A stretch of 64,000 nucleotides of DNA from the NCBI GenBank assembly GCA_964247055.1, contig OZ176053.1, positions 6,138,001-6,202,000 of the forward strand, read 5' to 3'. Shown piece by piece: positions 1 to 64,000 of the stretch. A program made the position numbers and the translations under genes. Within the stretch, counting starts at the first letter, position 1; each line of letters begins with the position of its first letter. The notes beneath the pieces are model-generated. The model was given only the letters and a program-made list of their open reading frames with translations. It was not told the origin of the DNA and made no database searches. Source of the stretch: Paragordius varius (Eukaryota; Animalia; Nematomorpha).

Positions 1-87
1 AAAAATATTAATTTTTCATATATATTAAATATAAAATATAAAATTATTTATTAAAAATAAAACAATTTTTCAATTATTATTATAAAC

Positions 88-3000
88 TTCCTTCCCAGGT
101 ACAATGTAATAGGTTAAGAGCGCCGTCTATCCGTTTCCAATGCTGTAAATGAAAAAAAGCGTATGCTATTGCTTCACTATCGCCACGCTTTAATATATGT
201 TCGGGTGGTAAAATAAGACTTTTCATTTCCAAGAGATACTAAAAAAATATTAAAACAATTTATAATAAAAATGATACGGTAAAGATAAAATTATAAAGAA
301 AAAAATTTAAAACAAAATGACAAATATTTTTTTCATAAAAACAGCCATATAATTATTTCTCATAACCTTTGTGATTACAGTTTTATTAATTTAATGTGTT
401 ACCAATTTACATATCCATTTCTTATTAAACAAAAAGTTATATTAACAAAACTTAAGGTTAGAGGATGGTTGTATTTTATTGAAAAATTTTCTAGTTTTAC
501 CATTTTATCTTTATAATTTTAATTTTTACTGTGTACAGGTAGAGTAAATCACCAATCCAAAAACATTGAAAATAAAAATTATGTTATATAATTCCGTTTT
601 TCAAACACCCTCAAAAAGTAGTCTAACAGATAAAATCCAACTTTAATTACAATAGATGTAAAATAGTATAAATAAAAACCAATGATGATTTAAAAATATT
701 TGATAAAACCTTTGGCACATGTGGGTTAAATTCGACGGCCCTATGTATGGCTTCTACCGCATTCATCTCTGCATTATTAAGGCCACGTTTTGATGCTAAT
801 TCTGGGGAAAATCTATTATAAAGTTTTTTTAAAGGAAGGAGATAATAAACATTATGAATAGCTTATATGTGATGTGTAGAAAGATGTGTTTTTAAACTTG
901 TTTTAATAGCATGATGTAGATAAGCGAATTATTTTATTCAACTTTATAATATGTTAAAAAAATGTTGAATAGCAAAGATATATGTTTATGTTATATAAAG
1001 GCCAATGTTTTATAATATACTTGTCGGAAACGACCCTGGCCTTGAGTAAAGCAGCTGTGTAACAAATAGTTGCAGATTTCGGCATACTTATATCTAAAAT
1101 TTACATTTTAAATTTAATTAACAAAACATTTTGGATTTAGTTTTGGGCACATAAAATACTTTATATTCATATATGCCGGACAATTGCATAGGTAATCGAT
1201 ATAAACAATGAAAAATATGAGGATTGTCCAACAATTTTAATCATATATCATTGGTAATATAAAAGCATTATATTTATATAGTTTAATTTAGTAAAAAATG
1301 CTTGGATGTTGTATTGAACTTATGAACAAAAATAATATATTCTCAAATAGATAAATTAAGATAAAAATTTTTGCTATTTTAATAAATATGTTATTATTAT
1401 TGTATAATTTTCCCTTTTATTGCAAGCCATTGTGTTTTGTAAAATTTGTTAAGTCGGATCATTTGTTTTTCCAATGATTAACAAACTTATAACGTATTTT
1501 TAGGTTACAAACCATATATACTTGTTTAACTAAAAAATACAAATAATGTCAAAATATCCTTTATGTTCCAACAAAATCAAATTTGAATCCTTCATGGGTA
1601 TCTATTTAATCCTTTTTACATGTTTTATGCCTTTTTAGCTCATTTGGATTATTCCAATAAACTATATTCTTTCAAAATATGTCTGTAATCTATTACCATC
1701 ATATTTGATTAGCAATGCCTGAACATCAGCGTAAGCCTGAATCTCCAATAACACTTCGATCAAATTTTCGTGTATATTAAGTACATTGATGTTTGGAAAT
1801 TCTTTGATCAACTAAAAAAATAGATATTTATAGTTTATTCAATTTTAAAATTGCTCTCCAACTTTTTTCTGTAAAAGAATAGAAATCAACGTCAAATCAA
1901 AAAACCATTCAATAAGTAAAAAACTTAAAATATATTTTTCACAAACAAAAAAAATAATACATACATCTCGCATCATTTTAATAGCTTCTTTGTATTTCCC
2001 CAAACGTCTAAGGCACATTGCAAGACGACGACGAATGTAAACACATAAATTTGTATCGCGTCCTACATACATTAAGATATATATATATATATATATATAC
2101 CATTACTAAAAATTCACGCTTAAACAATTTAAATTCACCCTAAAACTAATTGTGTATTTTTAGATAAAAAATTACTTATATTTTTTACATTGTTAAAAAA
2201 TGAAATTTTGTTTAAAAAATAATAATACTGAAAAAATAATAAACTAAGCCATTAAGATATAACATATATTAATAATGAGTTGTATTAGCCCGAAAACACA
2301 TAATATTTAGGGTGAATAGTTGTCTAAATTTAAATTGTTCGAGGGTAATTTTGAATTGTTATAGGGTGTAATTGTAAATGGTATATAATAATTATATTTT
2401 CCCAATTATTATCAAATATATCTGTTCTAATTAAAAATTGTTAAATAGTTTCGTTTAAGAGGAGTAAAATTTTGAAATTTACATTCAATAACACGTGGAT
2501 TAAAAATGGATTTTATTTATCAATCATTTTATCACATCAAAAATTCTGAACTAATAAATAATGGCATATTTATAAAGATTAAACTTAGGGTAGCTTCAGA
2601 AAAATGGTGTTGTGTCGCTTGACTCAGATGGTCATTATTTTGGTTGGCATGAAAAGTTGTAACATTGTTGATGTTACTATTTAATACTAAAGATGGAATA
2701 TTGAGATTGGAGAGTCCGTTATTAACATTCGTGTTTCCATTGTTGGTGGCACATTGCGTAGCAGCTATTACGGTTGTTGAATTCGATGAAAACCGATAAT
2801 TTTGTTCAGCAATTTTTAGGGCTTGTCGCAAAATTTTTTCCGCCTATATATGGCAATAATTATCATTTTATATAAGAGAAGTAATTTGAATGGTCAAATA
2901 CTATACATTTTTAATTAAATTTATACCTCTACAATCGTGGTTGCTTCTTCTTCGGCCAATAAAATCAAGGCAGGGAGGCATCTATGAAAATTTAATATAG

Positions 3001-6000
3001 GCTTAAAATATATTTTTCGTATCAAATTTTATGAAAGGAAAATTTTAAACAAACCATTATAAAATAATCTTTTTATTATCTTATCAAACTACTTACTCAG
3101 TATTCTTTTGTAAAGCTTCTTTGGCCAATTTAATGCGGGTCAATGGATCCCGTTCTCGCCACACAATTTGCATTACTAGTTAATTAATAATTAAGTGACA
3201 TAAAAATATCCCTTTTCAAAAAGTTAGATTTTTATTTAAGTTAACCAAATTTTAATAATTTATCATCTCCTTTATATATATTAGAAAAGTTTATTTTCAA
3301 AAAAATACTATACAAGAAGTTAAATCTTGTCAGCAATTGAATGGAAACCGAGGCCAAACATAAAACAAAATTTTTAAAATAATATTTTAAAGAAAATTAC
3401 CAATATTGAAATATAAATAGTTAATGGTTATAATAATTTTGCCAGACGGGTTATAGCACTAGGTACAAAAAGATAAATCCAACAATTAGGAAACAATCAC
3501 GTAACATTTTAATAAGAGTTACAAAATATCCAAATTAAACAAAAAACGTAAAAAAGTCTTAATAGAAACGAAAATACTTTCATATTCGGGTTTCCCATGA
3601 TCCGATTCACATGTAAAAAATGTTTGATGATCTTGAGCCGATAAATTCATATCGTGATAAGTTAGGGGTTCACGGCCTGTCGCATTAAGATATCGATTAT
3701 ATTCGGCACCGCGAAATAAATTCAGTGGGTTACGCCATAACTTACATTCTATAAGGGCAGAAAAAATGGATATTTTAGTAATAATTATGGGAATGGCTTG
3801 TTTATTACTAAAAAAATTTGGTAAAAATATTAAAGTACCCATTAAAATGTGATTTTGACTTGTTGCGCTTCCAGCGTTTGTATTACTAAATAAATATATA
3901 TCAATAAAATATTTTTTAATGTATGTATATGTCAATTGATTAAATGATCTCTATATATTTTTGCTTTTGAAAATTAATATATTGTCACAAAAACTATATA
4001 TTCTTCATGAGAAATATGGATTTTACTTTGGTTCATGTGTGGATGTACTTCCCGATGCCGAACCAAGCGATGAAATATGATGATCCGATCTGTTCTGTGA
4101 TTTTTGATTATGACCTAATAAACATTTTTTTTCATTTATCAATTATATAATGTCAAAAATTGGTGTGGACTTTTCTCCATTTCTTTATTACTAAAATTTT
4201 TTATTTTCGTGCACTGTATTTAAACTCAAATAATTCCGATCTTGTTTTGCTGTAAACAAAAACAAATTCTAAAAGATCACCGTTGTTGCACAACTTCTTT
4301 TAATCTGATTAGTAATTTCAAAATTTGTAAATCTAGTTTGAAGAGTAATTTATGATACTCCTTTAATAATCAGGAAATATCCTTTGAAAATAATAAATAT
4401 TAATTTTTAAGGCACATCTACAAAATATTTTAACAAAAACAACTCATGTAAAAAACTATTTCCCAAAAAAATTAAGGCCAAAAAGGTAAAATTTTATAGC
4501 TTGGGGTCGCACCACCGCAATCATAGACAGTTAATACCCTCTGCCCCATAATTACCCCGATTGTAGGAAAATATATGGAGCAATATCCATCATATTAAAA
4601 AAATTGATTAAAATATATAATATTTAATAAATAAAGAGAGAAATTAAAATGTTTAAATTTATTTTTTACATTGTTTTTGTCTTAGTATAAATGCGTGGTA
4701 ATATCCACAAAATAATAAAATTAAGAATCAAAAAATAATATAAAATTTAGGAATTCCATACGTGAGTCAGAATAATAAAAAAAAATGATGTTTTTAAAAT
4801 GGTCATTTTAGTCTTTTACTATTCTACGGTACGTTATTAAAACTTAGACCTTTTACTTTGCACACCTTATATTAACCTTTAGAAGCCAAAAAAACCTCAA
4901 ACCAACCGACAACTCACCTATCTTTTGATGATGAGTACACGAGGCACCAACATTTGTTCTTTGGTTGTTATTAAGATGACTATCTTCAAGCGCACTGGAA
5001 AGTTGACTTCCACAATCATCGGTGTCGGGGTCAGGGTCAGAAAGAGCGCTAGAACCCTCATCGCCATTCATTCCATCGTTTTCATTGTCCAGAGATGAAT
5101 TTCTCCTTCGTTTATGATGCCTCCTGTTTGAAGAAGAACCTCCAGTAAGTTGATTTCCGAAATTTGAGGCAGAATTATTCCCATTTCCACCAAACCAAGG
5201 TGCTAAATGATTCAAACTTAACTGTTCGATGAAAGATGTCCCATACTTACGAAAATACCACCATTCAAAAATCTATACAATCATATATATATTTTTCCTT
5301 TACTCTTAAATATTCTAATTAAAAGCCCAAAAATGCACCTTTGAAAAATGATTAGTCCTCAAATACTTCGAATTCATCCTTAAACAATAAATAAACCTTT
5401 AACAATACGAATCTATCTTTGATTTCTAAAAAACCCTTCAAATTTACCCTAAAAAATTTATGTTTCTAAACCAAATAAACTTATTTAGGATTAAATATAG
5501 TTTTAGGATTAGACTATTTTATTTTTTGTTTTCCACTCTGGTTTGTTTTTTATAAATTTTTATTTTACGCAAAAAAATTATTAAAAAATTAAAATAAACG
5601 TCCAAAGACAAACTTACATACATTATTAAATTTTTTGACATAGAAAAAATGAAATAACAAAATTTTTTTCTTAAGACTTTGGGTGTTCTGCGACTGTTTA
5701 AAAAAATAATGAATATATGAGATTCTTCCTAAAAAAAAATATATTATTATGCTTATTTGTAAATATGCGGCAGCATATGTTATAAATAAAAAATAATCTG
5801 CAACAAGTTATTAAGTTATCATATATTAATTTCGGATAGCGTCTCCTGATATATTTAATCTTAAACAGTTCAAAAATAATTAAAATTATGCTTTAACTTT
5901 TAATTATAATTATAAAATGGGTTAGTAAAAGAACGCATGGATTTATATTATCGATTGGTAAGTTAAAAAAATAAAAATTAGGATAAAAATTATACTAATA

Positions 6001-6073
6001 TCAATCCCGAAATTAAAGATGAGGTCCCAGTTAAGGCTACGTAAAACTTTGGAGTCAAGGTATTTAAAAACAT
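88..6073 (-). CDS. ST7: Suppressor of tumorigenicity 7 (ST7) homolog, multi-exon, 3' end beyond the window start
   Basis: Exons with GT-AG boundaries and consistent phases: 6073-5996, 5272-4918, 3748-3578, 3175-3097, 2981-2927, 2843-2585, 2062-1965, 1811-1697, 1093-1021, 812-710, 238-88. They give [148 protein letters not shown], which are near-identical to ST7 family sequences as I recall them. Confidence 0.96.
2098..2383. mobile_element. TA-flanked MITE with structured terminal inverted repeats, in an ST7 intron (copy 1)
   Basis: The left end TACCATT..AAATTCAC..AACAATTTAAATTCACCCTAAAA and right end TTTAGGGTGAAT..TTGAATTGTT..AGGGT..ATTGTAAATGGTA are imperfect inverted repeats. Homologous copies occur at 34010-34257 and 35690-35869. 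No coding capacity. Confidence 0.7.
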
Positions 6074-7680
6074 AGTGGCTAACAAATTTAAACAAAAAGA
6101 AAACCAATATGAGCTGCATGTATCTCTTCCTCACTCATCTTAATTTCTATATGTTTACGAACCCGTATAAGTGCTATATGATTTTAATCAATTTACTTGA
6201 TTTTTTATTTTGTTTGCTTTTGTCTTATTTTAGCCATATTCATTTGCATATGCAAATTTTATATATCAAGGTGAAAAAAATTATAAAATATATTTTAGTA
6301 GGTTGTTAGGTCAAAAAGTTATGGTTTAAATTATTTAAATTTTTTGTTCAATTTAAATGGCCTAACTCATTAATCATCGTAATTAATTCATAGATTAAAA
6401 TTGCCCTTAAAATTTAATGTCAATTTGTCATAACGTATAAATATTGAAAGTAAGTATAAACATTCAAAATAATAAAATAGCTCAACTTTCACTAATGTTT
6501 TTTCGACTTTCTCCAAATATTTTACCAAAGACAATTGTCGCGATATGTTAATTTACCAAAAGCCAAGGGAATGTAAATTTTTTTTATAAATGTAGGCCAA
6601 TTTTACCAAAAATACTTGGTCAATCTTTAGAAATTTAAAAAAAAATGTGAACAAAAAGAGAGTGTATAACTTGTCCTAAATTGCTGCATTTAATTTTATA
6701 CAATATATTTATGTGTAAAAGATATATTGCGCATTTTTAATACTGTCATATTTTCTCCTTAACTTAAAAACATCGTGTTTTTAGAAGTGGACATAGGATA
6801 TGCGTTGAAAAATCTTACCTTTGGCCATACATTGAAAATATATAACACACTACTTGCTATATAAAAACTAAAATTTTTTTACAAATTTTAAATAATATTT
6901 TTTTATTTATTTTTTAAAAAATTATATTATTCCTTGAATCAGAATACGCACCTTAAGTAAGAATTTATTAATTGGAAACTATTATCATATTAACAACAAT
7001 ATAAAATAACTAATACATGCCACCAATTTTTCTATAGTCATCCATCCTTGATTTAATTTTGGAGTTGGGTTCTCAATACCTTTTGTTATTTAATAATTTG
7101 AATTTACTAATTTTGGGTTTGGATTTATTTTGATTAACATTATACGTATGCAATATAAAAAATAAAATTGCCCGCAGAAACATAAATCATTTTATGTATC
7201 TTATAAAGTAACTATGTCTTGCGTTAATGTCTTTGTGTGATTTAATAAATTTGAAATCCTCTAAAATTGAATTATATTGCTTAAATATTCTAATATATTC
7301 CGCTTTATACATATTGATTAAGAGTATAACAGATGAGTCATTTTTGGGAACCAGATCCGGTTGATTAGCTAATTTTTTATAATGATGTGAAAATTTGACA
7401 AAATTATTTGGTTACTAACATGGTTAAATTATGACATAATTCAATCGATAAACTTTTGAATAAAAATTTGTTTGGATAGTCTTTGATTATTATATTAATA
7501 TGTATTTTGGATGTTTATTTAATTTAAAAATCATTTTTTACACGTTAAGCCCGCAATAATATACACACATGATGTTACTTAATAAAAAATATATAAATAG
7601 TCATTAAAGCAAGAGACACTAAAACTTGCCTTACATTAATTATGATAAATTCATATTAATTTACCAACATCTAGGAAATA

Positions 7681-10600
7681 ATGCCAACCTCAGACAAGGA
7701 ACAAATCTTGGCAGAGGAAGATTATAACAGAAGGATTCCATACAATACATATGCAACTCATATAAATGAGGCTAGCTCAACCAGCTCACCTTTCCCAAAC
7801 TATGTATTTGCTTTGGGGTGTTTCATAATTGCAACCATAGCATGTTGCTTAGTTTTCCCAATTTTTTATATCCAAATTAATGCGATAAAAACGCAACAAG
7901 AAATGTTAAGCGATGGTTTAGGACAAGTTCCCTCTATAAACAACGTTCCTGCTTCCTCTTTCTATGCTGATGCGCTCCCCTTTAACTCTAATGAAAATGT
8001 TGAAGAACCTCTTATGATCGAAGGATCTCAAAGCAATGAATTAGCTTTGGTTATTTTATATTAATTATAATTACCTTATAATTTTTTATGCCAATATTTA
8101 AGATTTTAATTATTTTAGCATATGAGTTTGACTAATTTTGATTTTTATTATAATTTGTCGGTTTTTTTACTAGGCTTTGGTGTAATCCAACACATAAATT
8201 TGCTAAATCGTTCGTTTTAATTTTTTTATGTGCCCAATTTAACCGAAAATAAATTATAATAAGTAAGGTTTTGTAATTATATGAAAGTGTAACATTCGAA
8301 ATAAAATGGTAATAAATTATTAGATTAGGTACAGTAAATATCGCAAAGAAATCCTAGATATATTTAATCCTGATGCCATTATTTATTGAGAGAATGCCTT
8401 TGTGGTATCAGTGGTTATATGTATTTTAACAATTATTATTGGTATTACAAGGAAAATAATTAAAAATAGCTATCCGAAATTTTTTGTAGATAGAACGTTT
8501 TTGAATTATTTATTGGGAAGTCCTTACAGGCGTCTAAAAAAATCTATGTTTTAATCCATTATATGGAGCTAAACTAAATACTTTAGACTGGATTATGTAA
8601 ATAAGCATTAATTGTGTCACAAGAAAACGATCAAATTTGTTGTCTTACATTTAACCTTGAATGAAAAATATTTTATGTTAAATACCCACACAAACACACA
8701 CTTTTTTAAAAAATAATATAACTTAACTATTTTTTTGGTAAGTATTGACCGCTAATTGTCCTTGGCCCTAATTTACTTTTTGTATGAACAATAGATGTGG
8801 ATATAGTCCATTTTTAGAAAATATTCATCGTTATCTAAATGTGCGTGGAGAATAAAATGTATGTCAACATATTTTTTGTTGTTAGAAAAAATGTCTTTAT
8901 ATATTTAGTAATTCTTTTATATGATGAATTTTTTTGAGGCTGGAATGTTGGTCAAAGCACACATTTAAAACTGTCTACTTAAGTTTTTTTGTTTCGAAAT
9001 AAAATATAAAATTAAAGTGAAAACAAAAGTATTTAAGAGTAAATGGAACCTTATGTTAATACATGGTTATTAGGTCAAATAACGAATCTAATTAAAAATG
9101 TGCAAAAATCATGATTGCATGAAAGGTTATTAAGAATGATTTTAATAACTATTTATTTTATTTTGAAACAGGCTGGTTCCTCCAAACCCAAATACTCAGA
9201 AGTTAGACTTGGAAAATTCCTTGTCCGTCACAAACGTACCTATGTAGCAGGAGAATATCTACAAAGTTTGGAAATATTCATAATTTTTTTAATAAAATTG
9301 TATAATAATCTACCCGTGATACTTAATTATATTTCTATAAAATGGGTAATCTTCAAAATCCATGTTTCAAATAAAATTTTTTTATCACTAATAAGGTTTT
9401 TTTGACCATCAAAATATTAGCCGTCTCACCACTTATGAATGTGGCAGTTTACGGTTATTAACTGCATAATGGGAATATTTTTATAACCAAAACAAAATGG
9501 TATAAATATTTTATTAAAACTATTTGACTGGTAATTCAGCCCAATTAAATTAATAAAGGCTCATATAATCGGTCGGACCCAACTCTATTTACTACTATTC
9601 AAAACACTAACTGTAAAAAAACTAATTTTATAGATATAAAAATTTACTGGAATTTATATTATATATATGGTGTATTATGACAGAATGTAAACCATGTCAC
9701 GACGGAAAACCTGGTCATCACGGACCAGCTGGTCCCCCAGGCAAAGATGGCGATGCAGGACGCGATGGTCAACCCGGACGGCCTGGTCCAGATGGGAAAC
9801 CGGGTCGAGATGGTTCTCCTGGAAGGCCAGGACCTCAAGTTTATTTACATTTTGAAGCTTTGTTTAAAAAAGTTTTAGAGGGATGGAATTGATAAGCAGT
9901 AAATGACACATTTTTATAGATATTCAAATCCGAAAATTTAAATTCATAGGATGAATTATAGATTCTTGAATGTGTATACTGTGAAACAAATATCAAAATT
10001 ATCAAAATGGAATTATCCATTCTTCTTATTAGAAAATGAATCAACACTAATTGTCCATAATTAAGTGCTAAAATAAAAAATACCATCTTATTTTTATGCC
10101 GAATTAAATATAGTAAAAATTTACTCTACATATATTAAAACTATTTTTTTATTTTCCGATAAAATTCATCCTCATCTTGCTATCTTCTCTATATTTACTT
10201 GCGGCTTTAGGGACCTCCTGGGTCACGTGGCTCAGACGGAAAACCAGGTAACCCAGGCCGAGATGGATCAGCTGGTGAACCAGGAAAAGATGGTGTACCC
10301 GGTCGCGATGGAAACCCTGGAAAACCGGGTGTCCCAGTAATTAAACTTATTTTCAATATAATAAATATAGAGCTAAATCAATAAACTATAGATATAGTTT
10401 TTGATATAATTATACGCTAAAAGTTTCGTTACTTATGAATATTGTTTTCTTATAAAGAAAAAAATAGTCTAAACTTTTGAGTAATTTATCATTTATAAAT
10501 ATATTTGTCAAATTTTTAAATTTTTGATTTAATTCAATATAAACACCGATGACTTTATATTGTCTCAATAAATCACAGGAATGCAAAAATTACAATTATT

Positions 10601-13600
10601 TAGCAATACATTATTGGTACTCACATATTTTAATCCGATCATTTATTTGGGTTTTAGGGACCAGGTGGAAAACCAGGTCGAGATGGAAACCCAGGAAGAG
10701 GCGGACCTGACGGTATTCCTGGCCGTGACGGTAAACCCGGAGAACCAGGGAGAGATGGTGCTCCTGGACAACCGGGAGAACAGGTTTGTCCAACTGTTTT
10801 ATAATGTGTCATAAGTAAATCTAATTTTACAGAGAAAACTGAAATTAAACCATCTAAATCAATCTTATAGCTTGATAGTTACATAGAGTTTGGTTGGTTA
10901 ATACGAGTCCTCTTAAATATAATAATAGGTATAATGTAGAATATATATGGCATTGATTTAACAAAAACTGATATAATTGGATAAGCCTTAAGCTCACAAG
11001 AATATTATGTTAATTATAAAAATGTAATACAGTAACACATTATATTAAAACTTAAATTAAATAGAAAAGCACACTGGCTTATATAATTTTTTACAAATTG
11101 CAATTTTCCAAATTTAGGGACCATCAGGACCCGCAGGGAACGATGGTGCCCCTGGACGTGCTGGAAACCCTGGTCGAGACGGCAAAGATGGCGAACCCGG
11201 CGCTCCTGGAAACGATGGAAGGCCCGGTGCCGATGGCGTTGTTGTAAGTTTAAATAATGAGAAATTTATAATTAGGTTGGTGTTAATACGCCATTTTCGG
11301 TGAAATTATTAATAATTTCTATCTTGCCTTTTATTTAGGGGACCCCCGGTCCAGATGGTATTCCCGGTAAAGATGGAGACGCAGGTCGCCCAGGAAATGA
11401 CGGAAGACCCGGTAGAGATGGACAACCTGGTAAAGATGGTATTCCGGGATCACGTGGAAAACCGGTATTAGAAAATTAGAAATATTAAAAACTTATTCTT
11501 GTATAACTAATCCTAACATCGGTTAATGTATCTTACGTGTCAAAATATTATAGAAATCATATTCAAAAATTGTTATATTGTATATTAAAAAAATCATAAT
11601 TTAAGGATACTAAGAGTATATGTCGATTATTTTCTGTTTAATTATTATAAATTTCATTTTTTTTCTTAAAAAGGGAAGTGCTGGTAGCCCAGGCAAAGAC
11701 GGACGCCCTGGAAACAATGGACAAGACGGTATTCCTGGTAAAGATGGTGAACCTGGTCGAAACGGAGTTGATGGTCAACCCGGGGCACCCGGAGAAAGAG
11801 TTTGATTTATTTATTTAATATAATATTTATTTTTGGAATGTGTTTTTACCAAAATATAGTGTAAATTTAATGGGTTTATATGCTAAATAATATAAAAATG
11901 GATAAAGGATTACAAACTGATTTGGATATGTTAGATGTCAAATTATTAATTACTTTGCAGGCAAATGTTTTCAAATATCATTTTAAGATGTATTTGGTTT
12001 TTTTCATTCCACTTTGTGTATTTCATGCTTTATAATGTTGTTAAAAAATAATAGGGGCCAACTGGACCAGCTGGAAACCCTGGAAAAGATGGAGAAAATG
12101 GACGTGATGGATCCGATGGGCGTCCTGGAAAAGCAGGCATCCCAGGTAAAGATGGGGAACCCGGAAAGCCTGGACCACAAGTATGTATTATAAAATGCGA
12201 TAATATTTAAACCATGTCTCAAAATTTTGGATATATTAACTTTTAAATAAATTTACAAGAAGTCAATAATATTTTATAATGTTGGATAACAATTTAATCT
12301 ATATAATCGCTAATTTATACCAGCTTTATAAAGACACATTGTTTACCGAATTCTTTTACTATTACCAAAACTAAATCAAAATTTGAGGGCTTACCAAAAA
12401 AGTTCTTTTATTTAACTTTATTATAATGTAATTACCATTAAAAAGCCATCGATATAAAAATAAATCTAGGGTAGACCAGGTCGTCCCGGGAAAGATGGTA
12501 TTCCAGGCCAACCAGGAGGCCCAGGAAATGATGGAATCCCTGGCAAAGATGGCAATCCAGGGCGAGATGGTGAACGTGGGAGACCAGGATCTCGGGTTAG
12601 TAGTGAAAAAATTACGTATTTTTTTCATAATGGTTAGGTTTAGAATTCTTATTAAAGAATCTTGTAATTCATATCTCAAAAAATAAAAAAGAATAAGTAT
12701 TTTGGCCGTTAGTATGTTATTTACCCATATTAGGCAGATAGATTTTTGCTCATTTTCTAATGTATTGCCGATTTTAAATGCAAAAAAAAGTTAATTTTAT
12801 CTTATTTTCAATACATTAAAATAAATATTAAAATTAATGATATCGTTATGAAAGTGTCTAACTCTAACTCATTCTAAAAATAGTTTTTGGAAATTAACCA
12901 TTAACTCCAATGAAATTATTCCGTTTACATATCACAACTTTTCCCTAGGGTGCACCCGGTGATCGAGGTGATGACGGTTCCCCAGGCAAAGATGGTGATG
13001 CCGGTCAACCCGGAAAAGCTGGTCGTCCCGGGATCCCGGGTGTTCGTGGGCCACCAGGACCCCCAGGTCCAGATGGACTTCCAGGCAAGGATGGGGAACC
13101 AGGTCGCCCCGGTAACCCAGGACCCAAAGGAGAAGCCGGACGACCGGGGCGTGATGGTGCCCCTGGAAGCCCTGGCCCGCGTGGTGATAATGGAGTTGAT
13201 GGGAAACCTGGTTCACCCGGGTCCGATGGTGTTCCTGGCCGAGATGGTAACCCGGGTCAAGATGGTGAACCCGGCGTTTGCCGTAACTGCCGAGTCTCGG
13301 GACCAATTGGTAGGCTTCCTTTTTGTAATATTTAAACATGGTTTATATTTGGCAGCTGTGGTATAAGTAAAAAATGTGAGTTTTTCGTTTAGGGTGGGAA
13401 CTTTTTAAAGGATTAATTTTAACACTCGCCTGCACAGGGCTGAAAGTTATGATAGAAAGATTGCGCGGTTTTAGGGTTCAAAATCTGGCACATCATACAC
13501 ATAGCGTGAGAGCCTAGCAACTAATAAATAGTTAAATTGTAACCGTATGATACGGTTTCATAAAGCTTTTTTTAAACTTCTATTACACTACCCATACTAA

Positions 13601-14314
13601 GATAGATTTCATATAAGTGGTCGATCAATACATAATAATTATTTTGATTTTTAGTTGAAAAAGAATACTACAATTGCTATATTCATTGGGGTAAAAGCCG
13701 ATGTGGTGCCAACTCGAGGGATGCTGAAACTATCTATGATGGTATGTTTTATTATTTTTATAAAATAAAACCATTCAGTGCGCATATTCCTTTTGGTTTT
13801 ATCCATAAACTACTATATCAATAATCTTTTTACGACCATTTTAGGATACGTTTCGGGCGGCCATTATTTCTTCTCCGGCTCTGGTTATGATTATCAATGT
13901 CTACCAAGGAATCCAGAATACAAGTTTGTCTTGGATGGATATCAAAGCAAAGCCACCATATACGGAGCCGAATACAGGTTGTATGATGAACATTCTCCAC
14001 TACTTCGTAAAGGCCATAAATTTAATGTGGGTCTTTGTGCTCTGTGCTGTGTACCTCGACCCGATCAATACATGTTCCCAGGGTTTACGCGCTGTCCATC
14101 GGCCTGGACCCTAGAATACCGAGGCTACATCATGTCAGCCAATGAAGAATTGTCACGAGCCACTTATATTTGCGTGGACGAAGATGCCGAATACGAAGCT
14201 AGCTCTACCCCGGGTGATGGGGCCTCCCTATACATCGTTGAAGTTAAGTCTGGCAATTTACCATCGTCCTACAAAGATGGACGTGAATTAGCCTGTGTCG
14301 TATGTACTCATTAA
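7681..14314 (+). CDS. Membrane-anchored collagen with a spongin short-chain collagen (C4-like) NC1 domain, 13 exons, about 805 aa
   Basis: Exons 7681-8049, 9172-9265 (donor uncertain), 9684-9838, 10211-10336, 10658-10783, 11118-11243, 11339-11464, 11674-11799, 12055-12180, 12470-12595, 12949-13309, 13655-13741, 13845-14314 join in frame (2418 nt). Hydrophobic segment [30 protein letters not shown] site, 149 contiguous Gly-X-Y triplets between CKPC and CRNC, then [59 protein letters not shown], which matches the short-chain collagen C4/spongin NC1 pattern. Confidence 0.92.
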
Positions 14315-15146
14315 GGGTGTTAACAATACATATTTTCTTTGCATTTCACATATTTTTTACTTTATCTTTAAGCTATATACACATACAAACGTTATGCCTT
14401 AATTCAAACTGTCACACATTATTAATTTTATATGTTCATATGCATTTTATTTTTCAAGTTAAAAAACGTGGCAATTACCTACATTAATAAACGAAGGTAA
14501 TTGCGCGCATCAAGACGCATTTAATTTAATATTTATGAATATGAGATATTGATAATTACTTATATTTTAGAATCAAAATGCCTTCCTTACCATGATTTTT
14601 GATTATATTGATAGTATTTTTACACCACTTTCTTGATCGTTTAAATGCACACTAGTCAATATTCATAAACAATATTTTATGTATCGTTTGCCGATAATTA
14701 ATTTATCAGACGCATAATATTTTTATATGATTTTTTATAAATGGTGTATGGTATCAATATATGAAATTTTTTAGCAATTAATTAAAGGAAGTAACATCCG
14801 TGCGAAAATTGCGTTTTAATGGGGCGTGATGCGCTAAATAAACCATAAGGCTCCGCATTCCATCTAACGAATTTTGAAATTGCATGATTTTGTTAAAATT
14901 ATTTTTATCTAAACTTAGACATTGTAAAAATGACGGTGCAAGCGATCCAATGTATTACGATCCTTAAAAATGATAAAAAATTCTAATCGTAATTAAAGTC
15001 AAATTAAACAAAATGCAGCAACTCTTGTCGATTTCTTTTAATTATTATACTGATATATATACCAAAAATAGATTGAATAAAATAATCTATATTTTTGTTA
15101 ATGGATATTACACGTAAAAAAACATACATAAACATATGGTTTAAAT

Positions 15147-15464
15147 CAGAGGTGTCCAACACGCGGCCCGCAAGGCCACGTGCGACCATCCTTTTTGTGT
15201 GGCCCGTGAGAAATTCGGAAATCCATAATTTGCAAAAATTATGCTCACAAAATTTTAGTAAAATTGATATTTTCCTTACCAAATTTTTTAAATAAGTTAA
15301 TCCATTTCACAATAATTATATAAAAGTTGTTAGATTGTGATTGTTTGCAGTTTTATGTTTGAAATTATAAAATTTTATTTGTGAATGACCATAAATATTT
15401 TAAATGCGGCCCGCCGGGTTTTTTGAGTCAAAAATGCGCCCGCAAACCAATTTGGATACCCCTG
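15147..15464 (+). mobile_element. Non-autonomous hAT-type MITE (copy 1)
   Basis: Ends CAGAGGTGTCCAAC..GCGGCCCGC and TTTGGATACCCCTG are hAT-like TIRs. Flanks GTTTAAAT and ATTTAAAT match at 7 of 8 positions, as expected for an 8-bp target-site duplication. A related copy lies at 53493-53752. Confidence 0.8.
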
Positions 15465-16287
15465 ATTTAAATGAATGAAAATAACAGAACTCATTAGTTT
15501 AATATTCTTCACTACATAACGGAATTTTTCGATTGATTATTAATAATAAATTATACCTCATTTGTTACCCAATAATACAAATAAATTATAGTTGTTTTCG
15601 TAAAAATAGATGTGTAAATTAATTATTTATCGGTGCTTCAAACAGCACTAAAACCGGTTAACGCGCCGATCTAAATAAATCATTCCACCAAAGAGAACGC
15701 GGTTTGGAATACGGGGCTTTTATGTATTTTAGCATCTAATTATAGAAAATGAATAATGTTTGAGTAAAATTAGACTCACCCATGTACATGGGTTTTACAA
15801 TCAAAATTTAATTATTTCATCAGTTTTGGTTACATAATAATATATCATCAATAAAATTTTCTAACCAAAAAATTCGGTCGATTATCTTTGTGAGTTATAT
15901 GACTCTATATAAATGTGATTAGATAACAAAAAATCGATTAGGGGTGTGCAAAATAGGAAATGATTAATAAGCAACATTATTTTATAATATAAATAAATAC
16001 ATTACTAGTCTCATGTGATAAATATTTTATGTATAATAAAACTTTAAATGAGGTAATGTACATAAACAAAAAAGTTCTAAAAGAGAAATATTATTATATA
16101 ACAATCAATATTAATCCGGAATAATCTAGTATATTGTATAAAAAATTTCCGCTTTCGCAAAAGTAGTCTGATTTATTTTTTATATCGCTGTTTATATGGT
16201 ATCTGTTTTTTGAAGGACTAAATCTAATATCTTTATATAAAAAAATAAATTTGGCAAATGAATCACAAGCTTGACAAATGGTCCTCA

Positions 16288-17268
16288 ATGAACGGAGATT
16301 CCGAATATTATTCCAATAGCAATGAATATCAAACGAACGTATATAATTATCTTATTCAATTGGTTAAACCAAAAGTCAAAATATACGATAACATTTTGGA
16401 TATCGGGAGTGGAGATGGAAAATCAACTTATAATTTTTATCGAACGTTAGTGGATGAAAAGCAGTTCCAAGGCTCTATTGTTGGCCTAGATGCTTTGGAG
16501 AGTATGACACAATATGCTAAAAATATGTATTGCAATACACCTAAAAATTTAGAAAATAACAACAATTCAATGTCTACGGATGAAATACAATCTTCACCAC
16601 AATTAGTATTCGTTAATGCCGATATAGGGTGCACAGATTTTGAAAAATCTATTTCGAGGCGTTTATCCAGTGAGGACCTTCCAATTGTGTTTGATCACAT
16701 TATTTCATGTTGTTGTATCCATTGGGTGGGTGATCAAAACACTTGTTTTCAAAACATCAAACGCCTGCTTAAGCCTTCTCCCTCTATGACTGAAAATAAT
16801 GGCGCCAAAAAAGAAGCTACATTAGACTTTATGCATGGACTTTGCGTGATGCCCGCCCTTAATTATGCCACTCAAAAAATTATTGATGAATGGGAAAATC
16901 CTGATCACATTGATCGATTAAAGAATTTGTACAATGCCAATTTACTTCCTTGGCACAGGGCTTGGATGTTAAAACAGGATCCTATCGCAGCTTACCGACA
17001 ATTCATGGTGAATGCCGGATTTGATGACGAAAAAATTGTTATACAAGAGCTCCCAAATCATCTGTTACATTACAATTTTGGTTCCATGGATAAATTAAAA
17101 AGTTTTGTAAGGGGGTGTTTCCCTGATGTCTTTCCACCCGGTATGTCGGAAGAAGACAAAAGCGCATTTTTTAAAACATTCGCTGATTATATGGGCGAAA
17201 AGAATAAGGAAATAGATGGATGTCCTTTTACAATGTATATCCCTATAATGCATATTCATTATAGCTAA
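16288..17268 (+). CDS. Intronless class I SAM-dependent methyltransferase, JHAMT-like (paralog 1)
   Basis: Single 336-aa ORF from 16258; the in-frame ATG at 16288 (MNGDSEYYSNSNEYQ) aligns with the starts of the two paralogs. Contains motif I LDIGSGDG, GLD, ADI and FDHIISCCCIHWV. Confidence 0.88.
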   Translation: MNGDSEYYSNSNEYQTNVYNYLIQLVKPKVKIYDNILDIGSGDGKSTYNFYRTLVDEKQFQGSIVGLDALESMTQYAKNMYCNTPKNLENNNNSMSTDEIQSSPQLVFVNADIGCTDFEKSISRRLSSEDLPIVFDHIISCCCIHWVGDQNTCFQNIKRLLKPSPSMTENNGAKKEATLDFMHGLCVMPALNYATQKIIDEWENPDHIDRLKNLYNANLLPWHRAWMLKQDPIAAYRQFMVNAGFDDEKIVIQELPNHLLHYNFGSMDKLKSFVRGCFPDVFPPGMSEEDKSAFFKTFADYMGEKNKEIDGCPFTMYIPIMHIHYS

Positions 17269-17997
17269 ACAATATTGTTTGATATTATGGGAAAATAAAT
17301 TTATAATATATATTTTCGGCGTTGATATACTTTACACAATGTTTGTAATACCTATAACACAAGAATAATGGTTAAATTTTTTATATCGATTTTCATACAC
17401 GAACAGATAAATTCTTGAATCTTTTCTAAATTTCCCATATTTTTTTTAAATTAAAGACATAATTGTTCCATATTTGCAATGATTATGTTTATAATACTTT
17501 ATTGGGTTTTGGGAAGGCTATTTAAGTTGGGTACAAATATGAAGATAATAGATACTCGTCATTCTGCTCTTAATTTTTATATTCCGAAGTTTAATTGATT
17601 TTGGTTCCATGTGCGATGTGCAAGTTGGACAATGTTGTATGATTACACTAACATGTATATATATCATCCAATTGTGATTATATTTATGTATCATATCATT
17701 AAAATTTTCCCAAGTACCGCAATGAATATTAAAAGATGGATGTTTTACACAGTTGTTAATTCGTTCATTCTTACCATATCAAAGTTTTCATTGGGGTACA
17801 CAAGGGTTCAATATTGATTACTTTAACATCGGTCAGACCTGATATAAGCTCAATAAAAACTTTTAGAGCTTGTAAAGTTTCACATTGCCTATCACTTATG
17901 CATTAGTGATTAGAGAAAAAAGAAAAATAAGGCTTCCTTAGTTACAAGAATGAGAAAGTTTAGTTGGATAACATTAGTTAAATGCTGACAATTTTAT

Positions 17998-18000
<3 letters not shown>

Positions 18001-18036
<36 letters not shown>
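18001..18036. repeat. (TA)n microsatellite
   Basis: Pure TA dinucleotide run. Confidence 0.95.
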
Positions 18037-18041
<5 letters not shown>

Positions 18042-19699
18042 GACACAAATGTATATTTGGCTTTGAAGGCATTTTCCGCATAACTAGTAAGCCCTTTCAA
18101 AGTAAAATATATATTTTTCTTCCTAATCGCCTTTAAAGTCATGCCGCCATAATCTAGGGCCCTGAAGCCCTACCTCGTATAAAAATAGGGAAACAAGTCC
18201 AAAAAAATTATGTCTTTTAGCAATTTTCCGAATGGCATTATTTTTACTGCTTTATATATAAATTTTGTAAAAACACGGAATAAAAATCTAGCTTTCCCTT
18301 ATTACACTCTTTTTTTGGACAACCTTAAAGGTTAAACAGCTGTAATGGTATCAAGGTGTATCAAGAAAAGGGTGTAGCAGACCCACGTCGCCACTGTCCA
18401 CAAAAGACGTCCCTTGCTGCCCTTCCATACACCAGTCAATGGTGGTTCAGTGACAGCCGTCTAATTGCGTCGGGGGTCGGGTTGACTTCTAGGGATATAA
18501 TGATAAGTTTATATAAAGATATGTATGAAATAAAATGAAGATATATTTGGCATTTACAGGTAAAATAAATCCAATCGACTATATCCTATATATTCATACT
18601 AATGTTTAATAGATTTAATATTCTTTAAAATATAACGTATGGATATTCTAGCTTAATTCAACCGAAGCATATTTATTATACTGTAACAGTATTTATATCT
18701 TGTTTAATACGATTTTATAAACCAATATTTAACTTTGCTAGTGGTATGTATTTCCGTTTTTAATCCATGTTTTTTTTATAGTCTATAAATTCCAGTTGGT
18801 ATTCATAAAGTGTCTGATATTTAAATCAATTTTTCTCCTTTTATATGTAAATCTAACATTTATAGACCAATAAATTGGTATCAATATTTTATTTATGAAT
18901 GCGCAGATAACTATCAAACATCCATTGAATTTACTTCTAACCGAATACAATTTATGGTATCAAAAATTAAACGATAATAGTTGAGGTAACATGTTGAGAT
19001 TTAGCAATTATAGTTGATAGATGTTTCAAACAACTCATAGTTCCAAATTATTAAATTTATATTTCTATTAAATTTTCTTATTTATTTTATGTTAGTTTTT
19101 GTAACTGTTGATATGGATTTAAAAAAATCAGAAAATTTATTCAAAACTTTATTGTATGAATGATCAATTTTTAAATTTATTTAACCAAAATAATGTAAAA
19201 TACATTGTGATAATTATGAGAAAATAGATTATGCTCTTGATGGGGTTTCGATACATTTTTTCCAGAACGGATATCATTAAGATACTTTTTACTCGCTATT
19301 CACCTGATTATGCGACATATGATTTTATGTATAATATTTTATGTATTATTCACACTTCATAAATATCAATTCGCTTTAATTTTAGAGAGTTTGTTAGCAT
19401 AAAAATTATTTCTATATTTAACCAAAATTCACAAATATTGACATATATTTTTTAATGTAATCACGAAATATATTTTTATTCGTAATGTAAATTTAACATA
19501 GAAAGCCATTCATTCTTTATATTACATATATGGAGGTTCGTTTAATAAACATAGTTTATAATTAAAAAATACACTGTGAATTTTTAAATTGGTTATCAAT
19601 TAATTATATACTCACCCCACTGATTGAAATAATCTAAACCGCATTACACAAATGGAATTTATTTAAGAATTGTATTAATTTCACATTGTTTGGAATGTC

Positions 19700-19915
19700 C
19701 ATTTACCAAACTACTCCGGCCATATAATAATCTTTTTATATGTTAAAGGTAATCTCTACACTTAAAAGAGGCCAAAGAAAGCTTCATGGATGGATAATAT
19801 TCTAAAAGAAACCAATAAACTTTAACAGAAATCTATACCAAAACTAAAACTCGCACTTTATGGAGAAGTTTTATCTAAAAATTGCAAAAATCCGACATCG
19901 GCTGCAACACTCCAT
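19700..19915 (+). mobile_element. Degenerate 3' fragment of an RTE-clade LINE
   Basis: Broken frames give YSGHII, KRGQRK, WMDNILKET and KTRTLWR, resembling the RTE ORF C-terminus pattern (YFGHI..R, RGRP..W.D.I, DR..WR). Confidence 0.55.
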
Positions 19916-20092
19916 CCTGATTTTAATTGAGTTCGGTACACATCTCTAATTAATTGCATTGTATTTTATTGAATGAGAAGAAATGAAAAATTATTTAGGA
20001 ATATTATTGAACATAAATTGGGCGATTGTGATGACAACTTTTTGAATGTTTATTTTATTAATTCTTAGCATAAACAACAAATAATCAATGTC

Positions 20093-21073
20093 CTAATAGG
20101 TTATCCCATTTGTTACGGTTTGCTGCGCTGTATTGTTGTAATGAAATAGGGGTATGTAAGGATGTTCGCCTTTTTTAGCAGTTTCGGCTAGCGATTCCAT
20201 AGTATATTGAGCGAATTCTGTAAAAAAGGTTTTAGACAGCTCATTCGTTGGGTCCATTAATTCATAGGGCAAAACTTTCGGGAAACTTACTTTCAGGAAT
20301 AAGGCCAATTCTTCTATCCTTTTCCATGGATAATTTATATCTGCAGCTTGTACTGATATACCGTGATAATTAAAGCCAGCTTTAACCATTAATAGTTTAT
20401 AATATTCTGTCGGGTTGGGTTCATGCATCCATTCTCTCCGCCATGGGAGTTTATTTTGCTCATGTTTCTCTTTTAACTTCTCTGTATAAGGATTCCACTT
20501 TGGATCACGCAAAATTTTTTGACAAGCATCATCGGCAGCATTTGTTTCAATGTAAAATAAAAGATTTACACTGTTTATGTGTTGAGTGGTAGTATTTGTA
20601 TTTATATTTAAGAGGTTGTATAAATTTGATAGCGCCATGTGTTGATCATTTATCCAATGCATACAAAATGCTGAAACGATATGATCAACTTTTGGATTAT
20701 TTGAATGTAGTGCAACCTTTAATTTATCCTTTATTTCTTGGAGTGGTTTACTAATATCACATACGAGAAAGTTTAAACTAGGTCCACTGTTATCATAACT
20801 TACGTCATTGTGTTTATCATGCGTGGCAAATTTTTTTATGGCATATGCTATCATAGTTGGTTCAATATCCATGCCAATTATCATACCTTTAAAATTGAGT
20901 TTTTCAACAAGTGTTGCGTAAAGTGAATACGTACACCTACCATCACCACATCCAACATCCAGGATTATATCTAATGGACCAACATAATTTACAACGTTTG
21001 GTATGATAGTGTTTTTGTATATTTCAAATTGGAATTGATTAAATTTAGCGTAATCTTCGGCGTTGGCATTCAT
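20093..21073 (-). CDS. Intronless class I SAM-dependent methyltransferase, JHAMT-like (paralog 2)
   Basis: 326-aa single ORF with MNANAEDYAKFNQFQ, LDVGCGDG, GMD, CDI, DHIVSAFCMHWI and LPWRREWM; collinear with the other two paralogs. Confidence 0.9.
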   Translation of the reverse strand: MNANAEDYAKFNQFQFEIYKNTIIPNVVNYVGPLDIILDVGCGDGRCTYSLYATLVEKLNFKGMIIGMDIEPTMIAYAIKKFATHDKHNDVSYDNSGPSLNFLVCDISKPLQEIKDKLKVALHSNNPKVDHIVSAFCMHWINDQHMALSNLYNLLNINTNTTTQHINSVNLLFYIETNAADDACQKILRDPKWNPYTEKLKEKHEQNKLPWRREWMHEPNPTEYYKLLMVKAGFNYHGISVQAADINYPWKRIEELALFLKVSFPKVLPYELMDPTNELSKTFFTEFAQYTMESLAETAKKGEHPYIPLFHYNNTAQQTVTNGITY

Positions 21074-21899
21074 TTTTTATCATATAATAATTTTTAGCTA
21101 ACAATCCAGTTAATACAGAATGATAAAATAAAATAGGTTAAATATTGTAAACAGATTCTTGCTTTATGTATTTTATTTAGCCGTAAACCTGCCTCTAATT
21201 TGGCAAAAAAAGAGGTAAAAAAATTTTGGCATATAAACTAATTTGATTACTATTATTAATATTATATACGTTAATTTTTAGCTTTTCCTTGAATATTTTT
21301 TAAAAAAATATTAACCAAAGCATAATAATTTTTAAGTTTAGCTTTGGATATTAGTGGATAATTGTCATTTAAGTAGTAATAATAAAGATAAATGCACGGT
21401 GGCAGTCAGAGATGTCATTTTACAACCTAATAACTGGTATTATTCATGGTTTTAATAATGTTGGTAAATAAATAATACAGAAATACCAATTTTTTGACTA
21501 ACGTAAATAGAAGGTATTAATTTTTTTTATTGAGTTACTGTTTATTACTGAATAATAATGAATGCTAAACAATATTTTTTTAATCAATTGAAAATTACCT
21601 TAACCAAGGATTATTTTATTCAACAGGTCCAGACTGTGTTAAAACCGACCTAGTCAATTAAAAAATATTTTTTAATAATGATTAACCAACACGGTATATT
21701 TTGGTTATCATGCATCGTATCGGATAAATATTCCTTATATTTCTAAAGATTCCTAAGACTCTTGATTTTACTAAATTTGAGTGCATTATTACTAAACAGT
21801 TTGACATTTTATAAGTAAAAGATATATTACTTAGCAAAAATTCATTTTAATAACTTACATAAATATATTAACTGAAAACAAATGTTTCAATCCTACAAG

Positions 21900-23100
21900 A
21901 CGACTGGGTCAAATCGTATCACTTACCGTTCTAAAAGGCAATCTCTGTCAGAACTATAGAATAATTGCGGTCACCAACAAACTATAATAACTCCACCTCA
22001 AGATAATACTAAAACGAATTTCATCCACACATTATGAAATTTCTGATGTAAAAGTTGACTTAGATTAAAGCGAAACACTACAAATCATACAGTTACTATT
22101 AATACTATAATTCAGAGATACAACAAAATTGGAAAAAGTTTGTAGTTTTTTGGACTTCAGTATGGCATTCGACAGAGTACACCACGACTGTCTATGGAAG
22201 ATTTTACAATCTTCCGGAGTTTCCTCCCATTTGTTGAACTCGTTGTAAGCAAACAGCTGCCATCAAAGCACAATACGGTCCCACCAAGTGGTTCCCTATC
22301 CTCAGAGTGTGAGACAAGGATGTGTCCTTTCTCCCCTCCTCAACACACGGAAATTTAAATGCGCAAATTTCCTCACCATATTGGAGCGCTAATCGGAGTT
22401 CTTACTATTTGCGATCTCCAGTACCGACAACACGGTTCTATTGACAGAATCACATCGAACATGATTTATCTCTTAAATAGACTTACCGTCAATGCAAGAA
22501 GCTAATCCCATCTAAATCTAAATAATGATCCTCAACGCCCCCAGTTCCTTTATCACTTTATCGACTTAGCTGATCCAAATATTTAGTTTCCTAATTGCAT
22601 ATGACGGCAGTTCAGATCCAGACATCTGAGCACGGCTTGGATTAGGGCGTGCTACCATGGGCTATGATTCGGAACTTTTTGGTAATAATAGTTTCAAGAT
22701 TAGCCATCCTTAAGGCGATGGTTCTCATCGGGATTTACGGATTGAAATCATGGGGGTGTCTACCGACAAGCCCGCATCAACTCAAATGTGTGCTTCCGGA
22801 AAATTTTGGGCATCTCCTGGAAATGTTTCTTAGTCATTAATAGTTAACTTCATCAAACCTGAATTCTTGCTTTACGATCTGATATCTACAAACAATTAAA
22901 ATATTTCGATATTCTACGATCCGATTCCATAATCTCCTTGGGTTGGTCAATGTACCCGCAAAAAAAGCCACATCCAAACGATCAGTTACAAACCTTACCC
23001 TTTCCCAAATAATTTAAAAATTCTTAAGATCTTCTGGCGTGGATAATGCTTATTTATGAGAAAGCTAAGCGTCGCTATTCGACTAGCTTCTAACACACAG
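21900..23100 (+). mobile_element. Decayed RTE-clade non-LTR retrotransposon, reverse-transcriptase region
   Basis: Frameshifted pieces CQNYRIIAV, FLDFSMAFDRVHHDCLWKILQSSGV (from about 22147), SVRQGCVLSPLLN (from about 22306) and SSDPDI*ARLGLGRATM correspond to LINE RT motifs. The boundaries are approximate. Confidence 0.85.
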
Positions 23101-23292
23101 TAATGCCAAACTTATTCAACTTTAAGCGATTTCCTGAGCAATTAATGCATATGCTTCGATAACATATTATTGTAATTTATTTATTAAAAAAATAATTATA
23201 TTAAATGGAATTTTAGAGACAAATAATGAGAAAGACTGTTTGTACACAAAATTATCAAATGTATAACTATCAGTGAAATTTTGTCATACATA

Positions 23293-24312
23293 TTACATTG
23301 ATATCTCATAATGAAATATTGGTAGGTAGGCTTGATCAATATCAATAGCACCATTTTCAGCGTCCATTTTGCTTTTAAAGTCTATCATATACTGTGCAAA
23401 CTCAGTAAAAAATTTATCTGATTTTCCACCAGGTTCGTAGAGATCATCAGATAACGTATTGGAGAGAGATGATTTCATAAGATTTGCTCTTTCATCTAAT
23501 GTTTTAGCTTCTTTAGCAGCAAGGTCCGGTATTTTGCGTACAGAAATGCCTTGTGGTTTAAATCCAGATTGTACCATAATTGCTATGTAAGAGTCTATTG
23601 GATTAGATTGGCACATCCATTCTCTACGCCAAGAAATTTGATAGGAGTTATAACGTCTTCTAAGTATGGCGGTATAAGGGATCCATTCGGGATTGGCTAA
23701 AATCTTTTGACAGGCATAATCAACGATAGGAAGTTTGTCAGGGAACAAAAGATCCATGGTACTTACTTTTTTAGCCTTTGTATTTGAGCAAGGCGTTAGA
23801 ACAGAATCGTTCGATAACAATTTGCACATGTTAACTAAAGCTTGTTCTTGCTTAACTATCCAATGCATGCAAAAGCTGGAAATTATATGGTTAACCCGTT
23901 TACCTTTTAGCATGTGAAGTTTTGCTTCAACTTCTTCAAAATCAGCACTGATATCACATAAGATAAAAACGAGTCTAGGTCCTTTCAATTCTTCCTCCGT
24001 TTCTAATAAATTTACTTCTCCTTTTTGTAATTGCGACGGCTTGTTTAAAGTGTTAGGCTGAGAAGCGAAATGCTTTGTAGCATAATCTATCATAGCTGGA
24101 TCATTGTCCAACCCTATAATCATTCCTTGAAAATTTTTTTCTTCTATTAATTTGGAATACAGAGCATGGGAACATGCGCCTTCCCCGCATCCGACATCCA
24201 AAACTATATCTTGCTTTTCAATGCTTGGAAATACCGTGGGGATAAAGTATTCACGAAAAATATTATGCTGATAAGTGTTATATTTAGCATACTCTTCAGC
24301 GTTGGAATTCAT
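23293..24312 (-). CDS. Intronless class I SAM-dependent methyltransferase, JHAMT-like (paralog 3)
   Basis: 339-aa single ORF with MNSNAEEYAKYNTYQ, LDVGCGEG, GLD, CDI, NHIISSFCMHWI and ISWRREWM. Confidence 0.9.
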   Translation of the reverse strand: MNSNAEEYAKYNTYQHNIFREYFIPTVFPSIEKQDIVLDVGCGEGACSHALYSKLIEEKNFQGMIIGLDNDPAMIDYATKHFASQPNTLNKPSQLQKGEVNLLETEEELKGPRLVFILCDISADFEEVEAKLHMLKGKRVNHIISSFCMHWIVKQEQALVNMCKLLSNDSVLTPCSNTKAKKVSTMDLLFPDKLPIVDYACQKILANPEWIPYTAILRRRYNSYQISWRREWMCQSNPIDSYIAIMVQSGFKPQGISVRKIPDLAAKEAKTLDERANLMKSSLSNTLSDDLYEPGGKSDKFFTEFAQYMIDFKSKMDAENGAIDIDQAYLPIFHYEISM

Positions 24313-24983
24313 AAGATTGATTTAAAATTTAATATAAAAATTTTTATTTAAAAATATTTATCAACTATGGACAACATATAGATTTGGCTCTTTGACACCA
24401 TAATATTTGTGTATATAGTAGATAATCTTTTTGGAAAAAAAATTATTATTTTGTAAAATGTCATCTTTTTAGTTTTTATGGCCAAAAAATAAGCCATATA
24501 AAATAAAAAAAGTGGTAATTGGAACTCTATCTGATGTGTATAATCTCTTATGGTTTATCATTCACTCTTATTGTCGTTGACATTATATAGACAAAAGTGA
24601 TATGAATGCTAAACTAATCCTAAAATAAGTATCAACTGAAGAATAAGTTATTTATGATGAACATTGTTTTTGAATTAATTACCAAGATAAATTTTCCACA
24701 ACTCTCATTCGCTTAACAGTTTGAAAACTTATAGTTTCAAAATTATATAAAAGACTAAATCGGATCTATTAATATAAAAAATCACGCACCATTACTAAAT
24801 TATTAGTAATAACGCGTTTAAAAATTTTATTAAGTGTAAATCTTGCATATAATAATATGTAATATTTGAAAGTATTGCATTTAATGACCAAAAAGAGCAA
24901 TCAATATTAAATTTAAACTGAAATTACTGTGTTATATTTTATACCATGCGCCGGCAATTTTAATACCTTAATGGTAATTAAAA

Positions 24984-26615
24984 TCTATATATTTATAAAA
25001 ATGGAAAATGCTGGCTTTGTGATCTGGTACAGGAAAATCGGTAAACCCATTCAAATCCAAACATCGAAAAAATATAATCATTAATGAATGCCCCGACAAT
25101 AGCTTCGCCCTTTTTTTGAAATAGGCCCCCAGTTCGGGCCCACCCCGTGTGAAAAACGGTTTTTTTTTTGAAAATAGAAGTCCACAAAAATCGTGTCTTT
25201 GAGACAATTTTCCGGAGAACGTGTTGGTCCATTCTATTTCAAATATGATTTTTATTTAGTTATTTTCGATTGCGCCAAACATAGTCGAGTCACTTTTTTG
25301 ATTTAGGCCCTCTTTTTACCCGCTCCCCCCGTAAAATGCCACCTTTTTCAAAAAACAAAGTCCACAAAAATATTTTTTTTAATTCTCTTTTTCGACCAAG
25401 ACATGAGACCATAAAAATTCATTATGGATTCCACGTATTCCCTGTTAAAAGGCAAAAATTTTAGCCAAGCGTTTCTTTGTTGATAGCTGCTGGGTAAGGA
25501 GCTACCCGCGAAAAACTGATTTCTCATGTAACTTTGTAATCTGTTTACCGGAAAACCGGTGAACCCATTCAAATCCAAATATCGAAAAAATATAATCATT
25601 AATGAATGCCCCGACAATAGCTTCGCCCTTTTTTGGAATTAGGTCCCCAGTTCGGGTCCACCCCGTGTGAAAAATGGATTAAGTCAATTTTTTGGAGAAC
25701 GTGTTGGACCATTCAATTTCAAATATGATTTTTGTTTACTTATTTTTGATCGCGATGAACATAGTCGACTCACTTTTTTGATTTAGGCCCTCTTTTTACC
25801 CGCTACCCCCGTAAAATGCCATTTTTTTCAAAAAAAACAAAGTCCACAAAAATAATTTTTTGATTTTATTTTTTTGCCCACGGTATGAGACTGTAAAAAT
25901 TCGAGAAAGATTCTTCGTATTCCCTGTGAAAAGGCAAAAATTTTAGTCAAGCGTTTCTTTGATGATAGCTGCTGAGTAAGGAGTATTTATCATATGTATA
26001 GGATGTTAAAAGATATATGGATATTAATACATTATATTTGGTAATCTATATATTTATAAAAATGGAAAATGCTGGCTTTGTGATCTGGTACAGGAAAATC
26101 GGTAAACCCATTTAAATCCAAACATCGAAAAAATATAATCATTAATGAATGCCCCGACAATAGCTTCGCCCCTTTTTTGAAATAGGTCCCCAGTTCGGGT
26201 CCACCCCGTGTGAAAAATGGGTTAAGTCAATTTTTTGGAGAACGTGTTGGACCATTCAATTTCAAATATGATTTTTGTTTACTTATTTTTGATCACGATG
26301 AACATAGTCGACTCACTTTTTTGATTTAGGCCCTCTTTTTACCCGCTACCCCCGTAAAATGCCATTTTTTTTCAAAAAAAAAACAAAGTCCACAAAAATA
26401 ATTTTTTGATTTTATTTTTCCCCCAAGTAAACAATAAATTAGTATGAATGCACCGTTTTAAGATTCCTATGAGATCATAGCTATTAAATAATTTTTCGAA
26501 ATAATCCACATATGTAGATCATTTTATTGTCCCTTTTTTCAAATAACCCCCCCCCCCCCCTCCAGAAGTCCGAAGGACTTCCTCGGGCTGCGTAGCAGCA
26601 CGAGATTTACGCTAG
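24984..26615 (+). mobile_element. Composite non-autonomous Helitron (copy A)
   Basis: Starts A|TCTATATATTTATAAAAATGG at 24984, with a second identical start at 26045. Ends with hairpins GAAGTCC-GAA-GGACTTC and CTCG(G)GCTGC-GTA-GCAGC(A)CGAG followed by CTAG|T at 26612-26616. There is no TSD, and the core unit occurs three times internally. Confidence 0.85.
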
Positions 26616-26699
26616 TAATCTTATATATATCTATTCAATTAAATAACATCAAAACAGGAATAAATCTATTTTCCAAAAAATAAATGGCTAAACACTGTT

Positions 26700-27230
26700 A
26701 AGATTCGAATTGGGATTATAAACCCAAACTATATTCAAGTTGATATTTACAAAAAACTACTGAAAGAAACGGTCCCAATTTAAATTTATGCTTCCATCCT
26801 AAGAAAATTATATAAATTGGCCTAAACATAAAAAAGGTCCATATCAAACTACTTTGACCCTTTATTTTACAACATATTTGCAACGTGTTTATTAGATTTT
26901 AAAGCTAAAAAAGGCTAATTTTTTACTTGAATCACATCTCACATTGATATAAACAGAAGAAGTGGGGTATACTGCATTATTTATATATTTAACTAACGCA
27001 CACATGTCATGTTGACTAATTTTTACCTTGACGATTATTCATAAAAGAAATAATATCAAGTTTTTTTTAAAATCTTTTATATAATTCGGTACATCAATGT
27101 TATATATGCAAATTTTAGAATTGTTTTTAATTTGTTCCATATATTTAGAATTTGATTTTAACCAGGCCTGGGGTCCCCCCAATTTTGATCGGAGGACTGA
27201 AATGAATGTGTTGTATCCAAAAGTTAAAAA
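26700..27230 (+). repeat. Unclassified dispersed repeat (family B), copy 1
   Basis: Shares CTACTGAAAGAAACGGTC.CAATTTAAATTTATGCTTC, AACAGAA.AA, CACACATGTCATG and GGACTGAAATGAATGTGTTGTATCCAA with 56325-56870 and, in part, 63085-64000. Confidence 0.75.
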
Positions 27231-27811
27231 TATAAATAACTACAAATGTAATAGATTTTAAAATATGTTTACGACACATTTTAAATGGATGAAAAGAGAT
27301 ATGCGGTCGTTATTTTATTAATTGGGTCTTAAAGAAAAACTTAGCTAAATTACACTTGACCACCAATTAATGGATTATACTCAATCCAGTAAGTAATACC
27401 TTTTTAACACATTTTTACGAAACAACCGTAATACAATGTAACTAAAAATGGTTTAATCCAATTTTGATTTATTTTCATATTTGTTTGTCTAAAAATATCA
27501 AAATAGAGTGTAGAGAATAGTTACATGTATAAATGACACAATGCATTTATGTATGTTAAACATAAAAAATTTAATTAGCGAAAATTCCATTTAGGAGATA
27601 TATTTAAACATATATTCTACATAAAATATGTTTGTTTACATTCCAAATAATTTCATAATCAAAAAGGTTAAAAATAATATTTGTCATAAATATTATTTTA
27701 GTATAAGAGAGTAAATAGAATGACATACCAATGTCTATTACATAATAATGAATTTGAATAAAAAACATCAATATTTTTATACAATATTTCAAAGAGTAGA
27801 ATAAACAGTTT

Positions 27812-30800
27812 TCATATAGATGATGCTGGTGTGTTATTGGTGAGACATGGATTTAAATTAGATTCCAACGTTTCCCTCACAATGAATATGCGATTAAACA
27901 TTTGGGCCATAACATTGTCGGGCAAAGTTTGTAATTTAAACCAACATTCATCATTGGGGTTACATTCCAGCCGCGGGACCAAATAAAACGTTTCGGTTTG
28001 AATTTTGGATTCGGGTGGACTAATAAAATATGTATATTTTAAATTGTGAAGAATATGTGCAGTAAAGATGAAAGATACAAAAAAGAAAAAAATATTTTTT
28101 ATACAAAACCATTTTTAGCCTTTTTAAATGTCTTTCGCTTTGGGTACGAAGAGGGAATAAAGATGTAATTTGAAAACACAGCCAATTTTATTTTTCACTA
28201 TTGAATCAGATAGGTTTTATGGGAAAAATCAGGATTAATAATATGGGTGTCTTAATTAAAAGAAAAACCTATACTTTTTATGTTTTCTATTTCTAGGTTT
28301 GACCGTAAAAAATAAATCTTAAAAAGCCCTGACATAGATGGAAATATATTTTATAATAAATTAATTAGAGTAAATGTGAAAACATTTTTGTTATTGTCAT
28401 TAACTTCGTTATATTTATACCATTTTGATAGGTAAAAGTCAAATAGACGCACTGGACACCTCATAGGATCGTTCGTATTTTCTGCTTGTTCAAACATTAC
28501 AACATTTTCCGTGGTGGCTAAATTATACATAAAATATATTAATAAGAACAATTACTTTATTAAAATGACAAAACAAGATTTTTTAATTTATTACAACAGC
28601 GATCAATGGATTATTATCCCTTAAAAAATAAGTCTTGGGTTAGGTAATCCAAAAAGTATAAAATCTTATATAAACGAGCTTTTATAAAAAAAATTGTGAT
28701 AATATTCCACAATTATATTATTAAATTATTTTTTTGAAATCAAAACAGATATAACAAATATATTTTTTGAAATCAATCAAAACAATTAAAATTTGTTAAA
28801 AATTTTCTTACATTCAGAAATGGGAACACCTTTGGGATAGTAACGTAAAACAGTTTTTTCGCTTGTTTCTTGATTGTTCTTCATTACAATATAGGATTGA
28901 TATATTATGTGTATTAGAACATATAAAAAATTTTTTTAGATAAATTATTATATATGTATAAAATTTAAAACTTGAAAACAAAAAACTAACCAATTTAACA
29001 CGTTTGGTACATCTAACAATATGATCAAATCTGATGGCAAGATGCGCTTCTAATGTTGTCAAATGAAAGAATTTTGTATTGTAATACATGATGGTATTTA
29101 ACAGAACATGTGGACTATGAACACCTAATTGATGAGCATCCCACAATATTTCTTCGTCAACTCTCGATAAAATGAGTCCTAACAAAATCCATAATTATAT
29201 ATAATATTTAAAGTAAAATCAACAAATTTATGATTCGTTCCTGAATATGGCTCTTTAATTATTTGGACATTCGTTACAAATACCGAGATATTAAGATTAA
29301 ATTTGGTCTAATTTCATCTTAAGTGCGTTTTTAATATAATTAGTAAAAATATTATAATTTTTACCCTATAAATTTTATTTCTAAATCATAAAATGAAAAC
29401 AATCAACCTTCTGGTGTAAACTGTGGAACGAATGATAATAGGACATCGTTTATGGTGGTAGTAAAAGTGGGATATTGGAGATCAATAAATAAATTTTCCG
29501 TCAAACCATTCCGATACAAATACAATTGAATTGCTAATATCAAATACTTTATGTTAATGGGAATCGAATATATTTTGGGAATGCATACAATTATAAAAAT
29601 CAAATTTATGGTTTAAACAAAAAATATTGTCATTTTTAAAGAGGCAATCATATTTATGATCTTCATATTTTATTATTTGTATAGAGTTTCGAAGGGCGTT
29701 TGCATTTCACAAGCGTAATTAGGCAAAATACATAAATGCGAAAATCAAGAGAATATCCGTATTTCAAATTTTTTGGATAATAACCTTAATTTTTTTTAAA
29801 AAGGTAGAATGTATACCCAAACAAAAATAGTAAACAGTATCAGCGGTATATTTTGTCCCATCAGGTTTGCGAATTTGCGTAGCAAATAATGTCATTGTAT
29901 TAGCTAAATCCTCCGTAGTGTACTGTAATGGATCATCTTTCAATAGTGTAATATTTTGGTCACCCCTTTAAACAAAAAAATAAATTTTTTAACTTAAGAA
30001 CTTAGATAATCTAGTTGTGACCAAGAAGAATTAACATAATTTAAGCTCTTCTATACTTTGAAATATAAAATTTTCATATGATGTAAAAAGGATATATATA
30101 TCTATATATATATATATAGATATATCAAATTTAAGGTTAAGGTAAATTTTAACACTTTTTTATATGCTAAAATAAAAAAGAGTATTTTGACACATTATAC
30201 AATAGTTTGTGTATTTTTTTAAAAAAAACTTTACAAAAAAAGTTAAAACCATAGAGATGTTAATTTATTAGGTATTTAGCCAATTACAAGAAAAATAGCA
30301 TCATACCCTTGTAATAGGACAGAATTATAGGTCGCTACCCAAAATTTGAAGGCCCCAACACCAAATGCCGGTTCAAGATGCGTAACTTTTTTATCCAATT
30401 TATTGGTTGAAAGGATATTTTTGTCTGTTTCAGTAGAGCCAAAAGCTTTTGTATTAGAGATTTTAATAGCTTGATTAATATCATCTCCATTTAAGGTGTT
30501 GTTTACAACGACGTTATTAAGGGCATAAGGTGGAGAAAAATCAATATTCATCCATTCATTGAGATTATTTTGTATGTTTTTCGCTACTACGAGCATATCG
30601 CTTTGAACTGCTTGAGTCGTGCTAAAATTTTAAATCGATATTTATAATTACCATTCGTATAAGAAATAGTTAAAAAATCATAAGAAATAAAACTATTCTT
30701 TATTGGCAAAAACTATAAACGGGGACCTTTTAATTAAACAGTTACAGCAAAACAGTCCGGCAAAATTTTTTAAAAATAGTGTTATTTCCATTTTTTAGGG

Positions 30801-33800
30801 GTCAAATGTATATTTTGGTTCGATATCATAGGTTTAAAAAGAGTCTTTTAATGCATATGATACAAAAATAAAAACATTTAAACTACGAAATTTTATTGTA
30901 TGCCAAAAACATTGAGAATATAATTTGTATATAAAAGACAATATAAAAAAGATTAGCGATCTATTACAACAAAAATCATTTTTTTGCAAAAATCCGATTT
31001 CAATCCAAATACCTTTGACATCGCTTAATTTATTTATATTATTCACTGTATCGTCAAAAAAAAGTAATGTATACCCCAATTGAGATGTATGAGTAAAATT
31101 GTGGACTGTAGTATTTGTGAGATTTGAAAAAATTCCCTGATTAGCGTTGTGGGATGACAAAGTGGTGTCATGAGAGGTGGTTTTGTTATACAAATTGTTC
31201 GTAAGATGATTTGATACATTTCCGTTTGTAACACTCAAGATGTCGTTTTTTACACTATTCACATTATTCATTTCGGTAGCTCTTTAATTATCATATTACA
31301 AAATAAATTGTCATGTATTTTTTTGTGCTAAAATTTATTTATAGATAAAAAGAAAAAAAAGTAATACCCTAATCCGTGAGTGCTCATAATATTGGTTGAG
31401 TTATTATAATTATTTAAAGCATTATTTTTGTAATTGGGGTTGATATTCTCAGAGACAGAACTGGATATATTTTTTGTCTGGATCATATCGTTCCCTGAAT
31501 TAAATCACAAAAAATGATATAAAATATGATGAGCAAATATAGCAAATTGTTAAAAAAATTAAACAAATACAAAGAAAATTATACCAATGTTCTGATTGAC
31601 TTGGGTTTCTGCAGTAAGCTGTTGATTTGCTTGAAGTAACTGTAATTGTTGAACAATATTTGCATCAATAGGAGTTAAAGTGCCCGAACTATCAAGTGTC
31701 GCATACCCAATGCTGCCATCCACTGTCATTAAAATTTGGATATGTTAAAAATAAAAAATTGATTTTCTTAAAGTATAAAACATACAAGTATTAATAAAAA
31801 AAACTAAATAAAATACATAAAATATGATGCTAATTGGCATTTTAACCCATAAAAATATATTTAAAGCGGTTTGATAGAATATCATGAATGGGAATCATTG
31901 TTTTTATCATTCAATATCGGCTTAAAAACACAAACCGTATGATACTTTTTAAAAGTTATACAATAAATCTTAAATAAAACAGTTAATTAATATTCATCAC
32001 AAATATTTATATCATACGCTATTGTATTACCGATTGGCCAACAATAAGGTGAATTGATTAACATTAATGTGCATACAGTATTATAGGTGTGAAAAAACCT
32101 ACTTACTTCTTGACTCAAATTTAATATATATTATTCGTAAAAAAAACAATAAATAAATACCATTTTGATAAGGTATGGCAGTTATTTCCGTACCAGGGGT
32201 ATATCCAGGAATACCCAACAACGCTGGATCAAATTGAATGGCCATTTGCAAGAGATCGCCAGTAGAGTTTGCGATAATGCTATTATTATCAACTACATTG
32301 TTAGACTGAGAAGAAAGTGTAGTGGTGGCCATATCTGTTTTAGCATTGTTTTTTGATGTAGTAAGAGTGTTGTTGTTTATGGTAGTATAAGGATTGTAAT
32401 TTTCAATCAAACTTTGAATGCTGGTCATGGTACTGCTGCTGTTGCTTGAATTTGTAATATTTGCGTTTGAGGAGCTATATTATATATGTTTGGAAATAAA
32501 TAATTTCATTCGCTTAGACCTTATTTTATTAAATTTATGAATCATCAAACAATTATTAATAATGATAGTGCTTGAGATTCAATGAAATTTTATGATAAAT
32601 AACAATTAATGATTTGTTGCCAAAAAATATTTTTGCACTTTTGTTTAATAACAAAACTATAATCCTCATAATCTTAAAATTAACCAATTTATTAGTGTAA
32701 AACGTAGAATAAACAATCAAAAATTATAGAGGATAAAAATAATCTTGCCTACAAAAAATTTGGATTAATTACCCAGCAATGCTTTTGATTGCTTTAAGCC
32801 TGGGTGTTTCATCTTGTGGTAAAGTTATGTTTGGATTTATACGCTCATTTTCCTCAACCATATCTGCCATAGTAAGCAGTTCAGCTTGCAAGGGATCGGA
32901 AGGCAATTTGTCCTTAAAATAAAAAAAATATATTATAAAAATTTACATATTTTCTATTTTTTTGCGATTAAATTAAGGTAACTATATCATTTTGGAATAA
33001 ATCTTCTTGTAGATTAATTAGTAAAGATTACAGCTATAACCATAAATTAATTATCTTTGATGCATTATTAAATATATAAGCATAATCAGGGATCTTACAA
33101 TTTCCATTGTACGAAAATTACATGATTTTACACATTTATATATAATTGCCATTTCTAACATTCCTAATTTATAGGGTTATTATTAAATATTTAAATATAT
33201 ATCCAATTGTACCTTTAACCTAATTCATTATAAACCAAAAAACATATCATTTTTCTTTACCTAAAATAATATATATTGGTATTAGATAAAATTAATATTA
33301 TCAAATTGCTTAATTAGAATCTCACCGAATATAACTCACGAATAAAATTCCTAATATATTAATATATATATCGTGTCTTCCGGGATAAAACCATACAATC
33401 ACAATCATTTGATCATATTAAAACCATACTATTAGTATATTACGTATAAAATTTCTTACTAAAACAATAAATATTATTTTGAATGAAAAAAAACCATTCA
33501 AAAAAACCTTGATTCCCTTAATGTATGAGGCTATATCATCAGCTTGTTTAATGGTTGTTGGTATGAAAGTTGGAACGACAATGGGAACAGGCAAAGCTAA
33601 GGGGATAGGTGTGTATGAAGTGTACCCATGAACCGGATATGGAATATAGAAAGGAACCGGAATAGGGATTATAATAGGATGTGATGTATTCAATGATTTT
33701 TGGTTTAGTTGTTTATCGTTTTTACCATGTTCTGACACATTTTTTCCATCAAACAAATCATAATTTTGTTGTTGTATATCTATATCATCATCATCATCAC

Positions 33801-36800
33801 CGAATTCTGAATGTGGTTAAAAAAAGTGAGTGTAATAAAATGTAATACAGCCAAATTTAAATTGTTATTAAAAAATCTGTACGCATGATAAAAACTATAC
33901 AGTATTATAAAGAAACGTAGAGTAGGGTATTGTTGACACAGTAAAAATTATAATTATAAAGACAAAACGTAGGAACATTTAACTAAATTTTTTGTAAAGG
34001 AAATACGTTTACAGTTTACACACTTGAACAATTCAAATTCACCCTAAAATAAATTACATGTTTTTTAAATTAAAAATTATCTATATTTTTTATATTTTTA
34101 TAAAATGAAAATTTCTTTTTAAATTGATATACTGCTGAAAAATAATAAAATATGCCATATGAATATACTTGTTTTTATAATTATGTTAGGGAAAAACATA
34201 ATTTATTTTTAGGGTGAATTTGAATTGTTCAAGGGTAAATTTGAATTGTAAATGGTACATTATTAAACCGTCATTTTGTTTAAAAAACCTATATGATTAC
34301 GATTGTTAATCATAAAACTAGGTGAGCTATTAATTAACATATTTATCGCCCAATTCGCTATCCAAAACAAGGAGACACGAGATTTATGAAAAATATAGTC
34401 TTTTGTTTTGTTTTTTATAATTTATACTCTAATAAATTTGAATTAATAGCATATTTTTATAAAATATATACGCATGATGAATGAAAACTTTAAAAAGGGA
34501 ATATATGGCGAATTGTGTAAATAAAGAATTGAAAGTGATAAATTTTATGCCGTATAATCTTAAATGACTAATGACTTTATACATAAAAATTACTAAATAG
34601 GTATCTCTTGTGCCTTATTCCCATTATTAAATTCAACTGTTCTAATTGCAATAGAATAAAAAATGTTGAACATACCTGCTTGAGACGATTTGTTGTCTTG
34701 AGAGCCAAAATGCGATGATTTGTGCATTGGTTTTTGGGAGCGTGAAATGCTATGATAACTTGTTTCAACCTATAAACCAATAAACATAATAATAAATAAA
34801 ATTTTAGATCTCTTTAATATATTCTTCTTTTAAAAGTTTTTTGACAAAAAATAATTTCCTTTTGCATTATTTTATTATCTTTACTAATGATGATTAAAAT
34901 GTATTACAGTATCTCAACAACATAAAGATAATAAATTAACCTTTTCCGTATTCGTTCCAGTGGATCTGACTAAAGGTCTGACTGAAGTTGATTTGTTCTT
35001 GACATCAATGGGTGGGATAGGCCAGCTTTTGGAAGCTAAAAAATAAAAATGGGCGCTTTAAACCAATAAATACCCGTATAATTAATATTTTTTGCTAAAA
35101 TTATTTAATAAAAAAAATGTATTGTTGGAACCCTAAAAATGTAATTTAAATTTGAAAGAGAAAAAAATTTAGATGCGTCATAAATACCGTATAACAACGT
35201 TCATATTAAGAATCAACCCAATCGAAAACTATTGAATTTTGATTTATATTATCTATTTATACATCTTTCGCATATCCAAAAAAAGTAAAAACTATAAAAT
35301 TATAAATAAAAATTATACCATCGGTTTGTGAAGACGTTTCATTTTTTACCGAAACGGAATTTTTAGAGTGGCTATGCATGCTTGATGTTTCATCCTTTAA
35401 GTTATTGTTGGGAAGTGCCAGTCCAGTTTTTCTTAACAGCTCCAACAGTATATTAAAAGCCGGATCCGGTGGATTTGATGATGAATAACCATCATATTTA
35501 TCAACTTTATTAGGGAACAAAAAAAGAAAAATATAAATAATGTTAAAATTTATACTAAAAACGCATAATAAAAATTAATTTTGAGTAATATTATTCTAGA
35601 AGATATATCTAATACCAGGTCATTCAATTAAAATAACCAATACAATAACAGGATTATTGTTTTCTGCATTGATAATATCCTAAAAAAAATTATGTGGTTT
35701 TTAAGTTTAAAAATTACCTATATTTATTTGTATTTTTAAAAAATGAAATTTCGTTTAATTATATAATATTGAAAAAATAAACTCATAAGAATATATTTCA
35801 TAATAATGATGAGTTATATTAACCCGAAAACATATAATTTATTTTTAGGGATTTGAATTGTAAATGGTATATATATGTATTTCACTTAAAAAACCTGTTA
35901 AATAAAAAGCCTTGATTAAAAAAATATATAAATGTAAATTTTTTACCAGATTTTTTATTTGAAACAGTTTTTTGGGGTGACGATGATATTTTAATCATGT
36001 AGGGACCATCTTGAGTAAATGTTGAACGTTCACTATCAGTTTTAACTGGTTCCTCTTTTGAATGATTTAGTGTCGTAGACGGGGTCGAACCTCCTTTCGA
36101 TCTTAAATTGGTTGTTTTAGATTCCGAAATTTCATTTTTATGAGATATTTCACCACTATCTATTGATGAAGGTGTATTTTGACGTTTTGGCCTAAATTAA
36201 TACAATAAATTATTAAACTATTAATCGAAGTAGATATCAAAATTTAAAAAAAATAGGCAGGAAAAACCAGGATTCCGTCCCTCAAAAAACGGGTATAAAA
36301 ATTGAGTTTTACATATTGTACATCATAAAATTTCTTTCTTAATTTTTAATTTCTTGTAAATAGTAAAAGATTTTTTCCATTTTTACCAGAGAAAACAATA
36401 ATTTTTCTCGTTTAATAAATTTTGATACTTTGTTAACATAATTAAGCTATTTTTATATTTAATTAAAAGGGAAACAAATGTATTAAAACCATTTGTCCTT
36501 ACTGGCATCAATTTAAAAAAACCACTTCAACAGAAACCGTTTTTAAAATAAAATCATTTTTTGTGCATAACAAAAAATAACTTTAAACCGGGAAAAAATG
36601 ATAAAAAAAATGTAGATAATAAATGTTTACGCATCTTTCAACCTAACAGGACGGCCTCGACTGCGACGTCCATATATTGGACTCCCTCGCCCATAATGAG
36701 CTGTGTTGCGTATGCGTTGATTCTGATCTGAGGGAAAAAAATAAATTATTTTAACCTTACGAAACGCTTGAATACAACATTGTTTTATAATGTAAAATGT

Positions 36801-39800
36801 CAAAACACTATTAGTATCTTTTTCTTTTTCGGCGCAAAAATTAGTTGTGTAATCTTACTTAAATTAGAAATAAATGATGAACGACATAAATTATATATAA
36901 AATTAAACTCTCCCAATCTCAAAATTATTATCTATAATTAAGTGGATTTTTAACATATTCTGCATTTGAAATATATTACTTATTCAGCAAAAATGCGGAC
37001 ATCTAAAATAAACACATATTTAATCTATGTTTTTTTCATCTAATACATAGTATAGTAACTTTAAAAATTTGAATAATTTTATTCATAAAAATTATAATAT
37101 TTCACCAAATTATAGATTTATAACAATATTTAATCATATTTGCTCTCCCAAATACAAAAATTATTTCATCTTAAAAAGTAACTTTTATTTGATAAGGTAG
37201 GACGTGTTGTTCCCACGATACTATCATTGCTTAAAGGTATTTTACCATCATTAATGATAGGTTTATCATTGATTTCCAATTTTTTAGTGCTAAAGTTATT
37301 GGTATTCATGAGGGGGAGTTTAATATCAGGGGCCGCTCTTATTCTTGCCATGGCTAAACAAGGAAATGAACAAAATTCCTGTCTTTTAGCATCTCCCTCA
37401 ACAACATTATTATCCGATGTGGCTGGGGGAAATGTAAATTGAGACATACCGCGTACTTTGGTAAAAGTCTATGTACAAAGAAATATAGTTTTTGATTTCA
37501 GACAAAATATATTTATTATTAATTTCATAAAAATTAAATTACAATTATTGCTCTTTTGTCAGTAATAAAATTTTAAACTAATACTTATTGCCTAAAAACT
37601 GGGCAAATTACATCATAAAATATTGGTAAAAATAGTTTAATCAATTTTGATAAATGTATAATATGTTATTATGATTGGATCATAATTATAAATAAAATAA
37701 AACCTTTTGACAACCATCACAAACGCCAGTTGTGTTAGAAACATTTAAAGATTCTGAAGCGTTATCATTAATAACGTTTTTTAAATTATTATTTTTGTCT
37801 TTATTAACTTCGGATTTCAAATCGGTATTTAGTGATGAGTCATTATTGGATAGTTGTAAGTGCGAAGAATCCTTATGTATTAATGATAAACATTTTTGGG
37901 AACAAAAATACAGAGTTTCATAATTTTCTGATGATGCCATACCACCCTTATCTAAATTAGTAAAATATTAAATATAATAAAATTTAATCATAAAAAATAT
38001 AATATTGTCATGTAATATAATATCCATAAATTGCATTATAAATTTGAACAATGACTGCTTATAAAAGACAAAAACTTTTAAATATAATTTGTATAAAAAT
38101 GAAGGTGTAAAATTAATTTAATGTATAATATTTATATTATAATCAAGTTAACAATCTCTTATTGTTTGATTTATTTTGTTTTGTACAATTATTTAAAATA
38201 TTTTTCCTTAATTATATTTATGACCGCTTGTGATTGTAAAGGAATGCACTCATAGGCTTTCCATTTCGTTGATATCTTTAAGTTCAAAAACCGACCCTAT
38301 TTATATATATAAGCAAAAAATTTAAATTTATATAAATATGGTTTATAAAACCTGTCATGGCTTTATAAGTTAACATTTCTTGCATGGAATGTATAGCATT
38401 ACATGAATGACACTTTTTGGATTTTTGATTATCCAGGATCTTGTCTAATTTGCTTTCGGGTTCTATTATTGGTTTAACATTATAAATACCATTAAAATAA
38501 CTATTAGATCTAACTGCAAAAATTTAAGGATATAATAAAATTCAGTCCCTATAATAAAAAATATTGAGTTGGTTATATTACCAATCTGATGATTGGTATT
38601 GGAAATATTTTTATCCGTTGTTGGTGATAATAAGTTTCCTTCTTTTTTCCATTGATTAGCACAAATTGGTCCACAAAAAAATAGGGTTTGTCCTTCAACT
38701 GTAAGTGCCGTCATAGAGGTTAAACCTTCCATTGAACGGGCGCAGTATTCACAAAGTTGGGATGTTGTCGTTAATGTGGCCGGACCATTCATCATTTTTG
38801 AATCCATTAAATTTTTGTTTAGGGACATGTGGTTTTTTTGATTCAAATAATTATTATTTTCTGTTGGATGATTTGAAGTATTCTTCAGTATAATTTATGA
38901 TAATATATAATTAGCAAAATATATAAAAAATAGGGTGTTTCATGTATTATAATAAAGTTACTATATTAACTAATCAACCAAATTACCAATATATTTTATG
39001 TAAAGTGTTTATATCTATAAAAGCAACAACATTAAAAACATAAATTATTTGACCATTTACTTCATTTAAAACAAAAAACTTAGAATTTCTTACCTCACTT
39101 GTGGAGGAATCGGAAATTTTTGAATGATCATTATGGTTGCTTACGTAAGATTTTTCCGTTGTTTCATCATTACAATTGTATGCGTGGTGGGGTGGTATTT
39201 GAGTTTTAACCAAAAATTGGGTTATACATTGTGTGCTACAAACATTTACTAAACCAGGATCATTGCTATCATCCGTGCCCTGCTTAATAAAATGTTGAAT
39301 AATGGGTTGATTTTCTTTTTCACAAACGAAACACTTCCCACGCTCCAAATAACCCTGAGTAAATTGGGATTGTTGATTTTTCAATCGCGTTTGGTATGTA
39401 TCAACACAATCTAAATCATAATAGGATGAATGATTTTTTGTACAAATAAAGAGTCCGTTAAAACAATTATTTTGCACATTATCATAAACTTTTCAGATTT
39501 TTAACTAAAAGTGCAATTTTTATGATATATCCGCTAAAAACTTGATGTATTTTGCCACAAACATAAACAATTTTTGGGTATTTTTGAGCTATTGTAATGA
39601 ATAAAAATTATGAAAAGATATATTTTTATAAAAAAATATAAATAGAATGAAAAATAAATGGTAATGAATAAAAAGAATAATGCTGATATATTTTAACACA
39701 ATTAGTATCATTGTTATGGGAATTAACTTATCTCATAAATAGAGTAAATTAAATATACGGACAAAAACTAAAAAATAAAGAATATTCTTTTCTATAAGAT

Positions 39801-41454
39801 AATCATACATTTTAAATCTTGATTTTTTAAAATATAAATCATTGTATAAAAATGTAAAGTAGGAAATAGAGAGAGATATGGTAAAAAATAAGGTTTAAAA
39901 AGTATGGTGGGTTTTAAAAAATATGTCTAAATATTTTTATGTTTTGTCCGTAAAATTTTATTTTTTAAAGTTTTAATATTCGGTAAAATGTTCGTAATAC
40001 TTACAAACATAAACTAATAATAGCATAAAAATGGTATATATTTACCTTCACTACAAAATTTCAGGACCTCATCACTGGACGCTTTGTTTTCCTCTGTGGT
40101 GGGTGTAAGACCTAAATCTTTATGGCATTGAACACAGTAATCGTTTAAGGGATTAAATTTTTCCAAACATTCATCGCTACAAAATTGTCGCACGGAACGA
40201 TTTTCAAGCTAAAAATCATTTTAATGTTAAAAATTTGCAACATAACATAGATTTCTGTCATATTTAACTAATCCTTATTTTCAATATAGACATAGTATTT
40301 AAATTCAATTCAAATCTTAATTTAGTCTAATAAAATATCTAGAAAAAGATTCTCGATAATTTATAGTTTGTATTACTATTCCCTTCCTGTTTAAAATAAT
40401 ATACTTTTAAACTAACTTTAAAAATATCTAGAAAAAGATTCTCGATAATTTATAGTTTGTATTACTATTCCCTTCCTGTTTAAAATAATATACTTTTAAA
40501 CTAACTTTATACGTATATGATTAGCAGATAATAAAAATATATTCAAAAACAAAAACCGTAGCAAAACCCTAAATTTAGCGTTTCCATGATTCCAGAAAAT
40601 AAATTAACTGGAACCGGAACTAATATGTGAATTTTGAACCGTTATAATCTTACTATATTTTTAAAATAGACCATGGAAAATAAATTTGGAAAGTGATGTC
40701 TTGCTAATATGGCTTTAAACCAAAATTACACAAGAACACATAAAAACCAACGCAATCTAGGGTATTTTTTAAAATACAAAATCAATTAAAACGAATTTTT
40801 AGATATTGAAATAAAATTTTTAAATTTATATACCCGTAGACAATATTGTCCAAATGATGTGCTTGTTAAAACTTTGTGGCAGTTAAAACAACAAATATCA
40901 AGACGAGGAAGAAATGTGGTTAAGCATTCAGCGCCACAAAGATCGAGATTTATACAATCTTTATTATCAGTTGAGTTATATTTATCCAATCCGATCTTTA
41001 ATCTATTTTCCAAAGTTCTACCACATTCAACACATGTGGGGGTCTCTAAATAAAGAGCCTGACATGGCAAATGAACAGGACAAATTGGTAAAGATATATC
41101 ATCTAAATTATATAATAAAAATTTACTTAATATAAAGATATTTTCATGAGCGGGAAGAATTTTTTGATAACAAAATATGCAACATTTAGGATTTGATAAA
41201 TCCATGTTGTTATGGCTTTGAATAGAATTTATTATGGGTAAAGAATTTGTTTTCATTGCATTTGCGGTATTTTGATGTTCAAAATTACTATTATTTTTAA
41301 GATGTAGGAGATTTGCATCGTTGAAATTATTTACATGATTATGATGTGTATAATGTGTAACAAAATCATTTGTCTTATAAGGATTGTCTGCATCAAAATT
41401 AATTTCTGCAGAATTATGATATCCATTTAATAAGTTGGATTCATCAGAATTCAT
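27812..41454 (-). CDS. MYM-type zinc finger protein (ZMYM2/3/4, woc-like), about 25 exons, roughly 1,700 aa
   Basis: In-phase GT-AG exons run from ATG 41454 to TGA 27812. They encode repeated Cx2C..(F/L/V)C(S/G)xxC fingers (CVECG..LCGAEC, CFNCH..FCSDEC, CVQCH..FCSEDC, CFVCE..VCSTQC, CEYCA..FCGPIC, CHSCN..FCSQKC, CDGCQ..FCSFPC), a Pro-rich PVPFYIPYP..PVPIVVPTFIP segment, LPSDPLQAELLTMADM, and a C-terminal DUF3504-type region ([71 protein letters not shown]). Confidence 0.92.
34010..34257. mobile_element. TA-type MITE copy 2, in a ZMYM intron
   Basis: AACAATTCAAATTCACCCTAAAA ... TTTTAGGGTGAATTTGAATTGTTCAAGGGTAAATTTGAATTGTAAATGGTA; homologous to 2098-2383. Confidence 0.72.
35690..35869. mobile_element. 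Truncated TA-type MITE copy 3, in a ZMYM intron
   Basis: Interior sequence (AAAAATGAAATTT, TAATAATGA.GAGTT.TATT.ACCCGAAAACA) and right end TTGAATTGTAAATGGTA match copy 1. Confidence 0.6.
40332..40509. repeat. Perfect 2 x 89-bp tandem duplication in ZMYM intron 1
   Basis: The unit AAAATATCTAGAAAAAGATTCTCG...AAACTAACTTTA starts at 40332 and again at 40421. Confidence 0.9.
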
Positions 41455-42539
41455 TGAATTTTTCTGATACCAACTGATTTTTCGTTACCAGGAGGGGCTA
41501 ACTTAGAAGAAAAATATATTTGTGAGCGTAAAAATAATAAAATAAAATGGCGCAGATAAGGCGTTTTATACCGTATGGAAGGGAAAAAAACAAAAATTAT
41601 ATTTATATAAACAGATAATATACTAAAAATAAGGGATATTATGTTATAGTTTTTGGTTATTATATTTTATTTTTTGCGAATATTTTTTTTCTTATAATTT
41701 TTATATCATATTGTTTCGGCACGATGCCACTGTATCTTAGAATATTATAATAGTGAAAATAGGTAAGTTTAGTGTTAATTTATTGTATATTTTTAATTAT
41801 GGTTTTAAAATTATATTGGTTACATTATACCTATTATATTATAATAAATCTAATCTTAAGCGTATGGTTATAATGATTACTTATAGGGAATAGGGAAAAG
41901 CAACATAATTAAAAGGTGTCCGTTGATAATATTGGTAAATATATAAGGCTAATATATTCTTTCCTTGGTGCTCGCCAATAATAGATATTTTAGGCAAAAT
42001 ATCAAATGAGAAGATAACTTTCACTTCATTACTTGTGATATTCTTACATCCCAATTTAAAAGGTATCTGATGTATCCAGGTTTTCAGAAAAGGGTGTGAC
42101 AGGCTTGCTCTTACCATTATCCTCAAAAGATAACCCTTACCGTCTCTCTGCGCTTTTACACGCCTCAAAGCGGGGGACGTCATATCCTTCTTCAGGGCTA
42201 CTAACAAATATATGCAATTAAGCCAATTTTGAAAAAATATTCTTTAGCTTTCGAATGCTGCAAAAAAATCGAAAAATGTAAAATTGTAAAAAAATCCTCG
42301 TCTAAAACTCTTTCGCCGCTTTTTCTTTAAATTATTAACTGGATACAACCCATTATATAAGTACTTTGATACAAATTGGGGTAATTAGTGGCCCCAGGCC
42401 TTCATAAAAAATATTTCAAATAAAGGAATAAATTGACCATTGCAACAGGTTTGCTTAGAAAATATAAATGATGAACGTAAAAGCTTTAGACTACATTTTA
42501 TTTCACAAAAACTTGATATATTTTGAATTCAATCTGTAT

Positions 42540-43260
42540 AATTTGCATTTTGGACCTTAATTTTAGACTCTAGAAGGCGTACAACTGTAAAAAAATACTT
42601 TTAAATACAAACATTTGATAATTAAATTTTAATTAAAATAACTTTCAAAACTGTATTTTATTAAAATGGAGCTCTGGGATGTAAAACTACCCCAAATGAT
42701 AATATAGGACAAAAAGATAACAAAGTGTTAATGTTGGATCTGATTTTAATAAAAAAATCAAAAAAATCAGTATAAAATGCAAAAATATTGTACAATAAAA
42801 GTGCCGAAGTTAGATAGGTTCTTTTTAAAAATTAAAATAAATTTTGGCTTATTTATGTAATTTTTATTAAAATATAAGCTCAAATTTTTTTTGACAGTTT
42901 TCTTCAGTACTTTTCTAATAATGATGTAAAATATGGTTTGGGTTAGTTACCCAAATTTGTATATTGAAGTGTTTAAGTACATATACAAAAATATATTTAT
43001 CGTTATTTGAGTTTTGGATCTGTCCTATATGGGACTCTAGAACTAATTATATAATATGCTTTTTTATTATATACAATGGGACAATGTTCGGTAATTATTT
43101 GTTTAAAACAACTTTCAAAACAGTATTTTATTTACTATATGAAGCTCTGATATATAAAACTACCCCAAATTGTAATTGTCTACATAAAAGTTATTCATTA
43201 TACGATATAATTACAGTAGCAAATAATTATATTGTATAATTTGCTGAAGTTGTAAGAAGA
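42540..43260. repeat. Degenerate tandem duplication, period about 465 bp
   Basis: Paired blocks: GACTCTAGAA (about 42566 and 43032), AACTTTCAAAAC.GTATTTTATT (about 42639 and 43109), AAAACTACCCCAAAT (about 42683 and 43137). Confidence 0.6.
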
Positions 43261-43862
43261 GTGAAACGTTGCCATTATTAAAACAATTTTATTTATTTTA
43301 TGACTGTAAAATTTGGATGAATTATCTAGATTCAATAAATGGGCACATTTTATTTGTGCGATAAAGCCTGATAGATTGATTGATGTCAGCATCTTTATTC
43401 ATAACATTTTCTATAATTATTAAGATGTTTCAAGATTCTATATTAAACCATCCATTTATTTTTTAAAAATTATAATATTTTTTCAATATAAATTTAAATT
43501 CTGAGGATGATTTTATGGATATTTTTAATTGTCATATTTTTTTAAACACTAGTTGGGCCTCTTACACTCCGCTGTGACATTGTATGAACGATATAACGGC
43601 CTATTAATTATATTGAAATGAGAAAATGGAGATGATAAATTTAAACCTATTTCCGTAAAAAGCGGGTTCTTGAACGGGGTTTTTATTGTGTGAACACACA
43701 ATTTAATTTAAAATTTACCTTATTTAACTTACTCATCTATATACACAAAGCAAAAATAAATATTCCTAATATCTTGATAATATTCTGATAAAAAATGTGT
43801 CAAAATTCTTATAATGCCTTTGGTTTTGGAATTTACGAGTAATTAAAAAAAAATTTTTTATG

Positions 43863-44540
43863 GTTGTTGTTGTTGTTGTTGAGCTTGTAATTGATTATCA
43901 TTAGCGATTTTATAAGAAAACCTCTTCCACTCGGTTCTGTCAAGGGCTTTTTGAGATAGTTTTTGCAGTGACATTTTGGAAAGTGATAAAATTTCATCTA
44001 CCCAACGAAAACGTCTTCGTCCTGTTCTTCTCTTATCATTTACTTTTCCTAACATTATATCCATTTAAGAATGTCCTCGAATTATTGCCCAAAATAACCG
44101 AATTTTTGTTTTATTATTTTACCACAAAGCGTTGTTTCTGCGTTTTATTTTGTTTGCAATATCAATGTTCTTCGCTTTCTTCCATGTTTTACCAAGTATT
44201 TTTCAGTCAAAAGTATTTTTCTTTTCTCGTCATGACTTTTAATGGACCAGCTTTCACAGCTATATTACATGATAGGAAATATTAAGGCGTTTGTCGGATA
44301 TTTGTTTTAGATGTATAATCATGCGATTCCCATATTTTATAATGTGAGGCCAAAGCGCATTTAGCGATGGCTATGCGTCTGTTTATGTCATGCGAAATTT
44401 TGATTTGTTGATAATGCTTCCAGGGTATGTGTATTCGTTGACCACTTGAATTGTTTCGTTGGGAGTTGTTTTAAGGTGATTGCTTCATAAAAATCGCAAA
44501 ATTAGCCCATATTATGTTTGTGCCTAATATAATATCATGG
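43863..44540 (-). mobile_element. 3' portion of an RTE/BovB-like LINE with a (CAA)n tail
   Basis: Minus-strand frames give VVNEYTYPGSII, HDINRRIAIAKCA, IFPIM*YSCESWSI, KQKFGYFGQ and IMLGKVNDKRRTGRRRFRWVDEIL..ALDRTEWKR, ending in a CAA repeat at about 43863-43881. The 5' boundary is approximate. Confidence 0.88.
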
Positions 44541-46094
44541 TGGAAGCTAAATACTTCATCCAAAAAATTTTAATATATAACCTATAAAAAAGCAAAACAA
44601 TTAGATTAAACTTTTGGTGTGTGAAAGTCTTAAATTTTGAAACCGCTAAAAGGAATTATTTTTTAAAAATATTTCATTTTATAAGTTTTTATGCCTTTTT
44701 TATAAAGATTGTCATAACCTAATAAATTAAAGAGTGTTATAGCGCAATATCAGAATTTTTCGTTTATTTCAAAAATTGTGTCTATTAAGGGCGGACCAAA
44801 GATTTGAGACTTTCAGGTCTCACATCAAATCGGAATTTAACGAAAATTTCTTTTTATTTTATAATATATAGTAGCAAAATATTTTGGTTTGCGTTTACCA
44901 AAAAATATTCTAATTTTGGGTTTCGATACTGAGCTACAAAAGACCTTGATACATTCCCCTCTCAGAATAAATAATCGATAATCGGGATATTTTTTGTGTC
45001 TAGCGTGTTGTGAAAATATTACAAACTGTTTTAAACTAAATAAGCAATCCTTAATTAGGTCTAATTAAATTTATGTTGTACATATTTGAGCCCCAACTTT
45101 GTTATACAACGGTATCATTCGTATTTTGAAAAAAATTATAAAAAATGTCTAGGGCATAAATTTGCCCCGAATAGTGAAAATGGTTATATTAAACTTAAAT
45201 ACAACCTTTATTTTTTATCTAAAGATATTTGAGTATTTTGCTATCAGTTTTTTAGGCCTTTTAATTAAACATTCAATTTAAAATTAGCAAAAAAACAAAA
45301 GCAAGTATTCAAACATATATTTTAGTAATAAAAATTCAAGCCAGAAAAATGCCAAAATATATCGTTATAGAAATAAATGAAAAGAAGATTTTTTGTATAA
45401 CATGATAAATGTACTGGTTTAATCTGAAACTCCACCGTGGCTTTGCCTAAAACAAAAAATATCCAAACAAATTTTACTACACTTCACATGAAGTATCAAA
45501 AACAATTCAGATATTCTTAAATCATATTGAAAGACAAAATCCTCAGCACTGAATTGTTAAATATCACAAAAATTAAAAAAATTTCATAATTGCAAGTTGC
45601 AAAATATCCAAAATCCTAATAAAAAATAACAAATTTTTTCGGGACGGAAAAATATGGAAAGAAGCTATGTTAGAGCTTTGAAGTGCTGTGTACAAAAAAG
45701 AATATTATAATAAAAAAACTAATTTGCGGATATGTGATGATTTTAATCAAAGCCTTACCGAAATTTACATATTTTTAAAAAGCAAATTTCAGACGTTAAA
45801 TTAGTAAAATTTATCAGTTTTTTAATTGATTTGTAATGTACAAGTTTCTGAGATATCGCATAAAAAGTAAGATTAAAAAGCGATTATAGATCACTCAAAT
45901 TTACAAAACTCAAAACTGCGGCAATATCTTGAAGCATATGTCTAATATTAAAAACCGGATACATAAAATAATTTACCAAGAGCTACAAATCCATTTTTTA
46001 AATCATCTAAATCCGTCACAAGATGTATGGTTAATTATTCAATTAATAAATTGAATAATGTAAATGTTTTAGTAATTGTACTGATTGTGACAAC

Positions 46095-46355
46095 CAGAGG
46101 TGTTCTGAATTAACATTATTTAGGTATTTTGATAAAATGATAATATATTAAAATAACTATTAAAAAAATATTTTTTGTTATATTTATATTGAAATAGCCT
46201 GTGCTTGTCACACCAATCGGTAAATTGAGATATATATTTGCATCATTTGTGTTGAAGTAATAAATGAAATTTTTAACACTTAATATTCATACGTGACCGC
46301 GTAAAATTTTCTCTAAAAAAAGTAGCCCACGGGAAAAAAAGGTTGGCCACCCCTG
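46095..46355 (+). mobile_element. Possible degenerate hAT-type MITE
   Basis: CAGAGGTG at 46095 and GGTTGGCCACCCCTG ending at 46355 resemble hAT TIRs, but I found no matching 8-bp TSD. Confidence 0.45.
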
Positions 46356-46643
46356 TGCAAACACATAAATAAAAGGTTTATCGCAAAGTTCATAAATCTC
46401 AATACAGCTTCAGCTTTTTACGCATAGAGCAATTAATGATACTATATGGCAATATTCAAGTTAAAAGTTGGCATTTACTTACTTATACTGTATACTAAGT
46501 AGTCTCCAAAATTAAGGTTATATTCTTTGCCTCTATGTTACATTTATTTTTCAAGTATAGGACAATCAAATACAATATAGTACTAAATATTATATGGGGT
46601 TAATATACAAAATGAACGTGAAATTTGAGGTTGCTTATTTGAT

Positions 46644-46647
<4 letters not shown>

Positions 46648-46712
<65 letters not shown>
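46648..46712. repeat. (TA)n microsatellite
   Basis: About 65 bp of pure AT dinucleotide repeat. Confidence 0.95.
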
Positions 46713-46716
<4 letters not shown>

Positions 46717-46851
46717 TCATTTTCATGATTATAATTAGTAAAAATGCATTATTGTGTTTAATTAAGATGCTATAAAATATTTTAGTCATTTAATGCAATT
46801 TTTAAACATTCTATACTAAGCTTTTTCTGATAAAATGTTCTAGGTCAAAAG

Positions 46852-49725
46852 TCATTTGTTGATTGGGGTTAAATTTATATCGAAAAAATCACAAACGCCT
46901 TCGGTGTCTTCCAATAGTAAAAAGCTAGTATCTAAATTCGATGTTGTTTTATTAGAATCAAATAAAATGTTATTAATGATATTTTGATAAGGCGCATTAT
47001 TATTTAGACTTAATGTGTTTTGCTTGAGGTAGGATAAAGGTAATGTCCCCCCTGATACCAATTTTGATTGACCGACATTAGATGAATGGTTGATTTTCGA
47101 AATTGGGCTAAATGCTATATATATATAAATATATATAATAAATTTATACATGTTTTATATATCACAACTATCGTAAAATTAAAACAACCAAAAACTTGTA
47201 ACGAAAACCAATTTTTCATAAATTTTGTAACAATATAATTTCAGCCGAGATTTGATACAAATTATATAGGTAATAATTCCAAATTGTAATCATAAAGTGT
47301 CAGATGCTTTTTGACAAAATTTCATGTGATTACTGTTTTGATTAATATTCATTTGATAATTGATATAATATTGCTATTTTTTATTAATTAAGCAATTGAC
47401 GCCTTTTCATGATAGTTTTTTCGCTAATAAATCGAAAACTTAAGCGTTTTATTTATTAACTCTTAATTGCACTCAAATTTTAATTATTTGGTAATACCTT
47501 ATTATTGAAAAAAATTGACCAAAAAATAAGTTCTATATAAATCATACTTTCAATAGATGAAAACAAATCTTCTGTCGCAGGGGTTTCCTCCACTAAAATA
47601 TCGCATAAAATATATAAAAACAAAATTTAAGGAGCTTAAAAATAAGATTTAATTAAAATTAATTAATGTAAAAAGCATTTCATACTTTTAGGATATAATC
47701 CAGAAAGTAATAGACTTTCATCCAATTCATTCAAGACAAAACTGCTGTTAAAGCTTAAGTTTAATTTCATAGGTGATTGGCAATATAAATTGTTCATATA
47801 TGTAGAAGGTATATTGTTGTTAGATGATTTATATGGAGATGTTGAACATATATTAGTTTCAGGGCTAACATTTTTGACAATTTCATCCGTTTTATTGTTA
47901 TTATGCATGGTATTTGAGAAAGAAATATTAGTTTGCACATTAGAAACCGGAGAATTGTGCATTGATGATATATTAGCATTAGTCGGCTGAAAAAAAGAAT
48001 ACAATTTTACATTCAGTAAATATTATAATTTTTTTTGAAAGTTTAAGTCATATACCGTTAAAAGAGGATCTTTAACAATGTCGATTGAAGTGGTTAAAAC
48101 AGGGACATCACTACCAATAGGGCTATTACAATATAAATGGTGGTTAAAATAATTGTTTCATTGAAAATTTTGTTTTTTAAACCAAATGTATTGAGTTTAT
48201 ATTGAGCAAAATTATTAATGGAAAATAATGACCTTTTGAACCAATCAGTAGATTCTATATTTTCAACTTGTGTAATACCCGTATCACTAATTTGTATATT
48301 TGGCTTCAACTTTTTATTTTTGTAAAATGATTGATTTAAAAACTCTGGTGGTAAATCATTTCTTTTAGCGTCTGATTGAATGGTTGTGACTATTTCTAAG
48401 TGAAAAAATATTATATATTATTGAAAATACTGACTCAAATTTAAATATTGAATTTATTTTGTTAAATAAACATTTAATACAAATAAAATACAAAGACATG
48501 TATATATATATATATATATATATAACAATCTGATAAATAAATGTCATATATATATTTAAGTAAAATATAATATACCCTTTTTTAAATCGTTGGTTGCTAG
48601 ATTCGTACTATTATCTTGTTTTATATCAAAGCAATTATTGGCAGCAAATCCCGTAGTTTTTCCTGTTTGACTTAACATTTCCCGATTAGCTACTAAGACG
48701 GAAACGGGGTCAGACATACTTTTAACATGTAACTGGTAGGTGTTGGGCTAATAATATGAGATAAATGACAATGGGTGGAATGAATTTGGATATTTTAAAA
48801 GAAATTCCTAAGTTCAGTGAATATATTATAGCCTCCTCTCATTAGAAAGCCATAATAAAAACTGTGTTATAACGTAATAAATTTAAGGTATATATTTTTA
48901 TACATTTTAAATTTTAATTTACCTCGCCCAATATTGTACTAAGAGGTATCAACATTAATAAATTGTAAAAAATAAGTTACTGGGTAAGAAGTTAATTGCA
49001 TTGTCGTGTCCCTGGGATGTTTAATTAACATATAAAGGTCATTATTATTTGCATTTATTTGTAACAGCTCTTCTGGCTTGACATACATATACGTGTATTT
49101 TGAAAGGGATCATGGTTAAGGAATAAAATTATTTTAGAAAATTTAATTTATGATATAAAACGTAAAATATTATTAAAAAGGATATTTTTTGTTTTCCATA
49201 TCATCTTGTATATTTTCCATATTTTGTTGACAGATAGCTAACATTTGATCCAATTGTTTTTCATAAATAGTCAACTCAAAATTTTCTCGTTTAAGCGATT
49301 TAATTGTTTTGCAAGTTTCGGGATTTTCTGTTCCGGGGCCGCCACCTCTATGAATAGATACATTTCTTGTTATAATAGAATATTATTGGGATGATGAAAA
49401 TAATTGTAAAACTTTATATTTTCATATAAAGATAAATAAAAAATTATTATACTTCCATTTTATACTATTTTTGGACCGTTTCTCAATAAGGCCAATTCCT
49501 TCTAAAACGTTCGTTATATCGTAGATGCGTCGCTTTTGTCTAACTGACAATATATCAGCAGCCTATATAAATTATATAATTATTTACTAATTTTAAGTCC
49601 AATACACCATCTTTGGCTTCTTGGAGTAGATGAACAAATCGTGTTGTAAGTAGGCCTAAGCTTTTTTCATATCGACTATTATTATTGGGGTCAATATATG
49701 GGTTATTAAGTAAGAATTCTGTCAT
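46852..49725 (-). CDS. E2F4: E2F transcription factor, E2F4/5 subfamily
   Basis: Exons 49725-49588 and 49562-49453 encode [67 protein letters not shown]. Later exons give [26 protein letters not shown] (marked box) and a C-terminal [11 protein letters not shown] (pocket-protein-binding motif). E2F4 versus E2F5 is not resolvable by eye. Confidence 0.93.
49093..49185 (-). other. U12-type (minor spliceosome) AT-AC intron in E2F4/5
   Basis: 5' splice site ATATCCTTT at 49185, branch point TTCCTTAAC at 49123-49115, 3' end AC at 49094-49093. Removing the 93 nt restores the frame [15 protein letters not shown]. Confidence 0.9.
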
Positions 49726-49804
49726 TTTGTGAAAATGTATTTAAAGTTCACGGGTAACATAAGCCATAAATTACATACACAAAACCGTATGTGAAAAAAT
49801 ATTG
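49726..49804. promoter_or_regulatory. 79-bp spacer between the divergent E2F4/5 and NDUFB3 start codons; candidate bidirectional promoter or overlapping 5' UTRs
   Basis: The E2F ATG is at 49725 (minus strand) and the NDUFB3 ATG at 49805 (plus strand). The regulatory function is inferred from the geometry only. Confidence 0.55.
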
Positions 49805-51043
49805 ATGGTAAATCCTCATCACACCTCTCATCATCATGAGACACCTTTGCAAGAACTATTGAGAGAATTCCCTGATTATAAAAGTTTTAAGGTTGAAAAT
49901 GCTCCAAGAGTAATGAAGGTACAAAAAGATTTGGCAAAATTTGGCCTTAAAGATCCGTGGGCAAGGTATTACTTTTAATTTATGATAAATTTTGATTATT
50001 TTTGGATACCACTAATAATAAAGTATTTCGAAATTAAGTTTTATTGTTTTAAACCATTACATATATGAATAAACAAATGGGTTTTTATTCATATTTATTG
50101 TTTTTAAATATTTTTTATCAGCATAGTTAGAAAATAATATATAAATGTTGAATTATTAGAGAAAAAAGTCAGCATTTTATTCCATAATTGGCCAAATCTC
50201 TATTCATTTTATCAGTCAATCTTGCTAAATAGTTTACAAAAGAAGTTATACATAAAAAAATATTTTGGAATTTTTAAGCATCAGCCAGACCATTATCGTT
50301 TATTATATTGTTCATAAGACAATATAATATTTGGCTAATATAATTTTATGGATTTTCACATAAAACAAATATAATTTTTTGTCGAATTTCATGGCAAATA
50401 GAATTTGTGATTGATAGAAAAATAATAACCGGTTTGTCTGCTTATAAATGTTGGTTATAAGCAATTATCAATACCAGAAATGTATGATACAGGCTTCGAC
50501 TCACCAAAAAGGAAGTTTAGCGTTTAAAATATTTTTACACAAACTTTATTTTGTGCGCCATTATAATAGTTTAAATTGGATAAATATATATTTGTGTTTT
50601 ATATGAAGTCATGGTTATATATACATTTTAAATTTAGAATTTCTAGTCAAATAAAACTTATTTTTTGAAGTTCTTATTGGATCATTGGCAGTCGTCAGCT
50701 GAGAAATTTTATATGGGCCTTTAATACAATTTTTCTTCTTTAATAAGGAAAAAGAAGATATACTAAACTGTATATATTTGTACATAATTACTGCATATCA
50801 ATATTTTTAAAGAAATATATTGTCATTTTTTCTAGAAATTATTCCTATCTTTACGATGGCCGTTTCGGTACAAAAGGGAGTCGAATGTTTTCCCTAATTT
50901 TCGCCGGCTTTGATTGGGGTCTTTACGCATTTCTTGCTACAGTCGCATTTTTTAAAATCAAACAAATAATAAGTCCTGTTGATGAACACGAAAAACATGT
51001 AAAATGCCTAAAAAAATACGGAATCGATCCAATAAGACATTAG
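49805..51043 (+). CDS. NDUFB3: NADH dehydrogenase (ubiquinone) 1 beta subcomplex subunit 3, 2 exons, 122 aa
   Basis: Exons 49805-49965 and 50836-51043 (GT-AG, phase 2) give a His-rich N-terminus, FPDYKSFKVENAP..LAKFGLKDPWARN, then a single hydrophobic segment (LIFAGFDWGLYAFLATVAFF). This matches the B12/NDUFB3 pattern PDY..K....P...L...GL.DPW.RN. Not in the supplied ORF track. Confidence 0.88.
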
Positions 51044-52425
51044 TTTTTTTCCTAACGACATTTTAACAAATATATCATATTTATGTGATGGGTTGAGCAT
51101 AATTTAATAAATAAGCTGATATACTTATTACATTTAATTCTAAACTTTAAAGTGTCTTCAATAAATATACACGGTACTTTGTGAGTTTTGGGGATATTAC
51201 TTTTTTGGATAGGATGGGATTTAATAAAAAGCCAAAATACAGTCATCCGATAAGGGATGTAAAGGCTATCCTTAAATAATAACCCCCTTAAAATTTTAAA
51301 TTCATTTTGGAGCAAAAAAGTTTAATCTGAAATACGCTTCTATAATTTTTGAAATTTTATGTTTTTGAAACATATTCATTTTCGGCTCTTATCAAGTATC
51401 GATAAAAAAATTAAGTTATGCTTCGTATATAATCGATTTTTTTAAGTTTATGTATAAAATTCGTCAATTTTAGATGTTAATATATAAATATATATATAAT
51501 CCTTGATTATTTTAATATGTATTTATCAAATTGTGGAAATTATAGTTAAAATAAGTCAATTCATTACCTCATCTTAATTATTTTAAATTAAAGACATCAA
51601 TGTGATTAAATTCGAACCATTCTTTTTACAAATACCATCAAGTGTGCACCTAGTAAACATTAAAAGATTTTTAAAATATTCTACAGAAAATATCGATAAA
51701 AAATTTAGGCATAAACTTATTCAAAGTTTTTTAAAGCCATTTTATATTTTAACATGACAAAAATCTTTTTGAAAAATAAAAAAATTTGAGCGATGGGTTG
51801 ACAGCCAAAATATCGATAATGAGCTATTTAATTCGTTTGACTGGAACCCAAAACCATGATATATATGTTTCTACAATTAAAAAATATAGCGGTAAAAATT
51901 TATTTCATACAATCAAAATATGCATATAAATACAATTGGTAAATATAATATATATTATATTTCATCATAAAACGAGTAACTGAGTATTTTTTAGTTAATG
52001 ACTAAATTAAACTGATATACAACACGCATCATTAAGTTATTATTTAATGTTGTTTTCACAATAATAAAGTACCATGCTATCATATGGGATAGCATTTGTT
52101 TTAAGCACAAATTTCCGCAAAATACTTGTATTAGATTATATGGAAGCAAAACTAAAATGCATTATTATTAAAGAACGCCTTCGATCAATCCATATTTAAT
52201 AGAGACTACGATACTTAAAATACAGTAATATTTATATTACAAAGATAAAACAAAAAAGGAGGATTAATATCTATCAAGAAAACCAGAATTTTTTTATTCT
52301 TGATTTTTTTAATTACCTAAATAATATAAATTTGGATAATTCACCAATGTAGGTCTTATTTCGCAAACCAAATTTAATGTTTTGTCACCATAACATTCAC
52401 TTTAGATGGAATTACCATTGTGAAA

Positions 52426-55400
52426 TTAAGTCAATGTCGTAGGTTTGTAATGATGCGTGTATAAATAATAAGCAAGCAGACTCATAGACGTAATTGTGAT
52501 TGCAGTTAATCCAATCGTTATCCCAGCACACCACCATTTATAAGCACGGGGTGTAAGGTGTTGCGAAGGGACTCTAACCCCAAAACAGGCTAGGATAGGA
52601 CTTACAATATTCTTTTCAACGGCGGCACTCAAACGATGCGTGTGAAAGTGTTGAACTAAATGCTCATTCTCTGGCCTATACATACCAAGGATGGTACGAA
52701 AGGGCATTACTCGTTGATATGATGCATAGTATCTATAAAAACAAAACATTAAAGTAATTTTTATCATAAAGCTACATATTTTATAAAAATTAATTTTTTT
52801 ACAATCTATTGTTATCACATGGTTAAACTGCATCAAAAATATCTAATATAATAAATATCCATATTTTTAGAAAGGTTATTTTCATATATATAACCAATCA
52901 TTTGTTGCGAAATACGGATAAGAGATGTATAGATACACTTTATTTCTATATCAAATTTGTAAAACATATAGATATTATGAAAACAATAAATTTCAAAAAG
53001 TACGGTAAATCAATTAATATTTTACTATGAATCATTAATTTTTTAGGCGATAAAATCATACTTTTGCGCTCTAACCATTTTATTTGCACTTATCAATTTA
53101 TTGATACAAAACATCATAATAAGTAAAAGTCATATAACGATGAATAAATAGTTTCTTAATAATTATTTTTTATTTCTCTATTTACAAGCAAAGTAAAGAG
53201 GGAAGAAAGAAGGGTTACATTTTTAAAATACATTAACAATGAATGTTAATAATCTTACAAAATAATTTACTTTGCAATAGCAGGCCTAAGATTCTTTTTG
53301 CCATTCCAGAGTTGTTCTCTCAAACCAAGGATATCAAGTTGATTTAAAAGAGCGATTAACCAAATATCAGCAGCAGTTATGTCTTGTGTACCAAATAATT
53401 TGATCACCTATATACACCACAATATAATCGAATTAATTTATTTGTTATCGGTATAAAAATGTAATTACATCAATTTTATTGTTTAATTAAACCAAGAGTG
53501 TTTAACATGCGGCCCGTAAAAAATTTGGAAATTTATATTTTGCAAATATATGCTCACAATGGTAAAACTGATATTTCTTAAAATAATTTTCTACATAAGT
53601 CTTGGCAAGAACTAGTAAAAAAAATACGTTATTTTGCAGTCAAATGTTTTAAATCAAATAAATTAGTTATGAAAGTCCATATATATAATAATGCGCACTG
53701 CCGGATTTTCGTATCAATGCGGTCCGCGAAGCCATTGTGTTGGACACGCCTGATTCAAACACTGTGCGGCATCTTAAAAAATGAATGTTTATGAATACTA
53801 AAGAACCTCAGTATAATGGATATCGAAATAAATAGGATAAAATACAAAATTGCATTTTTCTAGAGCATTGAGTCTTATAAAATTAAATAATAGAGGAAAA
53901 CCGTTAGTTTAAATTTTTGATAATACGTGCCATTTAAATATAAAACTAAATGGAAATTTTATATTAATAGATAAGTCACAAAAAAATGTGGTAAAATTCT
54001 AACTTTTATTAATCTATCATAAAACTACTGTAAACGAATGCAAGATTTATCCAATCGTGTAAATAAAAGTACTTTTTTGTCAATTGTACTTGTCCTACGA
54101 GAATATTTCGATGAATCTTGAACTGGGGCAGTACTTTGTCTTTTTGGATAATTTAACAAAGGCGGCGACAATTTATTATCGCAGGAATCGCCTAAGGATA
54201 GATTATTTATTGGACCATTTGTGGGCGCCATGGTATTATTGTTACCTAAGATTGTATGTAAGTAAGTAAAAAAATTAAAATCAAAAATATTTCTAACAAA
54301 CATTAAGTGTTTTTTATAATATCAGTATGGACATTGCTGGTCAATTCACATTAATGTTGAGCGATTGGTAAAACAGTCGAATATGGTATAAAATAATTTA
54401 TATTCATAAATATATGAAATTTAATGTTGTAAGGTAGACAAAAAAATGTAGTTTCAACCAAATGGTGTTTTATACCCATACGCTCTGTATTAACATTTGC
54501 CTTACAATAATGTGAATTGACACCAACATTAATGTGCATACTGTAATTAGGTATACGTTCAACAGACATTATATAATACCTTTATTATCCCTATTAGGTG
54601 TTGGAATTATTTTGGTTTTATCATCCGTAAGTTGTTTTATAGTTTGATAATTTGGATCATTTTCAGATAGGAGAGGCGCTACACCAGATTCAATATCATC
54701 CAAATTATTTCGTGTCTCGAGTTTTTGATAATTTAAAGCATTTGGTTTTTCATCTTTCTTACCATTTAAATATATGGGTAATCTGTGGTTTTTATTTCGA
54801 TCAATTGGTGAAATGAGGGATGTAGGAGTAGTTTTAACACTACCTTTTTTGCGTTTAGAAAATATGTTGCTGTTATATGATTGAGCATTTTGAAACAAAG
54901 AATAGTCTATATATATGCATGGGTATTAAAAATAAGAGAACCATTATTATATAGGGGATATTCAATTAGGGGGAAAATGAAGCCTGTTTGGCATTAATTC
55001 GTAAGTTGGTTGTCAAAAACAGGACAGCGATATTTAATTAGTAAAAATTAATTATAAAAATTTAAAATTGGTTTTCACTAATTCGTTTGGTTAGAATATC
55101 GATCCTTGAAAGATAACAAATTTAATACTAAAAAATCCAAATATTATAAATAAATAAAATTGGGCTCAAATTGATTCAACATATTCTAAAAAATATTTTT
55201 TAGTAAAAAATTAAAAATTAATTCTACCATTTTGTGCGATTTCGAACATTTTTTGGGTAAGAAGAAACCTTTTTACAAAAATATTATAAAATAATTTGAA
55301 TTCAAAATTATTCATATATTAAATTTTTTATTTTCAAAAAAAATTATTATAATTTAATAATTTAATTAATTTACCGAAGAAATAAATACAAAATAGCAAT

Positions 55401-56193
55401 TTTAAGGTAATATCTGTTAAATAAATATAATAGATATTAAGATTATCAAAATTAAATTACTCGAATTCATCAATTCTTGTTCTATTGCGTCTAAAATCGA
55501 ATTTAGTTTTAAAAAAATATTTTCAGCATCGCTTTTGGAATTAAGCCTAAAGTAAAAAGAAAATATACCTTTGAAGTAGATTCATGTGTGCAGATATTAT
55601 CGCTTCATAATATTTCGATAATTTTGGGTTCATTTGTTTGAATGCATCTAAAGCTTTTTCTTTACCATAAAAATTATCTACCGTATTTAAAAAATATATA
55701 TACTTAAATGTATTTGTAATATTGCATTAGGTATTAGGGTCTTTTTTGCCATCTCAGGTCGCGTTATGACATAAAATTTTAAAAATTCAAAGTCCAAAGA
55801 TTCAATAATTTGTATGTAAGTTTTGATTTTCCAAAAATAAAATTTTGGCAGCAATTTAGATTCTGTAGCTTTTATTCATTAAATTATTTTATACTTAAAT
55901 AGTTTTCGGCATATTCAACAATAATAAATGGAGTATTAATAATAAGATTGCCTTGTCTAAAAGTCGGGAGTTTCGAAGATGGATTTAATTTCATAAACCA
56001 AGATTTATATTGTTCATTTTGCAGCACATTAATGTCTTGCAAACTATACCTAAGATTGTACCAACTAAAAGCCAAATATACCTAATTATAAAGCAAAAAA
56101 TACTATTTGACTAGATAAACATTGGATATCAGAATACAAAAAACACTCATTCTGATTTTGGGGCACTTTAGATGCATATGCATCAATTCCCAT
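52426..56193 (-). CDS. GDAP1: GDAP1-like GST-fold protein with a C-terminal membrane anchor, 8 exons
   Basis: Exons 56193-56104, 56081-55895, 55677-55569, about 55547-55460, 54906-54580, 54245-54073, 53407-53271, 52732-52426. Peptides SSQIVYL, EQYKSWFMKLNPSSKLP, ILDAIEQEL, LFGTQDITAADI..LDILG..WNGKKNLRPAIAKYY and a C-terminal hydrophobic tail resemble GDAP1/GDAP1L1. An upstream exon is possible because the ATG directly follows an AG. Confidence 0.82.
53493..53752 (+). mobile_element. hAT-type MITE copy 2, in a GDAP1 intron
   Basis: CAAGAGTGTTTAACATGCGGCCCG ... GTGTTGGACACGCCTG; the interior (ATGCTCACAA..AAA.TGATATTT) is shared with 15147-15464. Flanks AATTAAAC and ATTCAAAC match at 6 of 8 positions. 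Confidence 0.72.
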
Positions 56194-56324
56194 CTATTAA
56201 AAAGGGGGGTATATTATACCACAATCGCATATGCCATCTGTATATACTGTCTAATCTGAATTAAGAGTGATTTAAAATTTAAATAGTTTAAAGAATTTGA
56301 GATATTAAGCCCAATTTAACACTT

Positions 56325-56870
56325 TGATTGCAATTAGGATATTTAAATATTTCAGACTATATATAAGAAATTATAAAAAAACTACTGAAAGAAACGGTCT
56401 CAATTTAAATTTATGCTTCTATCCATATAAAATTTATATAAGAAAGCCGAAATATTTAAATAAAATTTAGTTTTGAAAAAAAATCCCTATCAAACTAGTT
56501 CGATGCCATTTTTACAACATTATTTGCAAAATATCGTGTTTATTTGATTTAAAAGCTAAAATGAAAGCTATTTTTTCATAATCCCATATAACATTGATAG
56601 AAACAGAAAAAATGGTCTTTTTTAAATTTAGCTAATGCACACATGTCATGAGTAAATTTTTACCTTGAGGTTTTACCTAAAAATTAGTAATATCAAGTAT
56701 TTTTCAATAATTTTTAAATATTCGGTTCATTAATATTAAAAATGTAAAAAATTTTGCCATGTTCATTCCATATTTTTTGAATAATTATATTTTAAATAGG
56801 CCTGGAGGATCCAACTACCCCAATTTGAATCAAAGGACTGAAATGAATGTGTTGTATCCAAGTGTTAAAA
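56325..56870 (+). repeat. Unclassified dispersed repeat (family B), copy 2
   Basis: Same-orientation homolog of 26700-27230. Confidence 0.75.
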
Positions 56871-57158
56871 ATAACTTCAGCTCTTTATACCATACGCTTC
56901 AACATCTTGGTTAAAATTAAGTGTGCGTTTACAAAAATAATATATCAGTCATAATCTAGACTTTATTAAAAAACGGTGCAAAATTACATTTAAATGCTTT
57001 AAAAATATGAGATCAACTTACATATTAAGTGTAATGATGATTTTTAGTTTTTTAAATATTTTAATGAAACGTACTAATGAATAAACCTTTTGTGTTCTGC
57101 TAAAATTATTTAGCAAAATAAGAATTTTTGCCTCCGATAACAAGCGATTTATATAGTA

Positions 57159-58881
57159 CTAGCGTAAATCTCGTGCTGCTACGCAGCCCAAGGAAGTCCT
57201 TCGGACTTCTGGGGAGGGGGGGGTGATATGAAGAAAGGGACAATAAAATGATCCACATATGTGGATTATTTCGAAACATTATTTATAGCTATGATCTCAT
57301 AGGAATTTCAAAACGGGGCATTCATGATAATATATTGTTTACTTGGGTGAAAAATAGATTCAAAAAATTATTTTTGTGTACTTATTTTTTTGAAAAAAAT
57401 GGCATTTTACGAGCGAAGCGGATAAAAAGAAGGCCTAAATTAAAAAAGCGAGACACTATGTTCGGAGCAATTGAAAATAAGTAAACAAAAATCATATGTG
57501 AAATCGAATGGTCCAACACGTTCTTCGGAAAGTCGTCTCAAAGACACGATTTTTGTGGACTTCTGTTTCAAAAAACCTCGATTTTTACACGGGGTAGGCC
57601 CGAACTGGGGGCCTATTTCAAAAAAGGGCGACGCTATTGAGGGGGCATTCATTAATTATATTTTTTCGATGTTTGGATTTGAATGGGTCCATCGGTTTTC
57701 CGGAAACAGATCACAAAGCCAACATTTTCAATTTTTAAATATATAGATAACCATAAATAATGTTTTATTATCCATATATTTTTTAACATCCCTATACATA
57801 AGATAGATAAATAAATATATAATAAAACAATAAATTAATACAATTTTATGTTTAAAATCAATAAAGTCTGATTGATCATTTAATTGTCTCGTTTGAATAT
57901 TGAGATAGACAATTTTTTTTTGAAATGAGCATAATATATTTTTGATTTTATAATGTTATGCGGCGCGAAGTTTTAAAATGATTCACATAGTCTCATAAGT
58001 TTTTTGAAATTTGGCTCCAAAGGCATGCTGTATCATATGATGGCGCAGTTGTAGGCGGGTAGCCCTTTAGCCAGAGGCTAATATAAAAATATAGTTAGAT
58101 AAAAAATTTGCCTCTATACCTGGAATCATAATTCATTCCTAATAGTTTATGAAAGATTGGCTTCAAAAATAAATAATAGTTCAATGATAGCGCATTTTTT
58201 AGGGCGTAAAGGACCTATTTAACGGCTAATTTAAAAAATCCGCTCGACTTAAATTTTTGACTTTTTACGGGTAATACTTTAAGCAGCGATTGAACTCATA
58301 TGGCCTGATAGGTTTTCTGAAATTTAGCCCCAAAAGCAGGCGATTTCGATATGACGGGTTAGTTTTTCGCGAGCTCCTTACTCAGCGGCTATCATCAAAC
58401 AAATGCTTGACTAAAATTATTGCCTTTTAAGAGGGAATACGTAGAATCCTTATTGAATTTTTACGCATAGCTTGGGCGAAAAATAGATTTAAAAAATTTT
58501 TGTGGATTTAATTTTTTTTGAAAAAAATGGCATTTTACGGGGGGAACGGGTAAAAAGAGGGCTAAATTAAAAAAGCGAGCCGACTATGTTCTGCGCGATA
58601 GAAAATAAGTAAACAAAAATCATTTTTGAAATTGAATGGTCCAACACGTTCTCCGGAAAATTGTCTCAAAACACGATTTTTGTGGACTTATGTTTTCAAA
58701 AAAAACCGTTTTTTACACGGGGCGGGCCCGAACTAGGGGCCTAATTCAAAAAAAGGGAGAAGCTATTGTCGGGGCATTCATTAATGATGATATTTTTTCG
58801 ATTTTTGAATTTGAATGGGTCTACCGGTTTTCCGGAAACAGATCACAAAGCCAGCATTTTCCATTTTTATAAATATATAGA
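57159..58881 (-). mobile_element. Composite non-autonomous Helitron (copy B), inverted relative to copy A
   Basis: Minus-strand A|TCTATATATTTATAAAAATGG start at 58881, a second TC start at 57747, the same terminal hairpins, and CTAG|T ending at 57159. The middle section (about 57800-58370) differs from copy A. Confidence 0.85.
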
Positions 58882-59994
58882 TTAATACCTTTTATGATTC
58901 GTAATCACACTTAAAGAATTATATGAAACACGATATAATTTATCATAATTCAAAAGATACATATCTTAATAGCACTGGGATATATAATTAATTAAATTTT
59001 ATTATAGTTAGCTTATATAATATTATTCCAAAATGATAATTATTAAACTAAATTTATACCAAAGTCCTTTATCGCTTTCAATATTTGCCAAAATATGCAG
59101 TTACTAAGAAAATTATGAATTGAGTATAAACCTTATATATTAAAAGGCAAATATAAAAAATATACAATCATGTTTAATTTAATCAAATAAAATTTTTGCT
59201 TATTGTTTTAATATATATTGTTTAATGAAATTTAAATTGAAACAATATTTTAAAGCAAATTGTATCATTGCGATTACTATGTGCAAATTGGTTTTATGAT
59301 GTGATGTGAAAAAAGTGTTTTAGACTAAAAAATTAAATTAGATCACTCAATGAGTTTTTTTACAATTTCCAATAATATATATTTGCTATGTCATATAGTC
59401 TTTCAGATAATTAGATTTTATCCGACAAAGGTCATTTAGCTATTTAGGCATAACCGCAAACGATAAAGGCTATTTGTCGTTGTTTTAAAAGCATCATTAG
59501 TGGCCACAACATACATCTTAGCGAAGTTTTTTTTTGTAAAATGATTAATGGTAAGTGGTAAGTTATAATCCTACAAAAAATATTTTATTTATACTTAATC
59601 CCAATAATTACATTTTATTATTATTACAAATTACAATATTTATCAAATTACTGATATAAAGTGTATTAGGTGTTGATCTTAACACTGTATTTTGCATGAA
59701 GCTAATTGGCTTCTCCATTATTGTAAAGTATTCCAATATTTTTTTACACTTTTATTCATACAATAATAATTTTTTCACATTCTATTAAATTAATTAAATC
59801 TTTTAAAGTCGCTCCCCTTTTGTTAAATCATGGGATTCTCGATAATAATACACAAAAGAACGCATAAAAAGACATTTTACGAAAATGCATCAAAGATATT
59901 TTCAATATTAAGCAACTAAATTAACCTCAATGATGTGTTTTATACCACAATACCCAAACACCATATTAGTTATTATGTGAATAATTAATTTGAC

Positions 59995-60753
59995 ATGGAA
60001 AAGAGCGATGATTTATCATTTCTGTCATATGAAAGATGGGAAATCAAAATTATTACAACTGCAGCTATGATTATGATTATTATATTAGGGTCAATTGGAC
60101 TCCTTTATTTAGCTAAAGTATGCAAAGTTCGACTTCAAACAGTCAAATCAGCGTTTTTCAGTTTATATCGTAAAGTTTTACTTGGTAAGGATTCAGAACA
60201 ACTTCCAATTCATGCAAGTCTTGGTCAAAATGATCTTTTTAGCGGCCTATATAATATGTACCATCATAAAAACAGCCTTAATGAAATGGTTGGTGGTTGG
60301 AGCCGAAATCCAAATGCCAAAAAATGGGTAAAAAATCGGCCATTAGAATCAATCCAAAACACAATGGAAAATAATCATAACAAAATGAATAATAACATTC
60401 TCCAAACTTATTGGGACATTCCTCTCATTGTTAAGCCCGATCAGCCGGGAATACTCCAAGAAACATCTCATTATTTCAATGATGTGATTGAATCTCACGA
60501 ATGCCCCTCAGAGTATTTTGGATATGATTCCCATTATCCTTTATACGTGTACCCAGGCGCTCATGTGACCCCTTTTGAACAAACCTATGCTGTCATACAG
60601 TCAGGCCATCCTCGTTCGAAACTTAATCGTGGAGGACATAGGACGACTGGATGGGATCGCGTTAAAGCTCTGAAAGAACGTTTATTAGAGATGGCTACTA
60701 AAGACACAGAATATGTATTGCCCCAAATTATAATTGGAGATAGTGATATGTAG
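59995..60753 (+). CDS. Single-exon 252-aa protein of unknown function with one N-terminal transmembrane segment
   Basis: A 759-nt stop-free ORF starting with ATG is very unlikely by chance at this AT content. Hydrophobic stretch IITTAAMIMIIILGSIGLLYLA followed by basic KVCKVR. No family motif recognised. Confidence 0.72.
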   Translation: MEKSDDLSFLSYERWEIKIITTAAMIMIIILGSIGLLYLAKVCKVRLQTVKSAFFSLYRKVLLGKDSEQLPIHASLGQNDLFSGLYNMYHHKNSLNEMVGGWSRNPNAKKWVKNRPLESIQNTMENNHNKMNNNILQTYWDIPLIVKPDQPGILQETSHYFNDVIESHECPSEYFGYDSHYPLYVYPGAHVTPFEQTYAVIQSGHPRSKLNRGGHRTTGWDRVKALKERLLEMATKDTEYVLPQIIIGDSDM

Positions 60754-63084
60754 ATAAACTTGTTAATGATATACCATAATTAAATGTAAAATATAGTGGG
60801 GTTTAAGGTAAAAATACATTTAGCGCAAAAACTATTTATATGTATGTTTAAAATTACATATTCGGCTTAAAAGAGTGCTCCATTAACGTGAAAAATATTA
60901 GTTAAAGGTGTATGGGATTGCTTGAAATTGATACACTATTCTTTGAATATTAACCAAAAACGAAATGGTGATTGTTGATCCCAACCTCATGTACCCAACA
61001 ATTCGTTGCGTTTATTCCTTTAAAATATTTTATTCAAAATCATCACAGTGTGGATTTTTTAACAATCGGGCCATAGGGTCAAAGTTAGGGAGACCTGTTA
61101 GATTTTCTGGTGGATCAATTAGAAAAACGAAAATTCATGTATTATAGAATAAAACAAGGCGCAATAGTTGACTTCATTTGTAAATGTATCACTCTTATAT
61201 TTTGGCTCATACATTATTGCGACTTTTACATTTCTTAATCACTAAATTGATTCATTTTAATACCGGTGACTGTTCAAATTCACTTTCAAGCATTTATTTA
61301 ATTTAGTAAAACTATCTATATCTCAAATCCACAAATATTTATTTGTCAGTAATATTCATTCATTTTTACTATAAGTAATGTAAACACAAAAAGTTCACTT
61401 TTAATACATGATTTTAGAGTTATATATATAAATTCTTTTTAAATTTTTTACATTTTTATATATATATCCATGGACGAAGTCTTAGATTTTCATCTAATAA
61501 CCACTGTTATTCTGATTTTATTAGTACATAAAACCTTTAAGATAAGTGAATTATGTGATAAATCGTATGTTTAATTACTCATTTTTACCCATAGTTTATA
61601 ACAAATATTATTTTTGATTGAGTGATCCATTACTTTCTTAATTTTCTGATAATAGTAAAAAAAGTACGAAACATCGTGTTTTTAGGCTAAATTGAGGGAA
61701 AAATAATATAATAGAAAATCAATTAAACCAACAACTTGTTATATTTAATATTACTAAACAATTTCACGAAAAATCAAAAACATTTTGTAATTTTAAAAAT
61801 ATGCTAGGTAACAAAGATGTTTAGAAATATTTTATGTGGAAAAAGTAATTTTCAGAATTTTAATATGCTTATATGCAACTTAAATTCTCTATTTTTTAAT
61901 TTAATTTCCCACTATTCTATGGGGGATATTCGGGTTTTTTTGTTAAAAAAAACTTTATGAAGGGTGCTTTTTTTACATTATTCTTTGTCGGAAATCGGGT
62001 GGTATAAATATCTTGATTATATATACATGAATATAAATATATGTTCTGATAAGAAAATGTAAAGGATTATTATGGTCCTTTTGGTTCTGGTCCTAAGTGA
62101 TATAAAAAAGAATCATTACTTTTATAGTAACTACTACATATCTAATGGAAAAATTTGCTCACAATTTTTTATAAAACTTTTTGGGGAAAGCTAAAGGCTT
62201 CATTCCAAAAAATATTATTAAATTATATCAAAAACTACAAATAAAAGAACAATATTTTTAAAATTTTTTAGATGAGTCTTATTTTCGGTCTTCTAAAATG
62301 GGTTAGTTGGCTTAAAATAAATGTAAATAGAAGGATTGCGCGTAAAAATTTTTAAAATATATGTTTAATAAAGTAAGCAACTAAAATATTTTTAAAATGC
62401 ATACTTTTTTCAAAAATTTAATTTTTAACAAAATATTGTTGAAGTGTATTTCATATTAATTTGAGGCATGGGAACAAACGCTTTAAGACATTATAAAAAC
62501 ACTTTTTCTCTATAATTCAAAGATGCTGACATTTCTAACACCTTATAATTTTTAATATCGTTCGTCTTCAATATTATGTAAAATATTATTTGTGTTTTTA
62601 CAAAAGAATTATACCAAATAAAAGCAAACTAACCTTTAATTAACATTCTGTAGCAATAGAATTGTTTAGCATCGTCGAATTATATAAAAAAAACTGTTTT
62701 TGTAGAAAACATTTTTTAACGGTTTGCATCACTGAAAAAAGTATAGTTACGCTTCAACAAAATTTCGTAAAAATTAAAGTGTTGAAAAAAGTAAGCATAT
62801 TTTTTAAAATATTTTTTTTGAAAAGATAGCATATATTAAAATTTGTTATCGAGCTATCCCGCCATTTTTGATTTTATTTTGAGTAGACTAGCCGATTTTA
62901 AAAAAAAATTTAATTGAAAATTAAAAAATTAAATTTTTTAGAAAATATTGTTTTACTATTTATATGTAGTATATGTTATATTTTAATGATTTTTATAGAA
63001 TGAAGCCTCTAGCTTTCTTCAAAAAATATTGTTTAAAAAAATGTGGGCAAATTTTACCATTTTCTGATAAGGAGCTCCTAGGCC

Positions 63085-64000
63085 AAAATCAATAGCGCCA
63101 CGATAATCCTGATATTCTATCAGAAAATATATATTTCATCGGGTTATTTTGTGGACACTGTGTAAGTGTAAACTTTTGAAATTTTAATTTGTTGCAAAAT
63201 TGCATATTTGATATTAAAGAGGCGTAGGGTCCCAAAGACCCCATTTTCAATCAGAGGACTGAAATGTGTTGTATCCAAGTAACATAAATTTGAAAACGAA
63301 AAAATACTTTAATAACTTTGAGATGATAGAATGTTCATATTTAGAGCGTTTTATACCGTTTGCATCATCACTCACAATAGTATTAAATACAATTCTCCAA
63401 TTGTCAAATTAAATTTTGAAAAAAGTATACATGTACAAATAATATTTTTAGATTATGTTAAAATTTAGCATATATTTAAAATTTTTATCTGGCGATCGAC
63501 ATTCTTATACCTTATTCTAACCGAACTAGCGCACTTTAAAAGAGCCAAAAATTTGGGACTTTTGGAGCCACATTTGAAAATTAAGTATTTTTAAAAATAT
63601 TGATTTGCTTATATATGAGGTTTGATATATTTTAAAAATTTGAATAAAGTTCAGCTTTCGCCAAAAATTTAATTTAATAAATTGTGCACACTAAAGTGGT
63701 AGTAACTTTTTATCACTGATAAATGTCAAAACTAAAAGCACCATGATAATCCTGATATATTTTTTCAATATATGTATTTTTCAGGATATTTTTTACACCC
63801 CCGATTAGGCAGTGTTGAAGTTTTCTCTGGGTTAGAAAACTACCCACCGTAGTTTTAAAAAAGTTTCTATCAAACTATTTCGACGCTATTTTCACAACAT
63901 TTTTGCAAAATAATGTATGTATTTGATTTAAACGCTAATTAAAGCTAATTTTTTATTTGGATCACATCTAACAAGGATAGAAACAGAAGAAGTGGTTTAT
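63085..64000 (+). repeat. Family B-related repeat fragments, internally duplicated and truncated by the window end
   Basis: GGACTGAAATGTGTTGTATCCAAG at about 63256; GATAATCCTGATAT at about 63102 and 63745; ATCAAACTA..TTT.ACAACAT..GATAGAAACAGAAGAAGTGG at about 63870-64000 matches copies 1 and 2. Confidence 0.6.

Follow-up and report, generated by a model that had tools for sequence, protein, structure and literature searches.

A cluster of uninterrupted JHAMT-like methyltransferase genes in the hairworm Paragordius varius

Hairworms develop inside arthropods, and they castrate and steer their insect hosts. A cluster of three methyltransferase-like genes in the hairworm Paragordius varius, at positions 16288-24312 of the 64-kb window (the whole stretch of DNA that was analysed), therefore raises the question of what these genes encode, how they arose and whether their products could make hormone-like esters. 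The reading that we consider likely is that the three genes, MT1, MT2 and MT3, form part of a hairworm-specific (Nematomorpha, Gordiida) JHAMT-like branch that is old, has descended vertically within hairworms through tandem birth and death, and is predicted to methylate an acid oxygen.

An intact three-gene cluster

MT1-3 were the longest three ORFs in the window, followed by ORFs of 252 and 222 aa, and a tblastn search found no further copy of the family in the 64 kb. Each ORF was intact and made up of a single block (Table 1). The start of MT1 was placed at the ATG that fits the family consensus; the first in-frame ATG lies at 16258 and would lengthen the protein by 10 aa, to 336 aa (16258..17268). 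All three proteins aligned end to end with the proteins of Gordionus, another hairworm, and with JHAMT-like proteins, and no frame break was found. Removal of any in-frame GT..AG segment that has a plausible donor would cost conserved residues. Judged from the sequence, the coding of MT1-3 is uninterrupted, in agreement with the preliminary description of three single-exon ORFs of about 330 aa (+, -, -) within 8 kb. The strong divergence among the paralogues that it had reported was also recovered, the pairwise identity being 31-39%.

Table 1 Positions in the window and key residues of the three P. varius genes. Residue numbers refer to each protein; nucleotide positions of the Gln and His codons are in brackets.
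Gene	Position	Strand	Description	Catalytic Gln	Motif I	Asp	Asp-Ile	His-Trp	Cap motif
MT1	16288..17268	+	single-block gene, 326-aa JHAMT-like SAM methyltransferase; family-consensus ATG at 16288	Gln15 (16330-16332)	37-44	Asp68	Asp112-Ile113	His145-Trp146 (His 16720-16722)	PWHRAWM 221-227
MT2	20093..21073	-	single-block gene, 326-aa paralogue; ORF and Pfam	Gln15 (21029-21031)	38-45	Asp69	Asp106-Ile107	His139-Trp140 (His 20657-20659)	PWRREWM 210-216
MT3	23293..24312	-	single-block gene, 339-aa paralogue; same strand as MT2 and upstream of it; ORF and Pfam	Gln15 (24268-24270)	38-45	Asp69	Asp120-Ile121	His150-Trp151 (His 23863-23865)	SWRREWM 227-233

Fold and retained catalytic residues

MT1-3 are class I SAM methyltransferases and are JHAMT-like in the broad sense. 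The Pfam models Methyltransf_31/25/11 scored above cut-off for all three, and the best seven matches of a PDB sequence search were all JHAMTs, with the three-protein profile reaching E = 3.7e-14 and the Y..N..Q and HW segments aligned. The AF2 model of MT1 (pLDDT 91.3, pTM 0.90) matched locust 4VPMT2 best (PDB 8ZSA; Foldseek E = 9e-12; VIA Z 23.7 over 266 residues, rmsd 3.0), and silkworm JHAMT was close to it (VIA Z 22.7); the next fold matches were SAMT (Z 20.2), mycobacterial FAMT (19.8) and Tam (16.9; 2P35). In the ESM Atlas the nearest clusters were arthropod JHAMT-like, although bacterial class I methyltransferases matched about as well as the arthropod ones when only shape was compared. 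These results bear out the JHAMT-like assignment that had been made from the sequence.

The pattern MNxxxExYxxxNxxQ, GxGxG motif I and S..C(I/M)HW, noticed earlier as common to the three proteins, was confirmed, with M1, N2, E6, Y8, N12, Q15, the GxGxG motif I and S..C.HW invariant in MT1-3. The SAM-binding residues of MT1 (G40/G42/G44, D68 and D112-I113) were invariant across the family, and when four Gordionus proteins were aligned with MT1-3, the Gln, His and Trp were kept in all of them together with the SAM-binding residues. Gln15 and the His-Trp pair align with the catalytic residues of JHAMT. Crystal structures of the silkworm enzyme show that the Gln/His pair holds and activates the carboxyl group and that the Trp next to the His packs against SAH and the terpenoid chain; inactive silkworm JHAMT paralogues are marked by loss of the Gln (PMC8526772). 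The preliminary description had stated that Gln and Trp contact the carboxylate in insect JHAMT, which holds for the Gln; its partner is the His and not the Trp (PMC8526772), and all three residues are kept here. That statement was probably drawn from the Gln/Trp clamp of SABATH enzymes. In SAMT, a Gln and a Trp clamp the carboxylate.

Comparison with known systems placed the hairworm proteins nearest to insect JHAMT, which gave the best PDB sequence matches. The two share a class I SAM core with a helical cap (fold Z 20-23 over ~250 residues). In both, the catalytic Gln sits on an N-terminal Y..N..Q helix and the His-Trp follows strand 4, and the Asp and Gly that bind SAM are kept. The hairworm proteins also appear to lack a signal peptide, and in the AF2 model the N-terminus of MT1 is a hydrophilic helix bearing the catalytic Gln. 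Unlike insect JHAMT, to which they are 16-18% identical and outside whose sampled clade they fall, they carry two inserted lineage-specific loops, disordered in the model (MT1 residues ~83-103 and 163-177) and longest in MT3, as well as a family-specific cap motif, P/S-W-(R/H)-R-x-W-M, and their coding is uninterrupted, compared with a moth JHAMT gene of 8.9 kb. Plant SABATH enzymes (SAMT and loganic acid MT) and the mycobacterial fatty-acid O-methyltransferase are similar in overall architecture (Z 19-20); they are of ~350 residues, 9-15% identical and differently capped, with no detectable sequence relationship here. Tam and BioC belong to the same superfamily region and share the chemistry of carboxyl O-methylation, and several library matches were named Tam, but a W that precedes the N-terminal motif in the bacterial proteins is absent from hairworms and insects, and the groups were separate in the trees. 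BioC (TIGR02072) was the best NCBIfam model (E = 3.6e-11, 33-43 bits against a cut-off of 185) and Tam (NF002463) scored 16-23 bits against 297; both scores are far under the curated cut-offs, and membership in either family was rejected.

Relationships and origin of the hairworm family

Among 1.84 billion representatives, 38 matched at E <= 1e-3, and the single match below 1e-30 came from Gordionus, which was also the only source of other full-length hairworm-type proteins. The Gordionus copies, uninterrupted and ~5 kb apart, form an array over ~55 kb with at least four intact copies, among which broken copies and a reverse-transcriptase fragment are located. One Gordionus gene model is 256 bases longer than its coding block, a hint of a 5' intron. 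Identity between hairworm copies was 31-44%. In the three arthropod relatives that were sampled, the genomic span exceeded the coding length, so these genes contain introns.

In the trees, the hairworm proteins formed a clade with support of 100/99, within which MT1 grouped with Gordionus (100/99; 95/95 in a second tree) and MT2 with MT3 (100/95). MT1 is thus orthologous to the Gordionus array copies, MT2 and MT3 are an older sister lineage, and the split between MT1 and MT2/3 predates the divergence of the two hairworm genera. The clustered copies, their 31-39% identity and the tree agree with the local amplification and subsequent diversification that had been proposed. The hairworm stem was long (0.7-1.4), and the hairworm clade was not nested within the sampled insects, mites or bacteria. 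The rows of the trees were sequences retrieved as best matches, a sample that included no host Orthoptera or Mantodea, no nematodes or other ecdysozoans and none of the genes claimed as non-arthropod 'JHAMT' (PMC9181382). Within this limited sampling, the insect clade excluded the hairworms at 98/95 and the hairworms were a separate, long-stemmed sister clade; MT1-3 are therefore not JHAMT orthologues, and true orthology was rejected.

The retrocopy or horizontal acquisition suggested in the preliminary description was not upheld as a recent event: the same clustered and uninterrupted family exists in Gordionus, MT1 and MT2/3 separated before the genera did, and the clade lies outside the sampled insects and bacteria. 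Evidence against its own proposal, according to the description, would be an ordinary intronless family passed on vertically among related animals; the Gordionus array corresponds to this in part.

An older transfer, in which the gene passed from an arthropod host into an ancestral hairworm and its product is now used for methyl farnesoate or JH-like esters acting on the host, would fit the life of hairworms inside arthropods, the retained Gln, His and Trp, the uninterrupted hairworm coding beside the introns of the three sampled arthropod relatives, and the position of the insect JHAMT-like clade as the nearest non-hairworm group (95/70, with further trees consistent). The same sister position is, however, also expected from vertical descent in Ecdysozoa, two lineages of the family were already present before the hairworm genera split, and the best arthropod matches reached only E ~1e-6 with 17-25% identity. 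Hairworms also fall outside the sampled insects, which form their own clade at 98/95 in a tree that contains no Orthoptera or Mantodea host sequences. We regard such a transfer as improbable. The most economical reading, though a tentative one, is vertical descent from an ecdysozoan ancestor.

Origin from bacteria through a Tam/BioC-like carboxyl methyltransferase would account for the lack of introns, and we consider it very improbable. The rank of BioC among the NCBIfam models is offset by its best score of 43 against 185 bits, and that of Tam was 23 against 297. The second-best library match was a bacterial tandem methyltransferase, confirmed by its kup, jag and mnmE neighbours, but this protein and the bacterial Tam-like sequences clustered away from the hairworms. 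One Legionella sequence was placed near the hairworm and insect group, on a long branch and with weak support (89/26). Bacterial models matched the fold equally well, but the PDB profile search had seven JHAMTs first and returned no Tam or BioC entries at E < 0.01.

Another possible origin, fairly unlikely although compatible with a vertically inherited hairworm branch since it concerns the founder only, is that an ecdysozoan JHAMT-like gene with introns gave rise, long ago, to a retrocopy that was then duplicated in tandem. All intact copies of both genera and both lineages are uninterrupted, and therefore the founder was probably intron-free too; the sampled arthropod relatives carry introns, and the genome appears otherwise intron-rich, the window being without other long ORFs. 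Stepwise intron loss would lead to the same outcome, the 256 extra bases in one Gordionus gene model may reflect a 5' intron, and at 31-44% identity a poly(A) remnant, a target-site duplication and the parent gene are expected to have been erased.

The genes could also be functionless relics, decaying or unexpressed, for which the broken copies in the Gordionus array might speak; RNA support was not obtained: no RNA run carries the locus, and three possible RNA runs of this species yielded no contigs. Comparison with the DNA of a close relative indicated otherwise. MT2 differed by 5 synonymous and 3 non-synonymous codon changes, and MT3 by 3 of each and by an in-frame 3-nt insertion at codon 99, in a variable loop. 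The 8 synonymous and 7 non-synonymous nucleotide changes in total, at an N/S site ratio of 4.0, gave an omega of ~0.22 (binomial p = 0.004). The dN/dS check that had been suggested thus yielded a value of ~0.2, and selection as measured from these 15 changes is purifying. Together with the synonymous excess and the in-frame indel, three intact ORFs of ~330 codons in a genome of 27% GC and the invariance of all catalytic and SAM-binding residues despite 31-39% identity make it exceedingly improbable that the genes are relics.

Predicted chemistry and its meaning

For the hairworm-specific JHAMT-like branch, the following mechanism is predicted. SAM would be bound in the Rossmann core by motif I, LD(I/V)G(S/C)G(D/E)G, by the Asp at the end of strand 2 and by the adenine-reading Asp-Ile, and a small lipophilic substrate would lie under the alpha-helical cap. 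Gln15 and the His-Trp of C(I/M)HW would orient an acidic oxygen and remove its proton so that the methyl group can be transferred to it; by analogy with JHAMT this oxygen is most likely that of a carboxyl group. The MT1 lineage, which Gordionus shares, has expanded there, with at least four copies intact and others decayed, and the second lineage gave rise to MT2 and MT3 in P. varius. In silkworm JHAMT the cap forms a hydrophobic terpenoid pocket (Leu142, Val147, Phe148, Ile167, Val220, Pro222 and others). The cap and C-terminal half of the hairworm proteins are 23-37% identical, compared with 39-53% for the N-terminus and Rossmann part, and because of this greater divergence of the cap half the paralogues probably differ in substrate. 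We infer that MT1-3 are enzymatically active, that their substrates are carboxylic and that their specificities differ.

The locust enzymes 4VPMT1/2, homologues of JHAMT, produce the aggregation pheromone 4-vinylanisole (PMC12350148). They include the top structural match of MT1 and exemplify how a JHAMT-like gene, once duplicated, was recruited for a new small-molecule signal; they differ from the hairworm proteins in their 15% identity and in acting on a phenol rather than an acid, and 8ZSA was absent among the profile matches at E < 0.01. Since JHAMT homologues can methylate a phenol instead of an acid (PMC12350148), the substrate cannot be read from the fold and the His. The hairworm enzymes might therefore act on a phenol, another hydroxyl or a thiol, in detoxification, cuticle chemistry or signalling. 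The O-methylation of 4-vinylphenol by the best structural match, the many insect JHAMT-like paralogues that have no known substrate (PMC8526772) and the highly diverged cap with its family-specific motif are consistent with this. The Gln needed for carboxyl methylation in JHAMT, lost in inactive silkworm paralogues, is nevertheless invariant in the hairworm copies, and carboxyl methyltransferases were the next-best structural matches, so that we hold a non-carboxylic substrate to be rather unlikely.

That at least one of the hairworm enzymes methylates farnesoic or JH acid, and that a methyl farnesoate or JH-like ester made by the parasite as it grows in the insect haemocoel alters the development, reproduction or behaviour of the host, is an improbable though compatible extension: the Gln, His and Trp are intact, the insect enzymes are the nearest relatives and selection is purifying. 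None of these features points specifically to terpenoid substrates. A role in making hormone-like esters is speculative, and what has been found is a well-founded annotation, speculative where it touches function, and not a new kind of system. The candidates that it provides are the three genes of P. varius and, in Gordionus, at least four that are intact; they belong to a family that the parasite encodes, that is expanding and maintained by selection, and that keeps the catalytic residues of JHAMT. If no hormone-like esters are made, the family would still be a clean lineage-specific, intron-free, birth-and-death JHAMT-like branch outside arthropods, and it bears on the age of sesquiterpenoid-type methyltransferases in Ecdysozoa.

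Gene cluster and its surroundings

The three JHAMT-like methyltransferase ORFs, MT1, MT2 and MT3, outranked in length every other ORF of the window, the next two encoding 252 and 222 aa, and had a G+C content of ~35%, compared with ~27% for the window as a whole. On the minus strand, MT3 and MT2 are arranged in tandem, with MT1 convergent on MT2. Pairwise identities among the three proteins were 31–39%, with M1, N2, E6, Y8, N12, Q15, the GxGxG motif and the S..C.HW segment invariant. The three ORFs and the motif residues listed in the preliminary description were confirmed by ORF calling and alignment. No fourth copy was detected in the window by tblastn with the three proteins as queries, the spacers between the genes contained no noteworthy ORF, and no Pfam match was obtained for the intergenic ORFs or for the remaining long ORFs of the window. 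Tiny in-frame introns hidden in the methyltransferase ORFs were considered and rejected, since every GT..AG candidate segment would delete conserved residues. Two extra loops of the proteins had no plausible splice sites at their borders. The tandem repeat ahead of MT3 could represent satellite DNA or belong to a repeat element, and an AT-rich palindrome is located in the MT1–MT2 spacer.

DNA contigs from organism B, a close relative, covered most of 19000–24999. Compared with MT2 and MT3, they carried 8 synonymous and 7 non-synonymous nucleotide changes (the latter in 6 codons), together with a single 3-nt insertion that keeps the frame, at codon 99 of MT3 in the first variable loop. In this small sample, comprising parts of MT2 and MT3, omega was ~0.22 and the synonymous excess was significant (p = 0.004, with 4.0 non-synonymous sites per synonymous site). 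No RNA runs containing the locus were found, and three runs tentatively taken as RNA of this species yielded zero contigs over 19000–24999. In the spacers, the depth, loose ends and joints of the organism B contigs suggest that dispersed repeats are present and that the two worms differ structurally on a small scale.

Features of the methyltransferase loci in the window, in Gordionus and on a bacterial contig
Feature	Location	Strand	Description
MT1	window 16288-17268	+	ORF, 326 residues; further in-frame ATG at 16258
MT2	window 21073-20093	-	ORF, 326 residues
MT3	window 24312-23293	-	ORF, 339 residues
222-aa ORF	window 40786-41454	-	No Pfam match at E <= 0.01
252-aa ORF	window 59995-60753	+	No Pfam match at E <= 0.01
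Tandem repeat	window 24982-26403		~540 bp, ~three units, 75-97% identical; begins ~670 bp upstream of the MT3 start codon
Palindrome	window 17986-18045		60 nt, AT-rich; two adjoining 30-nt arms with 90% complementarity, surrounding a (TA)n run
Spacer stretches	window 19800-19999, 22200-23199		Summed depth of organism B contigs raised several-fold, with many loose ends
Skipping joints	window 22224-22311, 22340-22594		Two, in organism B contigs
Second Gordionus copy	L001:14664-15810		Annotated range exceeds the uninterrupted coding block by 256 bases
Degenerate Gordionus copies	L006:1555-1953, 10007-10748, 19216-20086 (OX940785.2, ~10.51-10.53 Mb)		At least two copies with a broken frame, and an RVT_1 fragment
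Bacterial tandem gene	L005:2126-4512		532-aa protein: hydrophobic N-terminus, then two tandem Tam/JHAMT-like methyltransferase domains

Relatives in Gordionus and affinity with insect JHAMTs

An exhaustive search of 1.84 billion representatives returned only 38 proteins at E <= 1e-3, and the sole clear relatives among them came from a second hairworm, Gordionus sp. m RMFG-2023, which provided the one protein below 1e-30. The remaining matches were at ~1e-6 or worse, except for a bacterial tandem protein (2.7e-11) and a Gordionus fragment, and those beyond Gordionus came variously from mites, from insects (several of them named JHAMT) and from bacteria (Tam-like proteins). A word-index protein search with MT3 gave no match; its profile versions reached nothing beyond Gordionus and distant sequences, most of them unnamed. 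One Gordionus member has already been auto-named 'juvenile hormone acid O-methyltransferase'. The preprint on the Gordionus genome makes no reference to the family (10.1101/2023.06.26.546503), and no paper linking hairworms with JHAMT was found in the literature searched.

The Gordionus methyltransferases form an array on a single chromosome (OX940785.2, ~10.48–10.535 Mb). One locus, L001, contains two full copies on the same strand, ~5 kb apart, each an uninterrupted block collinear with MT1, as well as the beginning of a third called copy, which continues past the locus end. The other, L006, contains one intact copy on the opposite strand, the C-terminal end of another gene passing the locus edge, and two broken copies with a short fragment, between which lies a reverse-transcriptase fragment. 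Of the broken copies, one was annotated as a 113-aa protein; another was given a spliced model of 258 aa spanning 6 kb, probably a pseudogene that was modelled wrongly. The annotated range of the second L001 copy may reflect a short 5' exon, separated by an intron from the family's MN start; if this exon is real, an unseen 5' exon is possible in the window's genes too. The G+C content of the Gordionus loci was 27–28%, and that of the published assembly is 26.9% (10.1101/2023.06.26.546503), both similar to the window. This similarity, the Gordionus relatives and the orthology of MT1 to them fit a hairworm as the source of the window. Apart from the methyltransferases, nothing matched in a synteny comparison of the window with the Gordionus locus, and MT1 shared only 40% identity with its Gordionus orthologues, too little for the window to be Gordionus DNA.

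Pfam reported only generic class I SAM methyltransferase domains in MT1–MT3, and the top NCBIfam model was BioC, with a score far under its cut-off. In a PDB sequence search with MT3 and with a three-sequence profile, the seven best matches were all insect JHAMTs (E down to 3.7e-14), the alignment spanning the N-terminal Y..N..Q helix and the HW segment, and the nearest language-model neighbours in the ESM Atlas were arthropod 'JHAMT-like' clusters. The AlphaFold model of MT1, built from a 33-sequence alignment, was confident (pLDDT 91.3, pTM 0.90) except in loops ~83–103 and ~163–177, which are insertions in MT1–MT3 that are absent from Gordionus and all other relatives. Foldseek ranked locust 4VPMT2 and silkworm JHAMT highest, and VIA-align gave Z scores of 23.7 and 22.7 for these two, 20.2 for plant SAMT, 19.8 for a mycobacterial fatty-acid O-methyltransferase and 16.9 for Tam. 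The PDB sequence matches, ESM Atlas clusters and Foldseek together bear out the JHAMT-like assignment proposed previously. The arthropod affinity is sequence-based rather than fold-based, because a shape-only ESM Atlas search returned arthropod JHAMT-like and bacterial methyltransferase clusters with similar TM-scores.

Catalytic residues and substrate

In silkworm JHAMT structures, a Gln/His pair anchors and deprotonates the substrate carboxyl, and the Trp following the His packs on SAH and the terpenoid chain; in the silkworm, paralogues without the Gln are inactive and regain activity when it is put back (PMC8526772). The earlier statement that Gln and Trp contact the carboxylate therefore holds for Gln, whereas the other carboxyl partner is the His, with the Trp alongside (PMC8526772). 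Gln15, the His-Trp pair, motif I, the strand-2 Asp and the adenine-reading Asp-Ile are kept in MT1–MT3 and in all Gordionus proteins, which are predicted from these residues to be active enzymes. The hairworm proteins are most diverged in the cap half (23–37% identity, versus 39–53% in the N-terminus and Rossmann part), which carries a family-specific motif, P/S-W-(R/H)-R-x-W-M. Family membership does not fix the substrate, because the locust 4VPMT enzymes, which are JHAMT homologues, methylate a phenol (PMC12350148). That the parasite makes hormone-like methyl esters, as was suggested initially, draws its support from family resemblance and seems unlikely.

Origin of the hairworm family

We constructed a maximum-likelihood tree of 50 rows (support given as ultrafast bootstrap/SH-aLRT), leaving out P0036 and P0067–P0070, which had very long branches or odd composition, and rows of <190 or >350 aa; a tandem firefly protein was entered as separate halves, and the sampling was biased towards the best matches of MT3. 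The hairworm clade was recovered with support of 100/99, and within it MT1 grouped with Gordionus (100/99) and MT2 with MT3 (100/95). Quick trees agreed with this, as did a small careful tree to which a fourth Gordionus copy was added. Because of these groupings, the duplication separating MT1 from MT2/MT3 is older than the divergence of the two worms; the MT1 type was expanded in Gordionus, and the window's worm has the MT2/MT3 pair.

The insect clade excluded the hairworms (98/95), and the two joined with one long-branched Legionella sequence (95/70), mites and Tam-like bacteria being placed elsewhere. The tree thus indicates that the hairworm family is old and nested in none of the sampled donor groups, and the recent retrocopy or recent transfer proposed in the preliminary description is unneeded. 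An early arthropod may still have been the source of an ancient transfer, because the sister position to insects is predicted both by such a transfer and by vertical descent. A bacterial donor was rejected, since the halves of the tandem protein (P0002), the best non-hairworm match, yet bacterial in the tree, grouped with bacteria and away from hairworms in a quick tree. Neighbouring genes confirmed its bacterial origin. On its contig, a third methyltransferase gene directly follows the tandem gene, and the group adjoins kup and mnmE.

The uninterrupted copies found in the two hairworms correspond in part to a vertically inherited intronless family, the outcome that the preliminary description had set against its own proposal. 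It is also possible that an ancient retroposition founded the family, as all hairworm copies are uninterrupted and the moth, fly and mite relatives span more DNA than their coding length. MT1–MT3 constitute a genuine branch of a known enzyme family, well preserved and specific to their lineage.
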